64,000 nucleotides of DNA from an uncultured Bacillota bacterium. GTDB lineage: Bacteria > Sysuimicrobiota > Sysuimicrobiia > Sysuimicrobiales > Segetimicrobiaceae. The translations under genes and the position numbers were made by a program. Below the pieces are notes generated by a model that did no database searches, was not told the origin of the DNA, and saw nothing but the letters and a program-made list of their open reading frames with translations. The stretch covers positions 1,184,001-1,248,000 of the forward strand of contig CAWDRG010000009.1 of assembly GCA_963804645.1 (NCBI GenBank). Direction: 5' to 3'. Below are positions 1 to 64,000 of this stretch, one piece after another. Each line of letters opens with the position of its first letter. Positions within the stretch are counted from its first letter, which is position 1.

Positions 1-1075
1 CGATCACGGTTAGGGTCACCGGCGTGGCGACCCCGGACTCGGCGATCAGCTGCTTCGCCTTTGCGATGTCGTACGTGTATGCCTTCAGGTTTTTGTCGAA
101 GTATAGGGTCGTGATCGGTAGGAACGATGTCGCTGGCGTGCAGTTGGCGTAGCACGTCGCCTTCACGATGCCGGCGCGGTCGGTCGCGTACGCGAGTGCC
201 TGGCGGAACTTCACGTTGTTGAGCGGCGCGGCGGTCACGTTCAGGAGCACCATGAAGACGGCCGTCGAGGGGTTCAGCTGCACGTCGAGGCGCGGATCCC
301 GCTGCAGCACGGACACTTGGGCGAACGGCGGGTAGTCGATCCCGTCAAGTTCGCCCGCCTGGAGCGCGATCATGCGGTCGTTGTCGTCTGGGATATAGCG
401 GAGGTGCAGCTCGTGCGTCCGCGGTTGCCCCTTCACGTAGTAGTAGGGGTTGGCCTGCATGTCGATCTCGTCGCCCTTCTTCCACGCCGTCATCATGAAC
501 GGGCCGGACCCGACCGGTTTGTTCGCGAAGTCGTCGGCCGTCGCGCCGCGAAACACCTTCATGGGGAGGATGCTGTTCGAGAACAGAGAGATGTCCGAGA
601 GAAAGGGTGCCCACGGCTGCTTCAGCGTAATCGCGACCGTGTGGTCGTTCACCGCGACGATCGCCTGCACGGGATCGAGGGCCCACTGCCACGGCCCGTT
701 GACGTCGTGCGCCCGCTGGAGCGACCACACCACGTCGTCCGCGGTGACCGGGTCGCCGTTCGAGAACTTCGCGTCCTGCCGCAGCAGAAACGTCCACGTC
801 TTGCCGTCGGAGGAGACGGACCATTTCTCGGCGAGGTCGGGGATGAACCCGTCGCCTGCGACGTTCACCCGTATCAGCTGTTGGTAGATCTGCATGAACG
901 CCCAGATATTGGGGTTCTGGTCCTGCGTGACCGGATCGAGGTTGGTGGCGGCCAGGTTGACGCCGAACTGGATCACGGACTTGTACCCCGCCGCCGTCGC
1001 GGGACTGAACTGCCCGGCCGCGAGTGCGGCCGCGACCACCAGGACCATCCCCATTCGCCCGATGCGTATCATCAT
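1..1075 (-). CDS. ABC transporter substrate-binding protein, family 5 (peptide/nickel type); 3' end runs off the window
   Basis: Read manually (not in ORF track): ATG at 1075 after GAGGAGG; MMIRIGRMGMVLVVAAALAAG signal-like N-terminus; LDPVT, PDLAEKWSVSSDGKTWTFLLRQDAKFSNGDPVTADDVVWS family-5 signature. Confidence 0.9.
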   Translation of the reverse strand, partial: MMIRIGRMGMVLVVAAALAAGQFSPATAAGYKSVIQFGVNLAATNLDPVTQDQNPNIWAFMQIYQQLIRVNVAGDGFIPDLAEKWSVSSDGKTWTFLLRQDAKFSNGDPVTADDVVWSLQRAHDVNGPWQWALDPVQAIVAVNDHTVAITLKQPWAPFLSDISLFSNSILPMKVFRGATADDFANKPVGSGPFMMTAWKKGDEIDMQANPYYYVKGQPRTHELHLRYIPDDNDRMIALQAGELDGIDYPPFAQVSVLQRDPRLDVQLNPSTAVFMVLLNVTAAPLNNVKFRQALAYATDRAGIVKATCYANCTPATSFLPITTLYFDKNLKAYTYDIAKAKQLIAESGVATPVTLTVI

Positions 1076-1278
1076 CCGCCTCCTCGAACAAACCGCTTCG
1101 GCGCGACTGACCGCCGTGCCCCGCGCGTGCTAAGGGTAGTATTTCACGAGAGTCGCGGAGACCGTTCGTGGGGCCCCAAGTGGCTTCCTCCTGCGGACCG
1201 CGGCCGGCGAGGCGTGCCGGCGCTGGGAGCGGTGGACGGGGTGCCCGGCCGATGGATCGGTCGGCGGCGCGAGCGGGG

Positions 1279-1782
1279 CTAGCGGTGGAGCTTCGTGAGG
1301 AGCGATGCCAGGCGGGACATCAGCCGGTCGAACCAGCCCGCGCGTGGAGCCGGGCCGACGCTCTGGTCCACGGTGCCGGCGTTCGGATCCGCGGCATCGG
1401 AGTTCGGGGCCGCGGATCCGGGCGTCCCGGAGTGCCCGCTCGGGACCACCATGAACTCGATCTCGCCGGGACGGACGAGGCCGAGCTCCGTCCGCGCGAG
1501 ATGCTCGATGTAGGCGTTGTCCGTCTGCAGGCGGCCGATCTCTTCGCGCAGCTCCTCGTTCCGGATCACGAGGGTCTGGCGCCGCTGGTCCAGCTGGGCG
1601 GCCTCCCGGGCGAGGGCGTACGTGCGCGCGTACTGGCCCACGAACGCCACGGTGCCCCAGACGGCGACCACCGCGGCGCACACCATCAGTACCTGACGCC
1701 GGCGGGACGGCGGCGGGCGCCGGACCTTCGGCTGGCGGGCCCGGAGGCGGGCCGCCGCGAGGCGGTGGCCGCGCGTTACCAT
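1279..1782 (-). CDS. ftsB: Septum formation initiator FtsB/DivIC family
   Basis: Single TM followed by coiled coil and NEELREEIGRLQTDNAYIEHLARTELGLVRPGE motif; lies downstream of eno; start chosen at internal ATG 1782. Confidence 0.85.
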   Translation of the reverse strand: MVTRGHRLAAARLRARQPKVRRPPPSRRRQVLMVCAAVVAVWGTVAFVGQYARTYALAREAAQLDQRRQTLVIRNEELREEIGRLQTDNAYIEHLARTELGLVRPGEIEFMVVPSGHSGTPGSAAPNSDAADPNAGTVDQSVGPAPRAGWFDRLMSRLASLLTKLHR

Positions 1783-2528
1783 CTCGCCGCCACGCGCGCG
1801 TGGAGCGCCCGGGCCGGCAGCGGCGGGCTCCGGCGCGGGGCGAACGTGCCCACGAGCGCCGCGCGGGTGCGCTGCCAGATGTCGAACGACCGAAGCACGC
1901 CCCGCCAAAACGGCGTCAGCGTGCCGTCCTGCTCGAGATGGAACCACGCGAGCGCGACCTGGCGAAGATACCGCGCGGTCTCGGGATACGGGGGCACGCC
2001 GTGGTGGTGCTCGACGGCGTCGGCGCCCGCGTTGTACGCGGCGAGCGCGAGCAGCAGGTTGCCGCCGAACCGCTCCACCAGGCGGTGCAGGTAGGACGCT
2101 CCCACCGCGAGATTCGCTGCGGGATCGTCCATGCACGGGGGGACGGTGAGCCTCGCGGTCTGCGGCGGGCACGCCTGGGCCGAATCAACCTCGCGCCAGG
2201 TGGTAGGCAGGACCTGCATCAGGCCGTACGCGCCGCTGCGCGACCGCGCGCGCGCGTTGAAGCCGCTCTCGGCGGCGACGACCGCCGCGACGATCGCGGG
2301 GTTGAGGGCATGCGCCGCCGCGGTGCGATTGATGAGATCGGCGTAGGGGATGCCGTGCACCGCGCGCGCGGGGCCGTCTCCGCGGCGAAAGCGCGCGATG
2401 GCCGACCGGATATGCTCCGTCGTCAGCAGGTAGGTGAACACGAGTGCGAGTAGGAGGGCCGCCGCGACGCATCCTGCACACAGCGCGATCCACCGCGGCG
2501 CCCCTCCCGCGCGGCGATCCTTGGCCAT
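1776..2528 (-). CDS. Lytic transglycosylase (SLT domain), membrane-anchored
   Basis: AESGF catalytic Glu, GAYGLMQV and ALAAYNAG motifs; N-terminal hydrophobic anchor. Confidence 0.9.
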   Translation of the reverse strand: MAKDRRAGGAPRWIALCAGCVAAALLLALVFTYLLTTEHIRSAIARFRRGDGPARAVHGIPYADLINRTAAAHALNPAIVAAVVAAESGFNARARSRSGAYGLMQVLPTTWREVDSAQACPPQTARLTVPPCMDDPAANLAVGASYLHRLVERFGGNLLLALAAYNAGADAVEHHHGVPPYPETARYLRQVALAWFHLEQDGTLTPFWRGVLRSFDIWQRTRAALVGTFAPRRSPPLPARALHARVAARW

Positions 2529-2580
2529 AACTGTTCCGAGAGTTCTGGGCTTGGCGCAGGATTCCTGCCTGCGGAGCCGC

Positions 2581-4179
<1,599 letters not shown>

Positions 4180-4193
<14 letters not shown>

Positions 4194-4980
4194 GCCACAG
4201 CGCGAGCAGCTCGTCCGGGGAGCAGTCGCGGATCGACCGGCCGCTCTCGCGCACCGCCTGTTCCAGGCGCGAGAACCGATCCCGGAACTTGTCACACGCC
4301 GCGCGCAGCACCTGCTCGCCGTCGAGCCCGAGATAGCGCGGCAGGTTGGCGACCGTGAATAGGAGATCGCCGAGCTCCTCGGCGACGCGCTCGGGGGCCT
4401 CGCCGGCGGACGCACGCTCGAGCTCCCCGAGCTCCTCGCGCACCTTGCCGGCGGCCTCGGGCAGGCCCGGCCACGTAAACCCGGCCCGGGCGGCGCGGGC
4501 CTGCATCTGCTGCGCGAGCGCCAGGGCCGGCAGCGCGCGCGGAAGCCCGCCGAGGGCGCCCTCGGCGGGCGCTCCGCCGCCGGGCGGGGCCGCCGCGCCG
4601 TCCCGCTCCTCCGCTTTGATCGCTTCCCAGCGCGTCAGGACGGCGTCCGGCGTCTCGGCCCGCGCGTCGCCGAAGACATGGGGATGGCGCCGCACGAGCT
4701 TCTCCGCGAGGCCGCTGACCACGTCGTCGATGGTAAAGGCGCCATCCTCGCGGGCCATCTGCGCATGAAACACGACCTGCAGCAGCAGGTCGCCCAATTC
4801 CTCGCGCAGCCGGTCCGGCGCGCCCGCGTCGATCGCCTCGAGCGTCTCATAGGTCTCTTCAAGCAGATACGACCGCAGCGTCGCGTGCGTCTGCTCGCGG
4901 TCCCACGGGCACCCTCCCGGACCGCGCAGGCGGGCCATGATCGCGACGAGGTCCTCGAACCCCTTCCGCTCGGCGTCCAT
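4180..4980 (-). CDS. mazG: Nucleoside triphosphate pyrophosphohydrolase MazG
   Basis: LRGPGGCPWDREQTH, EETYE, EELGDLL (twice), KLVRRHPHVF. Confidence 0.95.
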
Positions 4981-4981
4981 C

Positions 4982-7900
4982 TCAGCCCTTGCTCGGGCCG
5001 CGGCCGGCCGGCAGGCGCCGGTCGCCCCGGGCCCCCGCGAGCGACGGTCCGTCGAGGCGCGGCACGCCCGCCGCCACCCCCGCGGCTTGCGGCGGCAGGC
5101 CCGGGTGCAGCGCCCGCGACAACTCTTCCAGCACGTCCGCGACGGCGCGCACCGTTTCCTCAAACCCGGCGCCGGCGCGCACCCGGATGCCGTCCGAGGT
5201 CCACTGGGCGCCGCTCTTCGGGCGTCCGAGCCTGGCGCGCGCGCGCGCCGCGAGACTCTGCGGATCGGCGGGCCGGAGGAGCACGCCGTCGCCGTCCCGC
5301 GAGATCGCCGCGATCCCGACGCCGCGGGCGAGCACCCGGAGGCGGATCACCTCGCCCAGGCGCCGCGCCGGCTCCGGCAGCGGCCCGTAGCGGTCGCGCT
5401 GCTCCGCCAGCGCGGCGTCGAGGTCCTCGATCGTGCGCGCCTCCGCCAGCCGCCGGTAGGCCGCCATCCGCTGGCTCGGCGCGCTCACGTAGTCGTCCGG
5501 CAGGAACGCCTCGGCGTCCAGATCGACCGTGGTTTCCGGCAGCTCCTCGACGCGCTCGCCGCGGAGTTCCCGGACGGCTTCGTCGAGCAGGCGCATGTAC
5601 AGGTCGAACCCGACCGCGGCGAGATGACCGTGCTGCTCCGCGCCGAGCAGGTTGCCGGCGCCGCGGATCTCGAGGTCGCGCATCGCGAGGCGCAGGCCCG
5701 ACCCGAGCTCGACGAACTCGCGCATCGCGACGAGGCGCTGCTCGGCCTCGTGCGTCAGGCGCGCCCCACGCGGGTAGAGCAGGTACGCGTACGCCTGCCG
5801 GTCCGCGCGTCCGACCCGCCCGCGCAGCTGGTACAGCTGCGCCAGGCCGAGGAGGTGCGCGTTCTCGATGACGATCGTGTTCACGCGCGGGATGTCGAGC
5901 CCGATCTCGACGATCGTGGTGCAGACGAGCACCTTGTGCCGGCCCCCGAGGAAGTCCAGCATGACCTGCTCGAGCCGCGCTTCGGGCATCTGCCCGTGGG
6001 CGACCGCGACCCGCGCCTCGGGCACCGCGTCGCGAATGCGCCGGGCCGCCCGGTCGATCGTGTCGACGCGGTTGTGCACCACGTACACCTGTCCGTCGCG
6101 CGCGAGCTCGCGCCGGATCGAATCCTGGATCAGCGGCCGGTCGTCCTCACGGATGAACGTCTGGATCGGCTGGCGGGCGTCGGGGGGCGTCTCCATCACC
6201 GACAGGTCCCGGAGCCCGGCGAGCGACATGTGCAGCGTGCGCGGGATCGGCGTCGCGGTGAGCGTGAGGACGTCCACCTGGGTCCGCAGCTGCTTGAGAC
6301 GCTCCTTGTGGGCGACCCCGAAGCGCTGCTCCTCGTCGATGATCACCAGGCCGAGCGCGGGGAAGGTGACCGATTTGTTGAGCAGTTGGTGCGTGCCGAT
6401 CAGCACGTCCACCGCGCCGTCCCGCGCGGCCGCGATGATCGCCTTCTGCTCCTTCGGCGTCTTGAACCGGCTCAGCATCTCGACGCGCACCGGGAACGCC
6501 GCGAACCGCTCCCGGAAGACCGTCTCATGCTGCTGCGCCAACAGCGTCGTCGGCACGAGGACGGCGACCTGCTTGCCGTCCATCACCGCCTTGAACGCCG
6601 CGCGCAGCGCGACCTCGGTCTTGCCGTACCCGACGTCGCCGCACACGAGGCGGTCCATCGGCCGCGGCGCCTCCATGTCGCGCTTCACGTCCTCGATCGC
6701 CCGCAGCTGGTCCGGCGTTTCCTCGTACGGGAAGGCGTCTTCCATTTCGCGCTGCCACGGAGAGTCCGGCGCGAACGCGTGCCCGCCGGCGCGCTCGCGC
6801 TCCGCGTACAACTGCAGGAGCTCGCGCGCCATCTCCCGCGTGCGCTCCCGCACGCGGCGCTTCTCACGTTCCCACTCGCTGCCGCCGAGCCGGTGGATCT
6901 GGGGCGTCTGGCTGTCGGCGCCGACGTACCGCTGGACGAGATTGATCTGGTCCGTGGGCACGTAGAGCGTGTCGCCCTGGGCGTACTCCAGGTGCAGATA
7001 GTCGCGCCCGCCGTCGCCCATCGCGAGCCGCTCGAGGCCTCGGTACAGCCCGATCCCATGGTGGATGTGCACGACGAGGTCGCCGGGCACGAGCTCCGTC
7101 CAGCTCTCCAGCCGCGCGCCCTCGCGCATCCACCGCACTTTCTTCGCGCGGCGGTGCCAGCCGAGGATCTCGCTGTCGGTGATGACGACGAGATCCCCGA
7201 GTGCAAATCCCTCGGTGAGCGGGTGGGGGATGACGAGCGCGCGTCCAGGCTCGGGCACGTCGCCGATGCCGTCCAGCAGCGTATACGGGATCTCGTGCTC
7301 GGCGAGGAGCTCCGCCATCCGGTGCCCCTGGCGGCTCGCAATCACGACGCGGTCCTTGTCGGCGAGCCGCTGGCGGATGTGCCGGGCGAGTGCGTCCATC
7401 TGGCCGGCGAACGGCTCCACCGCCCGGAACCCGAACTCCACCACCTCGCCCTTGGCGGGCCGGTGGAGGGTCGACAACGACAGCCCCGCGCGCCCGTCGA
7501 GGACCTTCGCCACGCGGTCCCACCGCACGACGGGAAGCGGCACGTCGCGGGCGATCTGCTCGGTCTCGACCGCACGCTCGTACGCGGCGGCGGCGTGGTC
7601 GTAAAGGGCGCGTGCCTGGCGCTCGACTTCCTCCGGTTCGTCGAGCACGCAGACCGCGTCCGCGAGCGCCTCCGGCAGGACCGGCCCGTCGAGTCCCGAG
7701 ACGCGCGCGGCCAGCACGGTGACCCCGTCGAGCGCGGACACGGTCCGCTGCGTGTCGGGCTCGAAGACGCGGACCGACTCCACCTCGTCGCCGACCCACT
7801 CGATCCGGACCGGACGATCGTCCGTGGACGGGAAGACGTCGATCAGGCCTCCCCGCACCGCCATCTGCCCGGGCACCCCCACCAGGTCGACGCGCTCATA

Positions 7901-8398
7901 GCCGCCCGCCGACAGACGCGACGCGACGTCCTCAAGCCGTACCTGGTCGCCCACGCGGAGCGCCACGCGCGTCCCAGAGGTCCTGGTCGGATCGGGGAGC
8001 GGCGACAGCACGCCCGCGGCGGCGGCCACGACGACGACCGGATCGCCGCGCCGGACAGCCTCGAGCAGCCGCTGCCGCGCGCCTTCGGCCTCGACCGACG
8101 GGCGATCCTCAGGGGAGATCGTGTCCCACGGGGCCAGCACGTGGACGGTGTGGCTCCGGTCGGGGAGAAACGCCGACAGGTCGTCGGCGAGCTTCTCCGC
8201 CTGGTCGCGGGTCGGGGTGAGCACGATCCACGAGGGCACGCGGCCGCCGGCGTGCGCCACGCAGGCCGCGATGAGGCAGGCTTTCGCCGAGCCGGCCGGC
8301 CCCGTGACCCACGGGTGGCGACGGCGGGCGATTTCCTCGGAAACGAACAGAAACTCCCGTCTGCGCTGCAGAAGCGGGAGTACGCCGGACAGCGACAT
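4982..8398 (-). CDS. mfd: Transcription-repair coupling factor
   Basis: UvrB-like N-terminus, CarD-like RID (GDLVVHIHHGIG), GDVGYGKT, DEEQRFG, QLRGRVGR, TRG motif. Confidence 0.98.
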   Translation of the reverse strand: MSLSGVLPLLQRRREFLFVSEEIARRRHPWVTGPAGSAKACLIAACVAHAGGRVPSWIVLTPTRDQAEKLADDLSAFLPDRSHTVHVLAPWDTISPEDRPSVEAEGARQRLLEAVRRGDPVVVVAAAAGVLSPLPDPTRTSGTRVALRVGDQVRLEDVASRLSAGGYERVDLVGVPGQMAVRGGLIDVFPSTDDRPVRIEWVGDEVESVRVFEPDTQRTVSALDGVTVLAARVSGLDGPVLPEALADAVCVLDEPEEVERQARALYDHAAAAYERAVETEQIARDVPLPVVRWDRVAKVLDGRAGLSLSTLHRPAKGEVVEFGFRAVEPFAGQMDALARHIRQRLADKDRVVIASRQGHRMAELLAEHEIPYTLLDGIGDVPEPGRALVIPHPLTEGFALGDLVVITDSEILGWHRRAKKVRWMREGARLESWTELVPGDLVVHIHHGIGLYRGLERLAMGDGGRDYLHLEYAQGDTLYVPTDQINLVQRYVGADSQTPQIHRLGGSEWEREKRRVRERTREMARELLQLYAERERAGGHAFAPDSPWQREMEDAFPYEETPDQLRAIEDVKRDMEAPRPMDRLVCGDVGYGKTEVALRAAFKAVMDGKQVAVLVPTTLLAQQHETVFRERFAAFPVRVEMLSRFKTPKEQKAIIAAARDGAVDVLIGTHQLLNKSVTFPALGLVIIDEEQRFGVAHKERLKQLRTQVDVLTLTATPIPRTLHMSLAGLRDLSVMETPPDARQPIQTFIREDDRPLIQDSIRRELARDGQVYVVHNRVDTIDRAARRIRDAVPEARVAVAHGQMPEARLEQVMLDFLGGRHKVLVCTTIVEIGLDIPRVNTIVIENAHLLGLAQLYQLRGRVGRADRQAYAYLLYPRGARLTHEAEQRLVAMREFVELGSGLRLAMRDLEIRGAGNLLGAEQHGHLAAVGFDLYMRLLDEAVRELRGERVEELPETTVDLDAEAFLPDDYVSAPSQRMAAYRRLAEARTIEDLDAALAEQRDRYGPLPEPARRLGEVIRLRVLARGVGIAAISRDGDGVLLRPADPQSLAARARARLGRPKSGAQWTSDGIRVRAGAGFEETVRAVADVLEELSRALHPGLPPQAAGVAAGVPRLDGPSLAGARGDRRLPAGRGPSKG

Positions 8399-8418
8399 GA
8401 GAATTCCTCCGCTCGACT

Positions 8419-8447
8419 ATTGTACGGGAGGAGCCCGCGTGAGGCAA
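8419..8447 (-). promoter_or_regulatory. sigma70-type promoter of the mfd-mazG-eno operon
   Basis: Minus strand TTGCCT-17 nt-TACAAT, about 20 nt upstream of the mfd start. Confidence 0.7.
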
Positions 8448-8976
8448 TGGGGCGTGTCACGCGGTCGACGCGCGCGACGCGTCGGGATGCGCGGACGCGG
8501 AAGCCCCCGGCGAGGCCGGTGATCGAGGCCGGTCCGTCGTCACACAACCGGGGCACGAGCCGAAAGCGGGTGTCGTCGCCGAGGAGTCAGACGGCGCCCG
8601 CCAGACGCACGTCGCGGGGCGCGCAGCAGAATGCGTTTCTCGATGCGGGGCGCAGCTCGCGCGGACGCGGCGGCGTCTCCGCCGGGCTGCGGTCGATTAT
8701 TTCTTGGTCTTCGGCGGCGCCCCGGCTTTGACCGGGTTCTTCCGCCTCGGATGCCCCTTCCAATCCTTCGGCTTCTTTATGCAGACGCCGTCTTCGATGC
8801 ATGAGCTCACTTGATAGGTGCCCGAGAGCTTGTATTTGCATGTCTGCCGGCGTGATCGTGGCGTCGAGCGTGGATTGTGCGTGCCGTCCCTACTGGGCGC
8901 GAGCTCGTCGCGGTCGGCCGGTCGGCGCCCCGCGGGGACCGATCTTCCGGGGTACCGTCACGCGGCGGTCGGCCGG

Positions 8977-10752
8977 TTACTCGGTCGACGACGCCGGCGG
9001 GGCGGTGAGGGGCGCGCGGCTTCCCCGATACCAATTGGTGATCGGCAGCCGGCGGTCTCTGCCGAACGCCTTTGGGGTGATCTTGATGCCCGGCGGCGCC
9101 TGGCGCCGCTTGTACTCGCTGCGGTCGACCATCGCGATCACGCGCGCCACCACGGTCGGGTCAAACCCTTCCGCGACGATCTCGTCGGCCGAGCGGTCGT
9201 CTTCGACGTACCGCTCGAGAATCGGGTCGAGCGTCTCGTACGGCGGCAGCGTGTCCTGGTCGGTCTGATGCGCGCGCAGTTCGGCGGTCGGGGCGCGCTC
9301 GATGACGCCCGCCGGGATCAGATCCCGCCCGGCCCGGGCGTTGCGCCAGCGGGCGAGATCGTACACGAGCGTCTTCGGGACGTCCTTGATCACCGCGAAC
9401 CCGCCGGCCATGTCGCCGTACAGCGTCGCGTAGCCGACGCTCATCTCGCTCTTATTGCCGGTCGTCAGCACGAGCCAGCCGAACTTGTTCGAGAGCGCCA
9501 TGAGGAGATTCCCGCGGCTCCGCGCCTGCAGGTTCTCCTCGGTGATGTCGGGCGGCCGGCCGGCGAATGCCGCGCGGAGCGCGGCCTCGTATTCCTTCAC
9601 GACCCCGCCGATCGGCAGCTCGAGCACGCGGATCCCAAGCGCCTCGGCGAGGGCCGCCGCGAACCGGCGGCTGTCCTCGGAGGTAAACTCGGACGGCATC
9701 GTGACGCCGTGGACCGCGTCGGCGCCCAGCGCGTCGACCGCGACGCACGCCACGAGCGACGAGTCGACGCCGCCGCTCAGGCCCACGACGACGCCCCGGA
9801 AGCCGTTCTTCCGGACGTAGTCCCGCGTGCCGAGCACCAGGGCGCGGTACACTTCTTCCACCTCGCCCGGGGGCGCGGGCGGCGGGACGGTCGGCAGCGC
9901 GGGGCGTTCCATCCGTCCGGCCGAGTTCGAGAGCGTGTAGACGGGCGCTCGGATCCCCTCGTCGCGCAGCGCGTCCGTGGTCCGGATCGAGTTGTACCGG
10001 CGGATGCCTCGGATCGCTTCGACGTCGAGATCGGCGACGATGAGCGCCTCTTCGAACGCCGGCCCGCGGGCGACGATGTCGCCGGTCGGGCCGACGATCA
10101 GGCTCAGCCCGTCGAAGACGAGCTCGTCCTGGCCGCCGATCAGATTGTTGTAGACGACCGCCACGGCGTAATCGCGCGCCCGCGTCTTCAGCATCTCCTC
10201 GCGGAGGCGCCACTTGCCGCGCGCGTACGGCGATCCGTTGATGTTGACGGCCACGAGCGCGCCGGCGAGCGACTGCGCCAGCAGCGGGCCGCCGGGCGCC
10301 CAGATGTCCTCGCAGATCGTGACCCCGACCGGCACGCCGTGGATCACGAACACGGGGCTGTCGGTGCCCGGCTGGAAGTACCGCTTCTCGTCGAAGACCC
10401 CGTAGTTCGGCAGGCGCATCTTGCGATACACGCCGGCGATGCGTCCCTCGTGCAGCACGGCCGCCGCGTTGTACAGGTGATCGCCGGAGTCGGCGAACCC
10501 GACGACGGCGGCCGTCGAGGTCGCGTGCGGCGCGATCTCGGCGAGGCACCGGAGGTTGTCGCGGATGAAGTCGGTCTTGATCAGCAGATCTTCGGGAGGA
10601 TAGCCGGCGATCGCGAGTTCCGGGAAGGCGACGACATCCACGCCGAGCGATTGGGCTTCCTCGAGGCGCTCGATGATCTTGCGGGTGTTGCCCTCGAAGT
10701 CCCCGACCGTGGCGTTCATCTGGGCCATCGCGACCCGGAATCGAGGCGTCAT
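8977..10752 (-). CDS. nadE: Glutamine-dependent NAD+ synthetase (nitrilase-fold glutaminase plus synthetase)
   Basis: FPEL, LPNYGVFDEKRYF, ICEDIW catalytic triad motifs; GLSGGVDS, ENLQAR, TGNKSE, PTAEL, SEYKRRQAP. Confidence 0.97.
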   Translation of the reverse strand: MTPRFRVAMAQMNATVGDFEGNTRKIIERLEEAQSLGVDVVAFPELAIAGYPPEDLLIKTDFIRDNLRCLAEIAPHATSTAAVVGFADSGDHLYNAAAVLHEGRIAGVYRKMRLPNYGVFDEKRYFQPGTDSPVFVIHGVPVGVTICEDIWAPGGPLLAQSLAGALVAVNINGSPYARGKWRLREEMLKTRARDYAVAVVYNNLIGGQDELVFDGLSLIVGPTGDIVARGPAFEEALIVADLDVEAIRGIRRYNSIRTTDALRDEGIRAPVYTLSNSAGRMERPALPTVPPPAPPGEVEEVYRALVLGTRDYVRKNGFRGVVVGLSGGVDSSLVACVAVDALGADAVHGVTMPSEFTSEDSRRFAAALAEALGIRVLELPIGGVVKEYEAALRAAFAGRPPDITEENLQARSRGNLLMALSNKFGWLVLTTGNKSEMSVGYATLYGDMAGGFAVIKDVPKTLVYDLARWRNARAGRDLIPAGVIERAPTAELRAHQTDQDTLPPYETLDPILERYVEDDRSADEIVAEGFDPTVVARVIAMVDRSEYKRRQAPPGIKITPKAFGRDRRLPITNWYRGSRAPLTAPPASSTE

Positions 10753-10793
10753 CCTCATTCCTCCTGCGGCGGGTGCGCCACCCGTCGGCCTCC

Positions 10794-10802
10794 ATTATAA
10801 CA
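10794..10802 (-). promoter_or_regulatory. Extended -10 promoter for nadE
   Basis: Minus strand TGTTATAAT about 40 nt upstream of the start. Confidence 0.6.
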
Positions 10803-10904
10803 CCGGTCGATTTCACCGGCCGCGGCGAGGGGTTGTCCGCGTCGGATCCGAACCCCTTGCGTCGGCGCGGCGGTCGGTCGCCGCTGCGCCGACGGGGGGG
10901 CCTC

Positions 10905-12131
10905 ATGGGAAGTCAGTTGTCCGTGAGCGCGGCGGGCGCCGCGGGGTTTCTGGCGGACGTGCAGCACCTGACCGGCGCGCTCGGGGCGGCGCCGGCCCGT
11001 GCGGCCACCCCGGCGGCGGCGCTGCGGGAGATCCGGCACCTGGAGTGCGTGCAGATCGACCCCGTCGCCGTCGTCGAGCGCAACCAGCACCTGGTGCTCG
11101 CCGCGCGGGTGCCGGGCTACGCGCCCGCCCGGCTGGTCGAGCTGCTGCACCGGGGGCGGCTCTTCGAGTACTGGGCCAACGCCATCTGCGCGATTCCGAT
11201 CGAGGATTTTCCGATGTTTGAGGGGACGCGGCGGTGGTTTCAGCGGTACCTCGCGTCCGAGATCGCCGCGCTGCGACCGGTCGTGCGCCGGATCGTGGCG
11301 CAGCTCGAGAAAGAGGGTCCCCGGCCGGCGCGGGCCTTTGTGTCCCCGGAGCGGATCCGCGGCCATTGGGGGGCCGAGGCCAAAGCCACGTCCCACGCGC
11401 TGACGCTTCTGTTTCGCGCGGGCCGGCTCGTGGTCGCCAGGCGGGAGGGCGCGGAGCGGTACTTCGCGCTGCCGGAGCAGGTGATCCCCGCGGACCTGCG
11501 CGCCCGCGCGCGCGCGGTCACGACGGCGGAAGCGAACGACGCCCTGTTCGGGAAGTACGTCCGGGCGTGCCGAGTCTTCGATGCGCGCGATCCGCGGCTC
11601 GGATGGGGCAGGGTTCCCGCCGCCGCCCGGCGGAACGCGCTCGCACGCCGGCTTCGCGCCGGGGAGATCGTGCCGCTCAGGATCGAGGGGGTCGCGCGGC
11701 CGTACTTCGTGCGCGCGCAGGACGTCGACGCGCTCAGGCGCCGCGACGCGGCCGCGCGGGTCGGCGGCGAGCCGGACGAGGGGGTGCGCTTCCTCGCGCC
11801 GCTCGACAACCTGCTCTGGCGGCGTGAACGGCTCAGCGACCTCTTCGGCTTCGAGTATCGGTGGGAAGGATATACGCCGGTCTCGCAGCGCCGGTACGGC
11901 CACTACGCGATGCCGATCTTGAGCGGCGCCCGGCTGATCGGGAGGCTCGATCCGCGGCTCGACCGAGAGCGGGGGCGTCTCGTCGTGCGGCTGCTGCACC
12001 TCGAGCGGGGCGTTGCGCCGACCCGACGCCTGCGCGACCGCTTGGCCGCGGCGCTCGAGCGGTTCGCCGCGTTTCACGGGGCCCGCGACTACGCCGTCGA
12101 GCAGACCGACCCCCCGCGCCTGTGGAGGTAG
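10905..12131 (+). CDS. YcaQ/AlkZ-family (HTH_42) crosslink-repair DNA glycosylase
   Basis: VQIDP (QxD motif), LFEYW, LAPLDNLLW, FGFEYRWEGY, RYGHYAMPIL...IGRLD. Confidence 0.88.
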   Translation: MGSQLSVSAAGAAGFLADVQHLTGALGAAPARAATPAAALREIRHLECVQIDPVAVVERNQHLVLAARVPGYAPARLVELLHRGRLFEYWANAICAIPIEDFPMFEGTRRWFQRYLASEIAALRPVVRRIVAQLEKEGPRPARAFVSPERIRGHWGAEAKATSHALTLLFRAGRLVVARREGAERYFALPEQVIPADLRARARAVTTAEANDALFGKYVRACRVFDARDPRLGWGRVPAAARRNALARRLRAGEIVPLRIEGVARPYFVRAQDVDALRRRDAAARVGGEPDEGVRFLAPLDNLLWRRERLSDLFGFEYRWEGYTPVSQRRYGHYAMPILSGARLIGRLDPRLDRERGRLVVRLLHLERGVAPTRRLRDRLAAALERFAAFHGARDYAVEQTDPPRLWR

Positions 12132-12221
12132 GGCGGGCCGTCCCGCGCGCAGGACGAGGGCCCGCCGGCACAGCCGGCGGGCCCTCGCTCGTCTCTTCGC
12201 GGATCCGCGCCGCGCGTCCGC

Positions 12222-13664
12222 TTATACGTCGTAGTACAGGAAGAACTCGTAGGGCACGGGCCGGATGTTGACCTCGTGGACTTCCTTCGTGCGCTTGTAA
12301 TCGATCCACGTGTCGAGCAGGTCGCGCGTGAACACGTCCCCCTCGAGCAGGAACTCGTGGTCGTCCTCGAGCGCCGCGAGCGAGACGTCGAGCGACCCCG
12401 GCACGCTCTTGATCTTGGCGGCCTCATCCGGCGGCAGCTCGTAGATGTTCCGGTCGAGGGGACCGAACCCCGCCTTCGTAGGATCAATCTTGCGCTTGAT
12501 CCCGTCGAGGCCGGCCATCAGCATGGCCGCGAACCCGAGGTACGGGTTGCACGTGGCGTCCGGGCACCGGAACTCCAGCCGCTTGCTGCTGGCCGCCGCG
12601 GGGCCCGAGAAGTACATCGGGATGCGGATCGCGGCGCTCCGGTTGCGCTTGCTGAACGCGATGTTCACCGGGGCCTCGTAGTGGGGGACGAGCCGGCGGT
12701 ACGAGTTCGTCGTGCACGCGCACAGGCCCAGCAGCGCGTTGACGTGGGTCAGCAGCCCGCCGACGTAGTACAGCGCCTCCTGGCTCAGTTCCGCATAGCC
12801 GCCCTCGCTGTAGAAGAGGTTCGCGCCGCCCTTCCACAGACTCTGGTGGACGTGCATGCCGGTTCCATTATCGCCGAACAGCGGCTTCGGCATGAACGTC
12901 GCGGTCAGGCCGTGGCGGCGGGCGACGTTCTTCACGATGTACTTGTAGCTCATCAGCGAGTCGGCCATTCTCGCGAGCGTGTTGTACTTGATGTCGATCT
13001 CGCACTGCCCGGCCGAGGCGACTTCGTGGTGCTGCATCTCCACCTCGATGCCCCAGGCTTCCATCTGCAGCGACATCTCGCTGCGGAGGTCGAGCAGCGT
13101 GTCGGCCGGCGCGACGGGGAAGTACCCCTCCTTCGAGCGGATCCGGTTGCCCATCCCGGGCTGGCCGGTGTTCCAGATCGCCTCGGGCGAGTCGATGCTG
13201 TACCCCATCCGCTGGGGGAGCACGTCGTACTGGACATTGCTGAACACGAAGAACTCGGCCTCGGGACCCCAGTAGCTCGTGTCCGCGATGCCCGTCGTCT
13301 TGAGGTACTCCTCGGCCTTCTGGGCAACGTGGCGCGGATCCCGCGTGTACGGCTTGCCCGTCGTCGGATCGTTGACGTTGCAGATGACCGAGAGCGTCGG
13401 CACCTCGGTGAACGGATCGGGCCGCGCGCTCGCCGGGTCCGGCATCAGGATCATGTCGCTCTCTTCGATCGCCTGGAACCCGCGGATGCTGCTGCCGTCG
13501 AAGCCGATCCCGCGCTTGAACGTCTTTTCGTCGATCTGGCTCGCGGGGATCGTCGCGTGCTGCCAGGTGCCCGGCATGTCCACGAACTTGAAGTCCACCA
13601 TCTTGATGCCGTGGTCCTTAATGTAGGCGACGACTTCCGACGCGCCCATGTCCTTGCCCGCCAT
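12222..13664 (-). CDS. glnA: Glutamine synthetase type I (GSI-beta-like)
   Basis: FDGSSI, HHEVA, ATFMPKP, NGTGMHVHQSL, NSYRRLVP, NRSAAIRIP, RLEFRCPD; NIYEL adenylylation-site Tyr. Confidence 0.98.
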   Translation of the reverse strand: MAGKDMGASEVVAYIKDHGIKMVDFKFVDMPGTWQHATIPASQIDEKTFKRGIGFDGSSIRGFQAIEESDMILMPDPASARPDPFTEVPTLSVICNVNDPTTGKPYTRDPRHVAQKAEEYLKTTGIADTSYWGPEAEFFVFSNVQYDVLPQRMGYSIDSPEAIWNTGQPGMGNRIRSKEGYFPVAPADTLLDLRSEMSLQMEAWGIEVEMQHHEVASAGQCEIDIKYNTLARMADSLMSYKYIVKNVARRHGLTATFMPKPLFGDNGTGMHVHQSLWKGGANLFYSEGGYAELSQEALYYVGGLLTHVNALLGLCACTTNSYRRLVPHYEAPVNIAFSKRNRSAAIRIPMYFSGPAAASSKRLEFRCPDATCNPYLGFAAMLMAGLDGIKRKIDPTKAGFGPLDRNIYELPPDEAAKIKSVPGSLDVSLAALEDDHEFLLEGDVFTRDLLDTWIDYKRTKEVHEVNIRPVPYEFFLYYDV

Positions 13665-13706
13665 GGCCTGCACCTCCGTGTCCCCACGGGACAGAGTCGG
13701 TTCTCG

Positions 13707-13746
13707 AAAACAAAAACGCCTCCCGAGCGAATGCTCGAAAGGCGTC
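13707..13746 (-). terminator. Intrinsic terminator inside the glnA 5' leader (attenuator)
   Basis: Minus strand GACGCCTTTCGAGC-ATTC-GCTCGGGAGGCGTT (14 bp including 3 G-U pairs) followed by TTTGTTTT, between the promoter and the glnA start. Confidence 0.8.
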
Positions 13747-13771
13747 AGGGCCTCCGGTACGTCACGGTACC
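13739..13771 (-). promoter_or_regulatory. Dual-hexaloop hairpin element, putative ANTAR antitermination target
   Basis: GGTAC[CGTGAC]GTACC-G-GAGGC[CCTGAC]GCCTT; the second hairpin overlaps the terminator 5' arm. Confidence 0.7.
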
Positions 13772-13778
13772 TGGCCCG

Positions 13779-13807
13779 GTTATACCATGTGCCCGACGGC
13801 CCGTCAA
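13779..13807 (-). promoter_or_regulatory. sigma70-type promoter of glnA
   Basis: Minus strand TTGACG-17 nt-TATAAC with an extended -10 TG. Confidence 0.8.
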
Positions 13808-13914
13808 CCGGGGCGACGCGCGCGGGCGGGCGGCGCGCGATCCGCGCCGGTGCTTCAACAGATCGAGGGCGCCCCTGGAAGCTGGACGCCCTCGACGCCT
13901 ATGTCGGACGTGAG

Positions 13915-14139
13915 TTACAGCTCGATCGACTCGAGCATGGCATCCAGTTCCCGGCGCAGTTCCGGCGTGTTGTGGTGACCGTGGCTCGCCACCGCGTGGG
14001 TCGCCGCGGCCTCGAGGAGATCCGCGCGCTGCCCCGCCGGGGCCATGATCACCAGCCTGCAGTTCTTTTCACTGGGGAACCGCCCGCAATTTGCCATGAG
14101 CCACTGCCCCTTCGCCAAGCCTGCCTGTTTGAGTTCCAT
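13915..14139 (-). CDS. DUF1059-like small Cys/His protein
   Basis: CGRFPSEKNC...LLEAAATHAVASHGHHNTPEL pattern. Confidence 0.75.
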   Translation of the reverse strand: MELKQAGLAKGQWLMANCGRFPSEKNCRLVIMAPAGQRADLLEAAATHAVASHGHHNTPELRRELDAMLESIEL

Positions 14140-14244
14140 CTCGATCAACTCCCTTGTGTGAATGTCGTCCGCCGCGTGCGGCGGTGTGGTGCCGGACCGG
14201 TGCTGGACAAGGATCCAAAGACGGGGCCCGCTCGACGCAACCCG

Positions 14245-14604
14245 TCAGGTGAGTCGGGCGTACGCGGTCATTCCGGTGACGTCGATGACCACCACGGGAT
14301 CGGCTCCGACGACCCAGGCGTCGTGCCCCGGGGGCAGCACCGACACGTCGCCCGGCACGAACTCCTGTTCCGTTCCGTCGTCCATCCGCACCCGCAGGCG
14401 TCCCGCGACGTGGTACTGGGTGTGCGGCGCTTCGCAGCTCTTCGTCTTCACGATCGGTCGAACCGAATCGGACCACTTCCACCCGGGCTCGAACGTGCCC
14501 CGTCCAAACGTAATGCCGCCGAGCGTGACAAGTTCCAACTTGCCCTTTGGAAACGACCGCGTTTCGTCGGGCGCGTTCAGGGTCTTGTGCTGCATCGGTG
14601 CCAT
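14245..14604 (-). CDS. Cupin-domain protein
   Basis: FEPGWKWS...SCEAPHTQYHVAGRLRVRMDDG...PPGHDAWVVG. Confidence 0.88.
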   Translation of the reverse strand: MAPMQHKTLNAPDETRSFPKGKLELVTLGGITFGRGTFEPGWKWSDSVRPIVKTKSCEAPHTQYHVAGRLRVRMDDGTEQEFVPGDVSVLPPGHDAWVVGADPVVVIDVTGMTAYARLT

Positions 14605-14649
14605 CGTCCACCCCCTTCTGCCATCGGCTGAGCGATTGCTCTCGGCGCT

Positions 14650-14714
14650 AGCGTACCGCGCCCCCGTTGCCGTGGCGTTCCGGAGGCCTTCCAGGGCTGT
14701 TCATGCGGAGTTCA
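14650..14714 (-). promoter_or_regulatory. Five 11-bp-periodic direct repeats plus a -10 box, putative SARP/BTAD activator site
   Basis: Minus strand TGAAC-N6-TGAAC-N6-GGAAG-N6-GGAAC-N6-GCAAC-N10-TACGCT, upstream of the cupin gene. Confidence 0.6.
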
Positions 14715-14752
14715 AATTGGGGGTTCTGCCGGATCCGGCGCCTGGCGGGCCG

Positions 14753-17700
14753 TCAGACCAGATCGGACGCGAGCCGGAGGTTCTCTTCGAGGGTGTCGGT
14801 GCGGCCGCGGAGCCTGGCCGAGGCCCACGCCGCGCCGCCGAGCGCCTCCCGGAGCCGGGTGACGACGCGCTCGTGGTCCGGCTCGTCGACTGGCCAGCGG
14901 GGGGTCCCGATGGCCTCGCGCATCCCGTCCGCGGCGCCGAGCAGGCGCGCCGCCGGCTCGACACTGCCGCCGGCCTCTGCGACGCGCGCCAGGCCCTCCA
15001 AACACTCGATGATTCCACGCTGGTCTCCCAGGGCCCGGCGGCGCTGGAGGCTGTCGCGGATCAGCCGGGCCGCGTCCGGGAGGTCGCCCGCAGCGCACGC
15101 CACCATGCCGAGTTGAAACAACGGCGTGGCGAGGTCCCCGTCGGGATTGCTGTGCTCGAGCAGCCGGAGGCTCTCCTCGAGCAGCTGCTTCGCCCGCGCG
15201 TGCTCGCCGCGGTACCGGGCGAGCGTACCCAGCCCGGCGAGCGATTCCGCGATCCCGCTCGTGTCCTCGAGGGCCCGCTGGACGGGGAGGCTCTCGTCGA
15301 ACAGCGCCGCGGCCCTCGCCATCTCGCCCCGGGCGAGGGCGACGAGCCCGAGGCCGCACTTCCGGTACGCGGCGTCCCATTTCTTCCCGAGCTCGTCCGC
15401 CAGCGCGATCCCCGCCTCCAGCAGGCCGGCGGCCCGCTCGTGCTGGCCCCGCATCAGCGCGATCCGCCCCAGTCTGCCGAGCGACGCCGCCACCGCCGGT
15501 TTGCGGCCGAGCTGACGTTGCAGTCCCAGCGCTTCTTCCATCAGGACGTCCGCGCGTCCGTATTCCGCGTGGTTCGTCGCGAGGATCCCGAGTTGATAGA
15601 GACACTGGGCGATCCCCGCCGTGTCCCCGACGCGGCGGAAGAGCGCCAAGCTCTCCTCGAGCAGGCGGGCGGCTCCCCCGGGATCCCCCTCGTGCAGGGC
15701 CACCGTCGCGATCTCGGCCAGGGCGACCGCGCTCGTCCACGGGTCGGTCACCGACCGGCCCAGCGCCCGGCTTTCCTCGCAGATCGCGACGCCGCGCGCA
15801 TGCTGGCCGCGGTGCCACGTCGCGTGGCCGAGCCAGGCGAGCGACAGCATCAGCGCCTCCCGATCTTGCTGCCCGCGCGCGATCGGGACCGCCTGCTCCA
15901 AGACCGCGCCGGCGTGATCGAAGTCGTCCTGCGCGAAGGCCAGCCGTCCGGCTCCGATCAGCACCCGCATGCGCACGACGGGGTCGGCCCGTTCCGAGCG
16001 CAGCGCGCGCTCGAGCCAGTCGCGTCCCTCGCTGAGGTAGCCGCGCCCGTGCCAATATCCCGAGAGCGCCGCCGTCATCAGCACGCCCGCGTCGTCCGCC
16101 TGTTGGCCGAGCGACCACTCGAGCGCGGCGCGCAGGTTGTCGTGCTCATTCTCGAGCCGGTCCAGCCACACGGCCTGGTCCGGTCCCCTCAACGCCGGCG
16201 CCGCTTCGTCGGCCAGGCGCCCGAAGAACGCGCCGTGGCGTCGGCGCACCGCCACGGCCTCGCCCGACTCGACGAGCTTGGTCTGGATGTACTGCCGCAC
16301 CGTCTCCAGCAGGCGGTAGCGGCCCGGTTCCATCAGCACCATCGACTTGTCCACGAGCTGGGCCAGCAGGTTGAGCACGTCCACCTCGTCGAGCGCGTCG
16401 CCGGCGCCGACGGCCTGCGCCGCGTCCAGCGTGAATCCGCCGGCGAACACCGAGAGATGCCGCAGCAGCGCGCGCTCCGGTTCCGGCAGGAGGTCGTAGC
16501 TCCAGTCCATGGCGGCGCGGAGGGTTTGGTGGCGGGACATGGCCGTCCGCGTGCCCCCGGTCAGCAGCCGGAACCGGTCGTTGAGGCGGGCGGCGATGAC
16601 TTCCACCGGCAGCGCCTTCAGCCGTGCCGCCGCGAGTTCGAGCGCCAGCGGGATCCCGTCGAGGTGCGTGCAGATCGCGGCGACCATCGACGCGTTCTCG
16701 GCCGTCAGCGTGAAGCCCGGCTGGCTCAGCGCCGCCCGCTCAAGGAACAGGCGTACCCCGTCGTACTGCAGCAGGTGCTCCGCGCGCCCGGACTGACGCG
16801 CGTCGGGAACCGACAGCGATGAGACCCGATACACGGCTTCGCCCGCGACGCCGAGCACCTCTCGGCTCGTCGCCAGAATGCGGAGATCGGGACAGCGGCG
16901 GAGCAGGGCCTCGGCAAACTGCACGCATCCGCTCGCGACATGCTCGCAGTTGTCCAGCAGCAAGAGCGCGCGCTTGGTGAGCAGATAGTCGCTCAGGGCG
17001 GTGACGAGCGACCGCGTCGTCTCCTCTCGAAGATCGAGGACGGAGGCGACGGCCTGGGGGATCAGCGTCGCGTCGGGCAGGACGGAGAGGTCGACCAGCC
17101 AGACTCCGTCCGGGAACTCCGGCTGCGCGCCGGCCGCCACTTCGAGCGCGAGGCGGGTCTTGCCGACGCCGCCGGCGCCGACGAGCGTCAACTGCCGGCT
17201 GGCCGCGAGGCGCTCCCGGACCTCCGCGAGCTCGCGCGTCCGACCGACGAAGCTTGTGAGGGCGAGCGGGAGGTTGGTGCGTCCGCGCGCGGGCTGGTCC
17301 GCGGGCGGTCGCGCCGGCGCGGGCGGCGGAGGAGCGGCGGGGGGCACCGTGCCGGCGACGACGTCCTCGTAGAGGCGCTGGCTCGCGGCGTCGGGCGCGG
17401 CGTCGAACTCGCGGCTGAGCGCCTCGCGCAGGATCTGATACTGGCGGAGCGCATGCAGGCGCTGGCCCGTGGCCGCGTACAGACGCATCAGGCCGCGGTG
17501 CGCCTCCTCCCGGCCCGCGTCGGCCACGAGGAGTAGCTGGAAGGTCTCGATCGCCTGCCCGTACGCCCGCTCCGCCTCATACAGCGCCGCCAGATCGTAC
17601 AGCAGCGCGAGATACTCCTGCTGCAGCGCGTCCCGCCGGCCGACGGACCACTCCTCGTACCGGTCCTCGGGAAGCACTTCACCGCCGTACAGGCCGAGGG

Positions 17701-18118
17701 CCGATTGATACGCGTCGATCCGCTTTGTCGTCCTTGCGCGGATGACGGCCTGCTCGAACGCGTCGGCGTCGATCCACACCGCATCGCGCGCCAGCATGAT
17801 GACGTCGTCTTGGAGCGACAGTGTGCGTGGGGCCGGCGCGGGCCCGTCGGCTTCGAGCACACGTCTGGCGATGTGCATCGCCTTGCGGAGGTTATTCGCC
17901 GCCGCGGGGGGCTCGAGGTCGGGCCACAGCCACTCGGTGACCTGCTCCCGGTGGAGGCGGTGGCCCGGGGTGAGCGCCAGCAACTTGACGAGGGTTCTCG
18001 ACTTGCGAAGGGGCCACGCGGCGGAAGGAATCTCCCGGGGTCCGGACGCCACCCGGAACCCGCCGAGAATCCAGATGCTCAGTTGGCTGCCCGGCTCCTC
18101 GAGGTGATCACCCGGCAT
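14753..18118 (-). CDS. SARP/BTAD transcriptional regulator with STAND ATPase and TPR repeats (AfsR-like)
   Basis: N-terminal wHTH-BTAD (LLALTPGHRLHREQ, EEAHRGLMRLY); NLPLALTSFVGR, GAGGVGKT, LDNCEH, LDGIPLALELAA; C-terminal TPRs. Confidence 0.92.
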   Translation of the reverse strand: MPGDHLEEPGSQLSIWILGGFRVASGPREIPSAAWPLRKSRTLVKLLALTPGHRLHREQVTEWLWPDLEPPAAANNLRKAMHIARRVLEADGPAPAPRTLSLQDDVIMLARDAVWIDADAFEQAVIRARTTKRIDAYQSALGLYGGEVLPEDRYEEWSVGRRDALQQEYLALLYDLAALYEAERAYGQAIETFQLLLVADAGREEAHRGLMRLYAATGQRLHALRQYQILREALSREFDAAPDAASQRLYEDVVAGTVPPAAPPPPAPARPPADQPARGRTNLPLALTSFVGRTRELAEVRERLAASRQLTLVGAGGVGKTRLALEVAAGAQPEFPDGVWLVDLSVLPDATLIPQAVASVLDLREETTRSLVTALSDYLLTKRALLLLDNCEHVASGCVQFAEALLRRCPDLRILATSREVLGVAGEAVYRVSSLSVPDARQSGRAEHLLQYDGVRLFLERAALSQPGFTLTAENASMVAAICTHLDGIPLALELAAARLKALPVEVIAARLNDRFRLLTGGTRTAMSRHQTLRAAMDWSYDLLPEPERALLRHLSVFAGGFTLDAAQAVGAGDALDEVDVLNLLAQLVDKSMVLMEPGRYRLLETVRQYIQTKLVESGEAVAVRRRHGAFFGRLADEAAPALRGPDQAVWLDRLENEHDNLRAALEWSLGQQADDAGVLMTAALSGYWHGRGYLSEGRDWLERALRSERADPVVRMRVLIGAGRLAFAQDDFDHAGAVLEQAVPIARGQQDREALMLSLAWLGHATWHRGQHARGVAICEESRALGRSVTDPWTSAVALAEIATVALHEGDPGGAARLLEESLALFRRVGDTAGIAQCLYQLGILATNHAEYGRADVLMEEALGLQRQLGRKPAVAASLGRLGRIALMRGQHERAAGLLEAGIALADELGKKWDAAYRKCGLGLVALARGEMARAAALFDESLPVQRALEDTSGIAESLAGLGTLARYRGEHARAKQLLEESLRLLEHSNPDGDLATPLFQLGMVACAAGDLPDAARLIRDSLQRRRALGDQRGIIECLEGLARVAEAGGSVEPAARLLGAADGMREAIGTPRWPVDEPDHERVVTRLREALGGAAWASARLRGRTDTLEENLRLASDLV

Positions 18119-18291
18119 GCCCGCACGCTCCTTTGCCCGTCGGCTTTCGAGGCATGCGTCGCGGATGCCTCCACGGCCGCGGGCGGGCGCCGGGGGTTCC
18201 CGGGGCGCTTCGGCAGGCGCCGGAGCGCGCGGTCCGAAAGTCATTCAGCGGCGCGGCCGGCGGTCGCGACGATATCGCGGAGGGATGGCCG

Positions 18292-18846
18292 ATGCTCGCG
18301 TACGTGTTTTGGCACTATCCGGATGCGGGGCTGGACGCTGGACGGTACGAGGCGCACCTTGCTGCGTTCCATCGCGCGCTCGCCGCGGCGTCGCCCGATG
18401 GATTTCTCGGATCCGCGGCGTACCGGATCGACGGGGCTCCCTGGCTCCCGGGCAGCGATGGATACGAGGACTGGTACGAACTGGCCGACTGGACGGCGCT
18501 CGGCGTGCTGAACGCGGCCGCGGTGTCCGCGTCCACGCGCGGCGATCACGATGCCGTGGCGGGCCTGGCGGACGGCGGAGCGGGTGGCGTCTATCAATCG
18601 CTGCGTTCGGCCGCTCGCGGCGCGTCAGACGCCGGGCTGTGGCTCACCAAGCCGAGAGGCACGCCGTATTCCGAGTTCATGGGGGCGTTGGAGGCCCTGC
18701 CAGCGGTCTTCGCACTGTGGCAGCGGCAGATGGTGTTGGGGCCGACCGCGGAGTACTTCGTCGCCGGCCCTGAGGCGATGCTCGAGCACGCGATCTTCCC
18801 CGGCGGCTGGAAGCCCCGGTTGATCCGCCGGCATCGTGTGTTCTGA
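18292..18846 (+). CDS. Hypothetical protein
   Basis: ATG after GGAGGG; protein-like composition (LAYVFWH...YEDWYEL...LWQRQMVLGP). Confidence 0.7.
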   Translation: MLAYVFWHYPDAGLDAGRYEAHLAAFHRALAAASPDGFLGSAAYRIDGAPWLPGSDGYEDWYELADWTALGVLNAAAVSASTRGDHDAVAGLADGGAGGVYQSLRSAARGASDAGLWLTKPRGTPYSEFMGALEALPAVFALWQRQMVLGPTAEYFVAGPEAMLEHAIFPGGWKPRLIRRHRVF

Positions 18847-18946
18847 ACTGGGAGCCGGCACGGAGCGGGCGCGGCGTGCTCACCGGATGGCTCGTCACAG
18901 GCGCACGCGCCACCCGCGGCACGACAGGCCGTGCTGATAGGCTGGG

Positions 18947-20689
18947 CTAGCGCTCGCGGCCGGCGCGCCGGCGCGCGGGGCGCTTGGCGCGCGGCTTCGA
19001 CGCGGCGGTCGACCGCTTGGCCGCCGCTTTCTTGGTCCGAGCCGGTTTCTTGGCTTTGGCCGCGGCGCGCTTCGGCCGCGGAGGGGGCGGCGCGGCCTGC
19101 GGGCCGCCGACCGGCACCAACTCGAACTGCGCGGTCGGCGCCGGCACCCCGGCGCCCTTCACCGTGCCCGGCAGAATCCTAAATACCGGACAGAGGAAGA
19201 CCTCGATCCGGCCGCCGCCCGGCGCAAACAGCGCCGGCAGGTGGAGCGATCGAAGCCCGACGAGCGTCAGGGGGCCGGTCGGCGGCGTGCTGAGCCACCG
19301 GCGCGCGGTCTCGTAGGCCGGCGTCCCGGGGACGGCGACCGCGGTGATGCGGGTCTTCCCGGCCGCGTCGCCGAACGCGAACAGGAACGGACGTCCGTCG
19401 ACGAACTGGCTCCGGCCCCCGTAGAACTGGCCGGTCATGTACACGTAGGCGGTTTCGACCACCGGCGCGTGCCGGAACGTCATCGTGCCGCCCGTGAACG
19501 CGACGCGCGTGGACGGCTGGAAGTCCGGAAACGGCATCGGGTGGACGGCGTCGATCTGCGCCCACTCCGCCTCGCCGGGCGCGTCGATCGAGACCGGCGG
19601 GAACGTCAGGCCGCGCTCGGTCACGATGGTGCGCACGGGGTGGATCTCGAGCAGATGCGGGATCACGGGGTGTCCGACGGACGCGTGGTCGGGCAGCATC
19701 CGCAGCAGGCCCGTGACCGTGACGCGCTGCTGCGTCCCAATCATCTCGTCGAGCAGCCGCGCGTACTGGCTGTGCCCGGTGCCGCCGGCCTCGAGCGCCC
19801 CCGGCCGCACCGCGTTCTGGATGACGCAGGCGATCGTGTCGCGCGTCGCGCCGTCGGCCGGGGCGGGCGACAGCCCGAACGCCACGCCCAACCCGTACTC
19901 GCCTTCGCCGGTGCGCGCCGTCACGTACCCTTCCGCGGTCACGTCGATGCCCGGCGAGAACCGGAGGTACGCGAGCGGCTCGGCGCCCGAGACGACGAAG
20001 TCCTGCTGGTCGCCCGAGCTCGGGAGGATGCTCACCGCGCTCAGCACCCGCAGGAGGTCCGCGGGCGTCCGCACCTCGATCCGGCCCGCCGGGCGCGCCG
20101 GCGTGTGCTGGCGCATCTCGTCCGACACCAGGATCGCGCGGGCGATCTCCCGCATGGGGGTGCGCGTGTTGCGGCTCTGCCGCTGGATGCGGAGGAACGC
20201 TTCCTGCTCGTCGATCCCCTCGCGCTGCATCAGGATGCCTTTCGCGCGGTCGACCAGCTTGCGCGTCTCCAGGGTCTCCTTGAGGTTGCCGACCTCCTGC
20301 TGGAGCGCGCGCAGCTCCGCGAAGCGCGCCATCGCCACCTCGATCACGGGGACCAGCTCGGCCTCGCGCACCGGCTTGACGAGGTAGGCCAGGACCCCGG
20401 CCTCTTGGGCCCGCTGGACGAGGTCGCGCTCGCTCCACGCCGTCAGGAGGATGATCGGCCGCGGCTGCCGCGTCATGATCGTTGAGGCGGCCGAGATCCC
20501 GTCGAGCCCCGGCATCTTGATGTCGAGGAAGATCAGCTCCGGGTTGAGCTTGGCGGCGAGCGCCACCGCTTCCTCACCGTCGCTCGCTTCCCCGACCACC
20601 GTGTAGTCGTGCTCCTCCAGCATCGTGCGGAGGCCCATGCGGATGACCGGCTCGTCGTCGGCGATGAGGATGCGCATCGCGTCGGTCAT
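18947..20689 (-). CDS. REC-ANTAR response regulator (PdtaR/EutV-like) with a long C-terminal extension of unknown function
   Basis: IADDEP, LDIKMPG, YLVKP receiver motifs; ANTAR LETRKLVDRAKGILMQREGIDEQEAFLRIQRQSRNTRTPMREIA; ~380 extra aa. Confidence 0.92.
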   Translation of the reverse strand: MTDAMRILIADDEPVIRMGLRTMLEEHDYTVVGEASDGEEAVALAAKLNPELIFLDIKMPGLDGISAASTIMTRQPRPIILLTAWSERDLVQRAQEAGVLAYLVKPVREAELVPVIEVAMARFAELRALQQEVGNLKETLETRKLVDRAKGILMQREGIDEQEAFLRIQRQSRNTRTPMREIARAILVSDEMRQHTPARPAGRIEVRTPADLLRVLSAVSILPSSGDQQDFVVSGAEPLAYLRFSPGIDVTAEGYVTARTGEGEYGLGVAFGLSPAPADGATRDTIACVIQNAVRPGALEAGGTGHSQYARLLDEMIGTQQRVTVTGLLRMLPDHASVGHPVIPHLLEIHPVRTIVTERGLTFPPVSIDAPGEAEWAQIDAVHPMPFPDFQPSTRVAFTGGTMTFRHAPVVETAYVYMTGQFYGGRSQFVDGRPFLFAFGDAAGKTRITAVAVPGTPAYETARRWLSTPPTGPLTLVGLRSLHLPALFAPGGGRIEVFLCPVFRILPGTVKGAGVPAPTAQFELVPVGGPQAAPPPPRPKRAAAKAKKPARTKKAAAKRSTAASKPRAKRPARRRAGRER

Positions 20690-20690
20690 C

Positions 20691-22380
20691 CTACGATCCC
20701 TCCGGGCGCGGCATCGTGATCACGGCGTGCGTGCCCCCCGGGCCGCCGAACGTAATTTGGCCCTTGAGGTCGCTGCCGACGAGCGTGTGCACGATCTGCA
20801 GGCCGAGGCCGGCGGACCGGTCCGGCACGAATCCCTGCGGCAGGCCCACGCCGTCGTCCTGGACCTCGACGCGCAGCGTATCGCGCCCCGCGGCAAGCGT
20901 GATCATCACGGTCCCGCCGCTGCGGCCCTCGAACGCGTGCTCCAGCGCGTTCTGCAGCAGCTCGTTCACGACGAGCGCAAGCGAGGTGGCCTGCTGGCTC
21001 GGCAGGCTCAGGTCGTCGCCGCTCACCTTGATCTCGAGCGTGAGGCCCGGCCGGGCCATCGTCTGCCGCACCGTCTGCGCGACGCGCTCGAGCATCTCGT
21101 GGACGGCGACCTGCCGCAGGCCGTCGGCGGCGAGAATCTCGTGGACGCCCGCGATGCTCAGGATCCGGTTGATCGTCTCGGTGAGGACCTCGCGGCCCGA
21201 GACTTCGCGGCCGTCGCGCAGCTGCAGGCGCAGCAGCATCGCGATCATCTGGAGGTTGTTCTTCACCCGGTGGTGCATCTCGCGCACCATCGCCGACTTA
21301 ACCACCAGGCTCGCATTCTCGATCGCGAGCGCGGTTTGGTTCGCGAGCGTCTGCAGCATGCTGATCTCGGACGGCGTGAACGTGTGCCGCCGCGCGGTGT
21401 AGCAGTTGACGACGCCCAGCGTGTGGTCCCGCACGCGCAGCGGCACGGACAGGAGCGACCGCACGGGCGACGGTTCGGGCAGCTCGTTCGTGCGGAAGCG
21501 CGGATCGTCCGCGAGATCGTGGCTGACGGCCGGCTGCCCGGTCGCCGCCGCCTCCCCGGGAACGCCCTCACCGACGCGCAGCGTCCGCCGGGGCCGCGGC
21601 CCGGGGGCCTCGGGGTGGGAGGCGGCGAGCACGAGCTCCTCGCCCTCGAGCAGCATCAGCGTGCACAGCGGCGCCTGCAGCACGCGCGCGGCCATCTCCA
21701 CGAGGAGGCGGAGGATCTGCTCGAGATAGAGCGGAGACGTCAGCGTCTCGCTCGCCTCGGCGAGCGTGCGCAGCTCGAGGATCTGGCGCCGCATGCTGTC
21801 GTGGAGGCGCGCCTTCTCGAGCGTGCCGCTCGCGAGATCCGCGATGATGCTCAGCAGCTCGATCTCGTCGTCGCCCCAGGCGTGCGCGCCGGTCGTCTGG
21901 ACGTTGATCGCGCCGAGCGTCCGGCCCTCCACGGTGAGCGGGACCGCGAGCAGCGATTGGAACAGTGACTCGTGGGTCTCCGGCAGGAGCTTGAACCGCG
22001 GGTCCTGCACCGCGTTGGTGGACGCGACCGGCTCCCCGTGCTGCGCCGCCCATCCGGTCAGGCCCTCGCCGAACTTGAGGCGTGCCGCGCCGACCGCGTC
22101 GGCGGCGAGCCCCGTCGTCGCTTTGAGGACCAGGTACTCGCGCGAGGCGTCCAGCAGATAGATCGAGCAGCTGTCGACGGGCATCACTTCCGCGGTCGTC
22201 CGGGTGATCAGGGTGAGCGTGGTGTCGAGGTCGAACGTGGCGCCGATCGCGCGGCTGATCTCCCGCAGCGCCGAGATCTCCGCGGTCTTGCGGGCGAGCT
22301 CCCGCGCCGTATCGTCGGTGTGGCTCTGCTCGGGCGTGATCGCCCCTCGGCGCGGCACTACGGCCTCCCGCGGCCTCGGA

Positions 22381-22394
<14 letters not shown>
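20691..22394 (-). CDS. Soluble GAF-GAF sensor histidine kinase, HisKA_2 class (PdtaS/EutW-like)
   Basis: Two GAF domains; REMHHRVKNNLQ H-box, NELLQNALEHAF, DDGVG, GLGLQIV; no TM segment; exact start uncertain. Confidence 0.92.
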
Positions 22395-24747
<2,353 letters not shown>

Positions 24748-24788
24748 CACGGAGCCTCCTGGACGACGAGTATGGCGCGGCGTTCTTC

Positions 24789-24818
24789 ATAATACCAAAG
24801 CCCGGACGGGCGATTCAA
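24789..24818 (-). promoter_or_regulatory. sigma70-type promoter of the hppA-kinase-regulator operon
   Basis: Minus strand TTGAAT-18 nt-TATTAT with an extended TG. Confidence 0.55.
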
Positions 24819-24938
24819 GAAAAATCACCCCTTCGGGGCGAAATTCGACGATTTTCGCCGGGATCTTGCGGCGGGGGACCGGATGTGGTAGGGCCGGCGG
24901 TTCGCGCGCCGCCCCAAGGAGCGGCGCGGCGCCGCGCG

Positions 24939-25451
24939 CTAGTGGCCGGCGGCGCCGAGCGGCAGGAAGCTGATCTGGGCGGTCGTGTCGATGCCGTGCT
25001 GCGCAAAAAAGCCTTCGTTCACTTCCAGGGCGTAGCGGTACGGCGCCTTCGAGTTGTAGAACGGGAACGGGCCGTTCAGCGGGTCGGCGGCCACCGGCAT
25101 GTCGAGCAGCGTCACGATGTGCCAGCGCGCGTCCATGAACGCGATCGACAGGGGGATCAAGGTGTTCTTCATCCAGAACGCGTCCTGCTGGGTGTCCGAG
25201 AACGAGAACAGCATCCCGGAGTTCGGCGCCAGCGACGTGCGGCACATCAAGCCGTACTCCTGTGCGAGCGCCGAGTCCGCGATCTCGACCTGGACCCGGG
25301 TGACGTCCCCGTGCTCGTCGAAGCTCAGGACGCCGTGCTTGTACGTAAAGGTTTGGATCGGGCACGCGGGGTTCGCCGGTGCTGTGGCCGAGGCGCTGAG
25401 GGCGAGCGCGAGCACGCACACGGCACCGATGACCGCGGTCACTGTTCGCAT
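24939..25451 (-). CDS. DUF192 family exported protein
   Basis: Signal peptide; VEIAD...GLM.R..L....GMLF.F....FWMKNTLIPLSIAF...YALEVN. Confidence 0.9.
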   Translation of the reverse strand: MRTVTAVIGAVCVLALALSASATAPANPACPIQTFTYKHGVLSFDEHGDVTRVQVEIADSALAQEYGLMCRTSLAPNSGMLFSFSDTQQDAFWMKNTLIPLSIAFMDARWHIVTLLDMPVAADPLNGPFPFYNSKAPYRYALEVNEGFFAQHGIDTTAQISFLPLGAAGH

Positions 25452-25504
25452 CACGTCCTCCTATCCTGAAAACGGGTGGCCGGCCGCGGAGGTTCCCCGC
25501 GGGC

Positions 25505-27067
25505 CTAGTGTACCACGCCGTCGATCCGGCCGAGAATCTCCGGGACCGCCGGATTGTCGTCCGCGTCCTCGATGTCCAGGTGCGTGAGCCCCGCCAGGAT
25601 CTTGACCTCCACGTCCGCGGCCGGCGTCGAGATGTGCGACAGGTAGAACGAGGTCGCGCGCACGGTGCGGATCAGGCCGTTGCCCGCGCCGAGGAGCAGA
25701 ACCGGCACCGTCGTGTAGCGGACCTGGGTCAGGCTCGCGAACCGCCGGGAAAAGTCATCGCTCGTGTCGAGGCCCGACGAGAGGCCGAGGTCGAGCACGA
25801 GGCGCCACGGGACGTACCATTGGGTGAAGTCCGCGCCCGGCTCGAGGATCGCCCCCTCTAGCCCGCGCAGATTGACGTGCCCCGGCGGCACATCCTGGCC
25901 GTACGGCATCCACTCGATGAGCGGGTGGCCGGGCGCCGGCCGACCGCTCTGCATGTTGAGCAGCCCGTTGGGATTGACGTGCCAGGGATCGGGCATGCGG
26001 TCGAAGATCCCCACGGGCGTCCCGATCGAGGCGCGGATGAACAGGTCCGGCTGCGCGACGTCGGAGAGCGAGCCCGCGAACTGGGCCTCGTTGGTGATGG
26101 GCTGTCCGGGGCCGCGGGGGTAAAATGGCAGTACGCTGGCGCGGTCCGGCTCGAAGTAGGCGTACGTCGTCACCACGTCCAGCAGGATGCTGTCCTTCGG
26201 ATGCGCCACGCTGTCGATATCCGCGAACGGGCCGACGTGCCCGCGGCTGCCGACCAGCTGGCGCACCCCGGGGATGTCGGGGAGCAGGGGGATGTGGATG
26301 CCCTCGAGGTACTGCGAACTCGACAGGCGCGGAATCACCGACAGGGGCGCGCCGTCGAGCAGGACGAGGCCGGCGATGTCGCGGTCCCCGGCATACGGAG
26401 ACGCTAGGGGCCGTCCTTTATCGTCGATCGCAACCGGATCCGGGCCGGGCACGCGCCCGAAGTCGTACCCCGCGTACAGTGCCGAGAGGATGCCCCCGAG
26501 GGAATGGCCGCCGAGGAACACCCGCGCGGCCGGGTAGCGGCGGCGGGCTTCCTCGACGATCGCGTGGATGTCGCGCAGGTGGACGTCCAGCCCCCAGTAC
26601 GCGGCGAACGGCACCGCGGAATCCGGCAGCGGCCGGTAGGTCACCCCGTCGATCGCGAGGTTGCCGTAATAGTAGCCGAGCGCGAAGTCCGGATCCTGAT
26701 AGGCGAGCGCGGCCGTGACCCCGCGCCGGTCCTGCAGCAGCGTGGCCCGGGGCGCGACCACCCACACTTCGACCGCGGGGTCGCCCGCGACGAGCGCCCG
26801 CGCGAGAATGTCGAGCGTGTTCGGGCCCGAGTTGAGCCCGGGGACGAGCACGAGCACGCTGCGCGGGGCTGCGGTGCCGACGGCAAAATACCGCAGCGCG
26901 ACGCCGCGGTTGTACTCGGGGGGGGTGTGCGGTTCTTGGGCGCCCGGCACGTCGACGGGCACGCGAAGCACGGTCGGCGTGGACGGTTGGGCGGTGCCGA
27001 TGGTCGGGGCGGCGACTCCAGCCAGCAGGAGCGTGCATGCGAGTGCAAGGCATCGACGACGGGTCAT
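25505..27067 (-). CDS. Exported alpha/beta hydrolase
   Basis: Signal peptide (MTRRRCLALACTLLLAG), LVPG oxyanion loop, GHSLGG nucleophile elbow, C-terminal THLD His. Confidence 0.75.
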   Translation of the reverse strand: MTRRRCLALACTLLLAGVAAPTIGTAQPSTPTVLRVPVDVPGAQEPHTPPEYNRGVALRYFAVGTAAPRSVLVLVPGLNSGPNTLDILARALVAGDPAVEVWVVAPRATLLQDRRGVTAALAYQDPDFALGYYYGNLAIDGVTYRPLPDSAVPFAAYWGLDVHLRDIHAIVEEARRRYPAARVFLGGHSLGGILSALYAGYDFGRVPGPDPVAIDDKGRPLASPYAGDRDIAGLVLLDGAPLSVIPRLSSSQYLEGIHIPLLPDIPGVRQLVGSRGHVGPFADIDSVAHPKDSILLDVVTTYAYFEPDRASVLPFYPRGPGQPITNEAQFAGSLSDVAQPDLFIRASIGTPVGIFDRMPDPWHVNPNGLLNMQSGRPAPGHPLIEWMPYGQDVPPGHVNLRGLEGAILEPGADFTQWYVPWRLVLDLGLSSGLDTSDDFSRRFASLTQVRYTTVPVLLLGAGNGLIRTVRATSFYLSHISTPAADVEVKILAGLTHLDIEDADDNPAVPEILGRIDGVVH

Positions 27068-27131
27068 CTCGTTCCTATACGTTTGCGGAGGGAAGGAAAT
27101 GCCCTGCAACGGCACGAACCCACAGAGCCCC

Positions 27132-28364
27132 GTGGCTGACTATGACGTGATCGTGGTGGGAGCAGGTCCCGGCGGCGCAGAGTCCGCCCGGACCGCCGCG
27201 CGCGCCGGCCTGCGGACCCTCGTCCTCGAGGAGCACCCGACGGTCGGCGTGCCGAGCCACTGCACGGGCAAGCTGTCGTTCCACGCGTTCGACGAACTGG
27301 AGATTCCGCGCAGCCTCGCGAAGACCGCCGTGTCCGCCGCGGTGCTGTACTCGCCGAGCGGCGTCGCGATCCGGGTGCGCCGCCGGCACGTCGACTCCTA
27401 CGCCGTCGACCGGATCACGTTCGACCGGTGGGTGGCGGAGCGCGCCGCGCGCGACGGCGCGGAGCTCCTGACCGGGGTCAAGGTCACGGAGGCGGCGCGC
27501 CAGAACGGGCACATGCTCGTGCGCGGTCGGCGCGGGGACCGTCCGTTCGAGGCCCGCGCGCACCTCTTGATCGACGCGGAGGGCTCGGCGCCGCGTCTGC
27601 TGGAGCCGCTCGGCGTGCCGATCCCGCGGCGCCACGCGTTCGGACTGCAGTACGAGATCCGCGGCATCGGGGGCATCGAGCCGGACACGCCCGAGATGTT
27701 CTTCGGCGACGACGTCGCTCCGGGATTCTTCGCCTGGCTGATGCCGGTCGGCGACGGCGTCGCGAAGGTCGGCCTGGCGGTGGACCCGCGACGAGCCACG
27801 CGGGCGCCGGTCTGGTACCTCAGCCGGCTTCTCGACGAGCATCCGGCGCTGCGCGGCCGCATGGCGGGCGCCGTCATCGAGCGCAAGGTGGCCGGCCGGA
27901 TTCCGCTCCTCGTCGGCGACGCGCCCACGAGCGCGGACCGCGTCCTCGTGGTGGGAGACGCCGCGGGTATGGTCAAGGCGACGTCCGGGGGCGGCATCTA
28001 CTATGCGATGACGGCGGGCCGCGTCGCGGGAGCGGCGGCGGCGCGGTACGTCGGCGGCGATCCCGGCGCGCTCGGATTTTACGAGCGCGGCTGGCGGGAG
28101 CGCATCGGCCGCGAGGTCCGGTTCACCGCGTTCAGCCGCCGCGCGATCAACCGGCTGTCGGACGCCGAGCTCGACACGGTGATGCGGGCGATCGCGGAGA
28201 GTCCCAGGCTGCTCGCGAGCATCGGCGACGCCGGCGATACCCAGTTTCAGTCCAAGCTGTTCGGTCCGCTGCTCTGGGGGTTGGCGGGGGTCACCCTGCG
28301 CCGCCCCGTGGTCGCCCCGCTCGTCGCGAAGGCGCTGGTCGTCGGGATGTTCTCCCAGATGTAG
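27132..28364 (+). CDS. Geranylgeranyl reductase family FAD-dependent oxidoreductase
   Basis: YDVIVVGAGPGG, PSHCTG, DRITFDR, FFAWLMP, VGDAAGMVKATSGGGIYYA; start could be ATG 27099. Confidence 0.88.
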   Translation: MADYDVIVVGAGPGGAESARTAARAGLRTLVLEEHPTVGVPSHCTGKLSFHAFDELEIPRSLAKTAVSAAVLYSPSGVAIRVRRRHVDSYAVDRITFDRWVAERAARDGAELLTGVKVTEAARQNGHMLVRGRRGDRPFEARAHLLIDAEGSAPRLLEPLGVPIPRRHAFGLQYEIRGIGGIEPDTPEMFFGDDVAPGFFAWLMPVGDGVAKVGLAVDPRRATRAPVWYLSRLLDEHPALRGRMAGAVIERKVAGRIPLLVGDAPTSADRVLVVGDAAGMVKATSGGGIYYAMTAGRVAGAAAARYVGGDPGALGFYERGWRERIGREVRFTAFSRRAINRLSDAELDTVMRAIAESPRLLASIGDAGDTQFQSKLFGPLLWGLAGVTLRRPVVAPLVAKALVVGMFSQM

Positions 28365-28415
28365 CCGCGCGAGCGCATGGCAGGATGCGTCTCGCGGCGA
28401 CACGAATCACGCCCC

Positions 28416-29660
28416 ATGCGCGTCATCGCCGATCTTCACCTGCACTCGAAGTTCAGCCGGGCGACCAGCCGGGACATGGACGTCGAGAACCTCGCGAAGT
28501 GGGCCGGTCTGAAGGGGATCACGCTCGTCGGGACCGGCGACTTCACCCACCCGGTGTGGCTGCGGGACCTCAAGGCCAAGTTGACCCCGAACGGCCGGGG
28601 GCTCTTTACGCACGGCGCGCAGCACTTCATGCTGACGGTCGAAGTCAGCAACATCTACCCGCAGGGCGGGCGCCTGCGCAAGATCCACAACATCATCCTC
28701 GCGCCGGGCTTCGAGGTCGTGGACCGGATCAACGCGGTGCTGGCCCGGTTCGGCAGCCTGATGGCCGACGGCCGGCCGACGCTGTCGCTGCCCAGCGACA
28801 AGCTCGTCGAGTACGTGATGGAGATCTCGCCCGAGTGCATGGTGATTCCCGCCCACGTGTGGACGCCGTGGTTCTCGCTCTACGGGAGCAACTCCGGGTT
28901 CGACGCGCTCGCGGAGTGCTTCGGGGACCAGGCGAAGCATATCGTCGCCGCGGAGACCGGCCTCAGCAGTGACCCCCCGATGAACTGGCGCCTGCCGGAG
29001 CTCGACCGGGTCGCGCTCGTGAGCAACTCGGACGCCCACTCGCCGGCCAAGCTCGGCCGCGAGGCCAACGTGCTCGACTGCGAGCTCGACTACCGGGAGA
29101 TCCTCCGAATTTTTCGCGAGCGCGACCTCACGAAGTTTCTGTACACGATCGAGTTCTTTCCGGAGGAGGGCAAGTACCACTTCGACGGGCACCGGTCGTG
29201 CCAGCAGCGGCTGTCGCCCGACGAGACGAAGGCGGCCCGGGGCAAGTGCCCGGCCTGCGGGCGCGCGCTCACGGTGGGCGTCATGTCCCGTGTGGAGGCG
29301 CTCGCGCGCCGCGCGCCCGGCGTGGACGCGGGCACGCGGGTGCCGTTTCGGAGCCTGATCCCGCTGGAAGAGATCATCGCCGAGGCGCTGGGCGCGCAGC
29401 CGGGCACCGGGGCGGTGCGCGACGAATACCTGCGGCTCGTGCGGGAGCTGGGGAGCGAGTTCGCGGTGCTGCTCGACGTGCCGCTGGACGAGGTCGCCAG
29501 GCACACCCGCCCGCGCGTCGTCGACGGGCTGCGCCGCGTGCGGGACGGGCGCGTCGTGATCCGTCCCGGCTACGACGGCGTGTTTGGCGAGATTCACATC
29601 TTCGAGGGAGCCGACGAAGCGCCTCGCGCCGGGCAGCCGGCGCAGACCAGCCTCTTCTGA
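28416..29660 (+). CDS. Endonuclease Q family PHP-domain protein
   Basis: ADLHLHSKFSRATS, GTGDFTHP, PAHVWTPW, ETGLSSD, SNSDAHS, GKYH..GHRSC...CPACG, PGYDG. Confidence 0.9.
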   Translation: MRVIADLHLHSKFSRATSRDMDVENLAKWAGLKGITLVGTGDFTHPVWLRDLKAKLTPNGRGLFTHGAQHFMLTVEVSNIYPQGGRLRKIHNIILAPGFEVVDRINAVLARFGSLMADGRPTLSLPSDKLVEYVMEISPECMVIPAHVWTPWFSLYGSNSGFDALAECFGDQAKHIVAAETGLSSDPPMNWRLPELDRVALVSNSDAHSPAKLGREANVLDCELDYREILRIFRERDLTKFLYTIEFFPEEGKYHFDGHRSCQQRLSPDETKAARGKCPACGRALTVGVMSRVEALARRAPGVDAGTRVPFRSLIPLEEIIAEALGAQPGTGAVRDEYLRLVRELGSEFAVLLDVPLDEVARHTRPRVVDGLRRVRDGRVVIRPGYDGVFGEIHIFEGADEAPRAGQPAQTSLF

Positions 29661-29718
29661 ACGCGGGGCCGCCGGCGCGCGCCCCGCGGGGGCGTCCGGC
29701 GGCCGGCGGCGCGCGGCG

Positions 29719-30882
29719 GTGGTGCTCCATCCGGGCGCCGACGCGCGCGTTCGCGCGGGTCACCTGTGGATCTACCGGGCGGAGATCGCCCGCATCGAGG
29801 GGGAGCCCGAGGACGGCGCGCCGGTGGCGGTCCTCACCGCGGCCGGGCACGACCTCGGCACCGGACTCCTCAACACCCACTCGGTCATCACGGTGCGCCT
29901 CATGGGGCCCCCCGGCGCGGAACTCGACGAGGCGTTCTTTCGGCTCCGGCTGGAGCGCGCCGTCGCGCTGCGCGCGCGTCTCGCACGGGGCTCGACGGCC
30001 TGCCGCCTTGTCTTCGGCGACGGGGATCTCCTGCCCGGCCTCGTCGTCGACCGCTACGCCGATCTGCTCGTCGTGCAAACCCTCACGCTCGGCATGGACC
30101 GCCGGAAAGAGATGCTCGTGCGCCTGCTGAGCGACCTCGTCGCGCCCCGGGGAATCTTCGCCCGCAACGACGGGGCCGTGCGCCGGCTCGAGGGGCTGCC
30201 CCGCGAGGCCGGCTGGCTCGCCGGCGGCGGTCCGACGGAGGTCGAGATCGAGGAGGACGGAGTCCGTTTCCTCGTGGACGTCGCCCGCGGGCAGAAGACG
30301 GGATTCTTCCTGGACCAGCGTGAGAACCGCGCGCGCGCCGCGGAGCTCGCGCCCGGCGGCACCGTGCTCGACGGGTTCGCCTACACCGGGGCGTGGGGCA
30401 TCCGCGCCGCGAGCGCCGGCGCGGGCGCGGTCACGGCGATCGAATCGTCGGCGGACGCGGTCGCGATGGCGGCCCGCAACGCCGCGCTCAACGCCGTCGG
30501 CGGCCGCGTGTCCTTGCTGACCGGCAACGCGTTTGACGAGCTCCGCCGTCTCGTCCTCGCCCGCGCCCGGTTCGACCTCGTCGTGCTCGATCCGCCGGCG
30601 TTCGCCAAGACGCGGGGCGCCGTCGCCGCCGGGCTCGCCGGCTACAAGGAGGTGAATCTCCGCGCGCTCAAGCTCGTGGCCCCCGCGGGGTGGCTCGTCA
30701 CGTGCTCGTGCTCCTACCACGTGGACGAGGCCGCGCTGCGCGACACGGTGTGGAGCGCGGCCCGCGACGCCCGACGGTCGATCCGGCTCATCGAGACTCG
30801 GTTCCAAGCGCGCGACCATCCGGTCCACCCGGCGATGCCGGAAACCCGGTATCTCAAGTGTCTCGTGTTCGCGGTGGATTGA
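29719..30882 (+). CDS. rlmI: PUA-domain class I SAM-dependent rRNA methyltransferase (RlmI-like)
   Basis: GHLWIY, GDLLPGLVVDRY, GQKTGFFLDQRENR, FAYTG, DPPAF, TCSCS, ETRYLK; start uncertain. Confidence 0.85.
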   Translation: MVLHPGADARVRAGHLWIYRAEIARIEGEPEDGAPVAVLTAAGHDLGTGLLNTHSVITVRLMGPPGAELDEAFFRLRLERAVALRARLARGSTACRLVFGDGDLLPGLVVDRYADLLVVQTLTLGMDRRKEMLVRLLSDLVAPRGIFARNDGAVRRLEGLPREAGWLAGGGPTEVEIEEDGVRFLVDVARGQKTGFFLDQRENRARAAELAPGGTVLDGFAYTGAWGIRAASAGAGAVTAIESSADAVAMAARNAALNAVGGRVSLLTGNAFDELRRLVLARARFDLVVLDPPAFAKTRGAVAAGLAGYKEVNLRALKLVAPAGWLVTCSCSYHVDEAALRDTVWSAARDARRSIRLIETRFQARDHPVHPAMPETRYLKCLVFAVD

Positions 30883-30924
30883 CCGGCGCCGCCGCGGCCG
30901 GGCGGAAGGCGCTCGGGTTGGTGG

Positions 30925-30953
30925 TTGCAGTCTGAGAACGGCCGCTATATAAT
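30925..30953 (+). promoter_or_regulatory. sigma70 promoter
   Basis: TTGCAG-17 nt-TATAAT. Confidence 0.75.
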
Positions 30954-30994
30954 GAAGGAGAAAATGAAATCCGGATGTGTTGGTTGACTCAGCG

Positions 30995-31033
30995 GGAGGA
31001 GAGCCGGGCGGACTCTCCTCCTTGTCTCTTTTT
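30995..31033 (+). terminator. Leader hairpin with U-rich tail, putative attenuator
   Basis: GGAGGAGAG...CTCTCCTCC 9-bp stem followed by TTGTCTCTTTTT, between the promoter and the CDS. Confidence 0.55.
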
Positions 31034-31077
31034 GGCCCGGGAGACGTGCGGGTCGTAGGCGCGCGCTCCGGAAAGGC

Positions 31078-32628
31078 ATGGTGAGAGAAGTGGTGGTGTC
31101 TGGCCACCAGGTGCATATTACCGACAACCTGGACCTGCTGCTGGCGGTGCTGCCTCCCGAGACGCGCCGGCAGATCGAGGAGCAGTCCGATCTCGACGGG
31201 CTGCTCGAAGTGGTGCTCGACCTCGGCCGGGAGCCGGAGGCGAGGTTCTCGGGGCGGGTCGTGCGGCTGTCAGACCGGTTCGTGACCCGGGAAGACATGC
31301 TGCACGTGACGAGCCGCGTCGGCACGTTTGGGAAGGACAACCGGGCGGGGATCGAGCGCACGCTGCACCGGATCTCGGCGATTCGCAACCGTGCCGGGGA
31401 CGTCATCGGCCTCACGCTGCGCGTCGGCCGGGCGGTGTTCGGAACCGTGGACATCGTGCGCGACGTCATCGAAGCCGGGCAGAGCGTGCTGCTCCTCGGC
31501 CGTCCCGGCGTCGGCAAGACGACGCTCCTGCGCGAGAGCGCGCGCGTCCTGAGCGACGAGGTCGCAAAGCGCGTCGTGATCGTCGACACAAGCAACGAGA
31601 TCGCGGGCGACGGCGACATTCCCCACCCCGGGATCGGGCGCGCCCGCCGGATGCAGGTGACGTACCCCGAGCTGCAGCACGCGGTCATGATCGAAGCGGT
31701 CGAGAACCACATGCCCGAGGTCATCGTGATCGACGAGATCGGCACCGAGGCCGAGGCGCTTGCGGCGCGCACGATCGCGGAGCGCGGCGTCCAGCTGATC
31801 GCGACCGCGCACGGCAACACGCTCGACAATCTGCTGCAGAACCCGACGCTGTGCGATCTGATCGGCGGCATCCAGGCCGTCACGCTGGGCGACGAGGAAG
31901 CCCGGCGGCGGGGGACCCAGAAGACGGTGCTCGAGCGCAAGGCGCCGCCGACGTTCGACGTCGTCATCGAGATTCAGGAGAAGGACCGGCTCGCCGTGCA
32001 CCACAACGTCGATCGCGTGGTCGATCGGTTCTTGCGCGGCGCGATGCCGACCCCGGAGATTCGGACGCGGACGCCCGAGGGCGAGGTCCGGATCGCCATC
32101 GGCAGCGCGGACGAGCCGGCGGCGGCGGCGAACGGCGACCGGCCGCACAGCCGGGCGGCCAGCGCGCCCCACAAGGTGGTGCGCATCTATCCGTACGCGG
32201 TCAGCCGCAACCGCCTCGAGCGGGCGATCCACGAGCTGCGGGTGCCGGCGGCGATCACCGACACCCTGCACAGCGCGGACGTGCTGCTCACGATCAAATC
32301 GCAGGAGAAGCGGCAGCCGAAGCGCCTCCGGGACGCGGGCACGCGCGGGCTCGCGACCCACGTGATCAAGAGCAACACCCTGTCGCAGATCGAGGGAGTG
32401 CTGCGGGAGATTTTCGGGGTCGAAGAGCGCCTGAGCGGGGAGGAGGTCGCGCTCCGGGAGGTGGAGGAGGCGATCTCCGAGGTGATGTCCTCGGCGCAGC
32501 CGGTCGAGCTGTCGCCGCAGAACTCCTACGTGCGCCGGCTCCAGCACCAGCTGATCGAGCGCTACGGCCTCGCGTCGGAGAGCAAAGGCACCGATCCGTT
32601 CAGGCGGGTGGTGATCTATCCGCAGTGA
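31078..32628 (+). CDS. SpoIIIAA/Ycf45-like AAA ATPase with C-terminal R3H domain
   Basis: GRPGVGKTT, VDTSNEI, ENHMPEVIVIDEIG, ATAHG; R3H RRLQH. Confidence 0.92.
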   Translation: MVREVVVSGHQVHITDNLDLLLAVLPPETRRQIEEQSDLDGLLEVVLDLGREPEARFSGRVVRLSDRFVTREDMLHVTSRVGTFGKDNRAGIERTLHRISAIRNRAGDVIGLTLRVGRAVFGTVDIVRDVIEAGQSVLLLGRPGVGKTTLLRESARVLSDEVAKRVVIVDTSNEIAGDGDIPHPGIGRARRMQVTYPELQHAVMIEAVENHMPEVIVIDEIGTEAEALAARTIAERGVQLIATAHGNTLDNLLQNPTLCDLIGGIQAVTLGDEEARRRGTQKTVLERKAPPTFDVVIEIQEKDRLAVHHNVDRVVDRFLRGAMPTPEIRTRTPEGEVRIAIGSADEPAAAANGDRPHSRAASAPHKVVRIYPYAVSRNRLERAIHELRVPAAITDTLHSADVLLTIKSQEKRQPKRLRDAGTRGLATHVIKSNTLSQIEGVLREIFGVEERLSGEEVALREVEEAISEVMSSAQPVELSPQNSYVRRLQHQLIERYGLASESKGTDPFRRVVIYPQ

Positions 32629-33340
32629 GCCCCCCGCGGCCGGTCCGGCCAGCCCGACCGGCCTGTTCCTAACGCTCGAAGGTCCGGAGGGCGCCGGGAA
32701 GACCACGCAGGCGCGCCGGCTCGTTGAGGTGCTGCGCGCCGAAGGGCACGACGTCGCGCACGTCCGCGAGCCCGGCGGGACCCCGATCGGCGAAGCGATC
32801 CGCGCGCTCCTCCTCGACCCGCGCCACGGCGAGCTCGCCGCCCGCACCGAGATGTTGTTGTTCGCGGCCTCGCGCGCGCAGCTGGTCGCCGAGGTGATTC
32901 GACCGGTCCTCCTCCGGGGTACACTCGTCGTCTGCGAACGGTACATCGACGCGTCGCTCGCCTACCAGGGGATCGGCCGGGGCCTGGGGGTCGAGGTGGT
33001 GCGCGCCGTGAACGCGGCGGGAACGGGCGGGCTCATGCCGGACCTCACGCTGCTCCTCGACATCGAGTCGGCCGTCGGCCTGCGGCGGGCGCGGGCCGCC
33101 GCCGGATCTCGCGGACGGTCGGAGGCGTGGGACGGAGGCGACCGCTTGGAGCGCGAGGCCCTCGCGTTTCACGAGCGCGTGCGGGAGGGGTTTCTTTCCC
33201 TCGCGCGGAAAGACCCAGAGCGCATCTGCGTCGTCGACGCGCGCGGGACGCCGGACGAGGTTCACCAGCTGATCATGGGGCTGGTCCGCGAGCGGCTCGA
33301 CACTGGACGGCAGGCGACCGAAGGGAGACAGCGCCCATGA
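32625..33340 (+). CDS. tmk: Thymidylate kinase; apparent frameshift near the start (C6 run at 32630-32635)
   Basis: LFLTLEGPEGAGKTTQ P-loop upstream of the ORF-track start, REPGGT, ERYIDASLAYQG, PDLTLLLD. Confidence 0.9.
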
Positions 33341-33666
33341 AGCTGATCCTCGCGATCGTCCAGGAGAAGGACTCCCGCAAGCTGATGGAAGGTCTCGTCG
33401 CCGCGGAGTTCCAGGCGACCATGCTCGCCAGCACCGGCGGCTTCCTCCGGGAAGGCAACTCCACGATCCTCATCGGCACGGACGAGCACCGCGTCGACGG
33501 CGCGCTGGCGGTCATCCAGAAGACGTGCCGGGTGCGCGAGCAGCTGGTGAGCCCGCTCCCTCCGGTCGTGGAACCGGTCGACTCCTACATCTCGTACCCC
33601 GTCAAAGTGCAGGTCGGCGGCGCGACGGTGTTCGTGCTCGACGTCGACCGTCTCGTCAAGATCTGA
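33337..33666 (+). CDS. darA: Cyclic-di-AMP receptor DarA/PstA (PII-like)
   Basis: MKLILAIVQEKD, LASTGGFLREGNSTILIG, VGGATVFV; ATGA overlap with tmk. Confidence 0.93.
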   Translation: MKLILAIVQEKDSRKLMEGLVAAEFQATMLASTGGFLREGNSTILIGTDEHRVDGALAVIQKTCRVREQLVSPLPPVVEPVDSYISYPVKVQVGGATVFVLDVDRLVKI

Positions 33667-33791
33667 TCGCCGGTCCCACCGTCACAGCACTCGCACCCGC
33701 GGAGCCGCGTGCGCCTTGAGGCTCCGTGCAACGAATACGCATGGGCGCGGCGATGCGGGCCCGCCGTATTCATTGCTCTCGTCGTGTGTCG

Positions 33792-34475
33792 TTAACTCCC
33801 GAGGACGTTGATCGCGCGCGCCCCGACTACCACGATGGCCACGAGCGAGATGGCGCCTTGCACCAGCATCAACAGCTTCGCGCGCGAGGTGAGCGGCATC
33901 GTGTCGGTGGGGCTGAACGCCGTCGACGTCGTGAATCCCAAAGACAGGTAGTCGGCGAACGACGGTCGCCAGTCGGCCGGGACGTGTGCGGGGGTCCCCA
34001 TCTGGGCGAAAAACCAATCGGGGCGGATGCCTCGGTCGCTCGCCCGGGCGTTCGGACCGCCTCGATCGATCTCCCAGTAGAGCAGGGAAAACACCAGCAC
34101 GTTCGAGGTCCAGATGACGACGGACGAGGAGAGCAGTGACAGTCCGCTGACACTCCCTGGATGTCGGACGATCGCGTCTGTCAGCACCTCGAGATTCACC
34201 ACGATGGCCGCGGTCACGGCCGCAATGAAGAGCAACGTGACCGTGCGCTCGATGCGCAGCCATACCGCGCTGGCAGGAGCCGCGGAGACGGCCGCCATCG
34301 GGGCGAGCACCACGGCGGCGGCGACGGACCACGACCAGATCGGCACCACGCGCACCCGATTGGGGAGCCACGTGTCCAGCGCGACCATGGCGAGGATGGT
34401 GAGCGCGGCGGGCCACCGTGCTTCGTGCCGCGACGGCTTCACCGACGCGTCTGACGCTGGAGCGCGCGCTCTCAC
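33792..34475 (-). CDS. DUF1345-like membrane protein
   Basis: Several TMs; FSLLYWEIDRGG, WRPSFADYLSLGFTTSTAFSPTDTMPL. Confidence 0.8.
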   Translation of the reverse strand: MRARAPASDASVKPSRHEARWPAALTILAMVALDTWLPNRVRVVPIWSWSVAAAVVLAPMAAVSAAPASAVWLRIERTVTLLFIAAVTAAIVVNLEVLTDAIVRHPGSVSGLSLLSSSVVIWTSNVLVFSLLYWEIDRGGPNARASDRGIRPDWFFAQMGTPAHVPADWRPSFADYLSLGFTTSTAFSPTDTMPLTSRAKLLMLVQGAISLVAIVVVGARAINVLGS

Positions 34476-34791
34476 GCCGAGGTCCTCGCGGGGCGCAGAG
34501 GCCGCGACGCGGCGATCGGTCCGTGGAGGGATACCCGGGCGTCGGTGGATGCCCGTCTCTTGCGGGGCGCGCGGATGCGCCGGCTCAAAGGCGTTATTCG
34601 CGGACCCACCGGTGGCGTGCGCATCGTACTGCCCTGAACTTCGATCTGGATCGGCGGTCTCCTACGGCATCGTGCGATGCGCGACCCGATCCGGGACGAC
34701 CGCGGATGGCGTCCGGGGATGGAGTCTGGCATACTCTACTCATGCGAGGACTGCGTTGGCCCATTCGTCCGCCCCGAGGCCTCGATCACCT

Positions 34792-35832
34792 ATGCCATTC
34801 GCCGATCTGATCGACCAGCGTCACGCCCAGGCGCTGCTGCGGGGCGCGCTGAGAAGCGGCCGCGTGTCGCACGCGTACCTGTTCGTCGGTCCCTCCGGGG
34901 TCGGCCGCCTCGCGACGGCGCGCGCGTTCGCGCAGGCGCTGCTGTGCGCGGAGCCCGGGGACGACGCGTGCGGGCGCTGCCCCGCCTGCCGCAAGGTCGC
35001 CGCGGGCGCGCACCCGGACCTGCGCGTCATCGCGCCGGGAGGGCGCACGGAGACCGGGGCGGAGCGCCGGGCGGTCGGCATCGATCAGATCCGTGAGCTC
35101 AAGCGCGAGGCCGCGTACGGGCCGTACGAGGGGCCCCGCAAGATCTTCATCGTCGAGGACGCCGAAGCGATGCGGGCGGAAGCCGCGAACAGCCTGCTCA
35201 AGATCGTGGAAGAGCCGCCGCCCGGCGTGATCATGGTGCTGATCGCGGAGTCCGCCGCGGCACTGCTGCCGACGCTGGTGTCGCGCTCGCAGTTGGTCCG
35301 ATTTTCGTTCGTGCCGACTCGCGAGATCGCGGACGCGCTCGTGGAGCGCTTCGGCGTGCCGGCAGACCGGGCGCGGTTTCTCGCCGCCATCTCCGGCGGC
35401 CGCGTCGGGACGGCCGTGGCCGCCGCGGCGGCCGGCGACGAGCCCTTCGACCGGCGGGTCGAGGTGCTGAAGACCCTCGACGCGGTCCTGCGCGGCGACA
35501 CGGTGGTCCGGCTCGACGCCGCCGAGTCGGTCGCGCGCCAGCGCGACGAGATCGAGCGCTGGCTGGATATCGCGCTGTTGTGGATCCGGGACGTCGTGGT
35601 GTGGCAGGAGACCCAGGACCCCGCGCAGCTGGCGAACCTGGACTCGCGCCGGGACGTCGCCGGGTGGGCCGCGTGGGCCAAGCCGGACGGGCTCCGGAGG
35701 GCCGCCGCGGCGATCGAAGAGGCGAAAGTGGATCTCACGCGCAACCTGAATCCGCGCCTCGTCCTGGAAACCCTGTTCGCGCGGCTGGACCTCGGGACGC
35801 CCGCCGCGCCCTCCGCCGCCCCGCGCCGCTGA
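34792..35832 (+). CDS. holB: DNA polymerase III delta' subunit
   Basis: [19 protein letters not shown] Zn site, [23 protein letters not shown]. Confidence 0.95.
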
Positions 35833-35843
35833 TCGCGGCGCCG

Positions 35844-38800
35844 CTACTCGCCGGGCGCGGAGACCGCGCCGCTCAGGCCGAGCTGGCGCTCGACGAGGTC
35901 GGCGTACAGTCCGCCGCGCCGCGAGCAGGCTGGTGTGCGTGCCCGTTTCGACGAGGCGTCCCTGGTCGAGTACCGCGATCAGATCGGCGGCGCGGACCGT
36001 CGACAGCCGGTGCGCGATCACGATCGTCGTGCGGTCGCGCATGAGTGCGTCGAGCGCTTGCCGCACGAGCGCCTCGTTGAGCGCGTCCAGGTGCGAGGTG
36101 GCCTCGTCGAGGATCAGCACGGGCGCGTTCTTGAGGAACGCGCGGGCGATCGCCACCCGCTGCCGCTGGCCGCCGGACAGCTGCACGCCCCGCTCGCCCA
36201 CGCGCGTGTCGAGGCGGTCGGGCAGGCTCGCGACGAGGTCGGCCAACGCCGCGCGCTCGAGCGCGAGGCAGGATCTCCGCGTCGTCCGCGTCCGGCTTGG
36301 CGAGGAGTACGTTCCCGCGCAGGGTGTCGTTGAAGAGATACGTGTCCTGCGCGACGAGCGCGATCCGGCGGCGCAAGTGGTCGAGCGCGTACGCGCGCAG
36401 GTCGTGGCCGTCGAGGGTGATCGAGCCGCTCGCGGGATCCCAAAAGCGCAGCAGGAGGTTCGCGGCGGTGGTCTTGCCCGCGCCCGAGGGGCCGACCAGC
36501 GCCACGGTGGCGCCCGGGGGGACCTCCAGACTGACGTCTGAGAGCGCCGGGCGGCGCGCCCCAGGATAGGCGAACGTGACGCGGTCGAACCGGATCGCCG
36601 ATCCGCCGCGCGCAGGCGGCCGCGGGGTCTCCGGGCCGTCGGTCACGGTGACCGGCTCGCGGTGGACGCGGTGGAGCCGCCGGGTCGACGCGAAGGTATC
36701 CGCCAGCTGGCGGCCGACGTTCGCGATCTCCGAGACCGGCAGGAACGCCGCGACCGCGAGCAGCGTGAGCAGCGGCAGCACTCCCGGGTCGAGGCGCCGG
36801 TGGGCCGCGAGCCACGCGCCCGTAGCGGCGACGGCGAGGCCGCCGAGCCCCATGCTCACCTCCAGCTGGGCCGTCTGGTGCGACAGATCCCGGTAGAACT
36901 CGAGGCGCGTGGTTTGATAGGCGCCGACGATCTCCATGAACTCGGCGCGGCGGCGGCCGACCGCCTGGAACGCGACCAGCTCCGAGAGGCCTTGAATCGT
37001 ATCGGCGACGTGGGCCGTGAGCCGCCCGAGGCCTTCCCGGGCGCGGGCGCCGATCTCGTCGATGCGCCGTCGAAGGAACAGCGGCCCGATCGCGACGTAG
37101 GCGAGCGGCGGGAACAGCGCGAGGGCGACGGGCCACGCCACGATCGCGAGGACGACGAGGACGGCGGCCGGGGTGAGCAGCGCCACCGCCGCCGGGGTGA
37201 GCGTGTGCGCGTAGAAGAACTCGATCGTCTCCACGTCCTGCGTGGCAAGGCCGACGAGGTCCCCCGACCGGCGGCGCAGCAGGTACGCCGGCGCGAGGGC
37301 GTCCAACTTCGCGAACAGCGCGATCCGCATATCGGTCATCAGTTTGTACGCCATGACGTGGGCGAGGTAGGCCTCGACCCACTGCAGGAGCCCGACCAGC
37401 GGCGTCACCACGGCGAGCAGCACCAGGAGCCGGCCGTACGGCGCGTGGTGCCGCACCGCCACGACGATCAGGGCGCTCGCGACCGCGACGCCGACGAAGG
37501 CTGAGACGCGGCCGATCCCCGACAGCATCGTGACCGCGAGCATCCCGCGCAGCGGCGCGACGAACCGGAGCAGCATGGCGACGGTTCCGCCGAGCGGCAG
37601 CGCATCGGCGCGCACGATCGCGTCCGACGGCTCCTCTTCATCCGCGCTCCCGAGGAGGTCGGGGGTGCCCCGCGCCTCCGCGGGACGCGCCGCGCGCGGC
37701 TCGGCCGCGGGGCCGCGTTCCTCCGCCTGGCTTCCCATCAGGCGCTGATACGCGCCGTCGAGCCGCATCAATGCGTCGTGCCGGCCGCTTTCGACGACCC
37801 GACCGCCCTCGACCACGAGGATGCGATCCGCGTCGATCACGCTGGAGAGCCGATGCGCCAGGATCAGGGTCGTGCGGCCGGCCATCAGCCGGTTGAGGGC
37901 CTCCTGAATCACCGCTTCGTTTTCCGCATCGACCGACGACAGGGCCTCGTCGAGGATCAGAATCGGCGCGTCGCGCAGGAGGGCGCGGGCGATCGCGAGG
38001 CGCTGCCGCTGCCCGCCGGACAGCTTGGCCCCGCGCTCACCGATGACCGTCGCGTATCCCTGGGGCAGCAGCTGGATGAACTCGTGCGCGTTCGCAGCCC
38101 GCGCCGCGGCGTGCACCGCGTCCGCGCTGGCGTCCGGCCGGCCGAGCCGGAGGTTCTCCTCGACCGTCCCGTGGAACAGGTAGGTGTCCTGCTGCACCAC
38201 CGCGATCCGCGCGCGCGCCTGTTCGGGGTCGATCGTCCGCAGATCCCGGCCGCCGATGCGCACGACGCCCTCCTGCGGGTCGTACAGCCGCAGCAGCAGG
38301 CGTGCGATCGACGACTTGCCCGCGCCGCTCGGCCCGACGATCCCGACGCGCTCGCCGGCGTCGACGGAGAATGACAGCCCGTCGAGGGCGATGCCGCGCC
38401 GGCCCGGGTAGGCGAACCGCACGCCCTCGAACGCGATCGTGGGGCTCAGCGACACCGGCGCCGTCCCGGCCCCCGGCAGCGCCGGTACGTCCGCGTCGAG
38501 CAGCGCCGTGATGCCGATCGCCGCGGCCTGGCCGACGAGGCCCTGATGCAGCACCGTCCGGAGGTCGCGCAGCGGCCGGAAGATCTCGGTGCCCGCCATG
38601 AGGACGATCAGCAGCGCCTGCAGGCTCATGAGCCCATGGGAGACCCGGTAGGCGCCGAGCGTGAGGGCGACCGCCGCGCCGCTCGCCACCACGAAGTCGG
38701 CGACCCCGCGGCTCGAGAGGTTGGTGGCGAGCACGCGGATCGTGTCGCGCGACAGCGCGCGCGCCCGGTCGGCGAGCATGCGCCCCCGCGCGGCGCTCTG

Positions 38801-39436
38801 GCCGAACGCCTTCAGGGTGGCGAGGCCCTGCAGCGCGTCGAGAAACTCCTCGCTGAAGGTCTTCTGCGACGCGCGCAGCGCCATGCTGGCGCTCCGGCGG
38901 CCCTGGTGGGCCGTCGACGGCAGCACGAGCCCGAGCAGCGCGAAGACGAGCATCGTCGCGGCCACCGGGACGTCCCACCATGCGATGAACAGGAAGATCG
39001 CGACCGGCGTCAGCGCCGTCACGCACAGCTGGGGGAGGTACTGGCCGAAGAACGTCTGCAGCTGCTCGACGCCGTCCACGATCGAGAGCATGACGCCCCC
39101 GGTGCGCTCGCCGGCGAACCACGCCGGACCAAGCGCCGCCACCTTGTCGTAGAGTTGGCCCCGGAGGAGCGCCTGGATGCGCGACGCGGTGCGGTGCGCG
39201 ATCATCGCCCGCGCGTGCTCGAGCACGCCGCGCAGCAGCACCGCCGCGGCCGCCGTGGCGATCGGCAGCAGCAGCGCGTCCGTCGGCGCGCCGCGGAGGA
39301 CGAGCGCGAGCAGCCAGCCCAGGGCGACGAAGCGGGCGATGCCGACGAACGACGCGAGGAGTCCGACGGCGACCGCCGCCGCGATCCGTCCGCGCACCCC
39401 CCGCATCAGGGCCCACAGGCGGCGATCGAAGTACAT
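35844..39436 (-). CDS. Fused full-length ABC exporter (TMD-NBD-TMD-NBD, CydDC-like) with two apparent +1 frameshifts near the 3' end
   Basis: Two GPSGAGK Walker A and two LSGGQRQR signatures; the second NBD continues in another frame after ~36268 and again after ~35920 to TAG at 35844. Confidence 0.85.
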
Positions 39437-39495
39437 CAGCCCTCCGCCGTCACCACGGGTGGATGCGGGCGCCGCGCCTATCGGTGGTCATCGTC

Positions 39496-39720
39496 TTAGT
39501 GCGCGATCGCCCGGACGAGGATCAGCAGCGCGAGGATCCCGAGCGCGACCGCCCACCACGGAATTCCCCGGCGCTGTTTGGCGGGCTGGTCGCCCCGGGC
39601 GGCGCACGTCTCGCAGTAGTTGCCCGAGGACGTCCGGACGAGGCACGAGGAGCACAGCGCTTTGCCGCAGGTCGCGCAGTAGCCGAGCGCGAGCCGGTCG
39701 GGGTGGTTGGCGCACTTCAT
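39496..39720 (-). CDS. Small B-box-type zinc-finger membrane protein
   Basis: MKCANHPD...YCATCGKALCSSC...YCETC followed by a C-terminal TM; ATGA overlap with nfo. Confidence 0.8.
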   Translation of the reverse strand: MKCANHPDRLALGYCATCGKALCSSCLVRTSSGNYCETCAARGDQPAKQRRGIPWWAVALGILALLILVRAIAH

Positions 39721-40571
39721 CCTGCCACCGCCGCGCGCGGCGCCGGACGGAGGCGCTTGAGGAGCATCACGTTCTTGCGGTCGGGGCCCGTGCCCGCGAA
39801 CCCGGGCGTCTCGATCACGCCGGGAAGGCGGCCGAGCACGGGGTTGGCCAGCACGGCGCGGAACCCGGCCCGCCCGATCCATCCCTCGCCGATGTTCTCG
39901 TGACGGTCCAGGTGCGATCCAAGCGCGCCCTTGGAGTCGTTGAGATGCAGGACGCGCAGGTGGCGCGCGCCGACGGTCCGGTCGAACGCGGAAACCGCCG
40001 CGGCGACGCCGCGCGGCGTCCGCAGGTCCCATCCGGCGGCGTACAGGTGCGCCGTGTCGAGGCAGATCCCGAGCCGCCGGTGGCCGACCGTGTCGAGGAT
40101 CTCCCACAGCTCCTCGAACCGGCCGCCGATCGTGCCGCCGGCGCTTCCCTCGAGCAGGACCATCGCGCGGCCGCTGTCGCGCAGCGCGCTCCGGATCGCG
40201 CGCCCGATCCGCCGCCGGGCCTCGGGCCAGGGCGCGCCGACGGCGCTGCCGATGTGCGTGATCGCGGCGAGGCCGCCGAGCGCGTCCATGCCTTGGACGG
40301 TGTGGGCGAGGGCGGCGACCGAGCGGCGGTGCAGGCCGGGATCCGGCGCGGCCAGGTTGATCAGGTACGGCGCGTGGGCGACGAGCGGCTCGAGGCCCGC
40401 CGCCCGCCGGCGCCGGCGGAACTCGGCGAGATCGGCCGGCTGATACGCGACGCGCCGCCACTGGCGCGGGCTGCCGACAAAGATCTGCAGGCACTCGCAG
40501 CCGATCGCCTGGGCACGGGGGATCGCGTCGTAGATGTGGCCGCTGATGGAGACGTGGGCGCCGATGGGCAC
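39717..40571 (-). CDS. nfo: Endonuclease IV
   Basis: IGAHVS, QIF, HAPYLINL, CLDTAH, HLNDSK, DRHENIGEG. Confidence 0.95.
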   Translation of the reverse strand: MPIGAHVSISGHIYDAIPRAQAIGCECLQIFVGSPRQWRRVAYQPADLAEFRRRRRAAGLEPLVAHAPYLINLAAPDPGLHRRSVAALAHTVQGMDALGGLAAITHIGSAVGAPWPEARRRIGRAIRSALRDSGRAMVLLEGSAGGTIGGRFEELWEILDTVGHRRLGICLDTAHLYAAGWDLRTPRGVAAAVSAFDRTVGARHLRVLHLNDSKGALGSHLDRHENIGEGWIGRAGFRAVLANPVLGRLPGVIETPGFAGTGPDRKNVMLLKRLRPAPRAAVAG

Positions 40572-40705
40572 GCCGAGATGGTTCGGGGCGGCCGGTGGTC
40601 CTTCCCTGCGTCGGCGGGCGGAGGAGCGCTCCCGGCGGCTCGCGAAGCCAGCGCATCACGCCGCCGCCCGCCGACGGGCGGCGCGTGCGGCGAAGGAGGA
40701 CGGCG

Positions 40706-41890
40706 ATGGCCGAACATGCAGGGCGTGGCTTTACGACGCGCGCGGTGCACGGGGGCAAGATCCCCGACGAGAACAAGTCGGTGGTCACCCCGATCTACCA
40801 GACCGCGACGTTTCGCTACGACACGGTGGAGGAGGGCGCCCGGCTCGGCGCCGAGTCCGCGCCCGGCTACTTCTACACGCGCTGGGCCAACCCGACGACC
40901 GACATGCTCGAGCAGAAGGTCGCGCTCCTCGAGGGGGCGGAGGCCGGGCTCGCCGTGTCGAGCGGCATGGCCGCGATCTCGACCGCGGTCCTCGGCCTGG
41001 TGCGCGGCGGCGACCACGTGGTGGCGCCGAAGGCGGTCTATCAGGCGACGTTCGGGATGCTGCACAGCCTGCTGCCGCAGTACGGGGTGGAGACCACGTT
41101 CCTCGACGACCCCGATCTGAGCGCGTACGAGCGCGCGATCCGTCCGAACACCAAGCTCCTGTATATTGAGACGCCGAACAACCCGCTGCTCGGCGTCACC
41201 GACATCGCCGGGGTCGTGGCGCTGGCCAAGGCGTGCGGCGCGTGGACCATCGCGGACAACACCTTCGCGACGCCGTACAATCAGACCCCGCTCGCGCTCG
41301 GCGTGGACCTGGTGTGCCACAGCGCCACGAAGTATCTCGGCGGCCACCACGACGTCACGGCCGGGGTGCTCTGCGGCGGGCGCGACCTCGTCCGGCGGTG
41401 CGTGGGCACGATGCGCATCTTCGGCGGGGTCCTCGATCCGTTCGCGGCGTACCTCGTGGTCCGCGGCATCATGACGCTCGGCCTCCGGATGCAGCGGCAC
41501 AACGCGAACGCGCTCGCGCTCGCGCGGCACCTGGCTGCGCATCCGGACGTCGCCCGCGTGCACTATCCCGGCCTGCCCGGCCATCCGCGCCACGAGGTGG
41601 CGGCGCGCCAGATGCCCGGCGGCTACGGGGGGATGATGAGCATCGAAGTGCGCGGCGACGTCGCGGCCGGCGCGCACTGCGTCGAGGCCCTCCGGGTCGG
41701 CAAGCTGGCCGTGAGCCTCGGCGGCGTCAGCACGCTCGTGACCCACCCGGCCTCCACGACGAGCGTAAATATGCCTCCCGAAGTCCGCCGCGCCGCCGGC
41801 ATCGCGGACGGGCTGATCCGGATCTCGGTCGGCATCGAGGATCTCGACGATCTAATCGCCGACTTCGACCAGGCGCTCGTGCAGATCTAG
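40706..41890 (+). CDS. PLP-dependent Cys/Met metabolism enzyme (cystathionine/methionine gamma-lyase family)
   Basis: PIYQT, YTRWANPT, SSGMAAI, ETPNNP, DNTFATP, HSATKYLGGH, VSLGG. Confidence 0.93.
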   Translation: MAEHAGRGFTTRAVHGGKIPDENKSVVTPIYQTATFRYDTVEEGARLGAESAPGYFYTRWANPTTDMLEQKVALLEGAEAGLAVSSGMAAISTAVLGLVRGGDHVVAPKAVYQATFGMLHSLLPQYGVETTFLDDPDLSAYERAIRPNTKLLYIETPNNPLLGVTDIAGVVALAKACGAWTIADNTFATPYNQTPLALGVDLVCHSATKYLGGHHDVTAGVLCGGRDLVRRCVGTMRIFGGVLDPFAAYLVVRGIMTLGLRMQRHNANALALARHLAAHPDVARVHYPGLPGHPRHEVAARQMPGGYGGMMSIEVRGDVAAGAHCVEALRVGKLAVSLGGVSTLVTHPASTTSVNMPPEVRRAAGIADGLIRISVGIEDLDDLIADFDQALVQI

Positions 41891-41998
41891 GAGACGGGCA
41901 CCCGGCCCACCCCGCCGGCACGCCGTCCGACAAGGGTTCGCCCGCGCATAGGGAGTACCATAGCGGTGCGCACGGTGTCAGGCGCAGGGAGGTGCGGG

Positions 41999-43552
41999 AT
42001 GAAACGGCGTGAGCTGCTCAAGACCGCGGTGGCGGGGGCGGGTCTGGCCGCGCTCGCGGGATGGCGCGTCACGGAGGCCGCGGCGGCGGGCCCCGCGCGG
42101 GGCGGCACGCTCTCGTGGGCGTACACGACGATTCCGCTCCGGCTCGATCCCCTCTGGACTCAGGCGCGCACGGACAGCACCACGATCTCGAATATCTGCG
42201 AAGGCCTGGTCAGGGCGAACGCGACCGCGACCGCGGTCGAGCCCGCGCTCGCCGCGCGCTGGACCGTGAGCGGCAACGGCCTCACGTATACGTTTTACCT
42301 CCGCGACGGCGTCCGCTTTCACAACGGGAAGCCGGTGACCGCGGACGACGTGGTCGCCTCGCTCACGCGGTCGCAGACGCTCGGGGTCTACAAGTGGAGC
42401 CTGGCGGATGTGAAGACCATCGTCAAGCTCAACGACACGACGGTCGCGCTCGTCTTGAACGCGCCGGTGGCCAGCATTCTGGCGCGCCTGGCGATGATCT
42501 CCAACGCCGTGTTTCCGAAGGACGAGATCGACGCGATCGGGCAGCAGGAGTTCAAGAAGCCGATCGGGACCGGCCCGTTCATGGTCCGCGAGTGGGTGCC
42601 GAACGACCACCTCACGCTCGACGCGAACCCCCATTACTGGGAGATGGCCCCGGACGGCAAGCCATTTCCCTATCTCGACGGGGTGAGCATCAAGCAGGTG
42701 CCCGAGGACACGACCAAGGTGCTGCAGATCCAGGCCGGCGACCTCAACGGCGCCGAGGCGATCCCCTTCAGCCAGGTCCCGGCGCTCAAGCGCGACCCGC
42801 GCGGGCAGCTCCTGACGTTTCCGCAGCAGCAGGTGTACTTCATGGTGCTGCAGCTGACGCGCCCGCCGTTCGACGACGTCAAGGTCCGCCAGGCGATGAG
42901 CCTGGCGCTCGACCGGTCCGTGTTCGTCGACCGGGCGACGTCGGGGGTCGCGGTGCCGGCCAACTCGCTGATGCCGAAGAGCGGCCTCTACTGGAACGCC
43001 CGGGCGAGCCTTCCGTTCGACCCGACGAAGGCGAAGGAGCTGATGAAGGAGTCCAAGTATCCGACCGGGCGGAGCGGCATCACGATCCAGCTGCCGAGCG
43101 GGAGCCAGATCGGCCGCGACAACGCCGTCCTCGCCCAGCAGATGTGGGGGGAGGTCGGCCTCCAGGTGCAGATTCAGGAAGTCGACGGCTCGGCGCTCTC
43201 GGCCGCGTGGTACAAGAGCAGCTTCGACGCGATCTCGGGCTACCAGTGGACGAACGGGATGATGGACCCCGACCAGCTGGTGCAGTTCTTCTTCGTCGAC
43301 CCGAAGATGAACACCGGCTACCAGCCGAGCGATCACGCGGTGCAGCTCGTGAAATCGGCGGCCGAGGAGCTCGATCCGAAGAAGCGGGCGCAGATGTACT
43401 ACGAGATCCAGAACATCTACGACGCCGACATCGGCGGGACGATCCCGCTCTACTACACGCCGTCGGTGAACTATCTCACGCCGACCGTGCAGGGGTTCGC
43501 CCGGACGCCCCTTGGCGTGCCCATTTACTGGAGGACGTCGCTCCGAAAGTAA
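41999..43552 (+). CDS. ABC transporter substrate-binding protein, family 5, Tat-exported
   Basis: MKRRELLK twin-arginine signal; LAARWTVS.NGLTYTFYLRDGVRFHNG; GTGPF. Confidence 0.92.
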   Translation: MKRRELLKTAVAGAGLAALAGWRVTEAAAAGPARGGTLSWAYTTIPLRLDPLWTQARTDSTTISNICEGLVRANATATAVEPALAARWTVSGNGLTYTFYLRDGVRFHNGKPVTADDVVASLTRSQTLGVYKWSLADVKTIVKLNDTTVALVLNAPVASILARLAMISNAVFPKDEIDAIGQQEFKKPIGTGPFMVREWVPNDHLTLDANPHYWEMAPDGKPFPYLDGVSIKQVPEDTTKVLQIQAGDLNGAEAIPFSQVPALKRDPRGQLLTFPQQQVYFMVLQLTRPPFDDVKVRQAMSLALDRSVFVDRATSGVAVPANSLMPKSGLYWNARASLPFDPTKAKELMKESKYPTGRSGITIQLPSGSQIGRDNAVLAQQMWGEVGLQVQIQEVDGSALSAAWYKSSFDAISGYQWTNGMMDPDQLVQFFFVDPKMNTGYQPSDHAVQLVKSAAEELDPKKRAQMYYEIQNIYDADIGGTIPLYYTPSVNYLTPTVQGFARTPLGVPIYWRTSLRK

Positions 43553-43583
43553 CGGCGCGCGTCGCGGCACGCGGGAGACGTCG

Positions 43584-44522
43584 ATGAACCGGCGCGGGTA
43601 TATCGCCGGCCGGCTGGCGCAGATGACGGTGACGTTGGCCGTGCTCGCCGTGCTGGTCTTCTATATGATCCGGCTCATCCCGGGCGATCCCGTGATCACG
43701 ATGCTCGGCATCCAGGCGACGCCGGACTCGGTGGCGGCGCTGCGGCACCAGCTGGGGCTCGATCGCTCGGTGCCGGTCCAGTTCTGGATCTTCATCACCG
43801 GGCTCGCCCGCGGCGACCTGGGCAACTCGATCCTGGTGCGGGAACCGGTGATGGTGCTCGTCCGCCAGCGGCTGCCGGTGACGCTGTTCCTCGTGACCTA
43901 CGCGATGATCCTGGCGACGATCATCACGATCCCACTCGGCATCGCCGGGGCGCTGCGGAAAGACAGCGCCGCCGACCAGGCGATCCGCGGATTCTCCGTG
44001 CTGTGGATCTCCACCCCGAGTTTCTGGGTGGGGATCCTGATGCTCATCGTCTTCGGGGTATGGCTGGAGTGGTTTCCGGTTGGCGGCGGAGGCCGGACGT
44101 TCGCGGAGCACGCGTACTACCTGTTCCTCCCGGCCTTGACGATGGGCCTCGGGGTGTCCGCGGTGCTCATCCGGAACCTCCGCGACGCGATCCTGGCCAC
44201 GCTCGGCGCCGAGCACGTCGTCGTGGCGCGCGCGAAGGGGCTGCCGGGGCGGCGCGTCATCGTCCGGCATGTGCTGCGCAACGCGATCCTGTCGACCGTC
44301 ACCCTGCTCGGGCTCTATATCGGGTTTCTCGTGGGCGGATCGGTGATCATCGAGTCCGTGTTCGCGCTCCCGGGGATGGGCAGCGAGATGGTCGCCGCGA
44401 TTCTCGGACGGGACTACCAGGTGGTCCAGGGATTCACGCTCGTCTACGCCGTGCTGGTGTCCGTTGTCTACCTCCTCACGGACATCGCCTACGCGCTGAT
44501 CGATCCGCGCGTCTCGCTGTGA
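43584..44522 (+). CDS. ABC transporter permease (DppB/OppB-like)
   Basis: LIPGDP, GDLGNS, ARAKGL EAA loop, IESVFALPGMG, RDY. Confidence 0.93.
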   Translation: MNRRGYIAGRLAQMTVTLAVLAVLVFYMIRLIPGDPVITMLGIQATPDSVAALRHQLGLDRSVPVQFWIFITGLARGDLGNSILVREPVMVLVRQRLPVTLFLVTYAMILATIITIPLGIAGALRKDSAADQAIRGFSVLWISTPSFWVGILMLIVFGVWLEWFPVGGGGRTFAEHAYYLFLPALTMGLGVSAVLIRNLRDAILATLGAEHVVVARAKGLPGRRVIVRHVLRNAILSTVTLLGLYIGFLVGGSVIIESVFALPGMGSEMVAAILGRDYQVVQGFTLVYAVLVSVVYLLTDIAYALIDPRVSL

Positions 44523-44535
44523 GGCCGCGCCGCCC

Positions 44536-45417
44536 GTGAACACGACGACCGGCGAGGGGATCGCGGGGGCGGTGCCGTCCGCGAGGCGGCCGCGCCCGTT
44601 CCTGCGGGCGTGGCTGCGGAGTCCGTCGCTCGTGGTCGGGGCGCTCGTGATCGCGGCCGTCGTCGCGGCGGCGTGCCTCGCACCGTCGCTCGCGCCCTAC
44701 AACCCGATCCGGCAGGACTACGCCGCCGCGGTGCAGCCCCCGTCGGCGGCGCACCCGCTCGGCACGGACAAATTCGGGCGCGACCAGCTGTCGCGGATCA
44801 TCTACGGGACGCGGATCGATCTCTCGGTCGGGTTCCTGTGCACGGCGCTGCCGCTGGTGGTCGGCGTCGGCGTCGGGGCCGTCTCGGGCTACTACGGGGG
44901 CCTCATCGACACGGTCTTGATGCGCGTCATCGACGTGCAGGTGGCCTTTCCATTCTACGTCCTGCTGATCGCGATCGTCGCGATCCTGGGGCCCGGCCTG
45001 ATCAACATGTACTTCGCCTTGATCCTCGTCGGCTGGGTCGCGTTCGCGCGGTTGATCCGAGGGGAAATCCTGATCGCGAAGCAGCTGGAGTACACGCTGG
45101 CCGCACGGGCGATCGGCGCGAGCGACGCCAGGGTCATCGTCCGGCATCTCCTGCCGAACGTCATCGGCCCCGCGGTGGTCTTCGCGATGTCCGCCGTCGT
45201 GCTCAACATCCTCGCCGGCGCGTCGCTCAGCTTTCTCGGGCTCGGCGTGCAGCCGCCGATTCCGGAGTGGGGCGCGATGATCGCGGAGTCGCGCGAGTAC
45301 GTGGAGACGGCGTGGTGGCTGCCGACGTTTCCCGGGATCGCGATCACCATCGTCGGCATCGCGTTCAGCCTGGTCGGCGACGGTCTCTCGGGATTCCTGC
45401 GGCGCAGGCGTTCCTGA
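44536..45417 (+). CDS. ABC transporter permease (DppC/OppC-like)
   Basis: HPLGTDKFGRD, ARAIGAS, HLLPN, LSFLGLG, PEWG. Confidence 0.93.
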   Translation: MNTTTGEGIAGAVPSARRPRPFLRAWLRSPSLVVGALVIAAVVAAACLAPSLAPYNPIRQDYAAAVQPPSAAHPLGTDKFGRDQLSRIIYGTRIDLSVGFLCTALPLVVGVGVGAVSGYYGGLIDTVLMRVIDVQVAFPFYVLLIAIVAILGPGLINMYFALILVGWVAFARLIRGEILIAKQLEYTLAARAIGASDARVIVRHLLPNVIGPAVVFAMSAVVLNILAGASLSFLGLGVQPPIPEWGAMIAESREYVETAWWLPTFPGIAITIVGIAFSLVGDGLSGFLRRRRS

Positions 45418-45441
45418 CCGGCGGGCCCGCCCGCCGAGGCG

Positions 45442-46185
45442 CTACCCCGCGGACCAGCCGCGCACGATCTCGGGGATCTCCCGCAGCGACGTCACGCGGG
45501 CGGTCGGCCGGACCCGCTGCTCGAAGCTCGGGTTGTCCGGATGGGGCTCGATGTCGACCAGGATCGAGCGCATCCCGACGCGCTCGGCTCCCAGGACGTC
45601 GTAGCCGAGCGAATCGCCCACCATCACGGCGTCGGCGGCCGGGATCCCCCAGGCCTCGAGGACGTGGGTGAAGATGTCGGGATGGGGCTTCCGGCGGCCG
45701 AATCCCGCCGAGGTAACCAGCGGGTCGAAATAGCGGAAGATATCGTGCCGCTGCGTGAGTTCCACGATGGATCGATGCCCCGTCGCGTTGCTGATCATCC
45801 CGAGCCGGAGGTCCATCGCGACCAGCGCGTCCAGCGATTCGTGCGCCCAGGGATAGAGGCGGCTGATCCGCACCTCGGGCTTGAAGAACGCGGCCTCCGC
45901 GCGGCGGAGCGCCGCCTCGTCCGGCCGCAGGCCGGCCTCGCCGAGTGCCGCGGCGATCGTGTCGGAGGCGAGGGACTCTACCTGGTCCTCGTCGGACCGG
46001 CGCGCGGCGCCGAGCCGCAGCTCGAGGAGCCGGGCCGCGAGCGCGTCGGGATCCCGGCAGCCGAGCTCGGAAGCGGCCCACGCGCCGAGCGAGGTGCACA
46101 CCTGCTGTTCGATCTCGGGGCCGGTGCGGCGGATGAGGGTGCTGCCGAGATCGAAGACTACGCCGCGCACGGGAGACGTCGCCAC
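45442..46185 (-). CDS. HAD-superfamily hydrolase
   Basis: VVFDLGSTL, ISN, KPHPDIF, MVGDSLGYDV. Confidence 0.88.
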   Translation of the reverse strand: MATSPVRGVVFDLGSTLIRRTGPEIEQQVCTSLGAWAASELGCRDPDALAARLLELRLGAARRSDEDQVESLASDTIAAALGEAGLRPDEAALRRAEAAFFKPEVRISRLYPWAHESLDALVAMDLRLGMISNATGHRSIVELTQRHDIFRYFDPLVTSAGFGRRKPHPDIFTHVLEAWGIPAADAVMVGDSLGYDVLGAERVGMRSILVDIEPHPDNPSFEQRVRPTARVTSLREIPEIVRGWSAG

Positions 46186-46246
46186 GCTGGTGTCGTACCA
46201 CGCCGGAGGGGATTGCTCCTTCGCCCCCGAACATCGCCGTGAGTCC

Positions 46247-47389
46247 ATGTCGCCAGACCCCGCACACCCGCCGTTGGAGTCCCGCCCGTCCACCCCGCGG
46301 AAGATCCGCGTTGCCGTGCTGCTCGGCGGACCGTCGCCCGAGCGGGAAGTGTCGCTGCGCAGCGGCGAGCAGGTGGTCGCGGCCCTCGATCCGTCGCGGT
46401 TCGACGTGCTGCCGGTGGAGATCAGCCTCGACGGCCAGTGGCTGCCGCGTCCGGATCTGCTGCGGCTGGCCGAGTCCGGCCGCGCGCCGGACGGCGGCGC
46501 GCCCGCCGAGGCGCCGGCGGCGGTCGCGCTGGTGCCCCAGGCGCGGCGGATCGACGAGGTCGTCGGCGGCGGGGTGGTGGACGTGGCGTTCATTGCCATG
46601 CACGGGCCGTACGGCGAGGACGGCACCGTCCAGGGGCTGCTGGAGCTGCTCGGCATCCCCTACACCGGGTCGGGCGTGCTCGCGAGCGCGCTCGCGATGG
46701 ACAAGCTCCGCAGCCGGCAGATGCTGCAGGCGAACGGCATCCCGGTCCCCGCGTACGTCGCGGTCGACGACGTCCACTGGCCGGCCGACCGCGCGGCGGT
46801 CGCGGCCCAGGTCGGCCGGGACCTCGGGTATCCGTGCGTCGTCAAGCCGAACGCCGTCGGCTCGAGCATCGGGGTGACGATCGTGCGCGACGCCGACGCC
46901 CTGCCCGCGGCGGTCGACGCCGCGCTCGAGTACGGGACCCTCGCGCTGATCGAAGAGTACCTCGAGGGGACGGAGCTGACGTGCGCCGTGCTCGAGGACC
47001 CGGACACGGGAGAGGCGCAGGCGCTGCCGGTGATCGAGATTGTCCCGAAGCGCGAATTCTTCACGTACGAGGCGAAGTACGTCTCGGGCGCGTCCGAGGA
47101 GATCGTGCCGGCGCGCATTCCCGCGCACGCGGCCGCGCGGGCCGCCGAGGTCGCGGTGCGGGTCCACCACATCCTCGGCTGCGAGGGGTGCTCGCGGATC
47201 GATCTGTTCCTGTCCGGCGGGAACATCGTGGCCCTGGAGGCCAACACGATCCCCGGGATGACCCAGGGCAGCCTGATCCCGCTCGCCGCCCGCGCGGGCG
47301 GCATCGAGTTTTCCGATCTGCTCCGGCGCGTGATCGGCAGCGCGCTGCGCCGGGCGCGCACTCGGAAGCATCCCGCGCGGAGGGCATGA
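46247..47389 (+). CDS. ddl: D-alanine--D-alanine ligase
   Basis: GGPSPEREVSLRSG, HGPYGEDG, MDK, VKP...GSS, FFTYEAKY, EANTIPG. Confidence 0.95.
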   Translation: MSPDPAHPPLESRPSTPRKIRVAVLLGGPSPEREVSLRSGEQVVAALDPSRFDVLPVEISLDGQWLPRPDLLRLAESGRAPDGGAPAEAPAAVALVPQARRIDEVVGGGVVDVAFIAMHGPYGEDGTVQGLLELLGIPYTGSGVLASALAMDKLRSRQMLQANGIPVPAYVAVDDVHWPADRAAVAAQVGRDLGYPCVVKPNAVGSSIGVTIVRDADALPAAVDAALEYGTLALIEEYLEGTELTCAVLEDPDTGEAQALPVIEIVPKREFFTYEAKYVSGASEEIVPARIPAHAAARAAEVAVRVHHILGCEGCSRIDLFLSGGNIVALEANTIPGMTQGSLIPLAARAGGIEFSDLLRRVIGSALRRARTRKHPARRA

Positions 47390-48273
47390 CGATGGCGCGC
47401 CTGCGGCGCAACGAGTACGTGAAATCCCACGGCCTCGGGAACGACTACCTCGTGATGGACCCGCGCGCGCTCTCGGTCCGGCTGACGCCGCGGGCGATCC
47501 GCCTGATCTGCCACCGCAACCTCGGCGTCGGGTCGGACGGGATCCTGACGCTCGAGCGCAGCCGCCGCGCCGAGTTCGGGGTGCGGATTCTGAACCCCGA
47601 CGGCAGCGAGGCGGAGAAGAGCGGCAACGGCATCCGCATCTTCGCAAAATTTCTGTGGGACCACGGCTACACCCGGCGCCGCGCGTTTCGCGTCGAGACG
47701 AAGGGCGGGGTGGTCCCGGTCACGCTCGACCTGCGGGGGCGCAAGGTGCGCTCGATCACCGCGGGCATCGGACGCGCGACATTCCGCAGCCGCGAGATCC
47801 CCGCGACCGGCCCCGACCGCGAGATCGTCGGGGAGCGCGTCGAGGCCGCGGGTGACACGCTCGAGGTGACCGCGGTCTCCGTCGGCAACCCGCATTGCAT
47901 CGTGTTCGTGGCCGATCCCGCCGCGGTCGATCTCGCGCGGCTGGGGCCGGCGCTCGAGCACCATCCAATGTTTCCCAACCGGACCAACGTCCAGTTCGTG
48001 CGCGTGGACTCCCCGAGCCGCGTCACGATCCGGATCTGGGAGCGGGGCGCGGGGGAGACGATGGCGTCCGGCAGCAGCTCGAGCGCGGTCGCCGCGGCGT
48101 GCATCCGGCACGGATTCACGGGGCGTCGCGTGACCGTCGCGAGCCCGGGGGGGACGCTCACGGTCGAGGCGGGGCCGGACGACGTCCTGCACCTCACCGG
48201 TCCGGTAGAAGAGGTCTGCCGAGGGACGTTGAGCCCGGACCTGCTGGCCCGGCTGCGAGGAGGCGCGCGATGA
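47386..48273 (+). CDS. dapF: Diaminopimelate epimerase with Ser in place of both catalytic Cys
   Basis: HGLGNDY, NPDGSEAEKSGNG, VGNPH, NVQF, WERGAGETMASGSS. Confidence 0.88.
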   Translation: MTMARLRRNEYVKSHGLGNDYLVMDPRALSVRLTPRAIRLICHRNLGVGSDGILTLERSRRAEFGVRILNPDGSEAEKSGNGIRIFAKFLWDHGYTRRRAFRVETKGGVVPVTLDLRGRKVRSITAGIGRATFRSREIPATGPDREIVGERVEAAGDTLEVTAVSVGNPHCIVFVADPAAVDLARLGPALEHHPMFPNRTNVQFVRVDSPSRVTIRIWERGAGETMASGSSSSAVAAACIRHGFTGRRVTVASPGGTLTVEAGPDDVLHLTGPVEEVCRGTLSPDLLARLRGGAR

Positions 48274-49550
48274 AGAAGGTGCTGTACGTGGTGCTGGACG
48301 GTCTCGGAGACCGCCCGGTGCCCCAGCTCGGCGGCCGGACGCCGCTCGAGGCGGCGGCGGTGCCGTTTCTCGGCGCGCTCACGCTCGACGGCCAGACCGG
48401 GCTGGTGCAGACGGTCGGGAAGGGAATCGCGCCCGAGTCGGACGTCGCCGTCATGGCGATCCTCGGCTACGATCCGTTCAAGTACCACACGGGGCGCGGT
48501 GTGTTCGAGGTGGTCGGCTCCGGCATGGCGTTCGCGGACGGGAATCTCGCGCTGCGCGGCAACTTCGCGACCGGCGAGGGGCGCACGATCCTCGACCGGC
48601 GCGCCGGGCGCGATCTTGCCTCCGAGGACGCGCACGCGCTCGCGGACGCGCTGACGCGCGAGATTAAGCTGACCGCGGCGCCCGCGGAGCTCGAGGTGCA
48701 GGCGAGCATCGGGCACCGGGCGGCGGTCGCGATCCGCCGGCGCGGCGGGCGTCTGTCGGCGAAGATCAGCAACACGGATCCGGCGTACGGGCGCGTCGGC
48801 GACGGGCTCGGCGTGGCCAACGCGGTCGTGGGCAACCAGGTCGTGCGCTGCGAGCCGCTCGACGGCAGCGAGGAGGCCCGGACCGCCGCGGCCCTGGTCA
48901 ACGAGTTTACCGACCGCGCGCAGGAAGTGCTGGATCGCCATCCCGCGAACGCGCGGCGCCGCGAGCGCGGACGGCCCCCGGCGAACCTGCTCCTCGTGCG
49001 CGATGCGGGCGACCACCTCCCGAAGCTGCCGCCGATCGCGGAGCGGTTCGGCATCGAGTTCGGCTGCTTCGTGGAAATGCCGGTCGAGCGCGGCATCGCG
49101 GAGCTCTCCGGCATGACGGTCATCCCCGTGCCGCCGAGCGGGGCCGACAAGGAGCGGGTCTACGCTGAGTGGGCCCAGACGGCGGCCCGCGAGTACCGCA
49201 ACCACGGCGGGCTCTACATCCACATCAAGGGGCCCGACGAGCCTGGGCACGACGGCGACTGGCGGGGCAAGACCGCGATCATCGAGACGATCGATCGGGT
49301 GTTCTTCGGCACGCTCCTCGATCTGGTATCGCTCGACGATGTCGTGATCGCCGTCACCGCGGACCACGCGACGCCGGCCACCCTCGGTCGGCATTCCGAC
49401 GACCCGGTCCCGCTGCTCGTCGCGGGCGCGGGCGTCCGGCCCGACGGGAGCCGTGTCTTCAATGAAGCGGCGTGCGCGCACGGCAGCCTCGGGACCTTGA
49501 TGGGCACCGACATCATGCCGCTGCTTGCGCGCCTCGCGAAGGACGCCTAG
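48270..49550 (+). CDS. apgM: 2,3-bisphosphoglycerate-independent phosphoglycerate mutase, ApgM type
   Basis: LDGLGD, TPLEAA, PESD, GRG..E, HIKGPDEPGHDG, TADHATP, HSDDPVP. Confidence 0.88.
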   Translation: MKKVLYVVLDGLGDRPVPQLGGRTPLEAAAVPFLGALTLDGQTGLVQTVGKGIAPESDVAVMAILGYDPFKYHTGRGVFEVVGSGMAFADGNLALRGNFATGEGRTILDRRAGRDLASEDAHALADALTREIKLTAAPAELEVQASIGHRAAVAIRRRGGRLSAKISNTDPAYGRVGDGLGVANAVVGNQVVRCEPLDGSEEARTAAALVNEFTDRAQEVLDRHPANARRRERGRPPANLLLVRDAGDHLPKLPPIAERFGIEFGCFVEMPVERGIAELSGMTVIPVPPSGADKERVYAEWAQTAAREYRNHGGLYIHIKGPDEPGHDGDWRGKTAIIETIDRVFFGTLLDLVSLDDVVIAVTADHATPATLGRHSDDPVPLLVAGAGVRPDGSRVFNEAACAHGSLGTLMGTDIMPLLARLAKDA

Positions 49551-49567
49551 CGCGCACCGGCGGCGCG

Positions 49568-50830
49568 ATGCAGGGGCCGGGGGAGCATGCGTCAGGCCCG
49601 GGCCGGCCGCGTGCGGCGGCGCTGCCGAGGCTGCGGCCGCTCGATTTCTTCCCGGTGCGTCAGGGAGGCGAGACCGTGATCGCGGTCCGCGACCCGGAAG
49701 GCTTTGTCGACGGCGTCATGCTGCTGCCGCCGCCGGTGTATTTTATCGCCGCGCTGCTGGACGGGCGGCGGACCGCGGCGGACGTCCAGGCCGAGTACGT
49801 CCGCCGGTTCGGCGGCGACCTGCTGCTCCGCGCGGACCTGCAGCGGCTGCTGGAGGAGCTGGACCGGGTCGGCCTGCTCGAGACCGACGCGTTCGCGGCC
49901 CGGCGCCGCGCGGTGGAAGAGGCGTTTCGCGCGTCGCCGGTGCGGGCCGCCCAGCACGCCGGCGCGTCGTACCCTGAGGATCCCGACGAGCTCCGCGCGG
50001 TCCTCGACGGGTACCTCGGCGGGGTGGATCCCGGCGAGCTCGACGGCTTGGCGCCGCGCGGGATCATCGCGCCGCACATCGACTTCCCGCGCGGGGGCTG
50101 GTGCTACGGGTGGGGGTACGCGGCGCTGCGCGCGTCGCGCGCCACGTCGTTCGTGGTGCTCGGCGTCGCCCACACCGCGCCGCCCGCGCCCGTCGTGCTG
50201 ACCGAGAAGTCGTTCGAGACCCCGCTCGGGACCGTCCCCGTGGATCGGGAGCTCGTGCGCGCGCTCACGGCGCGGACCGGCGACCTCACCGCGCACGAGA
50301 TCGTGCACCGCACCGAGCACTCGCTCGAGTTCCCGATCGTGTTCATGCAGCGGGCGCTCGACGGGCGTCCGTTCAGCATCGTGCCGATCTTGTGCTCGAG
50401 CTTCGAGGGCTGGGCGGCGGAGGAGCCGCCGCGCGGCGTGGACGAGGTCGAGCGCGTGGTGTCGGGGCTGCGCGAGGTCGTGCGCGCGCGTCCCGACGTC
50501 GGCCTGGTGGTGAGCGTGGATTTCAGCCACGTCGGCCCGCGGTTCGGAGATCCGGACCCCGTCACCGACGCGCTGGCGTCCCGCACCTCGCTGGCCGACC
50601 GCGTGGTGCTGGAGGCGATCGTGCGGGGCGACCCGGATGAGTTCTGGCGCACCGCCGCCGCCGGGGGCAATCCCCGGCACATCGACGCGCTGTCCGCGGT
50701 GTACACGGCGCTGCGCGTGCTCGAGCCCGTTGAGGGGCGTCTCCTGCGGTACGGACAGGCGCTCGATCCGGCCGGCGGGATCGTGTCGTTCGCGAGCCTG
50801 GCGCTGCTCGAGGGGACGCGGCGCCCCTGA
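49568..50830 (+). CDS. amrB: AmmeMemoRadiSam protein B (MEMO1 family) with N-terminal PqqD-like extension
   Basis: HAGASYP, APHIDF, GVAH, EHSLE, VDFSHVG. Confidence 0.85.
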   Translation: MQGPGEHASGPGRPRAAALPRLRPLDFFPVRQGGETVIAVRDPEGFVDGVMLLPPPVYFIAALLDGRRTAADVQAEYVRRFGGDLLLRADLQRLLEELDRVGLLETDAFAARRRAVEEAFRASPVRAAQHAGASYPEDPDELRAVLDGYLGGVDPGELDGLAPRGIIAPHIDFPRGGWCYGWGYAALRASRATSFVVLGVAHTAPPAPVVLTEKSFETPLGTVPVDRELVRALTARTGDLTAHEIVHRTEHSLEFPIVFMQRALDGRPFSIVPILCSSFEGWAAEEPPRGVDEVERVVSGLREVVRARPDVGLVVSVDFSHVGPRFGDPDPVTDALASRTSLADRVVLEAIVRGDPDEFWRTAAAGGNPRHIDALSAVYTALRVLEPVEGRLLRYGQALDPAGGIVSFASLALLEGTRRP

Positions 50831-50997
50831 CCGCGCGCGGCGCGTGCGCGAGAGTGCCGCGTGCCGCGCAGGTTCGTCGCGGTGATGTTGTCGAACGCGT
50901 CAACGCCGTCCTGCTGGATCGGCCGGCGGGCGTGCGGCCGTGATGTGACTTCGTTGGAGCCCCCGGAGCGTTTAGACGCGCGTCCGCGACCGCCGGG

Positions 50998-51471
50998 TCA
51001 TCCTTGATCGTAGGCTTGTTGGAGGCGCTGAATATCAAGTTTATCCATTTGCAGCATCGCGTTCATGACTCGCTGCGTCTTCGCGTTGTCCTTATCTTGC
51101 ATCATCTTACCCAGGATGGTCGGCACGATCTGCCACGACACCCCAAATTTGTCCTTGAGCCAGCCGCAGCGATTTGGCACTCCGCCTTCAGAGAGCTTCT
51201 CCCACAACTCATCGACCTCTTCCTGCGTATCGCAGTGCACGACAAACGAGATCGCTTCCGTGAACTTGAACTGCGGGCCGCCATTTAACGCCAGCCACTC
51301 CTGTCCGTTGAGCTGGAATTGCACGACCATCACGGTTCCCTTCGGTCCCGGACCCGCCTCTCCATAGCGACTCATGCCCAGAATCTTTGAGTGCTTGAAG
51401 ATCGACGTATAATACCGCGCCGCCTCTTCCGCGCGTCCGTCGAACCACAAGAACGGGGTGATCGTCTGCAT
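50998..51471 (-). CDS. PhnB/VOC-family (3-demethylubiquinone-9 methyltransferase-like) protein
   Basis: MQTITPFLWFDG.AEEAA, ALNGGPQFKF.EAISF, CGWLKDKFGVSWQI. Confidence 0.92.
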   Translation of the reverse strand: MQTITPFLWFDGRAEEAARYYTSIFKHSKILGMSRYGEAGPGPKGTVMVVQFQLNGQEWLALNGGPQFKFTEAISFVVHCDTQEEVDELWEKLSEGGVPNRCGWLKDKFGVSWQIVPTILGKMMQDKDNAKTQRVMNAMLQMDKLDIQRLQQAYDQG

Positions 51472-51714
51472 ACGGCATTCCTCCCTGACTACACTCGTGT
51501 GGCCTGCCACGTCGTGAGGATGTGGCAGCCCGACGCGTAGCGCGTTCTAGGTATTCCCTCCCCGCGGATGCGGTCCGTGACACTGGATCGGTGTGGGTCG
51601 CCCGGACAATCGACATTGCGCCCGAACACACCGCAGGGACGACGGGCCGGCGCCCCAGGCACACTCGGCGCCGCCAGGGATGTGCCAGATGGCCGGTCGT
51701 GCAGCCCCCTGATC

Positions 51715-52869
51715 TTATCGGGGTGTTCGGACCTCTGGTGGGTTCTCCAAACACGCGCTCATCGTGTTCCAGATCCGGTCCAGCCCCGCCTGCACGTAGG
51801 CGGACGGAAGCCCGTGGTTCAGCCGGAGATGGCGGTCGATCCCGAAGTGGTCCCCCGGCACGGCGAGGACGTCCTGCTCCGCGAGCAGCCGCTCGCACAG
51901 CTCGATCGAACCGATCGGGAGGTCGTACCGGACGAATCCGATCGCGCCGGCATCCGCCGAGCCCAGCGACAGGCGGTCGCGGTGCTGCTCCACCCACCCG
52001 GCGAGCTGCGCAAACCCGCGCGAGACGTACCCCCGGCTGCGCTCGAGCAGGCGCGCGCGCACCTCCGGCGCGAGGGCGATCGCGGCGAGCTTGTTGCTGA
52101 GCATCGACGAGCTGATCGTGGTGTAGTCCTGGCGCGCCCAGATCTGCGCGGCCACCTCGGGCGGCGCCACAACCCAGCCGATCCGCAGTCCGGGCAGCCC
52201 ATACGCCTTCGAGAGGCCTCCGGTGGCGAGCACGCGGTCGTACCGGCCCCAGAACGACGGCGTGACCTCGCGCCGGACGCGCTCCGCGCCCGCGTACACC
52301 TCGTCCGCGAGCAGCCACGCGCCGACCCGCTCGGCCGCGGCGACGACCTGCGCCATCTCGCGCTCAGTCAGGATGTGGCCGGTGGGATTGTTGGGATTGC
52401 AGACGGCGACGACCGTGGTCCGGGGCCTGACGGCGGCCTCGAGCGCGTTCAGGTCGAGCGCCCACGCGCGCGACTCTTCGAGCGCGAACGTGCGGACGTC
52501 GATCCCGGCGTTCTGCGCGACGCCCCAGAGCTGCATGTAGTTTGGGCGCATGAGCGCGATCTCGTCGCCGGCGCCCGCGACCGTCTGGAGCGTGTTGAAG
52601 TTCGCCTCGGCGCAGCCGTTGGTCACGACGATCTGCTCGGGGGTGCTGCCCGGATACAGCGCGGCGATCCGCTCGCGCAGCTCGGGCAGCCCGTTGGTCT
52701 GCGGGTACGTCAGCGGCGTGCGGAGCAGCGCCTCGACGCCGGCCGCATCGGTCACGAGTTCGCCGAGGGCGAGCGGATGCACGCCGCTCTCGGAGAGGTT
52801 GTACGCCACGCGGTTCTCCCATTGGGAGAGGAGGCGCTCCAGCGCGAACGGGTGGAAGCGTACGGTCAT
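51715..52869 (-). CDS. Class I/II PLP-dependent aminotransferase
   Basis: NLSESG, CNPNNPTG, ADEVY, GLSKAYGLPGLRIGW. Confidence 0.92.
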   Translation of the reverse strand: MTVRFHPFALERLLSQWENRVAYNLSESGVHPLALGELVTDAAGVEALLRTPLTYPQTNGLPELRERIAALYPGSTPEQIVVTNGCAEANFNTLQTVAGAGDEIALMRPNYMQLWGVAQNAGIDVRTFALEESRAWALDLNALEAAVRPRTTVVAVCNPNNPTGHILTEREMAQVVAAAERVGAWLLADEVYAGAERVRREVTPSFWGRYDRVLATGGLSKAYGLPGLRIGWVVAPPEVAAQIWARQDYTTISSSMLSNKLAAIALAPEVRARLLERSRGYVSRGFAQLAGWVEQHRDRLSLGSADAGAIGFVRYDLPIGSIELCERLLAEQDVLAVPGDHFGIDRHLRLNHGLPSAYVQAGLDRIWNTMSACLENPPEVRTPR

Positions 52870-52930
52870 GTCCTCACCTCTCGGACGCGCCGGCGGCGCG
52901 CGAACTCCGCCGGACGCGCGTGGTCTCCGG

Positions 52931-54313
52931 TCAGCCGGAGCGCTCCGCGAGCACCACGCACTCCACGTGGTACGTCTGCGGAAACAGGTCGAGCGGTTGC
53001 ACGGTGCGGATCGCGTACCCGCCCGCGACGAGGTCCTTGAGGTCGGGCGCGAGCGTGGTCGGGTTGCACGACACGTAGATGACCCGCGGGGCGCGCGCCT
53101 CCGCGATGCGGCGCATCACGCGCCCGCCGGCGCCGCTGCGCGGCGGGTCGAGCACGAGCAGGTCCGGCGGCGCCGCCCGGCGGCGCAGCTCGGGCAGCGC
53201 AGTGCGGACGTCGCCGCTCGCGAATTCGACGTTCGGAATCGCGTTGAGCACGGCGTTTTCCCGCGCGGCCTCGACCGCGGACGGCGCGACCTCGATGCCG
53301 TACACGCGCGCGGCACGCCGCGCGAGGGCGAGCGCGAACGTCCCGACGCCGCAGTACAGATCGTAGACGGTCTCGCCGCCGCCGAGCGACGCGAACCCCT
53401 CGAGGGTCTCGGCGAGCCGCTCCGCCTGCGCGGTATTGGTCTGGAAAAACGTCTCGAGGCCGATCCGGAACCGCAGGCCCGCGAGCTGTTCGATCAGGTG
53501 GCCGCGTCCGGCCAGCACCGTGAGGCCCGCGAGCGGGACGCCGTCCGACGGCCCCGCGTTCAGGCCGTGCAGGACGCCTACGATGCGCGGCTGCGCCCGC
53601 ATCAGCCGCTCGGCCAGCCCCTGGAGGCCGGGTACCTCGCGCGCCGTGGTGACCACGCCGACCATGATCTCTCCCGTCGCGCGCGCCTCGCGGATCACGA
53701 CCTGCCGCAGGAGGCCCGTGTGGTCGCGGGCGTTGTACCGCGACAGCCCGGACCCGTCGGCGAACTCCCGCACGAGTCGGAGGATGTCGTTTGCGGCGTC
53801 GCTCTGCAGCAGGCAGGTGTCGATCGCCACGACGCGGTCGAACGCGCCGCGCCGGTGCAGTCCGAGCGACCCGTCCGGGTGGAACGCGAACTCCATCTTG
53901 TTCCGGTAGCGCCAGGGATCGGCCATCGCGATGATCGGCCGCACCTCGACGTCCCGAACGCCTCCGAGGTGCGCCAGGCTGTCGCGCACGATGTCTTCTT
54001 TCGCGGCCGTCTGCGCCTCGTACGCGACGTGCTGCCAGATGCAGCCGCCGCAGGGGCCGAAGTGGGGACAGGGGGGCACCGCGCGCAGGGCAGACGGCAC
54101 GTCGACCGCGGCGAGGTCGGCCTCGGCGTACCCCGACTTGATGCGCCACGGGCGCGCCCGCACGCGGTCGCCCGGGGCGACCTCCGGCACGAACACGACG
54201 AACCCGTCGACGCGTCCGACGCCGCGGCCGCCGTACGCGAGGCGGTCGATCGTGAGCGCGACCTCCTCGCCTTTCTTCACGGGCGGGCGCGCGCGGCCCG
54301 CGGCGGTCGACAT
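52931..54313 (-). CDS. rlmD: 23S rRNA m5U1939 methyltransferase
   Basis: TRAM domain, CPHFGPCGGC Fe-S motif, FFQTN, DLYCGVG, DPPR, YVSCNP, HVE. Confidence 0.94.
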   Translation of the reverse strand: MSTAAGRARPPVKKGEEVALTIDRLAYGGRGVGRVDGFVVFVPEVAPGDRVRARPWRIKSGYAEADLAAVDVPSALRAVPPCPHFGPCGGCIWQHVAYEAQTAAKEDIVRDSLAHLGGVRDVEVRPIIAMADPWRYRNKMEFAFHPDGSLGLHRRGAFDRVVAIDTCLLQSDAANDILRLVREFADGSGLSRYNARDHTGLLRQVVIREARATGEIMVGVVTTAREVPGLQGLAERLMRAQPRIVGVLHGLNAGPSDGVPLAGLTVLAGRGHLIEQLAGLRFRIGLETFFQTNTAQAERLAETLEGFASLGGGETVYDLYCGVGTFALALARRAARVYGIEVAPSAVEAARENAVLNAIPNVEFASGDVRTALPELRRRAAPPDLLVLDPPRSGAGGRVMRRIAEARAPRVIYVSCNPTTLAPDLKDLVAGGYAIRTVQPLDLFPQTYHVECVVLAERSG

Positions 54314-54320
54314 GAGGCCA

Positions 54321-55289
54321 TCATACCACGCGACCCGCCGCGCTCCGAGCGGCCGGGCGCCAGTGCGCGATCCACAGCCCCGCCACGACGCAGCCGAGTC
54401 CGGCGAGCGCGAGCGCCGACAGCGTCTCGTGGAGCAGCCATGCGCCGAGCGCGGCTGCGGTGATGGGGCTGAGCGCGAGGAACACGGTCACGCGGGTCGG
54501 CTCGGCGTGGCCGAGCGCCCAGAGCCAGAGGTAGTATCCGACGCCGCTGTTCGCCCCGATGAACAGGACGGCCAGCCACCCGTCCGTCGTGAACCGCAGC
54601 GGCTCCCGGAAAAATCCTTCGCCCCCGGCGAGCACGGCGAGGAACGCCACGGCGGCCAGCATCGCAAACGCGCTCACCGGCAGGGTCGGGTATTTCCTGA
54701 GATACGGGCGGTAGAGGACGCTGCAGACCGCGCCGCACAGCGCGCTGGCGAGCGCCGCGATCCCGCCCGTCCACGCGCGGGAGACGGCCCCCGCGCCGAT
54801 CGCCCGCTCGCCGAGCGCGAGGGCGACGCCGACGATCGTGAGCAGCACCCCCGCGGTCTTCGCCGCGGTGACGCGTTCGCGCCCGAGCGCCGCGCCGAGC
54901 AGCATCGTCAGGAGCGGCATCGTCGCGAACAGCAGTGCCGCGCGCGCCGACGGGATGAACCGCAGCGCGTAGTTCAGCAGCGCGATCAGGAGACCGAACT
55001 GGATGATGCCGAGCAGCGCGAGCGGCACGAGATCGCGCCGCTCGAACCGCACGCCGCGCGCGGCGGCGAGTGCGGGCGGCAGCAGGCAGCAGAATCCGAT
55101 GACGTAGCGGAGCAGCGCGAGCGACGCCGGTCCGGTTTGGTTGACGACGACGCGGGTCGCGACGATCGCGGACCCGACGAGCACCCCGGTCGCCGCGGCG
55201 GCGCCCGCGGCGAGGAGGCGGGTTCGCGCGGCCGCCCGATCCGCGGAGACGGCCGGGCTACCGGGGGCGCGGTCCCGGATGCCGGGCAT
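54321..55289 (-). CDS. DMT/EamA family transporter
   Basis: About ten hydrophobic segments in two EamA repeats. Confidence 0.88.
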   Translation of the reverse strand: MPGIRDRAPGSPAVSADRAAARTRLLAAGAAAATGVLVGSAIVATRVVVNQTGPASLALLRYVIGFCCLLPPALAAARGVRFERRDLVPLALLGIIQFGLLIALLNYALRFIPSARAALLFATMPLLTMLLGAALGRERVTAAKTAGVLLTIVGVALALGERAIGAGAVSRAWTGGIAALASALCGAVCSVLYRPYLRKYPTLPVSAFAMLAAVAFLAVLAGGEGFFREPLRFTTDGWLAVLFIGANSGVGYYLWLWALGHAEPTRVTVFLALSPITAAALGAWLLHETLSALALAGLGCVVAGLWIAHWRPAARSAAGRVV

Positions 55290-55348
55290 GGCGGCGCGTG
55301 GCTGCGGGATGCTTCGCGAACCGGGCGGGCCGCGTCATCGCGGCGCGG

Positions 55349-56272
55349 TCACAGATCGAGATCCCACGTTTCGCCCACGAGGTCGTGGCCGAAGCCATGG
55401 TACGGTTCTTCGTGCGTCAGCCGGAACCCGGCCTCAACGTAGAGGTGACGGGCGGCGAGCAGTACGTTGTTGGTCCACAGCGTGATCGACCGGTATCGCG
55501 CCAGCCGCGCGAAGCGGACGCACTCGTCGACGAGCCGCCGCCCGATGCCGAGCCCGCGCGCCGCCGGCTCGACGAGCAGCAGGCGCAGCTGCGCGACCTC
55601 GTCGGACTTCCGGACAAGGAAGACGGATCCCACCGGCTCCCCGTCGCGTTCCGCGATCCAGCAGCGCTCCCGCTTGGGGTCGAACTGCCGGATGAACGCG
55701 GCGGCGATCTCCGCCACGAGCGCTTCAAACGTCTCGTCCCACCCGTACTCCCTGGCGTAGAGCACCCCGTGACGCTGCACCACCCAGCCCATGTCGCCCG
55801 GCTGGTGCGCGCGCAGCAGATAGGGGGCCGGCCGCTCCGGCGGCGCTCCCAGCACGCGTTCGATGGTGCTCATGGACGCGATCAGCGCCGCTTGCTCGGC
55901 GTCGGACAAGGTCCCGAGCAGTTGGGCGATCTCGTCCCGCGACCGCGCGTCGAGCGGCGCGAATCCGCCGTGTCCGGTCGGGGTGAGGGTGATAACGTTC
56001 TGACGGCCGTCCGCGTCGGACCGAGTCCGCGCGATGAATCCGCGGCGCTCGAACCCGCGCAGGATGCGGCTGAGATAGCCCGCATCGATCCCGAGCTCCC
56101 GGCCGAGCTGCGTCGCGGTCGTCCGCTCGCGGTGGGCGAGTTCGTAGAGCACGCGCACCTCGGTCAGCGAAAACGGGCTCTTCAGATATCCGCCGAGCAC
56201 GCCGATCTTTTGCGTGTAGAAGCGGTTGAATCGCCGCACGGCCGTGACGCGCTGGTCGAGTTTCGGTTCCAT
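55349..56272 (-). CDS. Bifunctional MarR-type HTH / GNAT acetyltransferase
   Basis: RRFNRFYT, LTEVRVLYEL, DAGYLSR, DGR; QLRLLLVEPAARGLGIG, ARHLY. Confidence 0.92.
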   Translation of the reverse strand: MEPKLDQRVTAVRRFNRFYTQKIGVLGGYLKSPFSLTEVRVLYELAHRERTTATQLGRELGIDAGYLSRILRGFERRGFIARTRSDADGRQNVITLTPTGHGGFAPLDARSRDEIAQLLGTLSDAEQAALIASMSTIERVLGAPPERPAPYLLRAHQPGDMGWVVQRHGVLYAREYGWDETFEALVAEIAAAFIRQFDPKRERCWIAERDGEPVGSVFLVRKSDEVAQLRLLLVEPAARGLGIGRRLVDECVRFARLARYRSITLWTNNVLLAARHLYVEAGFRLTHEEPYHGFGHDLVGETWDLDL

Positions 56273-56337
56273 TGACATTTGATAGCTCCGACATATCGAC
56301 TACGCACGACCAATTGACTTACGCATTCAACTAATTG

Positions 56338-56346
56338 ATTATAGCA
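56338..56346 (-). promoter_or_regulatory. Extended -10 promoter of the MarR-GNAT gene
   Basis: Minus strand TGCTATAAT in an AT-rich intergenic region. Confidence 0.6.
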
Positions 56347-56381
56347 AGCAATACGGAATTGCTTTCGATCTGGTTCCACTG

Positions 56382-56410
56382 TTGACACACGAGAAGGAAG
56401 CGGACATACT
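56382..56410 (+). promoter_or_regulatory. sigma70 promoter of the FadR-oxidoreductase operon
   Basis: TTGACA-17 nt-CATACT. Confidence 0.75.
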
Positions 56411-56421
56411 TGGGGCAACGG

Positions 56422-56434
56422 GTGGTCTAACCAC
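56422..56434. promoter_or_regulatory. FadR-family operator
   Basis: Palindrome GTGGT-CTA-ACCAC just downstream of the predicted start site; matches the TGGT-N3-ACCA type bound by LldR/PdhR/GlcC-like regulators. Confidence 0.75.
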
Positions 56435-56504
56435 TAGGCCACTCGCCGGGGGCGGTACGAACGACAAAATCGTATCGGCCAGCCCCCTTCAACCAGAATC
56501 CACA

Positions 56505-57317
56505 ATGCGTTCTAGCCCGGAAGGAGGCGCAGCGATCTCCCCGGTGCCGAATGCCGAGCGGCCGGTCCAGGCCGACCTTGAGCCTATCAGAAAGACAAAG
56601 ATCTACGCCGAGGTCGCCGCTCAGATTCACCGTCTCATCGCGGAGGGGCGCTTGAAGCCCGGCGACCGGCTGCCCGCCGAGCGCGAGCTGGCCGAGGTGT
56701 TCGGCGTCAGCCGGACGTCCGTCCGTGACGCGATCCGCGTGCTCGAGACCCGCGGCCTCGTTGAGGCGCGCCACGGCGAGGGCACGGTCGTCAAGCAGAT
56801 CCCGATCGACGCCATCGTCAGTCCGCTCGCGGACGCGCTCTCGTCTTCCAAAGATCTCGTCGCGGATTTGTTCGACATGCGCAAGATGCTCGAGCCGCAG
56901 CTCGCCCGCGCGGCGGCGTTTCGCGCGACCGAAGACGACGTGCGCGCCCTCGAGGAGATTGTGGCCCGCCAGCGCGGGCGCGTCCTGGCCGGCGAGAACG
57001 CGGTCGACGAGGACCACGCGTTTCATTACCGCATCGCCACCGCCGCCAAGAACCCGGTGATCCTGCGCACGATGGACGTCCTCATGGACCTCCTGCGCGA
57101 GAGCCGGGTCCGATCGCTCCAGGGCCCGGGACGCGCGGAGATCTCGCTCGAGGGGCACTACCGGATCCTGGAGGCGATTCGCCGGCGGGATCCCGAGGGC
57201 GCCGCCGTCAGCATGCGGGTGCACATCGAAGAGATCGAGACGATTCTGTTCCCCGCCGGGACTCCCATTGCGGGCCGGGCGGAGGGAGGTGTCCCATGGG
57301 ACGCGCTGTCTCGGTAG
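56505..57317 (+). CDS. GntR/FadR family transcriptional regulator
   Basis: LKPGDRLPAERELAEVFGVSRTSVRDA HTH; FCD domain (RKMLE, DHAFH, N, H); start uncertain. Confidence 0.93.
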   Translation: MRSSPEGGAAISPVPNAERPVQADLEPIRKTKIYAEVAAQIHRLIAEGRLKPGDRLPAERELAEVFGVSRTSVRDAIRVLETRGLVEARHGEGTVVKQIPIDAIVSPLADALSSSKDLVADLFDMRKMLEPQLARAAAFRATEDDVRALEEIVARQRGRVLAGENAVDEDHAFHYRIATAAKNPVILRTMDVLMDLLRESRVRSLQGPGRAEISLEGHYRILEAIRRRDPEGAAVSMRVHIEEIETILFPAGTPIAGRAEGGVPWDALSR

Positions 57318-58474
57318 AGATCGTCTACCGGGGGATCTATCAGAAGACCCTGGCGAAGAACATCAGCCGGGGCGTCGTGCTCGCCGCGCGGCGGGACGGC
57401 AAGATCGGGATCGCGTTCGGTCGGTACGGCGACTCCCCGGAGCGGAACGGCGTGCCGGCGAAGAACTTCGCGATCGTCGCGCCGAACCAGGACGAGCTCG
57501 AGCTCAGCATGGCGCAATACGAGCCGCAGGAGACCGACGTCACGATCTCAGTTGACGACATGTTGTGCAAGGGCGTCGAGTCCTGGGCGTGGTACGGTCT
57601 TCAGCCGATCAACCAGAAGGTCAAGGAGAACGGCATCCTGGTCGTGACCTCGACGCTGCCGGCGGACGAGATCGTGAAGTTCTGCCACCGGAAGCCGTAC
57701 CCGTACCGCCTCGCCGTCATTCCCGGCATCCCGAGCTTCTCCGGATTGTGGGTGTACAAGAACGACCACACCGACGTCCGGATCCTGGGGGCGCTCGCCA
57801 AGGTGTGTCCGGATCTCGTGGGCCTCGACGCGATGCTCCGGGCGGTCAAAGAGGAGTGGAAGGACGACCTGAAGGTGGTCTCCGCCCGGCGCTCCTACGA
57901 GCAGACGGAGATCCGCGTGGTGAATCCCGACGAGGGCAATCCCGAGATCCCGTACTCGTTCGACCTGCCCGGCTGGACGACGATGCGCGAGGGCGTCGCC
58001 GTTGACGCGATGGTGCTCGGCGAGCCGGTGACGTTCGGCGACCAGGTCGGCGGCTACCGGCCCGCCCGGAACCCCTACTTCAAGAAATTCTCGACGCGGA
58101 CGATGCGGCCGGTCGTCGACTTCGACAAGTGCGTGAAGTGCACGCTGTGCTGGCTGCAGTGTCCGGACAGCTGCTTCGACGTGACCCCGGACCAGACGTA
58201 CGACGTCAACGCGGAGGCGTGCTGCGGCTGCGGCGTGTGCGCCGCGGTGTGCCCGGTGGACGCGTGCATCACCATGGTGAACGAAGCCGCGTTCACCGAC
58301 CACAAGAGCCAGTGGGAGCGCTACAAGACGGACAAGCAGGAGTACGCGACCTGGCTCCGACAGGTGACGTCGCAGCAGCCCGAGCGGTCGCACGGGTTCC
58401 GGTACCGCGGGCAGTACCAGGAGCAGATCGCGAAGTCGCGCGCGGGCTCGGGCGGCGAAGGGGGAGGCGAGTAG
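57296..58474 (+). CDS. 2-oxoacid:ferredoxin oxidoreductase fused gamma/delta subunit (oxalate oxidoreductase delta-like)
   Basis: Gamma-fold N-terminus lacking GRGGQG; 2x[4Fe-4S] CVKCTLCWLQCP and CCGCGVCAAVCP. Confidence 0.85.
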   Translation: MGRAVSVEIVYRGIYQKTLAKNISRGVVLAARRDGKIGIAFGRYGDSPERNGVPAKNFAIVAPNQDELELSMAQYEPQETDVTISVDDMLCKGVESWAWYGLQPINQKVKENGILVVTSTLPADEIVKFCHRKPYPYRLAVIPGIPSFSGLWVYKNDHTDVRILGALAKVCPDLVGLDAMLRAVKEEWKDDLKVVSARRSYEQTEIRVVNPDEGNPEIPYSFDLPGWTTMREGVAVDAMVLGEPVTFGDQVGGYRPARNPYFKKFSTRTMRPVVDFDKCVKCTLCWLQCPDSCFDVTPDQTYDVNAEACCGCGVCAAVCPVDACITMVNEAAFTDHKSQWERYKTDKQEYATWLRQVTSQQPERSHGFRYRGQYQEQIAKSRAGSGGEGGGE

Positions 58475-59703
58475 TGGACGCGGAGGCGACGGCGGTCCAG
58501 CCCGCCGAGGTGGAACAGGAAGCCCTGATCAGCGGCAGCGAGGCGGTGGCGGTGGCCACCAAGCTCGTGGATGTGGACGTGCTCACGGCCTATCCGATCC
58601 GGCCGTACGACACGCTGATGCAGTACGTCGCGAAGCAGATCGCCGACGGCGAGCAGGACGCCGAGTACATCGTCGCCGAGAGCGAGCACAGCCAGTTCGA
58701 GATCGCGAAGCACGCGTCGGCGGTCGGCGCACGGGCGATGTGCGGGTCGAGCGGCGTCGGCTGGTGCTACGCGTTCGAGGCGATCGCGGTCACGCCGGCG
58801 CTGCGCCTGCCGCTGATCGCGATGGTCGGGAACCGCGCGCTCGACGATCCGGGCGCCTTCGGCACGGAGCACAACGACGCGCTCGCGGCGCGCGACCTGG
58901 GATGGCTCCACGTATGGGTGGATACCGCGCAGGAGGCGCTCGATACGACGCTGATGGCGTACCGCGTCGCGGAGGACCACCGCGTGTTTCTCCCCGTGGC
59001 CATCAGTACCGACGGCGCGTTTCTCACGCACTCACAGTCGCTCGTGAAGGTGCCGCCGCGCTCCTGGGTCGATCGGTTCCTGCCGAAGTACGACCGCGGG
59101 AACATGGTGTTCCACCCGGACAACCCGATCACGATCGCCCCGCAGGTGAACGAGGACTGGCTGATGGAGATCCGGATGCAGACCGACCAGGCGATGCGCC
59201 ACGCGTCCGGGGTGATCGAGGAGGCCTGGAAAGAGTTCCGCGGGATCTTCGGCCGCGGCGAGGGCAGCCCGTTCTTCGAGGAGTATTACACCGACGACGC
59301 GGAGATCGTGCTGGTCGGGATGGGCACGCTCTCGATGCCCGTGCGCGTGGTGGTGCGGAAGCTGCGCGAACAGGGGCAGAAAGTCGGATTCGTGCGCATC
59401 CGGTGGTTCCGGCCCTTCGACCACGAGGGGCTCGGCCGCGTGCTGTCCCGCTTCCAGGGCATCGGCGTCATCGACCGCGACTTCTCGATGGGGTCGCCCT
59501 TCAACAGCGGGGTGGTCGCCAACGAGATCCGCGCGGCGCTGTATCCGCAGGACCGCCGTCCCCCGGTGGTGGGGTTTATCGGCGGGCTCGGCGGCCGCGA
59601 GGTGACGATCCCGAACGTGCGCGAGATGTTCGACCTGACCCGCAAGGCCGCCGAGAGCGGCAAGTCCCCCACGGACACCGTCTGGATCGGCGTCCGGGCA
59701 TAG
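58474..59703 (+). CDS. 2-oxoacid:ferredoxin oxidoreductase alpha subunit (oxalate oxidoreductase-like)
   Basis: SGSEAVA, AYPIRPY, ESEHS, GSSGVG, NRALDDPGAFGTEH, FRPF, GLGG. Confidence 0.88.
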   Translation: MDAEATAVQPAEVEQEALISGSEAVAVATKLVDVDVLTAYPIRPYDTLMQYVAKQIADGEQDAEYIVAESEHSQFEIAKHASAVGARAMCGSSGVGWCYAFEAIAVTPALRLPLIAMVGNRALDDPGAFGTEHNDALAARDLGWLHVWVDTAQEALDTTLMAYRVAEDHRVFLPVAISTDGAFLTHSQSLVKVPPRSWVDRFLPKYDRGNMVFHPDNPITIAPQVNEDWLMEIRMQTDQAMRHASGVIEEAWKEFRGIFGRGEGSPFFEEYYTDDAEIVLVGMGTLSMPVRVVVRKLREQGQKVGFVRIRWFRPFDHEGLGRVLSRFQGIGVIDRDFSMGSPFNSGVVANEIRAALYPQDRRPPVVGFIGGLGGREVTIPNVREMFDLTRKAAESGKSPTDTVWIGVRA

Positions 59704-59715
59704 GGAGGAGACGCG

Positions 59716-60744
59716 ATGGACAGTCCTGAGACGACCACGATCCCGCTGCCGGTCCTCGAGCCGTTCAAGGGTGTGAAGCGGGTGCCGCTCGAGGAGTATT
59801 ACACCTCCGGGCACCGCACGTGCCAGGGGTGCGAGTCGGCGCTGGTGATGAAGCTGATGGTCAAGGCGGCCGGCCCCCGCACCGTCGTGCTGGGCAGCAC
59901 CGGCTGCATGTACGTGGCCAACACCACCTACTACAGCACGCCGTGGGTCGTGCCGTGGATGCACACGCAGCTCGGCTCCTCCGGGTCGGCCGCCGTGGGC
60001 ACCGCCGCGGGGTATAAGGCGCTGATGCGGAAGGGCAAGATCAAGGCCGAGCCGATCAACATCATCTCGTTCTGCGGCGACGGCGGCGGGGCCGACATGG
60101 GGCTATCCGCGATCTCCGCGGCGCTCCAGCACACCGAGTACAACCATCTGATCCTGCTCTACGACAACGAGTCCTACGCCAACACGGACATTCAGGCGTC
60201 CGGCAGCACGCCCTACGGCGCGTACACGTCGTTCAGCCCGGCCGGCAAGGCGAAGCGGATCCTGAACCGGCGCTGGAAGAAGAACACCGCGGCAATGCTG
60301 GCGGCCGGGCATTCGGAATGCCGCTACGTCGGCACCGTGTGCGCCAGTTACGCGGTGGATTTCATGAACCGGATCCGGAAGGCCCTCACGATCGGCGGTC
60401 CGACGTTCATCCACTCGTTCGACCCGTGCCCGAAGGGCTGGGATTACGATCCGATGCTGTCCCACGAGATGGGAGAGCTCGCGGTCCTGTCCGGCGTCTT
60501 CCCGCTGTTTGAGGTCGAGGACCACCAGCTGAGGCTGTACGGCAAGTCGAAGCAGATCGCGGAGGGGCGCCAGAAGCGGCTCCCCGTGCGCGACTATCTG
60601 CTGAAGCAGGGCCGCTTCGCGCATTTCAACGACGACGACATCGACTACTATCAGGCGAAGATCGACGACATGTGGACCAAGTGGCTGATCCCGGGGGTGT
60701 TGCCGTTCGGGACGGACATCCTCAACGACCAGCCGCCGGCATAG
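59716..60744 (+). CDS. 2-oxoacid:ferredoxin oxidoreductase beta (ThDP-binding) subunit
   Basis: GHRTCQGC, TGCMYVANT, GDGG...DNESYANT, PCPKGW. Confidence 0.92.
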   Translation: MDSPETTTIPLPVLEPFKGVKRVPLEEYYTSGHRTCQGCESALVMKLMVKAAGPRTVVLGSTGCMYVANTTYYSTPWVVPWMHTQLGSSGSAAVGTAAGYKALMRKGKIKAEPINIISFCGDGGGADMGLSAISAALQHTEYNHLILLYDNESYANTDIQASGSTPYGAYTSFSPAGKAKRILNRRWKKNTAAMLAAGHSECRYVGTVCASYAVDFMNRIRKALTIGGPTFIHSFDPCPKGWDYDPMLSHEMGELAVLSGVFPLFEVEDHQLRLYGKSKQIAEGRQKRLPVRDYLLKQGRFAHFNDDDIDYYQAKIDDMWTKWLIPGVLPFGTDILNDQPPA

Positions 60745-60826
60745 ACTGACGCGCTCCGGACGAATCATGCTCGCGTTGCGGCGGGCGGCGCGCGGGCTCG
60801 TGCCCGGGCCGCCCGCCGCGGTTCGT

Positions 60827-60856
60827 TTGACGGTCGTCTCGGGGCAGTGCTAGAAT
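60827..60856 (+). promoter_or_regulatory. sigma70 promoter of the proS operon
   Basis: TTGACG-18 nt-TAGAAT with an extended TG. Confidence 0.65.
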
Positions 60857-60954
60857 GACGACGCACTCACGGAGCCTCCCGTCCCGGGGACGTGGAGGCT
60901 CGTGTTGTGCCGCCGCCGGCGTGCCGTCGGCGACCACGGCGCGGGAGGCGGAGG

Positions 60955-62418
60955 ATGCCGGGGCCATCCGGGCAGTCCATCGAGGAGAGCGGGTTCGTTA
61001 AGGAAATCCCCTCCAAAGCCGCGCAGTTCTCCGAGTGGTACACGGCCGTCGTGCTCAAGGCCGAGCTCGCCGATTACTCGCCGGTCCGGGGCTGCATCGT
61101 CGTGCGGCCGTACGGGTACGCGATCTGGGAGCTGATGCAGCAGGGCCTCGACGGCCGCTTCAAGGCGACCGGGCACGTGAACGCGTATTTCCCGCTGTTC
61201 ATCCCGCAGAGCTTTTTCGCCCGCGAGGCCGAGCACGTCGAGGGGTTCGCGCCCGAGCTGGCGTGGGTGACCCGCGGCGGCGGCGAGGAGCTGGCCGAGC
61301 CGCTCGCGGTCCGCCCGACGTCCGAGACGATCATCGGGCACATGTACGCGCGCTGGATCCGTTCGTACCGCGACCTCCCGGTGCTGATCAACCAGTGGGG
61401 CAACGTCGTGCGCTGGGAAAAGGCCACGCGGCCGTTTCTCCGGACGATGGAGTTTCTGTGGCAGGAGGGGCACACCGCGCACCGCACGGCCGAGGAGGCG
61501 GAGGCCGAGGCGCGGCAGATGCTCGAAGTCTATCGGGACTTCGTGGAGACCGACCTCGTGATCCCCGTGCTGTCGGGGCGGAAGCCCGAGAGCGAGAAGT
61601 TCCCGGGGGCGCTGCGATCGTACACGATCGAGGCGCTGATGCCGGACGGCCAGGCGCTCCAGTCGGGAACGTCGCACAACCTCGGCCAGAACTTTGCGCG
61701 GGCGTTCGACATCAAGTTCCTGGACAGCGACAACACCGAGAAGCTCGTGCACACGACGTCCTGGGGCGTGAGCTGGCGCGCCCTCGGCGGGCTCATCATG
61801 GTGCACGGGGACGACCGCGGCCTCGTGCTGCCGCCGCGGGTCGCGCCGTTTCAGGTCGTGATCGTGCCGATCCTGGCCGGCAAGGACCGCGATGCGGTGC
61901 TCGCGGCCGCGCGGGAGCTTGCCGGCACGCTCACCCGGGCGGGCGTGCGCGTGCGTCTCGACGACCGCACCGAGGTCACGCCCGGGTACAAGTTCAACGA
62001 CTGGGAGATGCGCGGCGTTCCGCTGCGGCTCGAGCTCGGCCCGCGCGACCTCGCGCAGCGCCAGGCCGTCCTGGTCCCGCGGGTCGGCGGGGCGAAGCGT
62101 CCGGTGCCGCTCGACGGCATTGCGGCGGCGGTCGCGGACGCGCTCGGGATGTTCGGCGCGGAGATGTTCCGTCAGGCGAAGGCGTACCTGGACGCGCACG
62201 TCGTCTCGGCGACGACGACCGACGAGCTGGTGGCGGCGATCGCGGACCGGCGCGGGTTCGTGAGGCTGTGCGCGTGCGACGCGGAGGGATGCGAGCAGGC
62301 ACTCCGCCGCGCGAGCGGGGCGTCGCCGCGGGTCGTCATGGACGAGGTCCCCGAGGGCCCGTGCGTGGGGTGCGGCGGGACCGCGACTCAAGTCGTGTAC
62401 TACGCCCGCGCGTACTGA
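60955..62418 (+). CDS. proS: Proline--tRNA ligase, archaeal/eukaryote-like type
   Basis: [47 protein letters not shown]-terminal Zn motif and ARAY end; no INS editing domain. Confidence 0.97.
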
Positions 62419-62423
62419 CCGGG

Positions 62424-63032
62424 ATGGGCACCGATCCGGCGTCTCTCTCCGCGGACGCCGAGGCGCGGCGCTGGCGTCGGCGGCACCTGCTGTGGAGCCT
62501 CGGCGCCGGCGTCGTCGCCGGCCTGGCCGCGGTCGGGCTGTGGCTGTCGTTCGGCCCGGCGGGGCGCCCCGGCCAGCCGGCCGCCTCGCTCATCGGCAAG
62601 CCTGCGCCTGAGTTCTCGCTGGCACGCCTTGCCCTCGCGGGGGGGACGCTTTCCCTGAGCAGCCTCCGCGGCCGGCCGGTACTGCTCAACTTCTGGGCGT
62701 CCTGGTGCGGGCCGTGTCAGGCGGAGACGCCGCTGCTCGTGCGGGCGTATCAGACGTACCGGGCGCGGGGCGTGACGTTCGTCGGCGTGGACACGAACGA
62801 CGACCGGGGTGCCGCGGTGGCGTTTGCGCTGCGGTACCACGTCGACTACCCGACGGTGTACGCGCCGGGCGACCGGCTCGCGCTGGCCTACCGGATCGTG
62901 GGGCTGCCGACGACGGTGTTCGTGGACGCGGACGGGGTCGTCCGCGATGAGGAGCTCGGGGGGTTTGCGGACGCTGCGGGCGAGCGGGATCTCGCCGCGC
63001 GCCTCGACCGGCTTCTCCGAGGCGCGCGGTAA
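62424..63032 (+). CDS. TlpA/ResA-family membrane-anchored thiol-disulfide oxidoreductase
   Basis: TM anchor; [22 protein letters not shown]. Confidence 0.92.
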
Positions 63033-63136
63033 GGCCGCAGGGAATCTCCGCGCCGCCGTCTAATCACATCGGCAGGGCGTTTTGCGCCGCAGCACGCGAG
63101 CGCGTCACTCCGTCGCTCATGGTCCGGAGGTGGTGG

Positions 63137-63694
63137 ATGTCTTCCCGTACGCTCCTCGCCGGGGCGTTTTTGCTGGTGTGCCTCGGGCTCTCCGCTTGTA
63201 CGGGACGGCAGATCCTGTCGATGCGGGCGCAGCCGCCCGCGGCGCAATCCGCGGGCACTCCGGCGGCGCCGCTGGCCCCGTTTACGGGACCGGCGCTCGC
63301 GGCCACGACGGACTACCCCAAGAACCCGAATTCGCCGCGGCCCGAACCCCCGGCGGAGTACGCGAATCTGAAGAACCCGCTCCCGCCGACGGCGGCCAAC
63401 CTTGCCCAGGCGAAGGACCTGTTCACGGCCAACTGCGCCCCGTGTCACGGACTGACCGGCCAAGGCGACGGCCCCGCCGCATCCGCGCTGAATCCGAAGC
63501 CCGCCGCGTTTGCGACGCCGATCCACGCGAAGCTGCCCGACGGGTACTACTTCTGGCGGGTCACGAAGGGCGGCAGCGTGCCGCCGTTCAGCGCCGCCGG
63601 CTCGGCGATGCCGCCGTGGGAAGGTTCGCTCACCCCGAACCAGCGGTGGCTCGTGATCTTGTACGTGAAGAGCTTCTCCGCGCCTCACAAGTGA
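63137..63694 (+). CDS. Mono-heme c-type cytochrome lipoprotein
   Basis: LSAC lipobox; NCAPCHG heme motif; AMPPW axial Met. Confidence 0.9.
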   Translation: MSSRTLLAGAFLLVCLGLSACTGRQILSMRAQPPAAQSAGTPAAPLAPFTGPALAATTDYPKNPNSPRPEPPAEYANLKNPLPPTAANLAQAKDLFTANCAPCHGLTGQGDGPAASALNPKPAAFATPIHAKLPDGYYFWRVTKGGSVPPFSAAGSAMPPWEGSLTPNQRWLVILYVKSFSAPHK

Positions 63695-64000
63695 CCGGAA
63701 TGCCTGAAGCGGGTGACGGCGGCCCCGCGGTCGAGCGCGTCCGCGCCGCGTGCGCCGCGCGGCAGCTGTCGGTTGAGATCATCGAATATCCCGCAGGCAC
63801 CCGCACCGCGGCGGACGCCGCGCGCGCGGTCGGCACCTCGGTCGCTCAGATCGTCAAATCCCTCGTGTTCCTCGCGGACGGCACACCGATCCTCGTGCTG
63901 GCATCGGGCGTGAATCGCGTCGATGTGGGGAAAGTGGCGCGGCTCGCCGGGGCGGCCCGCGTTGAGAAGGCCTCGGCGGAGGCCACCCGAGACGCGACGG
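63691..64000 (+). CDS. YbaK/EbsC aminoacyl-tRNA deacylase family; runs off the window
   Basis: Read manually: TRTAADAARAVGTSVAQIVKSLVF...LVLASGVNRVD; GTGA overlap with the cytochrome gene. Confidence 0.88.
   Translation, partial: MTGMPEAGDGGPAVERVRAACAARQLSVEIIEYPAGTRTAADAARAVGTSVAQIVKSLVFLADGTPILVLASGVNRVDVGKVARLAGAARVEKASAEATRDAT

Follow-up and report, generated by a model that had tools for sequence, protein, structure and literature searches.

A GAF-domain kinase and REC-ANTAR regulator as candidate glutamine-responsive control of glnA in an uncultured Sysuimicrobiota bacterium

The glnA gene of this uncultured bacterium is preceded by a leader in which a small hairpin overlaps an intrinsic terminator, and a soluble histidine kinase and a REC-ANTAR regulator are encoded nearby, which raises the question of whether this pair decides if glnA is read and, if so, in response to which signal. 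The locus was analysed within a window of 64,000 nucleotides (Table 1) and compared with related genomes. The initial annotation had proposed that the first GAF domain of the kinase (GAF1) senses glutamine and 2-oxoglutarate and thereby sets readthrough into glnA. We consider it likely that the kinase acts through the ANTAR regulator on the leaders of nitrogen genes; that this wiring holds and that glutamine is also sensed directly is, taken jointly, somewhat short of even (probability about 0.45).

Table 1. Positions of the genes, domains and leader elements discussed (window coordinates; residues where stated)
Feature	Position	Strand	Remarks
nadE	8977-10758
AlkZ-like gene	10773-12131	opposite to glnA	between nadE and glnA
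glnA, type I glutamine synthetase (long type)	12222-13664	(-)	predicted target; passes type I cut-off; likelier start ATG 13664; RBS 13677-13671
Intrinsic terminator with U-tract	13707-13746	(-)	14 pairs, 13746-13715, then U-tract
P2 hairpin	13740-13753	(-)	core RGGC-CNNGAH-GCCY; overlaps terminator 5' arm
P1 hairpin	13756-13771	(-)	5-bp stem, six-base loop with G4; host-family-specific; also DNA palindrome
Predicted sigma70-type promoter	13779-13807	(-)	-35 13807-13802, 17 nt, -10 13784-13779; conserved in relatives
REC-ANTAR regulator	18947-20689	(-)	one base after kinase stop; domain search
REC	residues 7-116 of regulator	(-)	D11 D12 D56 T83 K105
ANTAR	residues 135-187 of regulator	(-)	Arg173 at EutV Met172 position
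GAF-GAF-HisKA_2-HATPase kinase, soluble	20691-22358	(-)	longest ORF 20691-22394
GAF1, PtsP-like	21792-22277	(-)	signature C76 Y79 L90 L96 L106 A128 F134 E142 Q166 E177

The pair has the composition and position first ascribed to it: a domain profile search returned two GAF domains, HisKA_2 and HATPase_c for the kinase ORF and reported no membrane sensor domain, the gene ends 1 nt before the regulator, the two lie about 5 kb upstream of glnA, and the GAF1 motifs quoted in the initial annotation are present in the ORF. The internal GTG is the more likely start, since the identical database protein has 555 amino acids. At the sequence level, the phosphorylatable histidine, the ATP boxes and the receiver Asp/Thr/Lys of a HisKA_2 two-component pair are all present, and the predicted phospho-His, His375 in the numbering of the 567-aa ORF, is invariant in 53 orthologs. 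The nearest relatives of the kinase are those of ANGP1 and HR32, which we take to be Sysuimicrobiota (CSP1-3), and further orthologs come from Chloroflexota, mostly Anaerolineae. In the regulator, the ANTAR domain (PF03861, 76 bits) has the RNA-contact residues R143, K144, K150, E161, F165, N174 and R176, and the best structural relative is mycobacterial PdtaR (1s8n, E 9e-56). The initial annotation did not mention a C-terminal extension of about 390 residues, of which about 335 are conserved and specific to the host family; this tail has no Pfam, NCBIfam or Atlas assignment and a weak match to an MCM N-domain (E 0.1).

In this genome, which is 97% complete, searches detected no PII, AmtB, sigma54, NtrC-type activator or GlnE, and direct sensing is therefore plausible; gltB is present. 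A search for MerR-type regulators of the GlnR/TnrA kind gave six matches, none of them beside glnA.

The likeness of GAF1 to the GAF domain of PtsP, noted in the initial annotation, proved to be real and specific to GAF1, whose sequence and fold are nearer to PtsP GAFs than to generic GAFs. GAF1 aligns with the E. coli PtsP GAF at 28% identity without gaps (E 2e-22, against 8e-9 for GAF2), and its best relatives among solved structures, found by sequence, are 3e0y, 3trc and 3ci6 (E 1e-21 to 1e-26), the last two being PtsP GAFs and the first a GAF of unknown function; superposition of the GAF1 model and 3trc gives 1.8 A (TM 0.90 of the target). A signature of ten residues is matched at eight or more positions by 53/53 GAF1 and 9/9 PtsP domains, 0/51 GAF2 domains, 0/1252 background domains and 5/15 domains from other Chloroflexota GAF proteins; because it was picked from positions shared by GAF1 and PtsP, only the background counts test it. 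Multi-GAF giants dominated a profile search over 1.8 billion representatives and served as background only. By profile score, PtsP domains (90-123 bits) are no closer to GAF1 than is GAF2 (median 97). In a quick tree GAF1, PtsP and those Chloroflexota domains join at an unstarred node with SH-aLRT 90. Glutamine inhibits the autophosphorylation of PtsP via its GAF domain (PMC4848567), and no ligand-bound structure of a PtsP-type GAF was found among the PDB matches. Given the wiring, glutamine is our best guess for the GAF1 ligand, with the odds slightly in its favour; nothing in the analysis favours 2-oxoglutarate.

The strongest alternative leaves the wiring unchanged and supposes that GAF1 senses something other than glutamine, be it 2-oxoglutarate, another amino acid or a partner protein, or that GAF2 or both domains integrate signals. 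Among 57 positions conserved in GAF1, 15 are common to all nine PtsP domains and 13, including T113, N164 and T167, differ in every one of them, which is compatible with a changed ligand; the NifA profile also matches GAF1 (E 3e-23), and the NifA GAF binds 2-oxoglutarate (PMC12998190). The same type of GAF is also found on PucR-type proteins and on other kinases. Against this stand the shared signature and the ranking of solved structures, in which the PtsP GAFs and 3e0y lead and NifA follows at E 0.01, so that we regard a different signal as a distinct possibility, less probable than direct glutamine sensing. In one genome a PucR-type protein with a GAF of the GAF1 type is encoded just upstream of glnA.

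The leader itself has the organization of an attenuator. The promoter was read by eye and is absent from the list given by a consensus scan. The 5' arm of the terminator uses the loop and 3' strand of P2, the leader folds with a z-score of -4.7 (none of 200 shuffles was equally stable), and the terminator fold, at -36.1 kcal/mol, has an advantage of 11 kcal/mol over the hairpin fold (-25.0 kcal/mol), so termination would be the default. One exact RNA contig spans the terminator and the start of glnA and, being assembled, is uninformative on regulation. As the initial annotation had noted, nadE lies beyond glnA, but it is not the immediate neighbour: the AlkZ-like gene intervenes, nadE is therefore not on the glnA transcript, and its co-regulation with glnA in this window was rejected. 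In some relatives nadE follows the kinase/regulator pair, and in the Anaerolineae genome G200 the leader motif precedes a nadE.

Comparison among relatives shows which part of the leader is conserved. Within the host order, 25 glnA leaders have GGC-CNNGAY-GCC as an unvarying core, a set chosen by the core itself; among 30 raw upstream sequences, 26 contain it plainly and the other four have an intervening gene. Across the 25 leaders the terminator pairs are 95% paired, with 29 two-sided changes (slid controls reach at most 67%). The fourth pair of P2 is paired at 52 of 58 sites from two phyla, with 20 two-sided changes, while the three core pairs never vary at these 58 sites and slid controls attain an equal covariation score. 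When any hexaloop with G4 overlapping a terminator was allowed, in a scan of 65 loci, most of them from Chloroflexota, classes with C at loop position 1 ranked as the top three (12, 5 and 3 matches). This position is C at all 78 sites retained (80 were collected and two dropped as likely coding), the search pattern allowing C or T. Pattern matches in G207 and G213 were rejected as coding, that in G254 is doubtful, and the R1 search matched G024 and G031 at sites that were discarded, since they are not the motif. Model R2 proved insensitive: it gave four matches in the 121 genomes of the Chloroflexota sample, which include both genomes with true orthologs, one without the motif (G105) and one with a motif lacking a clear downstream gene (G116).

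The initial annotation had described a dual hairpin, and this description holds here and in the host family, where P1 occurs in 15 of 18 leaders against 6.1 expected, but not elsewhere, the counts being at chance level at other sites of the host order (12/36, 12.7 expected) and not above it at Chloroflexota sites (8/24, 5.1 expected). As P1 exceeds chance in the host family only, the conserved unit is a single hairpin with C at loop position 1. P1 could also be imagined to act as DNA and not as an RNA hairpin, since it reads GTA-N8-TAC, an NtcA/Crp-like consensus; it would then be an operator at +1 that controls initiation on top of ANTAR control at P2. The stem is near-invariant and begins at the predicted +1, P1 is missing outside the host family, and Crp-family genes are present, all of which would suit an operator. 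G4 is nevertheless kept in 15 of 15 P1 loops without a symmetric C, as in the loop of P2, and the genome contains only five copies of the full palindrome, which give no indication of a regulon; the operator is therefore unlikely.

Among relatives, the motif stands before amtB, amtB-glnK, gltB, GSIII, a gene for an amino-acid permease and additional REC-ANTAR genes, in some cases in tandem. Besides the glnA site, R1 gives three others in this genome, before a gene whose product matches the ArsN1 acetyltransferase family above the cut-off and before a LysE-like and a PLP-decarboxylase-like gene, both read by eye. ArsN1-type acetyltransferases inactivate inhibitors of glutamine synthetase, and a motif before such a gene would fit a low-glutamine signal.

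The kinase, the regulator and the motif also occur together, a point that the initial annotation had left to be checked across genomes. In the host order, 54 of 61 genomes have a full GAF kinase (three are cut by contig ends) and 56 have the ANTAR; R1 matches 52 of the 54 kinase-positive genomes, with weak matches inspected in part, and the remaining two have the motif on inspection, while among the seven kinase-negative genomes a true motif is found in G005 only (86% complete). Kinase, ANTAR, motif and long-type glnA were all not found in one genus (g10; four genomes, 95-97% complete), which keeps a short-type glutamine synthetase, without the leader in the three of its four genomes inspected. 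Within 6 kb of 69 kinase loci there is a REC-ANTAR gene in 61, glnA in 18, gltB in 16 and amtB in 8, and in several genomes kinase, regulator and glnA are directly adjacent. Among 81 genomes of the Anaerolineae class, 18 have the kinase; 14 of them, and 2 of the 63 genomes without it, showed a true motif (Fisher 2e-10, a value that overstates the association because kinase-positive genomes were searched harder and kin are not independent), and none was seen in the other four kinase-positive genomes by pattern search and by eye. The pattern search was noisy here, matching 45 of the 81 genomes, and terminators were judged by eye. The expectation that the motif would not occur without this pair thus holds only in part, the two exceptions being the Anaerolineae G194 and G200; in both, the motif lies beside another HisKA_2/REC-ANTAR pair, so it tracks the output module more strictly than it tracks GAF1. 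Synteny, joint loss and the content of the regulon all support the proposed connection of pair and leader.

A single residue of the ANTAR domain follows the same distribution. Substitution of the EutV plug residue Met172 by alanine abolishes RNA binding (PMC8934654), which tells against the wiring inasmuch as the present regulator has Arg there. All 83 distinct ANTAR segments that adjoin the GAF kinase carry Arg at the equivalent position, as does the exception G194, whereas Met persists in 9 of the 12 ANTARs encoded next to other Chloroflexota kinases and the second ANTAR of this genome, which had no motif in its vicinity, has Gln; on these counts the Arg plug and the C-loop travel together. 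G200, a fragmented assembly, is a counter-case, with Met at the plug and the motif present. It may be that the Arg plug is what reads the C-loop.

The genome has two ANTARs, the second beside a HisKA_2 kinase of RsbRD_N-like type (C4:18882-20647; the family match, in an ortholog, is just under the cut-off), and this second pair might in fact be what acts on the glnA leader, alone or alongside the first. Its ANTAR is intact, and G194 and G200 show the motif adjoining kinases other than the GAF type. Yet 16 host-family genomes outside this genus, all of which have an R1 match, yielded no second kinase when searched, and in many genomes the single ANTAR is the one adjacent to the GAF kinase. The second ANTAR moreover has Gln172/Asn175 where motif-linked ANTARs have Arg/Arg, and seven second-pair loci, when inspected, had no motif upstream of a nitrogen gene; we regard its involvement as very improbable. 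A protein-independent leader, whether a small riboswitch or a plain attenuating terminator with the pair as a mere neighbour, might account for a core hairpin invariant over two phyla but is scarcely credible, the conserved part being about 12 nt, an Rfam scan of the window giving no match, and the motif being lost jointly with ANTAR and kinase.

In the preferred reading the GAF kinase controls glnA through the adjacent regulator. The layout of the genes, the leader structure with its conservation, the co-occurrence, the signature common to GAF1 and PtsP and the Arg plug are observed; we infer phosphotransfer, binding to the RNA, which way the control runs and the identity of the ligand as glutamine, as follows. 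When nitrogen is plentiful and glutamine high, GAF1 would be occupied, the kinase off and the regulator inactive, and transcripts would stop at 13715. At low glutamine, His375 would pass its phosphoryl group to Asp56 of the regulator, whose ANTAR domain would then hold P2 (and, in the host family, P1), so that the terminator could not form and glnA would be read; the motif-controlled extra ANTAR genes of relatives would add feedback. A broader proposal, which we hold tentatively, is that ANTARs with an Arg plug form a subfamily reading a single C1/G4 hexaloop, a code orthogonal to the Met-plug/A1 code in the same cells, that the PtsP-type GAF senses glutamine directly, that the system is the master nitrogen regulator where PII, NtrBC, sigma54 and GlnE are absent, and that this GAF type is a portable glutamine sensor borne by kinases, PucR-type factors and PTS enzyme I.

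An RNA-level alternative to NtrBC or GlnR, as the initial annotation called it, fits this genome, but the idea itself is already found in NitR, GnfK/GnfR and Ramesh 2012, and ANTAR control of glutamine synthetase genes is in print in the first and last of these. A Ramesh 2012 supplement has 25 "glutamine synthetase" rows, and no Chloroflexi names were found in its seven text files. NitR of Clostridium saccharobutylicum likewise antiterminates GS/GOGAT genes under nitrogen limitation; the passage on it in a review (PMC6316151) describes no sensor kinase, whereas a dedicated GAF kinase is linked here. In Geobacter sulfurreducens, GnfK activates the REC-ANTAR protein GnfR, which antiterminates nitrogen genes through a site whose stem is GGC/GCC, as here; unlike the present kinase, GnfK has no apparent sensor domain and stands under an NtrBC-like sigma54 cascade, and the loop of the GnfR site starts with A rather than C (PMC2995071).

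The EutW/EutV system of Enterococcus faecalis also combines a HisKA_2-type kinase with a REC-ANTAR protein (PMC3369931, PMC8934654), and the eut leaders, like that of glnA, have a G4 hexaloop overlapping the terminator (PMC3369931). The equivalents of EutV R142, K143, K149, E160 and R175 are kept in the regulator described here and Met172 is replaced by Arg; in contrast to EutW, the sensor is a tandem GAF and the targets are ammonium-assimilation genes. EutV targets have A at loop base 1 and two hairpins (PMC3369931), whereas C is found here and the second hairpin is dispensable in most lineages. In the EutV-RNA structure A1 contacts no protein and a dimer is unable to bind the two loops of the same RNA simultaneously (PMC8934654), so a C1 loop and a single hairpin are compatible with ANTAR binding. 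Mycobacterial PdtaS is, like this kinase, soluble and of the HisKA_2 type, but it senses through GAF_PdtaS (PF12282), which is unmatched in the present ORF and matched in a different kinase, and PdtaR keeps Met at the plug position where the present regulator has Arg. In PtsP/EI-Ntr the GAF is fused to PTS enzyme I, whereas here it sits on a kinase; the mapping of Caulobacter PtsP L83 onto GAF1 is uncertain (PMC4848567).

A literature search, with subscription journals outside its coverage, found no paper on this kinase/regulator pair, and the sensor and the altered RNA-recognition code appear to be unstudied. New relative to these systems are the PtsP-type sensor on a kinase, the single C-loop target, the Arg plug and the conserved tail of about 335 residues specific to the host family. 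The analysis yields an explanation of nitrogen control, open to test, for Anaerolineae and for a lineage of bacteria that has received little study. It also singles out residues at which the glutamine site of PtsP-type GAFs could be sought and, set beside EutV, provides a natural test of how ANTARs discriminate their RNA targets (Met/A1 against Arg/C1, two hairpins against one).

The hairpin-terminator motif of the glnA leader recurs at further sites in the genome (table), the one preceding the ArsN1-family acetyltransferase gene having a GS-like gene upstream and its combination with the acetyltransferase gene being present also in two other genomes (G003 and G005). Among the relatives, the unit is repeated in tandem at loci L062, L064, L100, L105, L110 and L227, where the downstream gene encodes AmtB, a permease or an extra ANTAR protein, and at L101–L103, in several Segetimicrobiaceae genomes, the motif heads short divergent ANTAR genes, one set of which is followed by a Ser/Thr kinase gene.

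Features around the kinase/regulator pair and elsewhere (unprefixed positions, window; G000, genome holding the window, with contigs C2, C4 and C9; L, loci from the genomes compared)
Feature	Position	Strand	Remark
Single-hairpin motif (L269)	G000:C9:1050386-1050451	-	5' of ArsN1-family acetyltransferase gene
Dual-hairpin motif	G000:C2:189961-190023	+	5' of PLP-decarboxylase-like gene
Variant motif, weak U-tract	G000:C9:987518-987589	+	5' of LysE-like gene
REC-ANTAR regulator C-terminal tail	18947-20104	-	conserved part ~335 aa
Membrane pyrophosphatase gene	22381-24750	-	adjoins kinase gene
SARP/NB-ARC/TPR regulator, cupin-like and DUF1059 genes	13915-18244	-	between pair and glnA
Second HisKA_2/REC-ANTAR pair	G000:C4:18882-20647	+	RsbRD_N-like input
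PtsP-type GAF + GGDEF-like + PucR HTH fusion	L221:3588-5675	+	one Chloroflexota-sample genome

The regulator's tail, 65–80% identical among Segetimicrobiaceae members and absent from other families, matched no family in Pfam, NCBIfam or Atlas; it may adopt an OB-type fold, as suggested by a weak match (E 0.1) with the N-domain of MCM, and its extreme end is Lys/Ala-rich. The pyrophosphatase gene directly adjoins the GAF kinase gene throughout Segetimicrobiaceae, and in most other families of Sysuimicrobiales a DUF192 gene lies 5' of the kinase. The three-gene insert before glnA is missing from several relatives. The second pair, with an ANTAR of the Gln/Asn type, is surrounded by cytochrome and mreB genes.

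Related GAF-GAF-HisKA_2 kinases with an additional N-terminal domain occur in other Chloroflexota-sample genomes (L207–L213, L218), with neither the motif nor an ANTAR match adjoining the kinase. The L221 fusion gene has glnA immediately downstream and is possibly a DNA-level counterpart of the RNA-level control of glnA.

Follow-up and report, generated by a model that had tools for sequence, protein, structure and literature searches.

How does an uncultured soil bacterium of the phylum Sysuimicrobiota control its glutamine synthetase gene? The question is raised by the leader of glnA in the window, the 64,000-nucleotide stretch of DNA analysed here. A first-pass annotation had described this leader as a pair of ANTAR-type hairpins that overlap a terminator and have C instead of A at position 1 of both loops. 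The antiterminator EutV requires A1 and G4 of its hexaloop targets, and replacing A1 by U in either loop reduces both induction and binding, as reported in PMC3369931. The consensus published there is SYAC[AAHGRH]GUDB..RRGY[AAHGDV]GCYY, and in the accompanying Figure S2, C1 occurs in scattered low-ranking matches, and G1 in Listeria eut leaders. According to the description of the 3.8 Å structure of EutV with RNA (PMC8934654), G4 makes the sole base-specific contact, A1 has no contact with the protein, and the essential residue Met172 plugs the loop. The authors of the structure proposed that A1 has a role in folding (PMC8934654). Actinobacterial ANTAR targets are reported to hold A1 and G4 at above 50% (PMC8164766) and to act largely on translation (PMC8164766, PMC12591593). 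ANTAR control of glutamine synthetase has been widely predicted (Ramesh 2012; PMC3369936), and the ANTAR protein NitR was reported to antiterminate the glnA-gltAB leader of Clostridium saccharobutylicum under nitrogen limitation (PMC6316151).

Leader upstream of glnA

All features of the window described here are located on the minus strand. The regulated gene glnA (12222..13664) encodes a type I glutamine synthetase with Pfam matches to PF03951 (Gln-synt_N) and PF00120 (Gln-synt_C). Its likely start is the ATG at 13664, which is kept in relatives. The gene is preceded by a ribosome-binding site GGAGG (13673..13677) and, ahead of it, by a small GC hairpin (~13680-13693), both of which are also found in leaders of the family. 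The promoter consists of the -35 hexamer TTGACG (13802..13807), of which TTGAC is found at the same place in relatives, and the extended -10 element TGG-TATAAC (13779..13787), of which TGN-TA is kept. The TATAAC (13784-13779) is separated from the -35 hexamer by 17 nucleotides. Transcription is predicted to start at approximately 13772, 1-2 nucleotides ahead of the first hairpin. A promoter scanner called no site at the leader, because the -10 element lacks its final T.

The first hairpin, P1 (GGUAC[CGUGAC]GUACC, 13756..13771), corresponds to the recruitment hairpin in the EutV model. The second, P2 (GAGGC[CCUGAC]GCCUU, 13739..13754, with C1 at 13749 and G4 at 13746), corresponds to the antiterminator hairpin. 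The two hexaloops are arranged in tandem, with a linker of 1-3 nucleotides between the hairpins and 17 nucleotides from loop to loop. Both have six bases, G at position 4 and a C-G closing pair, and A is absent from position 1 of both, where C is found instead. The stems agree with the SYAC/GUDB and RRGY/GCYY parts of the published consensus. P2 overlaps an intrinsic terminator (13707..13746), which has a 14-bp stem (13746-13715) and a U tract. The terminator tail, UUUGUUUU, reaches 13707, and the stem contains three G-U pairs in its upper region and two at its base. The last three bases of the P2 loop, from G4 onwards, open the 5' arm of the terminator. Because this arm begins within the P2 loop, P2 and the terminator are mutually exclusive, and the pairing of the terminator constrains positions 5-6 of the P2 loop. 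The promoter, the two hairpins, the terminator with its U tract, and the mutual exclusion are all present as the first-pass annotation had described them.

Folding of the leader and genome-wide searches

In folding calculations, P1 combined with the terminator reaches -30.3 kcal/mol, compared with -20.3 kcal/mol for P1, P2, and a residual hairpin, and RNA that ends at P2 folds as P1 and P2. The z-score of the leader, -5.0, is due to the terminator (z -6.2). By themselves, the small hairpins are ordinary relative to chance (z -0.9 and -1.2). Two terminator-like sites were observed in 10 kb, compared with 3.6 expected, and generic pairs of C..G.. hairpins occur 1941 times in this genome, which has a GC content of 69%. 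Since hairpin pairs alone are common in the genome, the case for the element rests on its conservation. A pattern combining the published stems with A1 in both loops matched no site in the genome, whereas the same pattern with position 1 left free matched twelve, including the glnA leader. The idea that searches with the canonical motif would miss the element is thus correct for the A1 pattern. The paired CnUGAC hairpins have a single occurrence genome-wide, the glnA leader itself. Rfam covariance models, including those of glutamine riboswitches, gave no match to the leader, the best hit being to the terminator alone with 22.9 bits relative to a cut-off of 45. Eight related leaders did not match Rfam models either. 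Metatranscriptome contigs had shares of 0.06-0.17, and one identical contig corresponds to positions 13455-13747; the contigs show neither ends nor strand.

Sensor kinase and ANTAR regulator

A kinase-regulator pair is encoded approximately 5 kb upstream of glnA. The regulator (18947..20689) is a REC-ANTAR protein (PF00072 and PF03861) that aligns with Rv1626 and EutV and is likely to be an antiterminator. The comparison of sequences agrees with its earlier designation as the likely binder of the leader. The sensor kinase (20691..22394), located one nucleotide before the regulator, has the domain order GAF-GAF-HisKA_2-HATPase and belongs to the EutW/PdtaS type. A kinase adjoins the ANTAR gene in 29 of 30 loci. 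The genes surrounding this region include a membrane H+-pyrophosphatase (22381-24750) upstream of the kinase and a glutamine-dependent NAD synthetase (8977-10758) downstream of glnA.

The residues of EutV that contact G4 (R142, K149, E160, and Y164) correspond to R, K, E, and F in the regulator from the window, and the change of Y164 to F is tolerated by NasR according to PMC7496416. At the position of the loop-plugging Met172 of EutV, the protein has Arg173 (codon 20171..20173), as seen in alignments to 6wsh, 1s8n, 4akk, and 1qo0, all of which have Met. This Met-to-Arg change, which matches the change in the RNA, goes beyond the observations of the first-pass annotation. Arg occupies position 172 in all 30 best orthologues from the class. 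Twenty further class proteins comprise 17 with Arg, one with Met, and two with Gln, the Met and Gln proteins being paralogues. The genome itself encodes a second REC-ANTAR protein with its own kinase (L133, G000:C4:20025-20648), which has Gln at position 172. No target leader was found for the clade of this protein (L133, L378, L379, and L296, all with Gln172 and their own kinase).

The regulator contains an extra C-terminal domain of 330 residues (18947-20105) without a match in Pfam. The domain is kept in the family proteins that were read and absent from two checked proteins of other families. Its predicted model has a pLDDT of 39 and no fold match at E 0.001, with weak matches to OB-folds of the anticodon-binding type at E ~5e-3. 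Unnamed look-alikes of the domain are present in the Atlas.

The closest solved relative of the regulator is Rv1626 (PdtaR; E 9e-56), with which it shares the ANTAR fold residues. Rv1626, NasR, and AmiR have Met at the loop-plug position and targets with A1 and G4, whereas the protein from the window has Arg. NmPAL from Nakamurella multipartita likewise lacks Met at this position (Ser, in a weak alignment) and binds a hexaloop. As described in PMC10966536, NmPAL is light-gated, selection yielded AGCAGC as its loop, and a natural target has yet to be proven. The system as a whole resembles that of EutV/EutW and the eut leaders of Enterococcus faecalis in its REC-ANTAR protein and HisKA_2 kinase, two hexaloops with C-G closing pairs and G4, consensus stems, and P2 overlapping an intrinsic terminator. 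It differs in having C (P2) or U/C (P1) at loop position 1, a free position 2, Arg instead of Met172, and the extra C-terminal domain, and many targets in the class lack a recognisable P1. The linker of 1-3 nucleotides is also shorter than those of the eut leaders of E. faecalis, which measure 5-12 nucleotides; a 3-nucleotide linker cut the induction of eutP, and some published matches have 3-4 nucleotides (PMC3369931). When compared by description, the NitR system has in common the ANTAR protein and the glutamine synthetase leader, whereas here the cognate kinase is adjacent and the loop has C1.

A search of mainly open literature found no paper on C1 targets of ANTAR proteins and none that assigns target specificity to residue 172, although supplementary tables of earlier surveys could list C1 matches. 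A term search of the text of bioRxiv 660928 returned nothing. ANTAR control of glutamine synthetase is already known, and the pairing of C1 with Arg172 appears to be new.

Conservation of the leader in the class

The promoter, P2, and terminator were found again before glnA in five families of the class. In the tree of ANTAR proteins, the protein of a Geohabitans record is placed inside one of these families' class relatives, within a single family, and PMC11604079 lists this genus under Sysuimicrobiota (CSP1-3), to which the class thus appears to belong. A glnA match is present in 76 of 94 class genomes, and the upstream DNA of 73 loci was read, among which are second paralogues, genes inside operons, and the ends of short contigs. 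A pattern of P2 plus terminator, with G4 built in, matched 50 of the 73. One locus with chance matches and two preceding an ANTAR gene were dropped, which left 47 leaders. Position 1 of the P2 loop is C in 45 of them, U in one, and G in one, whereas the bases at positions 2 and 3 are free to vary, and 23 of the 47 loops have A at position 2. In P2, the replacement of A1 extends from the window to the class. In the 19 leaders with a GUAC-stem P1, after the removal of one spurious match, position 1 of P1 is U in twelve, C in six, and A in one, and P1 hairpins of other families are weak or of the A1 type. U3 is present in only 8 of the 47 P2 loops and 4 of the 19 P1 loops, and CnUGAC is not the common conserved element that it had been taken for. 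The motif of the class is instead RGGC[CnnGRY]GCCY fused to a terminator.

An alignment of 16 leaders from the family, calculated without a constraint on G4, has G4 invariant in both loops (16/16). P1 is 98.8% paired with a stem that hardly varies, and the 4-bp core of P2 is paired in all 16. Together, the P1 and P2 stems are 93.8% paired with few changes, and 29 of 500 shuffles show covariation as high. The terminator contains five pairs with compensatory changes. The comparison of related leaders hence bore out the hairpins, G4, and C1 of P2, did not bear out CnUGAC, and gave weak stem covariation. The hexaloops, the stems, the overlap with the terminator, and the recurrence in the class are in keeping with the earlier designation of the leader as a probable ANTAR-type dual hairpin.

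Distribution of the module and of ANTAR proteins

Within the class, the module RGGC[CnnGRY]GCCY with a terminator is found ahead of ANTAR genes as well as of glnA and amtB, and amtB is often preceded by two tandem hairpin-terminator units. No gene for AmtB or another ammonium transporter was found in the genome of the window, which is 96.8% complete, and therefore the test with amtB rests on relatives. The single-hairpin and tandem units suggest that antitermination in the class may be independent of P1. Loci L123, L124, L134, L137, L142, and L369 were grouped with single-hairpin or tandem hairpin-terminator units before amtB or glnA. In the operons of L139, L140, L141, and L143, the module begins about 7 nucleotides after the -10 element, with no space for P1. 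Two more C1 hairpin-terminator modules are located in the genome of the window (G000:C2:189983, plus strand, and G000:C11:82463, minus strand), preceding genes for a PLP-dependent decarboxylase and a methylglyoxal synthase-like protein. The nearest relative (G070) retains the two modules, and the four more distant homologues that were read lack them.

ANTAR proteins are present in 81 of the 94 class genomes. They were not found in genus g18 (0/8, where glnA was also without a match), in genome G005, and in genus g22 (0/4, with genomes 83-95% complete). In all four glnA leaders of genus g22 (L074, L077, L080, and L082), the P2 hexaloop is replaced by a loop of 12 nucleotides and the terminator is intact. 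The loss of the hexaloop from leaders of a genus in which ANTAR was not found supports control by an ANTAR attenuator, and counts as one evolutionary event. The glnA leaders of genus g22 also carry a different conserved upstream sequence, which has no match in Rfam. At locus L119 (G037:C121), a C1 leader lies ahead of a REC-ANTAR gene broken by a frameshift and a stop codon.

Residue 172 and loop position 1

We assembled by hand 67 pairs of protein and leader, some of which are linked at the genome level only. Arg goes with C1 in 31 of 34 pairs, Met with A1 in 23 of 24, and Gln with G1 in 7 of 9. Position 172 is the best predictor of loop position 1 among 188 alignment columns. The phylogenetic tree contains one independent contrast on well-supported branches and two to three on the best tree, and the sign test (p = 1) has no power. 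Drift of genomes towards GC is unlikely to account for C1 and Arg, because A is frequent at position 2 and the two types occur side by side in one genome.

A scan of GTDB genomes that put no constraint on position 1 gave, among at least 120 matches listed, A in 69, G in 27, C in 20, and U in 4, and many of the matches with bases other than A are due to chance. As judged by eye from the matches listed, Anaerolineae and other Chloroflexota have C1 elements ahead of glnA or amtB, C1 elements are also present in Methylomirabilis, and Gaiellales-like Actinomycetota have G1 elements ahead of glnA, glnK, or an ANTAR gene. Sixteen of 18 chosen A1 genomes contain ANTAR proteins, and each of the 16 has a Met protein (19 Met, 1 Val, and 1 Gln in total). 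Among 11 C1 genomes, eight have an Arg protein, two have no ANTAR match, and one has proteins of the types M/M/T. Five of seven G1 genomes encode a Gln REC-ANTAR, one has other types, and one has Arg. Pattern searches gave 17 matches in 301 Chloroflexota genomes, two of which are clear C1 nitrogen leaders, and nothing beyond the known match and apparent chance matches in 151 Thermoleophilia genomes. Seven of the Chloroflexota matches (L319-L325), which were left out, have a hexaloop-terminator module with the loop AGUGAU or GAUGAU just after the promoter of an ACT-domain malic-enzyme-like gene, which may be another ANTAR target.

Among 121 sampled Methylomirabilota genomes, leaders that adjoin Met ANTAR genes have A1 (5/5) and those that adjoin Arg genes have C1 (4/4). 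Six of the nine residues were read after the prediction had been made, and eight other ANTAR genes that were fetched have no neighbouring element. Genomes G103 and G623 contain both the Met/A1 and the Arg/C1 sets. In these genomes, most A1 leaders are located before genes related to nitrogen or the outer membrane, and most C1 leaders before other genes. A multi-copy C1 regulon (L521, L525, L526, L529, L546, L547, and L551-L554), separate from the A1 set, precedes PAS, sigma-54-type, and receptor-like genes, as judged by eye from translations; its P1 loop often has seven nucleotides and starts with C. In genome G092 from the class of the window, the leader of a Met paralogue has A1 in P2 and C1 in P1, and the glnA leader has C1.

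A blind metagenome sample of 110 loci (83 Met, 15 Gln, 5 Arg, and 7 unassigned) showed no association of residue and base with the raw filter, in which the Met loci gave seven A, five C, ten G, and four U, mostly chance matches. The plausible intergenic elements, selected by eye, comprise five A1 and one G1 for Met, and two G1, one A1, and one C1 for Gln. None of the five Arg loci had an element. Several cases break the rule: three Arg genomes have U1 or G1, Gln proteins are found next to C1 and A1 elements, a Met protein adjoins a G1 element, the eut leaders of Listeria have G1, and one genome with M/M/T proteins only has a C1 match. Position 1 of P1 also departs from the rule. The link of Gln to G1 is the weakest of the three. 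A eut-like locus on a gut metagenome contig (L462) contains a Gln172 ANTAR gene and two G1 leaders, a pairing that is apparently of separate origin.

Proposed mechanism of glnA control

Based on the leader, the regulator, and their relatives, we propose that the leader is an ANTAR attenuator read by the REC-ANTAR protein of the window and that Arg173 selects or permits C1, a reading to which we give a probability of about 60%. The kinase (20691-22394) would phosphorylate the regulator (18947-20689), which would then bind the nascent RNA at P1 and subsequently at P2, in line with the successive model put forward in PMC8934654. By holding P2, the regulator would block the terminator and enable transcription into glnA. 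Arg173 may give preference to C as the first loop base, in the place of the A that accompanies Met. By analogy with NitR, induction presumably takes place under nitrogen shortage. For this reading, we count the consensus stems, the fold switch, the class module, the kept G4 contacts, and the pairs of Met with A1 and Arg with C1. Against it, we count the single well-supported contrast, the selection of the pairs by hand, the lack of association in the blind sample with the raw filter, the exceptions, the short linker, the weak covariation of P1 and P2, the lack of contact to A1, and the departure of P1 from the rule.

An ANTAR attenuator in which residue 172 does not read position 1 is an unlikely alternative. 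Arg172 and C1 would then have been inherited together in one subfamily, with specificity located elsewhere or position 1 merely shaping the loop. The single well-supported contrast and a tree compatible with one origin of Arg would suit such co-inheritance, as would the folding role proposed for a base that contacts nothing in EutV-RNA, the acceptance of U, C, and A in P1, and the exceptions. However, C1 is kept in 45 of 47 P2 loops in which positions 2 and 3 vary freely, none of the other columns among the 188 predicts position 1 as well, and one genome has A1 and C1 within an identical AGGC..GCCU stem, each following the adjacent paralogue.

It is quite improbable that the leader is no more than a terminator, or responds to a small ligand or to some other protein, with the ANTAR gene as an incidental neighbour. 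The small hairpins lack unusual stability, and the two extra C1 modules precede genes outside core nitrogen metabolism. Genus g22 keeps the terminator in genomes in which no ANTAR was found, and therefore some other way past it must exist there. Opposed to this are the absence of an Rfam match, the fit of the stems to the ANTAR consensus, the broken hexaloop where ANTAR is missing, and the occurrence of the same module directly before ANTAR genes. Least probable of all is the reading of the leader by the second REC-ANTAR protein (contig C4, Gln172). That protein exists with its own kinase, and one Gln protein (L448) has a C1 leader, but many of the class genomes in which the glnA leader has C1 encode just one ANTAR protein, of the Arg type, and in many of these the Arg gene is located on the glnA contig.

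Implications for nitrogen regulons and ANTAR recognition

The natural pairs of C1 and Arg172 bear on a puzzle of ANTAR recognition, namely that the mutation of A1 impairs EutV, yet the only structure of a complex contains no contact to A1. We speculate, more tentatively than for the leader itself, that position 172 is a one-residue code in which Met specifies A, Arg specifies C, and Gln mostly specifies G. Should the code fail, the leader would still represent a nitrogen attenuator conserved in a phylum without cultured members. Should it hold, it could provide orthogonal protein-RNA pairs for gene control, and targets could be assigned to ANTAR paralogues by sequence. Paralogous ANTAR systems of one cell would each govern a regulon of their own, with Methylomirabilota as an example. 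The nitrogen regulons of Sysuimicrobiota and Anaerolineae, some of which are of the single-hairpin kind, would be invisible to searches based on A1, and missed regulons of soil and subsurface bacteria could be recovered.

Follow-up and report, generated by a model that had tools for sequence, protein, structure and literature searches.

In published descriptions, ANTAR antiterminators are small regulators to which sensory domains are attached, and the 64,000-nt stretch of DNA analysed here (the window) encodes one that departs from this picture: Its REC-ANTAR protein runs to 580 aa and carries, behind the ANTAR domain, a conserved C-terminal module of 390 residues. What this module is, where it came from, and what it may add to the regulator are the questions that this locus raises.

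A 580-aa regulator gene and its distribution

The fused gene lies on the minus strand at 18,947..20,689, as do all features described below, and reads through without a single internal stop. From its open reading frame, Pfam, and AlphaFold2, we found it to be organized as REC, coiled coil, ANTAR, linker, OB1, OB2, a conserved short segment, and a basic tail. The receiver domain (residues 7–116; 20,342..20,671; Pfam Response_reg PF00072, 97.6 bits against a cut-off of 30.2) has an intact phosphorylation site, with D11/D12, the phospho-acceptor D56, T83, and K105, and the ANTAR domain follows at residues 135–187 (20,129..20,287; PF03861, 76.3 bits, cut-off 27.3). The ~390 aa behind it gave zero Pfam matches at E ≤ 1. 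That this extension is coding follows from third-position GC, which stays at 0.88–1.0 along the entire 580-aa frame, and the length and the extension (given there as ~380 aa) that had been reported in the initial annotation are confirmed. After a variable linker (residues 193–205; 20,075..20,113), the model and the fold searches place two predicted OB folds, OB1 at residues ~206–360 (19,610..20,074) and OB2 at residues ~361–508 (19,166..19,609). The alignment then shows a segment (residues 509–529; 19,103..19,165) that is conserved in the fused forms (0.81), not present in the stand-alone relatives described below, and of low pLDDT in the monomer model. A basic low-complexity tail closes the protein (18,947..19,102). 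The module is under constraint: Across 43 fused proteins, the mean majority frequency was 0.78 in OB1 and 0.84 in OB2, versus 0.58 in the linker and 0.42 in the tail.

Directly upstream lies the cognate sensor kinase (20,691..22,394), a 567-aa protein of the PdtaS/EutW-like GAF-GAF-HisKA_2-HATPase type by Pfam, whose stop ends one base before the ATG of the regulator. The kinase was found upstream of the fused gene at 18 of 20 loci, the other two being cut by contig ends.

An obvious concern, raised with the first description of the gene, was that a lost stop codon near position 20,100 had joined two genes into one. Stand-alone homologues of the module do exist, and one database contig yields split products (P0057/P0058), as might be expected of such an artefact. 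However, that split runs off-frame in the middle of a domain, as indel errors do; the REC-ANTAR part and the extension share one open frame at all 20 loci examined (six genera, drawn from the 22 genomes with an extension match); and 43 full-length fused sequences, collected at database scale, align end to end. The three sequencing runs compared with the locus have no reads over the extension. We therefore take the fusion to be real and give a joining artefact next to no chance.

Whether homologues keep the fusion could be answered from its distribution. A profile that included the distant stand-alone forms found the extension in 21 of 22 family genomes and in none of 71 others of the phylum, and an earlier search had found it in 21/22 other family genomes and 0/18 genomes from other families; homologues thus keep it within the family. 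The sole family genome without the extension (G005, 86% complete) has neither the kinase nor glnA, so that the absence there probably reflects an assembly gap. For comparison, we hand-picked 18 ANTAR loci of other families from ~100 matches, comprising 12 orthologous kinase-regulator pairs and 6 paralogues, and all 18 regulators end within ~200 aa. The 12 sister-family orthologues span 185–201 aa from the alignment start, compared with 580 aa here; they stop at about 190 aa, and ~190–200 aa had been given as the usual REC-ANTAR length. Because the sister regulators all stop within ~200 aa, we consider the fusion a derived trait of one family. Other fusion partners of the module were not seen among the best 7999 candidates (proteins of 336–2000 aa), which is weak evidence.

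Predicted tandem OB folds and their stand-alone relatives

To describe the module, AlphaFold2 was run on residues 201–530 with an alignment of 48 sequences, and the resulting model reached a pLDDT of 82.8 and a pTM of 0.85, with low confidence past residue ~511. The stand-alone relative P0062 was predicted to adopt the same fold, as a well-packed two-domain unit (pLDDT 93.3, pTM 0.91), and DSSP assigned to both models a β1-β2-β3-helix-β4-β5 barrel, twice. The tandem OB fold that had been suspected from the sequence thus has the support of both models, each of them confident, and of four fold searches in the PDB. Two beta-rich segments, at residues 322–355 and 473–505, had been quoted as similar to each other; in the model they are indeed the equivalent β4-β5 strands of the two OB folds, but no repeat could be detected in the sequence itself (best E 1.3 when the two halves were compared by blastp). 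An internal repeat suggested by hhalign was rejected, as OB1 and OB2 alignments matched only in their shared linker. A homodimer prediction for the module, with a score of 0.00 against a mark of 0.42, speaks neither for nor against dimerisation.

The fold matches were numerous and closely spaced. With VIA-align, OB2 matched Pyrococcus RPA (Z 10.1, rmsd 2.6, 95 aligned), the MCM N-domain and PolD DP1 (both Z 9.9), and Teb1 (Z 9.7), and OB1 matched RecG (Z 8.4, rmsd 2.6, 88 aligned) and AsnRS (Z 7.8); the RPA, MCM, DP1, Teb1, and AspRS/AsnRS matches were tied within 1 Z, and YgiW, CcmE, a lipoprotein, and toxin B subunits followed within 1–2 Z of the best. Foldseek returned editosome, Teb1, SSB, and class II synthetase OB domains, at TMq ≤ 0.25. 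No match in the PDB fold searches spanned both OB domains. As the matches are tied and cover one domain each, they name the fold, not the function. Staphylococcal-nuclease-like OB nucleases (SNase; site D21/D40/R35/E43/R87), which the D-x-D turn may resemble, were not among the matches listed.

Sequence comparison gave much weaker signals. PDB searches with three profiles had best E values of 0.014, 0.086, and 0.14, with the archaeal MCM OB domain recurring weakly; no RPA/SSB or tRNA anticodon-binding Pfam profile exceeded its cut-off in the window protein, and PF01336 appeared in one of ten stand-alone proteins below its cut-off (E 0.0015, 18.9 bits, cut-off 27). The module had no match above cut-off in NCBIfam and Pfam, and 39 of its members gave none in PADLOC and only three single-member matches in PHROGs (E 0.05–0.09). 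In the ESM Atlas, the extension fell with unnamed clusters at 0.89–0.90, Acidobacteriota being commonest, which we treat as leads only.

An exhaustive phmmer search with the module yielded 19 representatives, of which 12 do not belong to the fused group, and a profile search added more. These relatives (P0059–P0069, P0099–P0117) are ~300-aa single-gene products named "hypothetical protein." They are colinear with the fused module over ~300 aa, at 26–41% identity, and have the same predicted fold; unlike it, they are acidic, have no tail, and carry a full D-x-D-x-H / C-E / E-H / H-x-x-E-x-H residue set. In P0062 numbering, D64, D66, H68, C84, E85, N88, R115, H120, H132, E135, H137, D156, N211, R280, and R301 are invariant in all 29 stand-alone sequences. 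The site residues alternate along β2, β3, β4, and β5, which form the ligand face of OB folds. Judged by residue type, the stand-alone family has a putative metal-type site, which would have decayed once the fusion had taken place.

The fused copies differ at precisely these positions. D64, D66, H68, E85, and N211, invariant in 29/29 stand-alone proteins, are replaced in 49/49 fused ones: D64 by G (46) or E (3), D66 by G (49), and E85 by V or I (49), with H68 never H and N211 never N. In OB1 of the window protein, G266, G268, A270, and V289 stand in place of the stand-alone D, D, H, and E. As these residues are replaced throughout, the old chemistry is probably gone, and the fused module looks like a disarmed metal-site protein. 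Other parts of the set are kept: The window protein retains R330, D334, H335, H345, E348, and H350, and among the 49 fused copies D334 and H350 are kept in all, E348 in 48, and H335 and H345 in 41 each, the latter two varying to Q, L, or R in eight copies each. The arginines of the stand-alone invariant set are retained in the fused proteins as well.

Fusion was also accompanied by a shift in charge. The mean net charge of the module is −10.5 in the 29 stand-alone proteins versus −1.9 in the 49 fused ones (range −7 to +2), in which OB1 is acidic (−4.4) and OB2 has moved to +2.4, from −4.3 in the stand-alone forms. Five OB2 arginines (406, 426, 447, 463, and 494) are invariant in 49/49 fused copies, and nine arginines that are not conserved in the stand-alone forms are kept in at least 47 of 49, although the fused copies are 65–95% identical, which inflates invariance among them; a genomic GC content of 69% may have contributed to the gain of arginine and charge. 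The basic tail came with the fusion. The initial annotation had described it as a histone-like Lys/Ala/Arg tail, and such a K/A/R stretch does start at residue 539; the basic tail as a whole has 9 K and 11 R and a net charge of +19 over 51 aa. When 2860 ORFs predicted with a codon-position heuristic are sorted by the net charge of their last 50 residues (median 0), the window protein heads the list. Its resemblance to histone H1-like or HupB-type tails (K/A/R-rich, strongly basic, low-complexity) is one of composition only, and Pfam gave no family match. All 42 tails cut from the 43 fused proteins are 46–81 aa long with a net charge of +14 to +28; their sequence is not conserved, but their charge is kept.

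In a tree of 39 sequences, comprising all 29 stand-alone proteins and 10 of the 49 fused ones, a branch with full support sets the fused rows apart, with P0059 beside them. Several stand-alone branches are ~1 change per site long, and because a long-branch join was flagged and the tree has no true root, it shows no donor. Gene context could be read at three stand-alone loci only; these are AT-rich (36–39% GC in L084), the gene stands alone, and the neighbours encode a CBS protein, a dodecin, a hydrolase, and a ferredoxin that scored below cut-off to an archaeal zinc-ferredoxin model. A further candidate locus, L085, was dropped, as its match lay on the strand opposite a long ORF. As a guess, the hosts are soil archaea; a cluster member of one neighbour is filed under a Methylomirabilota bin, which either speaks against archaeal hosts or reflects mis-binning. 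We found no plasmid match and no ESM Atlas cluster for P0062, no phage match for P0059, no viral contig, and no stand-alone form among the genome contigs searched.

The glnA leader and the role of the module

We then looked at what the regulator may act on. The only convincing site in scans of its own genome was the leader (13,705..13,771) of a putative glnA (12,222..13,664), labelled from a reading of the sequence as a 480-aa glutamine synthetase. This leader (fold z −5.3) contains two hairpins, P1 with the loop CGUGAC (13,766–13,761) and P2 with the loop CCUGAC (13,749–13,744), and a 14-bp intrinsic terminator with a U-tract (13,746–13,715) that overlaps P2; by direct reading, a sigma70-like promoter (TTGACG, 17 nt, TATAAC; 13,807–13,779), not flagged computationally, precedes it. 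Of the 14 family genomes in which both were matched, 11 have glnA on the same strand no more than 6.2 kb downstream, and in the other three the regulator runs to a contig end; glnA also stands directly behind the unfused kinase-regulator pair in two genomes, G034 and G040. The only other ANTAR protein of the genome is encoded among cytochrome and hydrogenase-subunit genes. From this linkage, and from the unrelated context of the other ANTAR gene, it is likely that the regulator acts on the glnA leader. Rfam gave no ANTAR-type family in the window (E ≤ 1) or in loci L082–L084.

The leader motifs are conserved in the family and depart from the canonical hexaloop. The P2 loop reads C-N-N-G-A-Y in 14/14 family leaders, a GGTAC-N6-GTACC P1 at a fixed 17-nt spacing occurs in 12/14 (no compensatory changes were seen), and G4 is present in all 12 intact P1 loops and all 14 P2 loops; A at loop position 1, by contrast, occurs in only 1/12 P1 and 0/14 P2 loops, so that the canonical A is not the rule here. 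It had been proposed that the OB folds compensate for these non-canonical loops. In its broader form, the proposal has the OB pair read the leader specifically, or read the GGTAC-N6-GTACC P1 as an RNA or DNA operator, and the scarcity of A at position 1 and the near-invariant, evenly spaced P1, which most sister leaders lack at that place, both speak for it. Compensation is nonetheless unsupported, because the same C-initial loops occur in sister families with unfused regulators: A C-initial P2 plus terminator was found in 10/12 f4, 8/22 f2, 5/34 f5, and 1/1 f7 genomes, some of these matches probably being chance, and none of these genomes has the module. At 7 of 16 sister-family glnA loci, again with the module absent, we found a C-N-N-G-A-C hairpin plus terminator, an eighth locus having a one-letter variant. 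The P1 correlation is also imperfect, as G028 has the same P1 stems without the module whereas G007 and G012 have the module and a degenerate P1, and in the EutV-RNA crystal structure A1 makes no specific protein contact (PMC8934654, in the part consulted). A residual case for P1 reading remains, P1 being sharper in the fused family; overall, a specific reading of the leader by the OB pair appears quite improbable.

Should any part of the regulator be adapted to these unusual loops, the ANTAR domain itself is the likelier candidate. Of 11 EutV RNA-contact residues, six are identical in the window protein, two are conservatively replaced, and three are changed (R168>Q169, M172>R173, and R177>P178). 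In EutV, Met172 acts as a plug and is essential, according to the portion of the report available to us (PMC8934654); the corresponding position is Arg in 20/20 fused and 12/12 unfused orthologues. This order-wide Met-to-Arg change may go with C-initial loops, a pairing that, if true, would widen the rules for predicting ANTAR regulons. An association of the fused family with stronger terminators (mean −26.5 kcal/mol, n = 21, versus −22.9 kcal/mol, n = 20) was rejected, since some matches in the second set are probably due to chance and the five f4 glnA terminators lie at −28 to −32.

By analogy with EutV, NasR, and GnfR, the neighbouring kinase would phosphorylate D56, the phosphorylated regulator would dimerise, and its ANTAR domains would bind G4 of each hexaloop in the twin hairpins of the glnA leader, giving terminator read-through into glnA, probably under nitrogen shortage. 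Antitermination by this route has been shown for EutV (PMC3369931) and, at nitrogen genes, for GnfR (PMC2995071), as far as the sections consulted go. Sister families manage with a 190-aa regulator on a leader of similar build, so that antitermination in itself does not require the module. Our preferred reading, to which we give a probability of about 0.5, is that the two predicted OB folds and the tail provide an added, sequence-non-specific grip on nucleic acid, as suggested by fold and charge. A stand-alone tandem-OB protein that had a D/H/E metal-type site would have been taken up by the ancestor of the family and placed behind ANTAR by fusion, its site decaying thereafter; the barrels and tail would now cling to nascent RNA, or to DNA close by, and so increase avidity or dwell time, with specificity still coming from the ANTAR domain. 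Both halves of the module match nucleic-acid-binding OB domains, which speaks for such a grip; against it, sugar-, metal-, haem-, and protein-binding OB folds also exist, and the module is near neutral to slightly acidic.

Since half of the putative site is kept, a ligand-sensing role would explain the module equally well on that point. Here, the remaining OB1 His, Glu, and Asp residues would bind a metal or metabolite and gate ANTAR, like NIT in NasR, adding a second input to that from phosphorylation. The retention of R330, D334, H335, H345, E348, and H350 in 41–49 of 49 fused copies, the good packing of the stand-alone model with invariant residues in both halves, and the fact that domains accompanying ANTAR are typically sensory (PMC3369931 and PMC12591593, in the text seen) fit such a pseudo-enzyme sensor. 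The exceptions at H335 and H345, in eight copies each, are, however, poor behaviour for metal ligands, the basic tail is left unexplained, and the text of the same two papers, figures aside, mentions no sensory partner C-terminal to ANTAR; we regard a sensor as unlikely, if worth serious thought. A retained enzymatic function, such as that of a nuclease or hydrolase which ANTAR would target to the leader or terminator, would draw on the enzyme-like D, D, H, E, H, H, E, and H that stay invariant across long branches in the stand-alone family and are partly kept in the fusion, yet every fused copy has other residues, mostly G, A, or V, at four of these positions and at N211, which makes continued catalysis very improbable. 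To our knowledge, the stand-alone form has no known activity.

The module might instead mediate protein contacts, by pre-dimerising the regulator, docking the kinase, or touching RNA polymerase or glutamine synthetase. Segment 509–529, conserved only in fused forms and unstructured in the monomer, behaves as would a strand that completes the fold of a partner, and the RPA, Stn1-Ten1, and editosome OB folds among the matches are interaction domains. A tail this basic suggests a polyanion, however, and apart from the kinase no gene is constantly found beside the module, the kinase itself being present also in families without the module; an interaction unit thus seems a distinctly unlikely explanation. 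More speculatively, and as a tentative proposal that we hold to be possible though doubtful, undescribed tandem-OB metallo-proteins, possibly nucleases and possibly of soil archaea, may have been captured once, disarmed, and fused behind ANTAR, to serve as an RNA clamp or chaperone or as a residual metal sensor controlling glutamine synthetase, with the stand-alone proteins forming a new class of OB-fold enzymes. The fusion also draws attention to an unnamed family of tandem-OB proteins whose residue set is enzyme-like.

Relation to known systems

Cold-shock proteins are OB-fold RNA-chaperone antiterminators, and HupB, Ku, and topoisomerase I have K/A-rich tails. They resemble the proposed grip in using an OB fold or a basic tail to hold nucleic acid non-specifically; unlike the protein studied here, they have no ANTAR fusion, and no sequence match to them was found. 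RPA/SSB-type and anticodon-binding OB domains (Pyrococcus RPA 8C5Y, Teb1 3U58, MCM N-domain 1LTL, AsnRS, and the RecG wedge) share with the module the five-strand barrel and the helix between β3 and β4, at Z 8–10 per domain but at ~7–20% identity and with tied matches; none covers the two-domain arrangement, and the window protein has no Pfam match to them.

Our literature search, which covered the running text of openly accessible papers, found no paper on an ANTAR-OB fusion, and a 2025 review that counted 149 Pfam architectures does not use the term "OB-fold" in the text that we saw (PMC12591593). In Geobacter sulfurreducens, the GnfK/GnfR pair includes an ANTAR regulator that overrides leader terminators of nifH, glnK, and amtB (PMC2995071). 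GnfR is thus, like the window regulator, an ANTAR response regulator of nitrogen genes, but it works within a Sigma54 cascade and nitrogen fixation, and the portion of that paper available to us mentions no C-terminal module.

The closest solved structures to the first 194 residues are PdtaR (Rv1626, 1S8N) and EutV (6WSH, 6WW6). Like PdtaR/PdtaS and EutV/EutW, the window system has a REC-coiled-coil-ANTAR protein (residues 5–191, E 9e-56 and 8e-40) with an adjoining HisKA_2 kinase and, like EutV, twin hexaloops with G4 that overlap an intrinsic terminator. It differs from both in the ~390 extra residues after ANTAR, in the Arg at the Met172 plug, in a loop position 1 that is not A, and in its likely target, glnA. 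Sister families, with a similar kinase, regulator, and leader but without the module, offer a natural comparison, through which the effect of the module on affinity, kinetics, or signal input is directly measurable. Compared with these known systems, the regulatory logic is familiar, and what is new is a C-terminal module from an unnamed family.

The hairpin-terminator element before other genes

The element found before glnA, a C-initial hexaloop hairpin of the P2 type with an overlapping intrinsic terminator, was also found upstream of a further ANTAR regulator gene in compared genomes G008, G014, G035, G033, G051, and G030 (loci L104, L115, L098, L060, L061, and L066). This arrangement suggests a cascade or a feedback loop. 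Among the ANTAR genes of the window's own genome (G000), no further regulator gene of this kind preceded by the element was found. The element also lies upstream of genes that, by sequence reading, resemble a GNAT acetyltransferase in G001 and G005, an aminotransferase in G016, and an ammonium transporter in G091 (loci L106, L109, L113, and L095).

P1 and a predicted alternative fold of the glnA leader

In the predicted fold of 13748-13777 (minus strand), an alternative 5-bp helix surrounds hairpin P1 and ties up the 5′ arm of the second hairpin, P2. A similar fold is predicted for the leaders of G004 and G009, while for most relatives it is not predicted. P1 itself (13756-13771, minus) has the stems GGTAC-N6-GTACC, which are invariant in 12 of the 14 family leaders and lie just behind the -10 box; given this invariance and position, P1 might conceivably serve as a DNA operator.

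Gene neighborhood

In the interval between the fused regulator and glnA (14245-18846), the minus strand carries a cupin gene (14245-14604) and a gene for a BTAD-NB-ARC-TPR regulator (14753-18244), both assigned by Pfam, and the plus strand carries a 237-amino acid open reading frame (18133-18846) for which Pfam gave no match. Among 19 other loci, the 237-amino acid frame was found within the flank in G004 only. On the kinase side, the start of the kinase gene overlaps a membrane H+-pyrophosphatase gene (22381-24750, minus; Pfam), by which a promoter-like site lies at 24818-24789. Downstream of glnA, a gene reads like a glutamine-dependent NAD synthetase (8977-10758, minus).

Relatives of the module and a second ANTAR pair

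The closest stand-alone homologue of the fused module, P0059, shares 41% identity with it and has retained the D-x-D-x-H set in full; its composition is of the GC-rich type, and it is encoded on a 21.6-kb contig. In P0063, a short repeat-like N terminus is followed by the final two thirds of the stand-alone module. P0057 and P0058 are off-frame split products from one 8.2-kb contig, probably reflecting indel errors.

G000 also encodes an unfused REC-ANTAR/HisKA_2 kinase pair (contig C4, L021:6892-8648) next to genes for cytochrome b, cytochrome c, and a hydrogenase delta-subunit; similar pairs are present in G005, G024, G025, and G033. Its REC-ANTAR protein spans 193 amino acids, carries no fusion, and has Gln where EutV has the RNA-contacting Met172.
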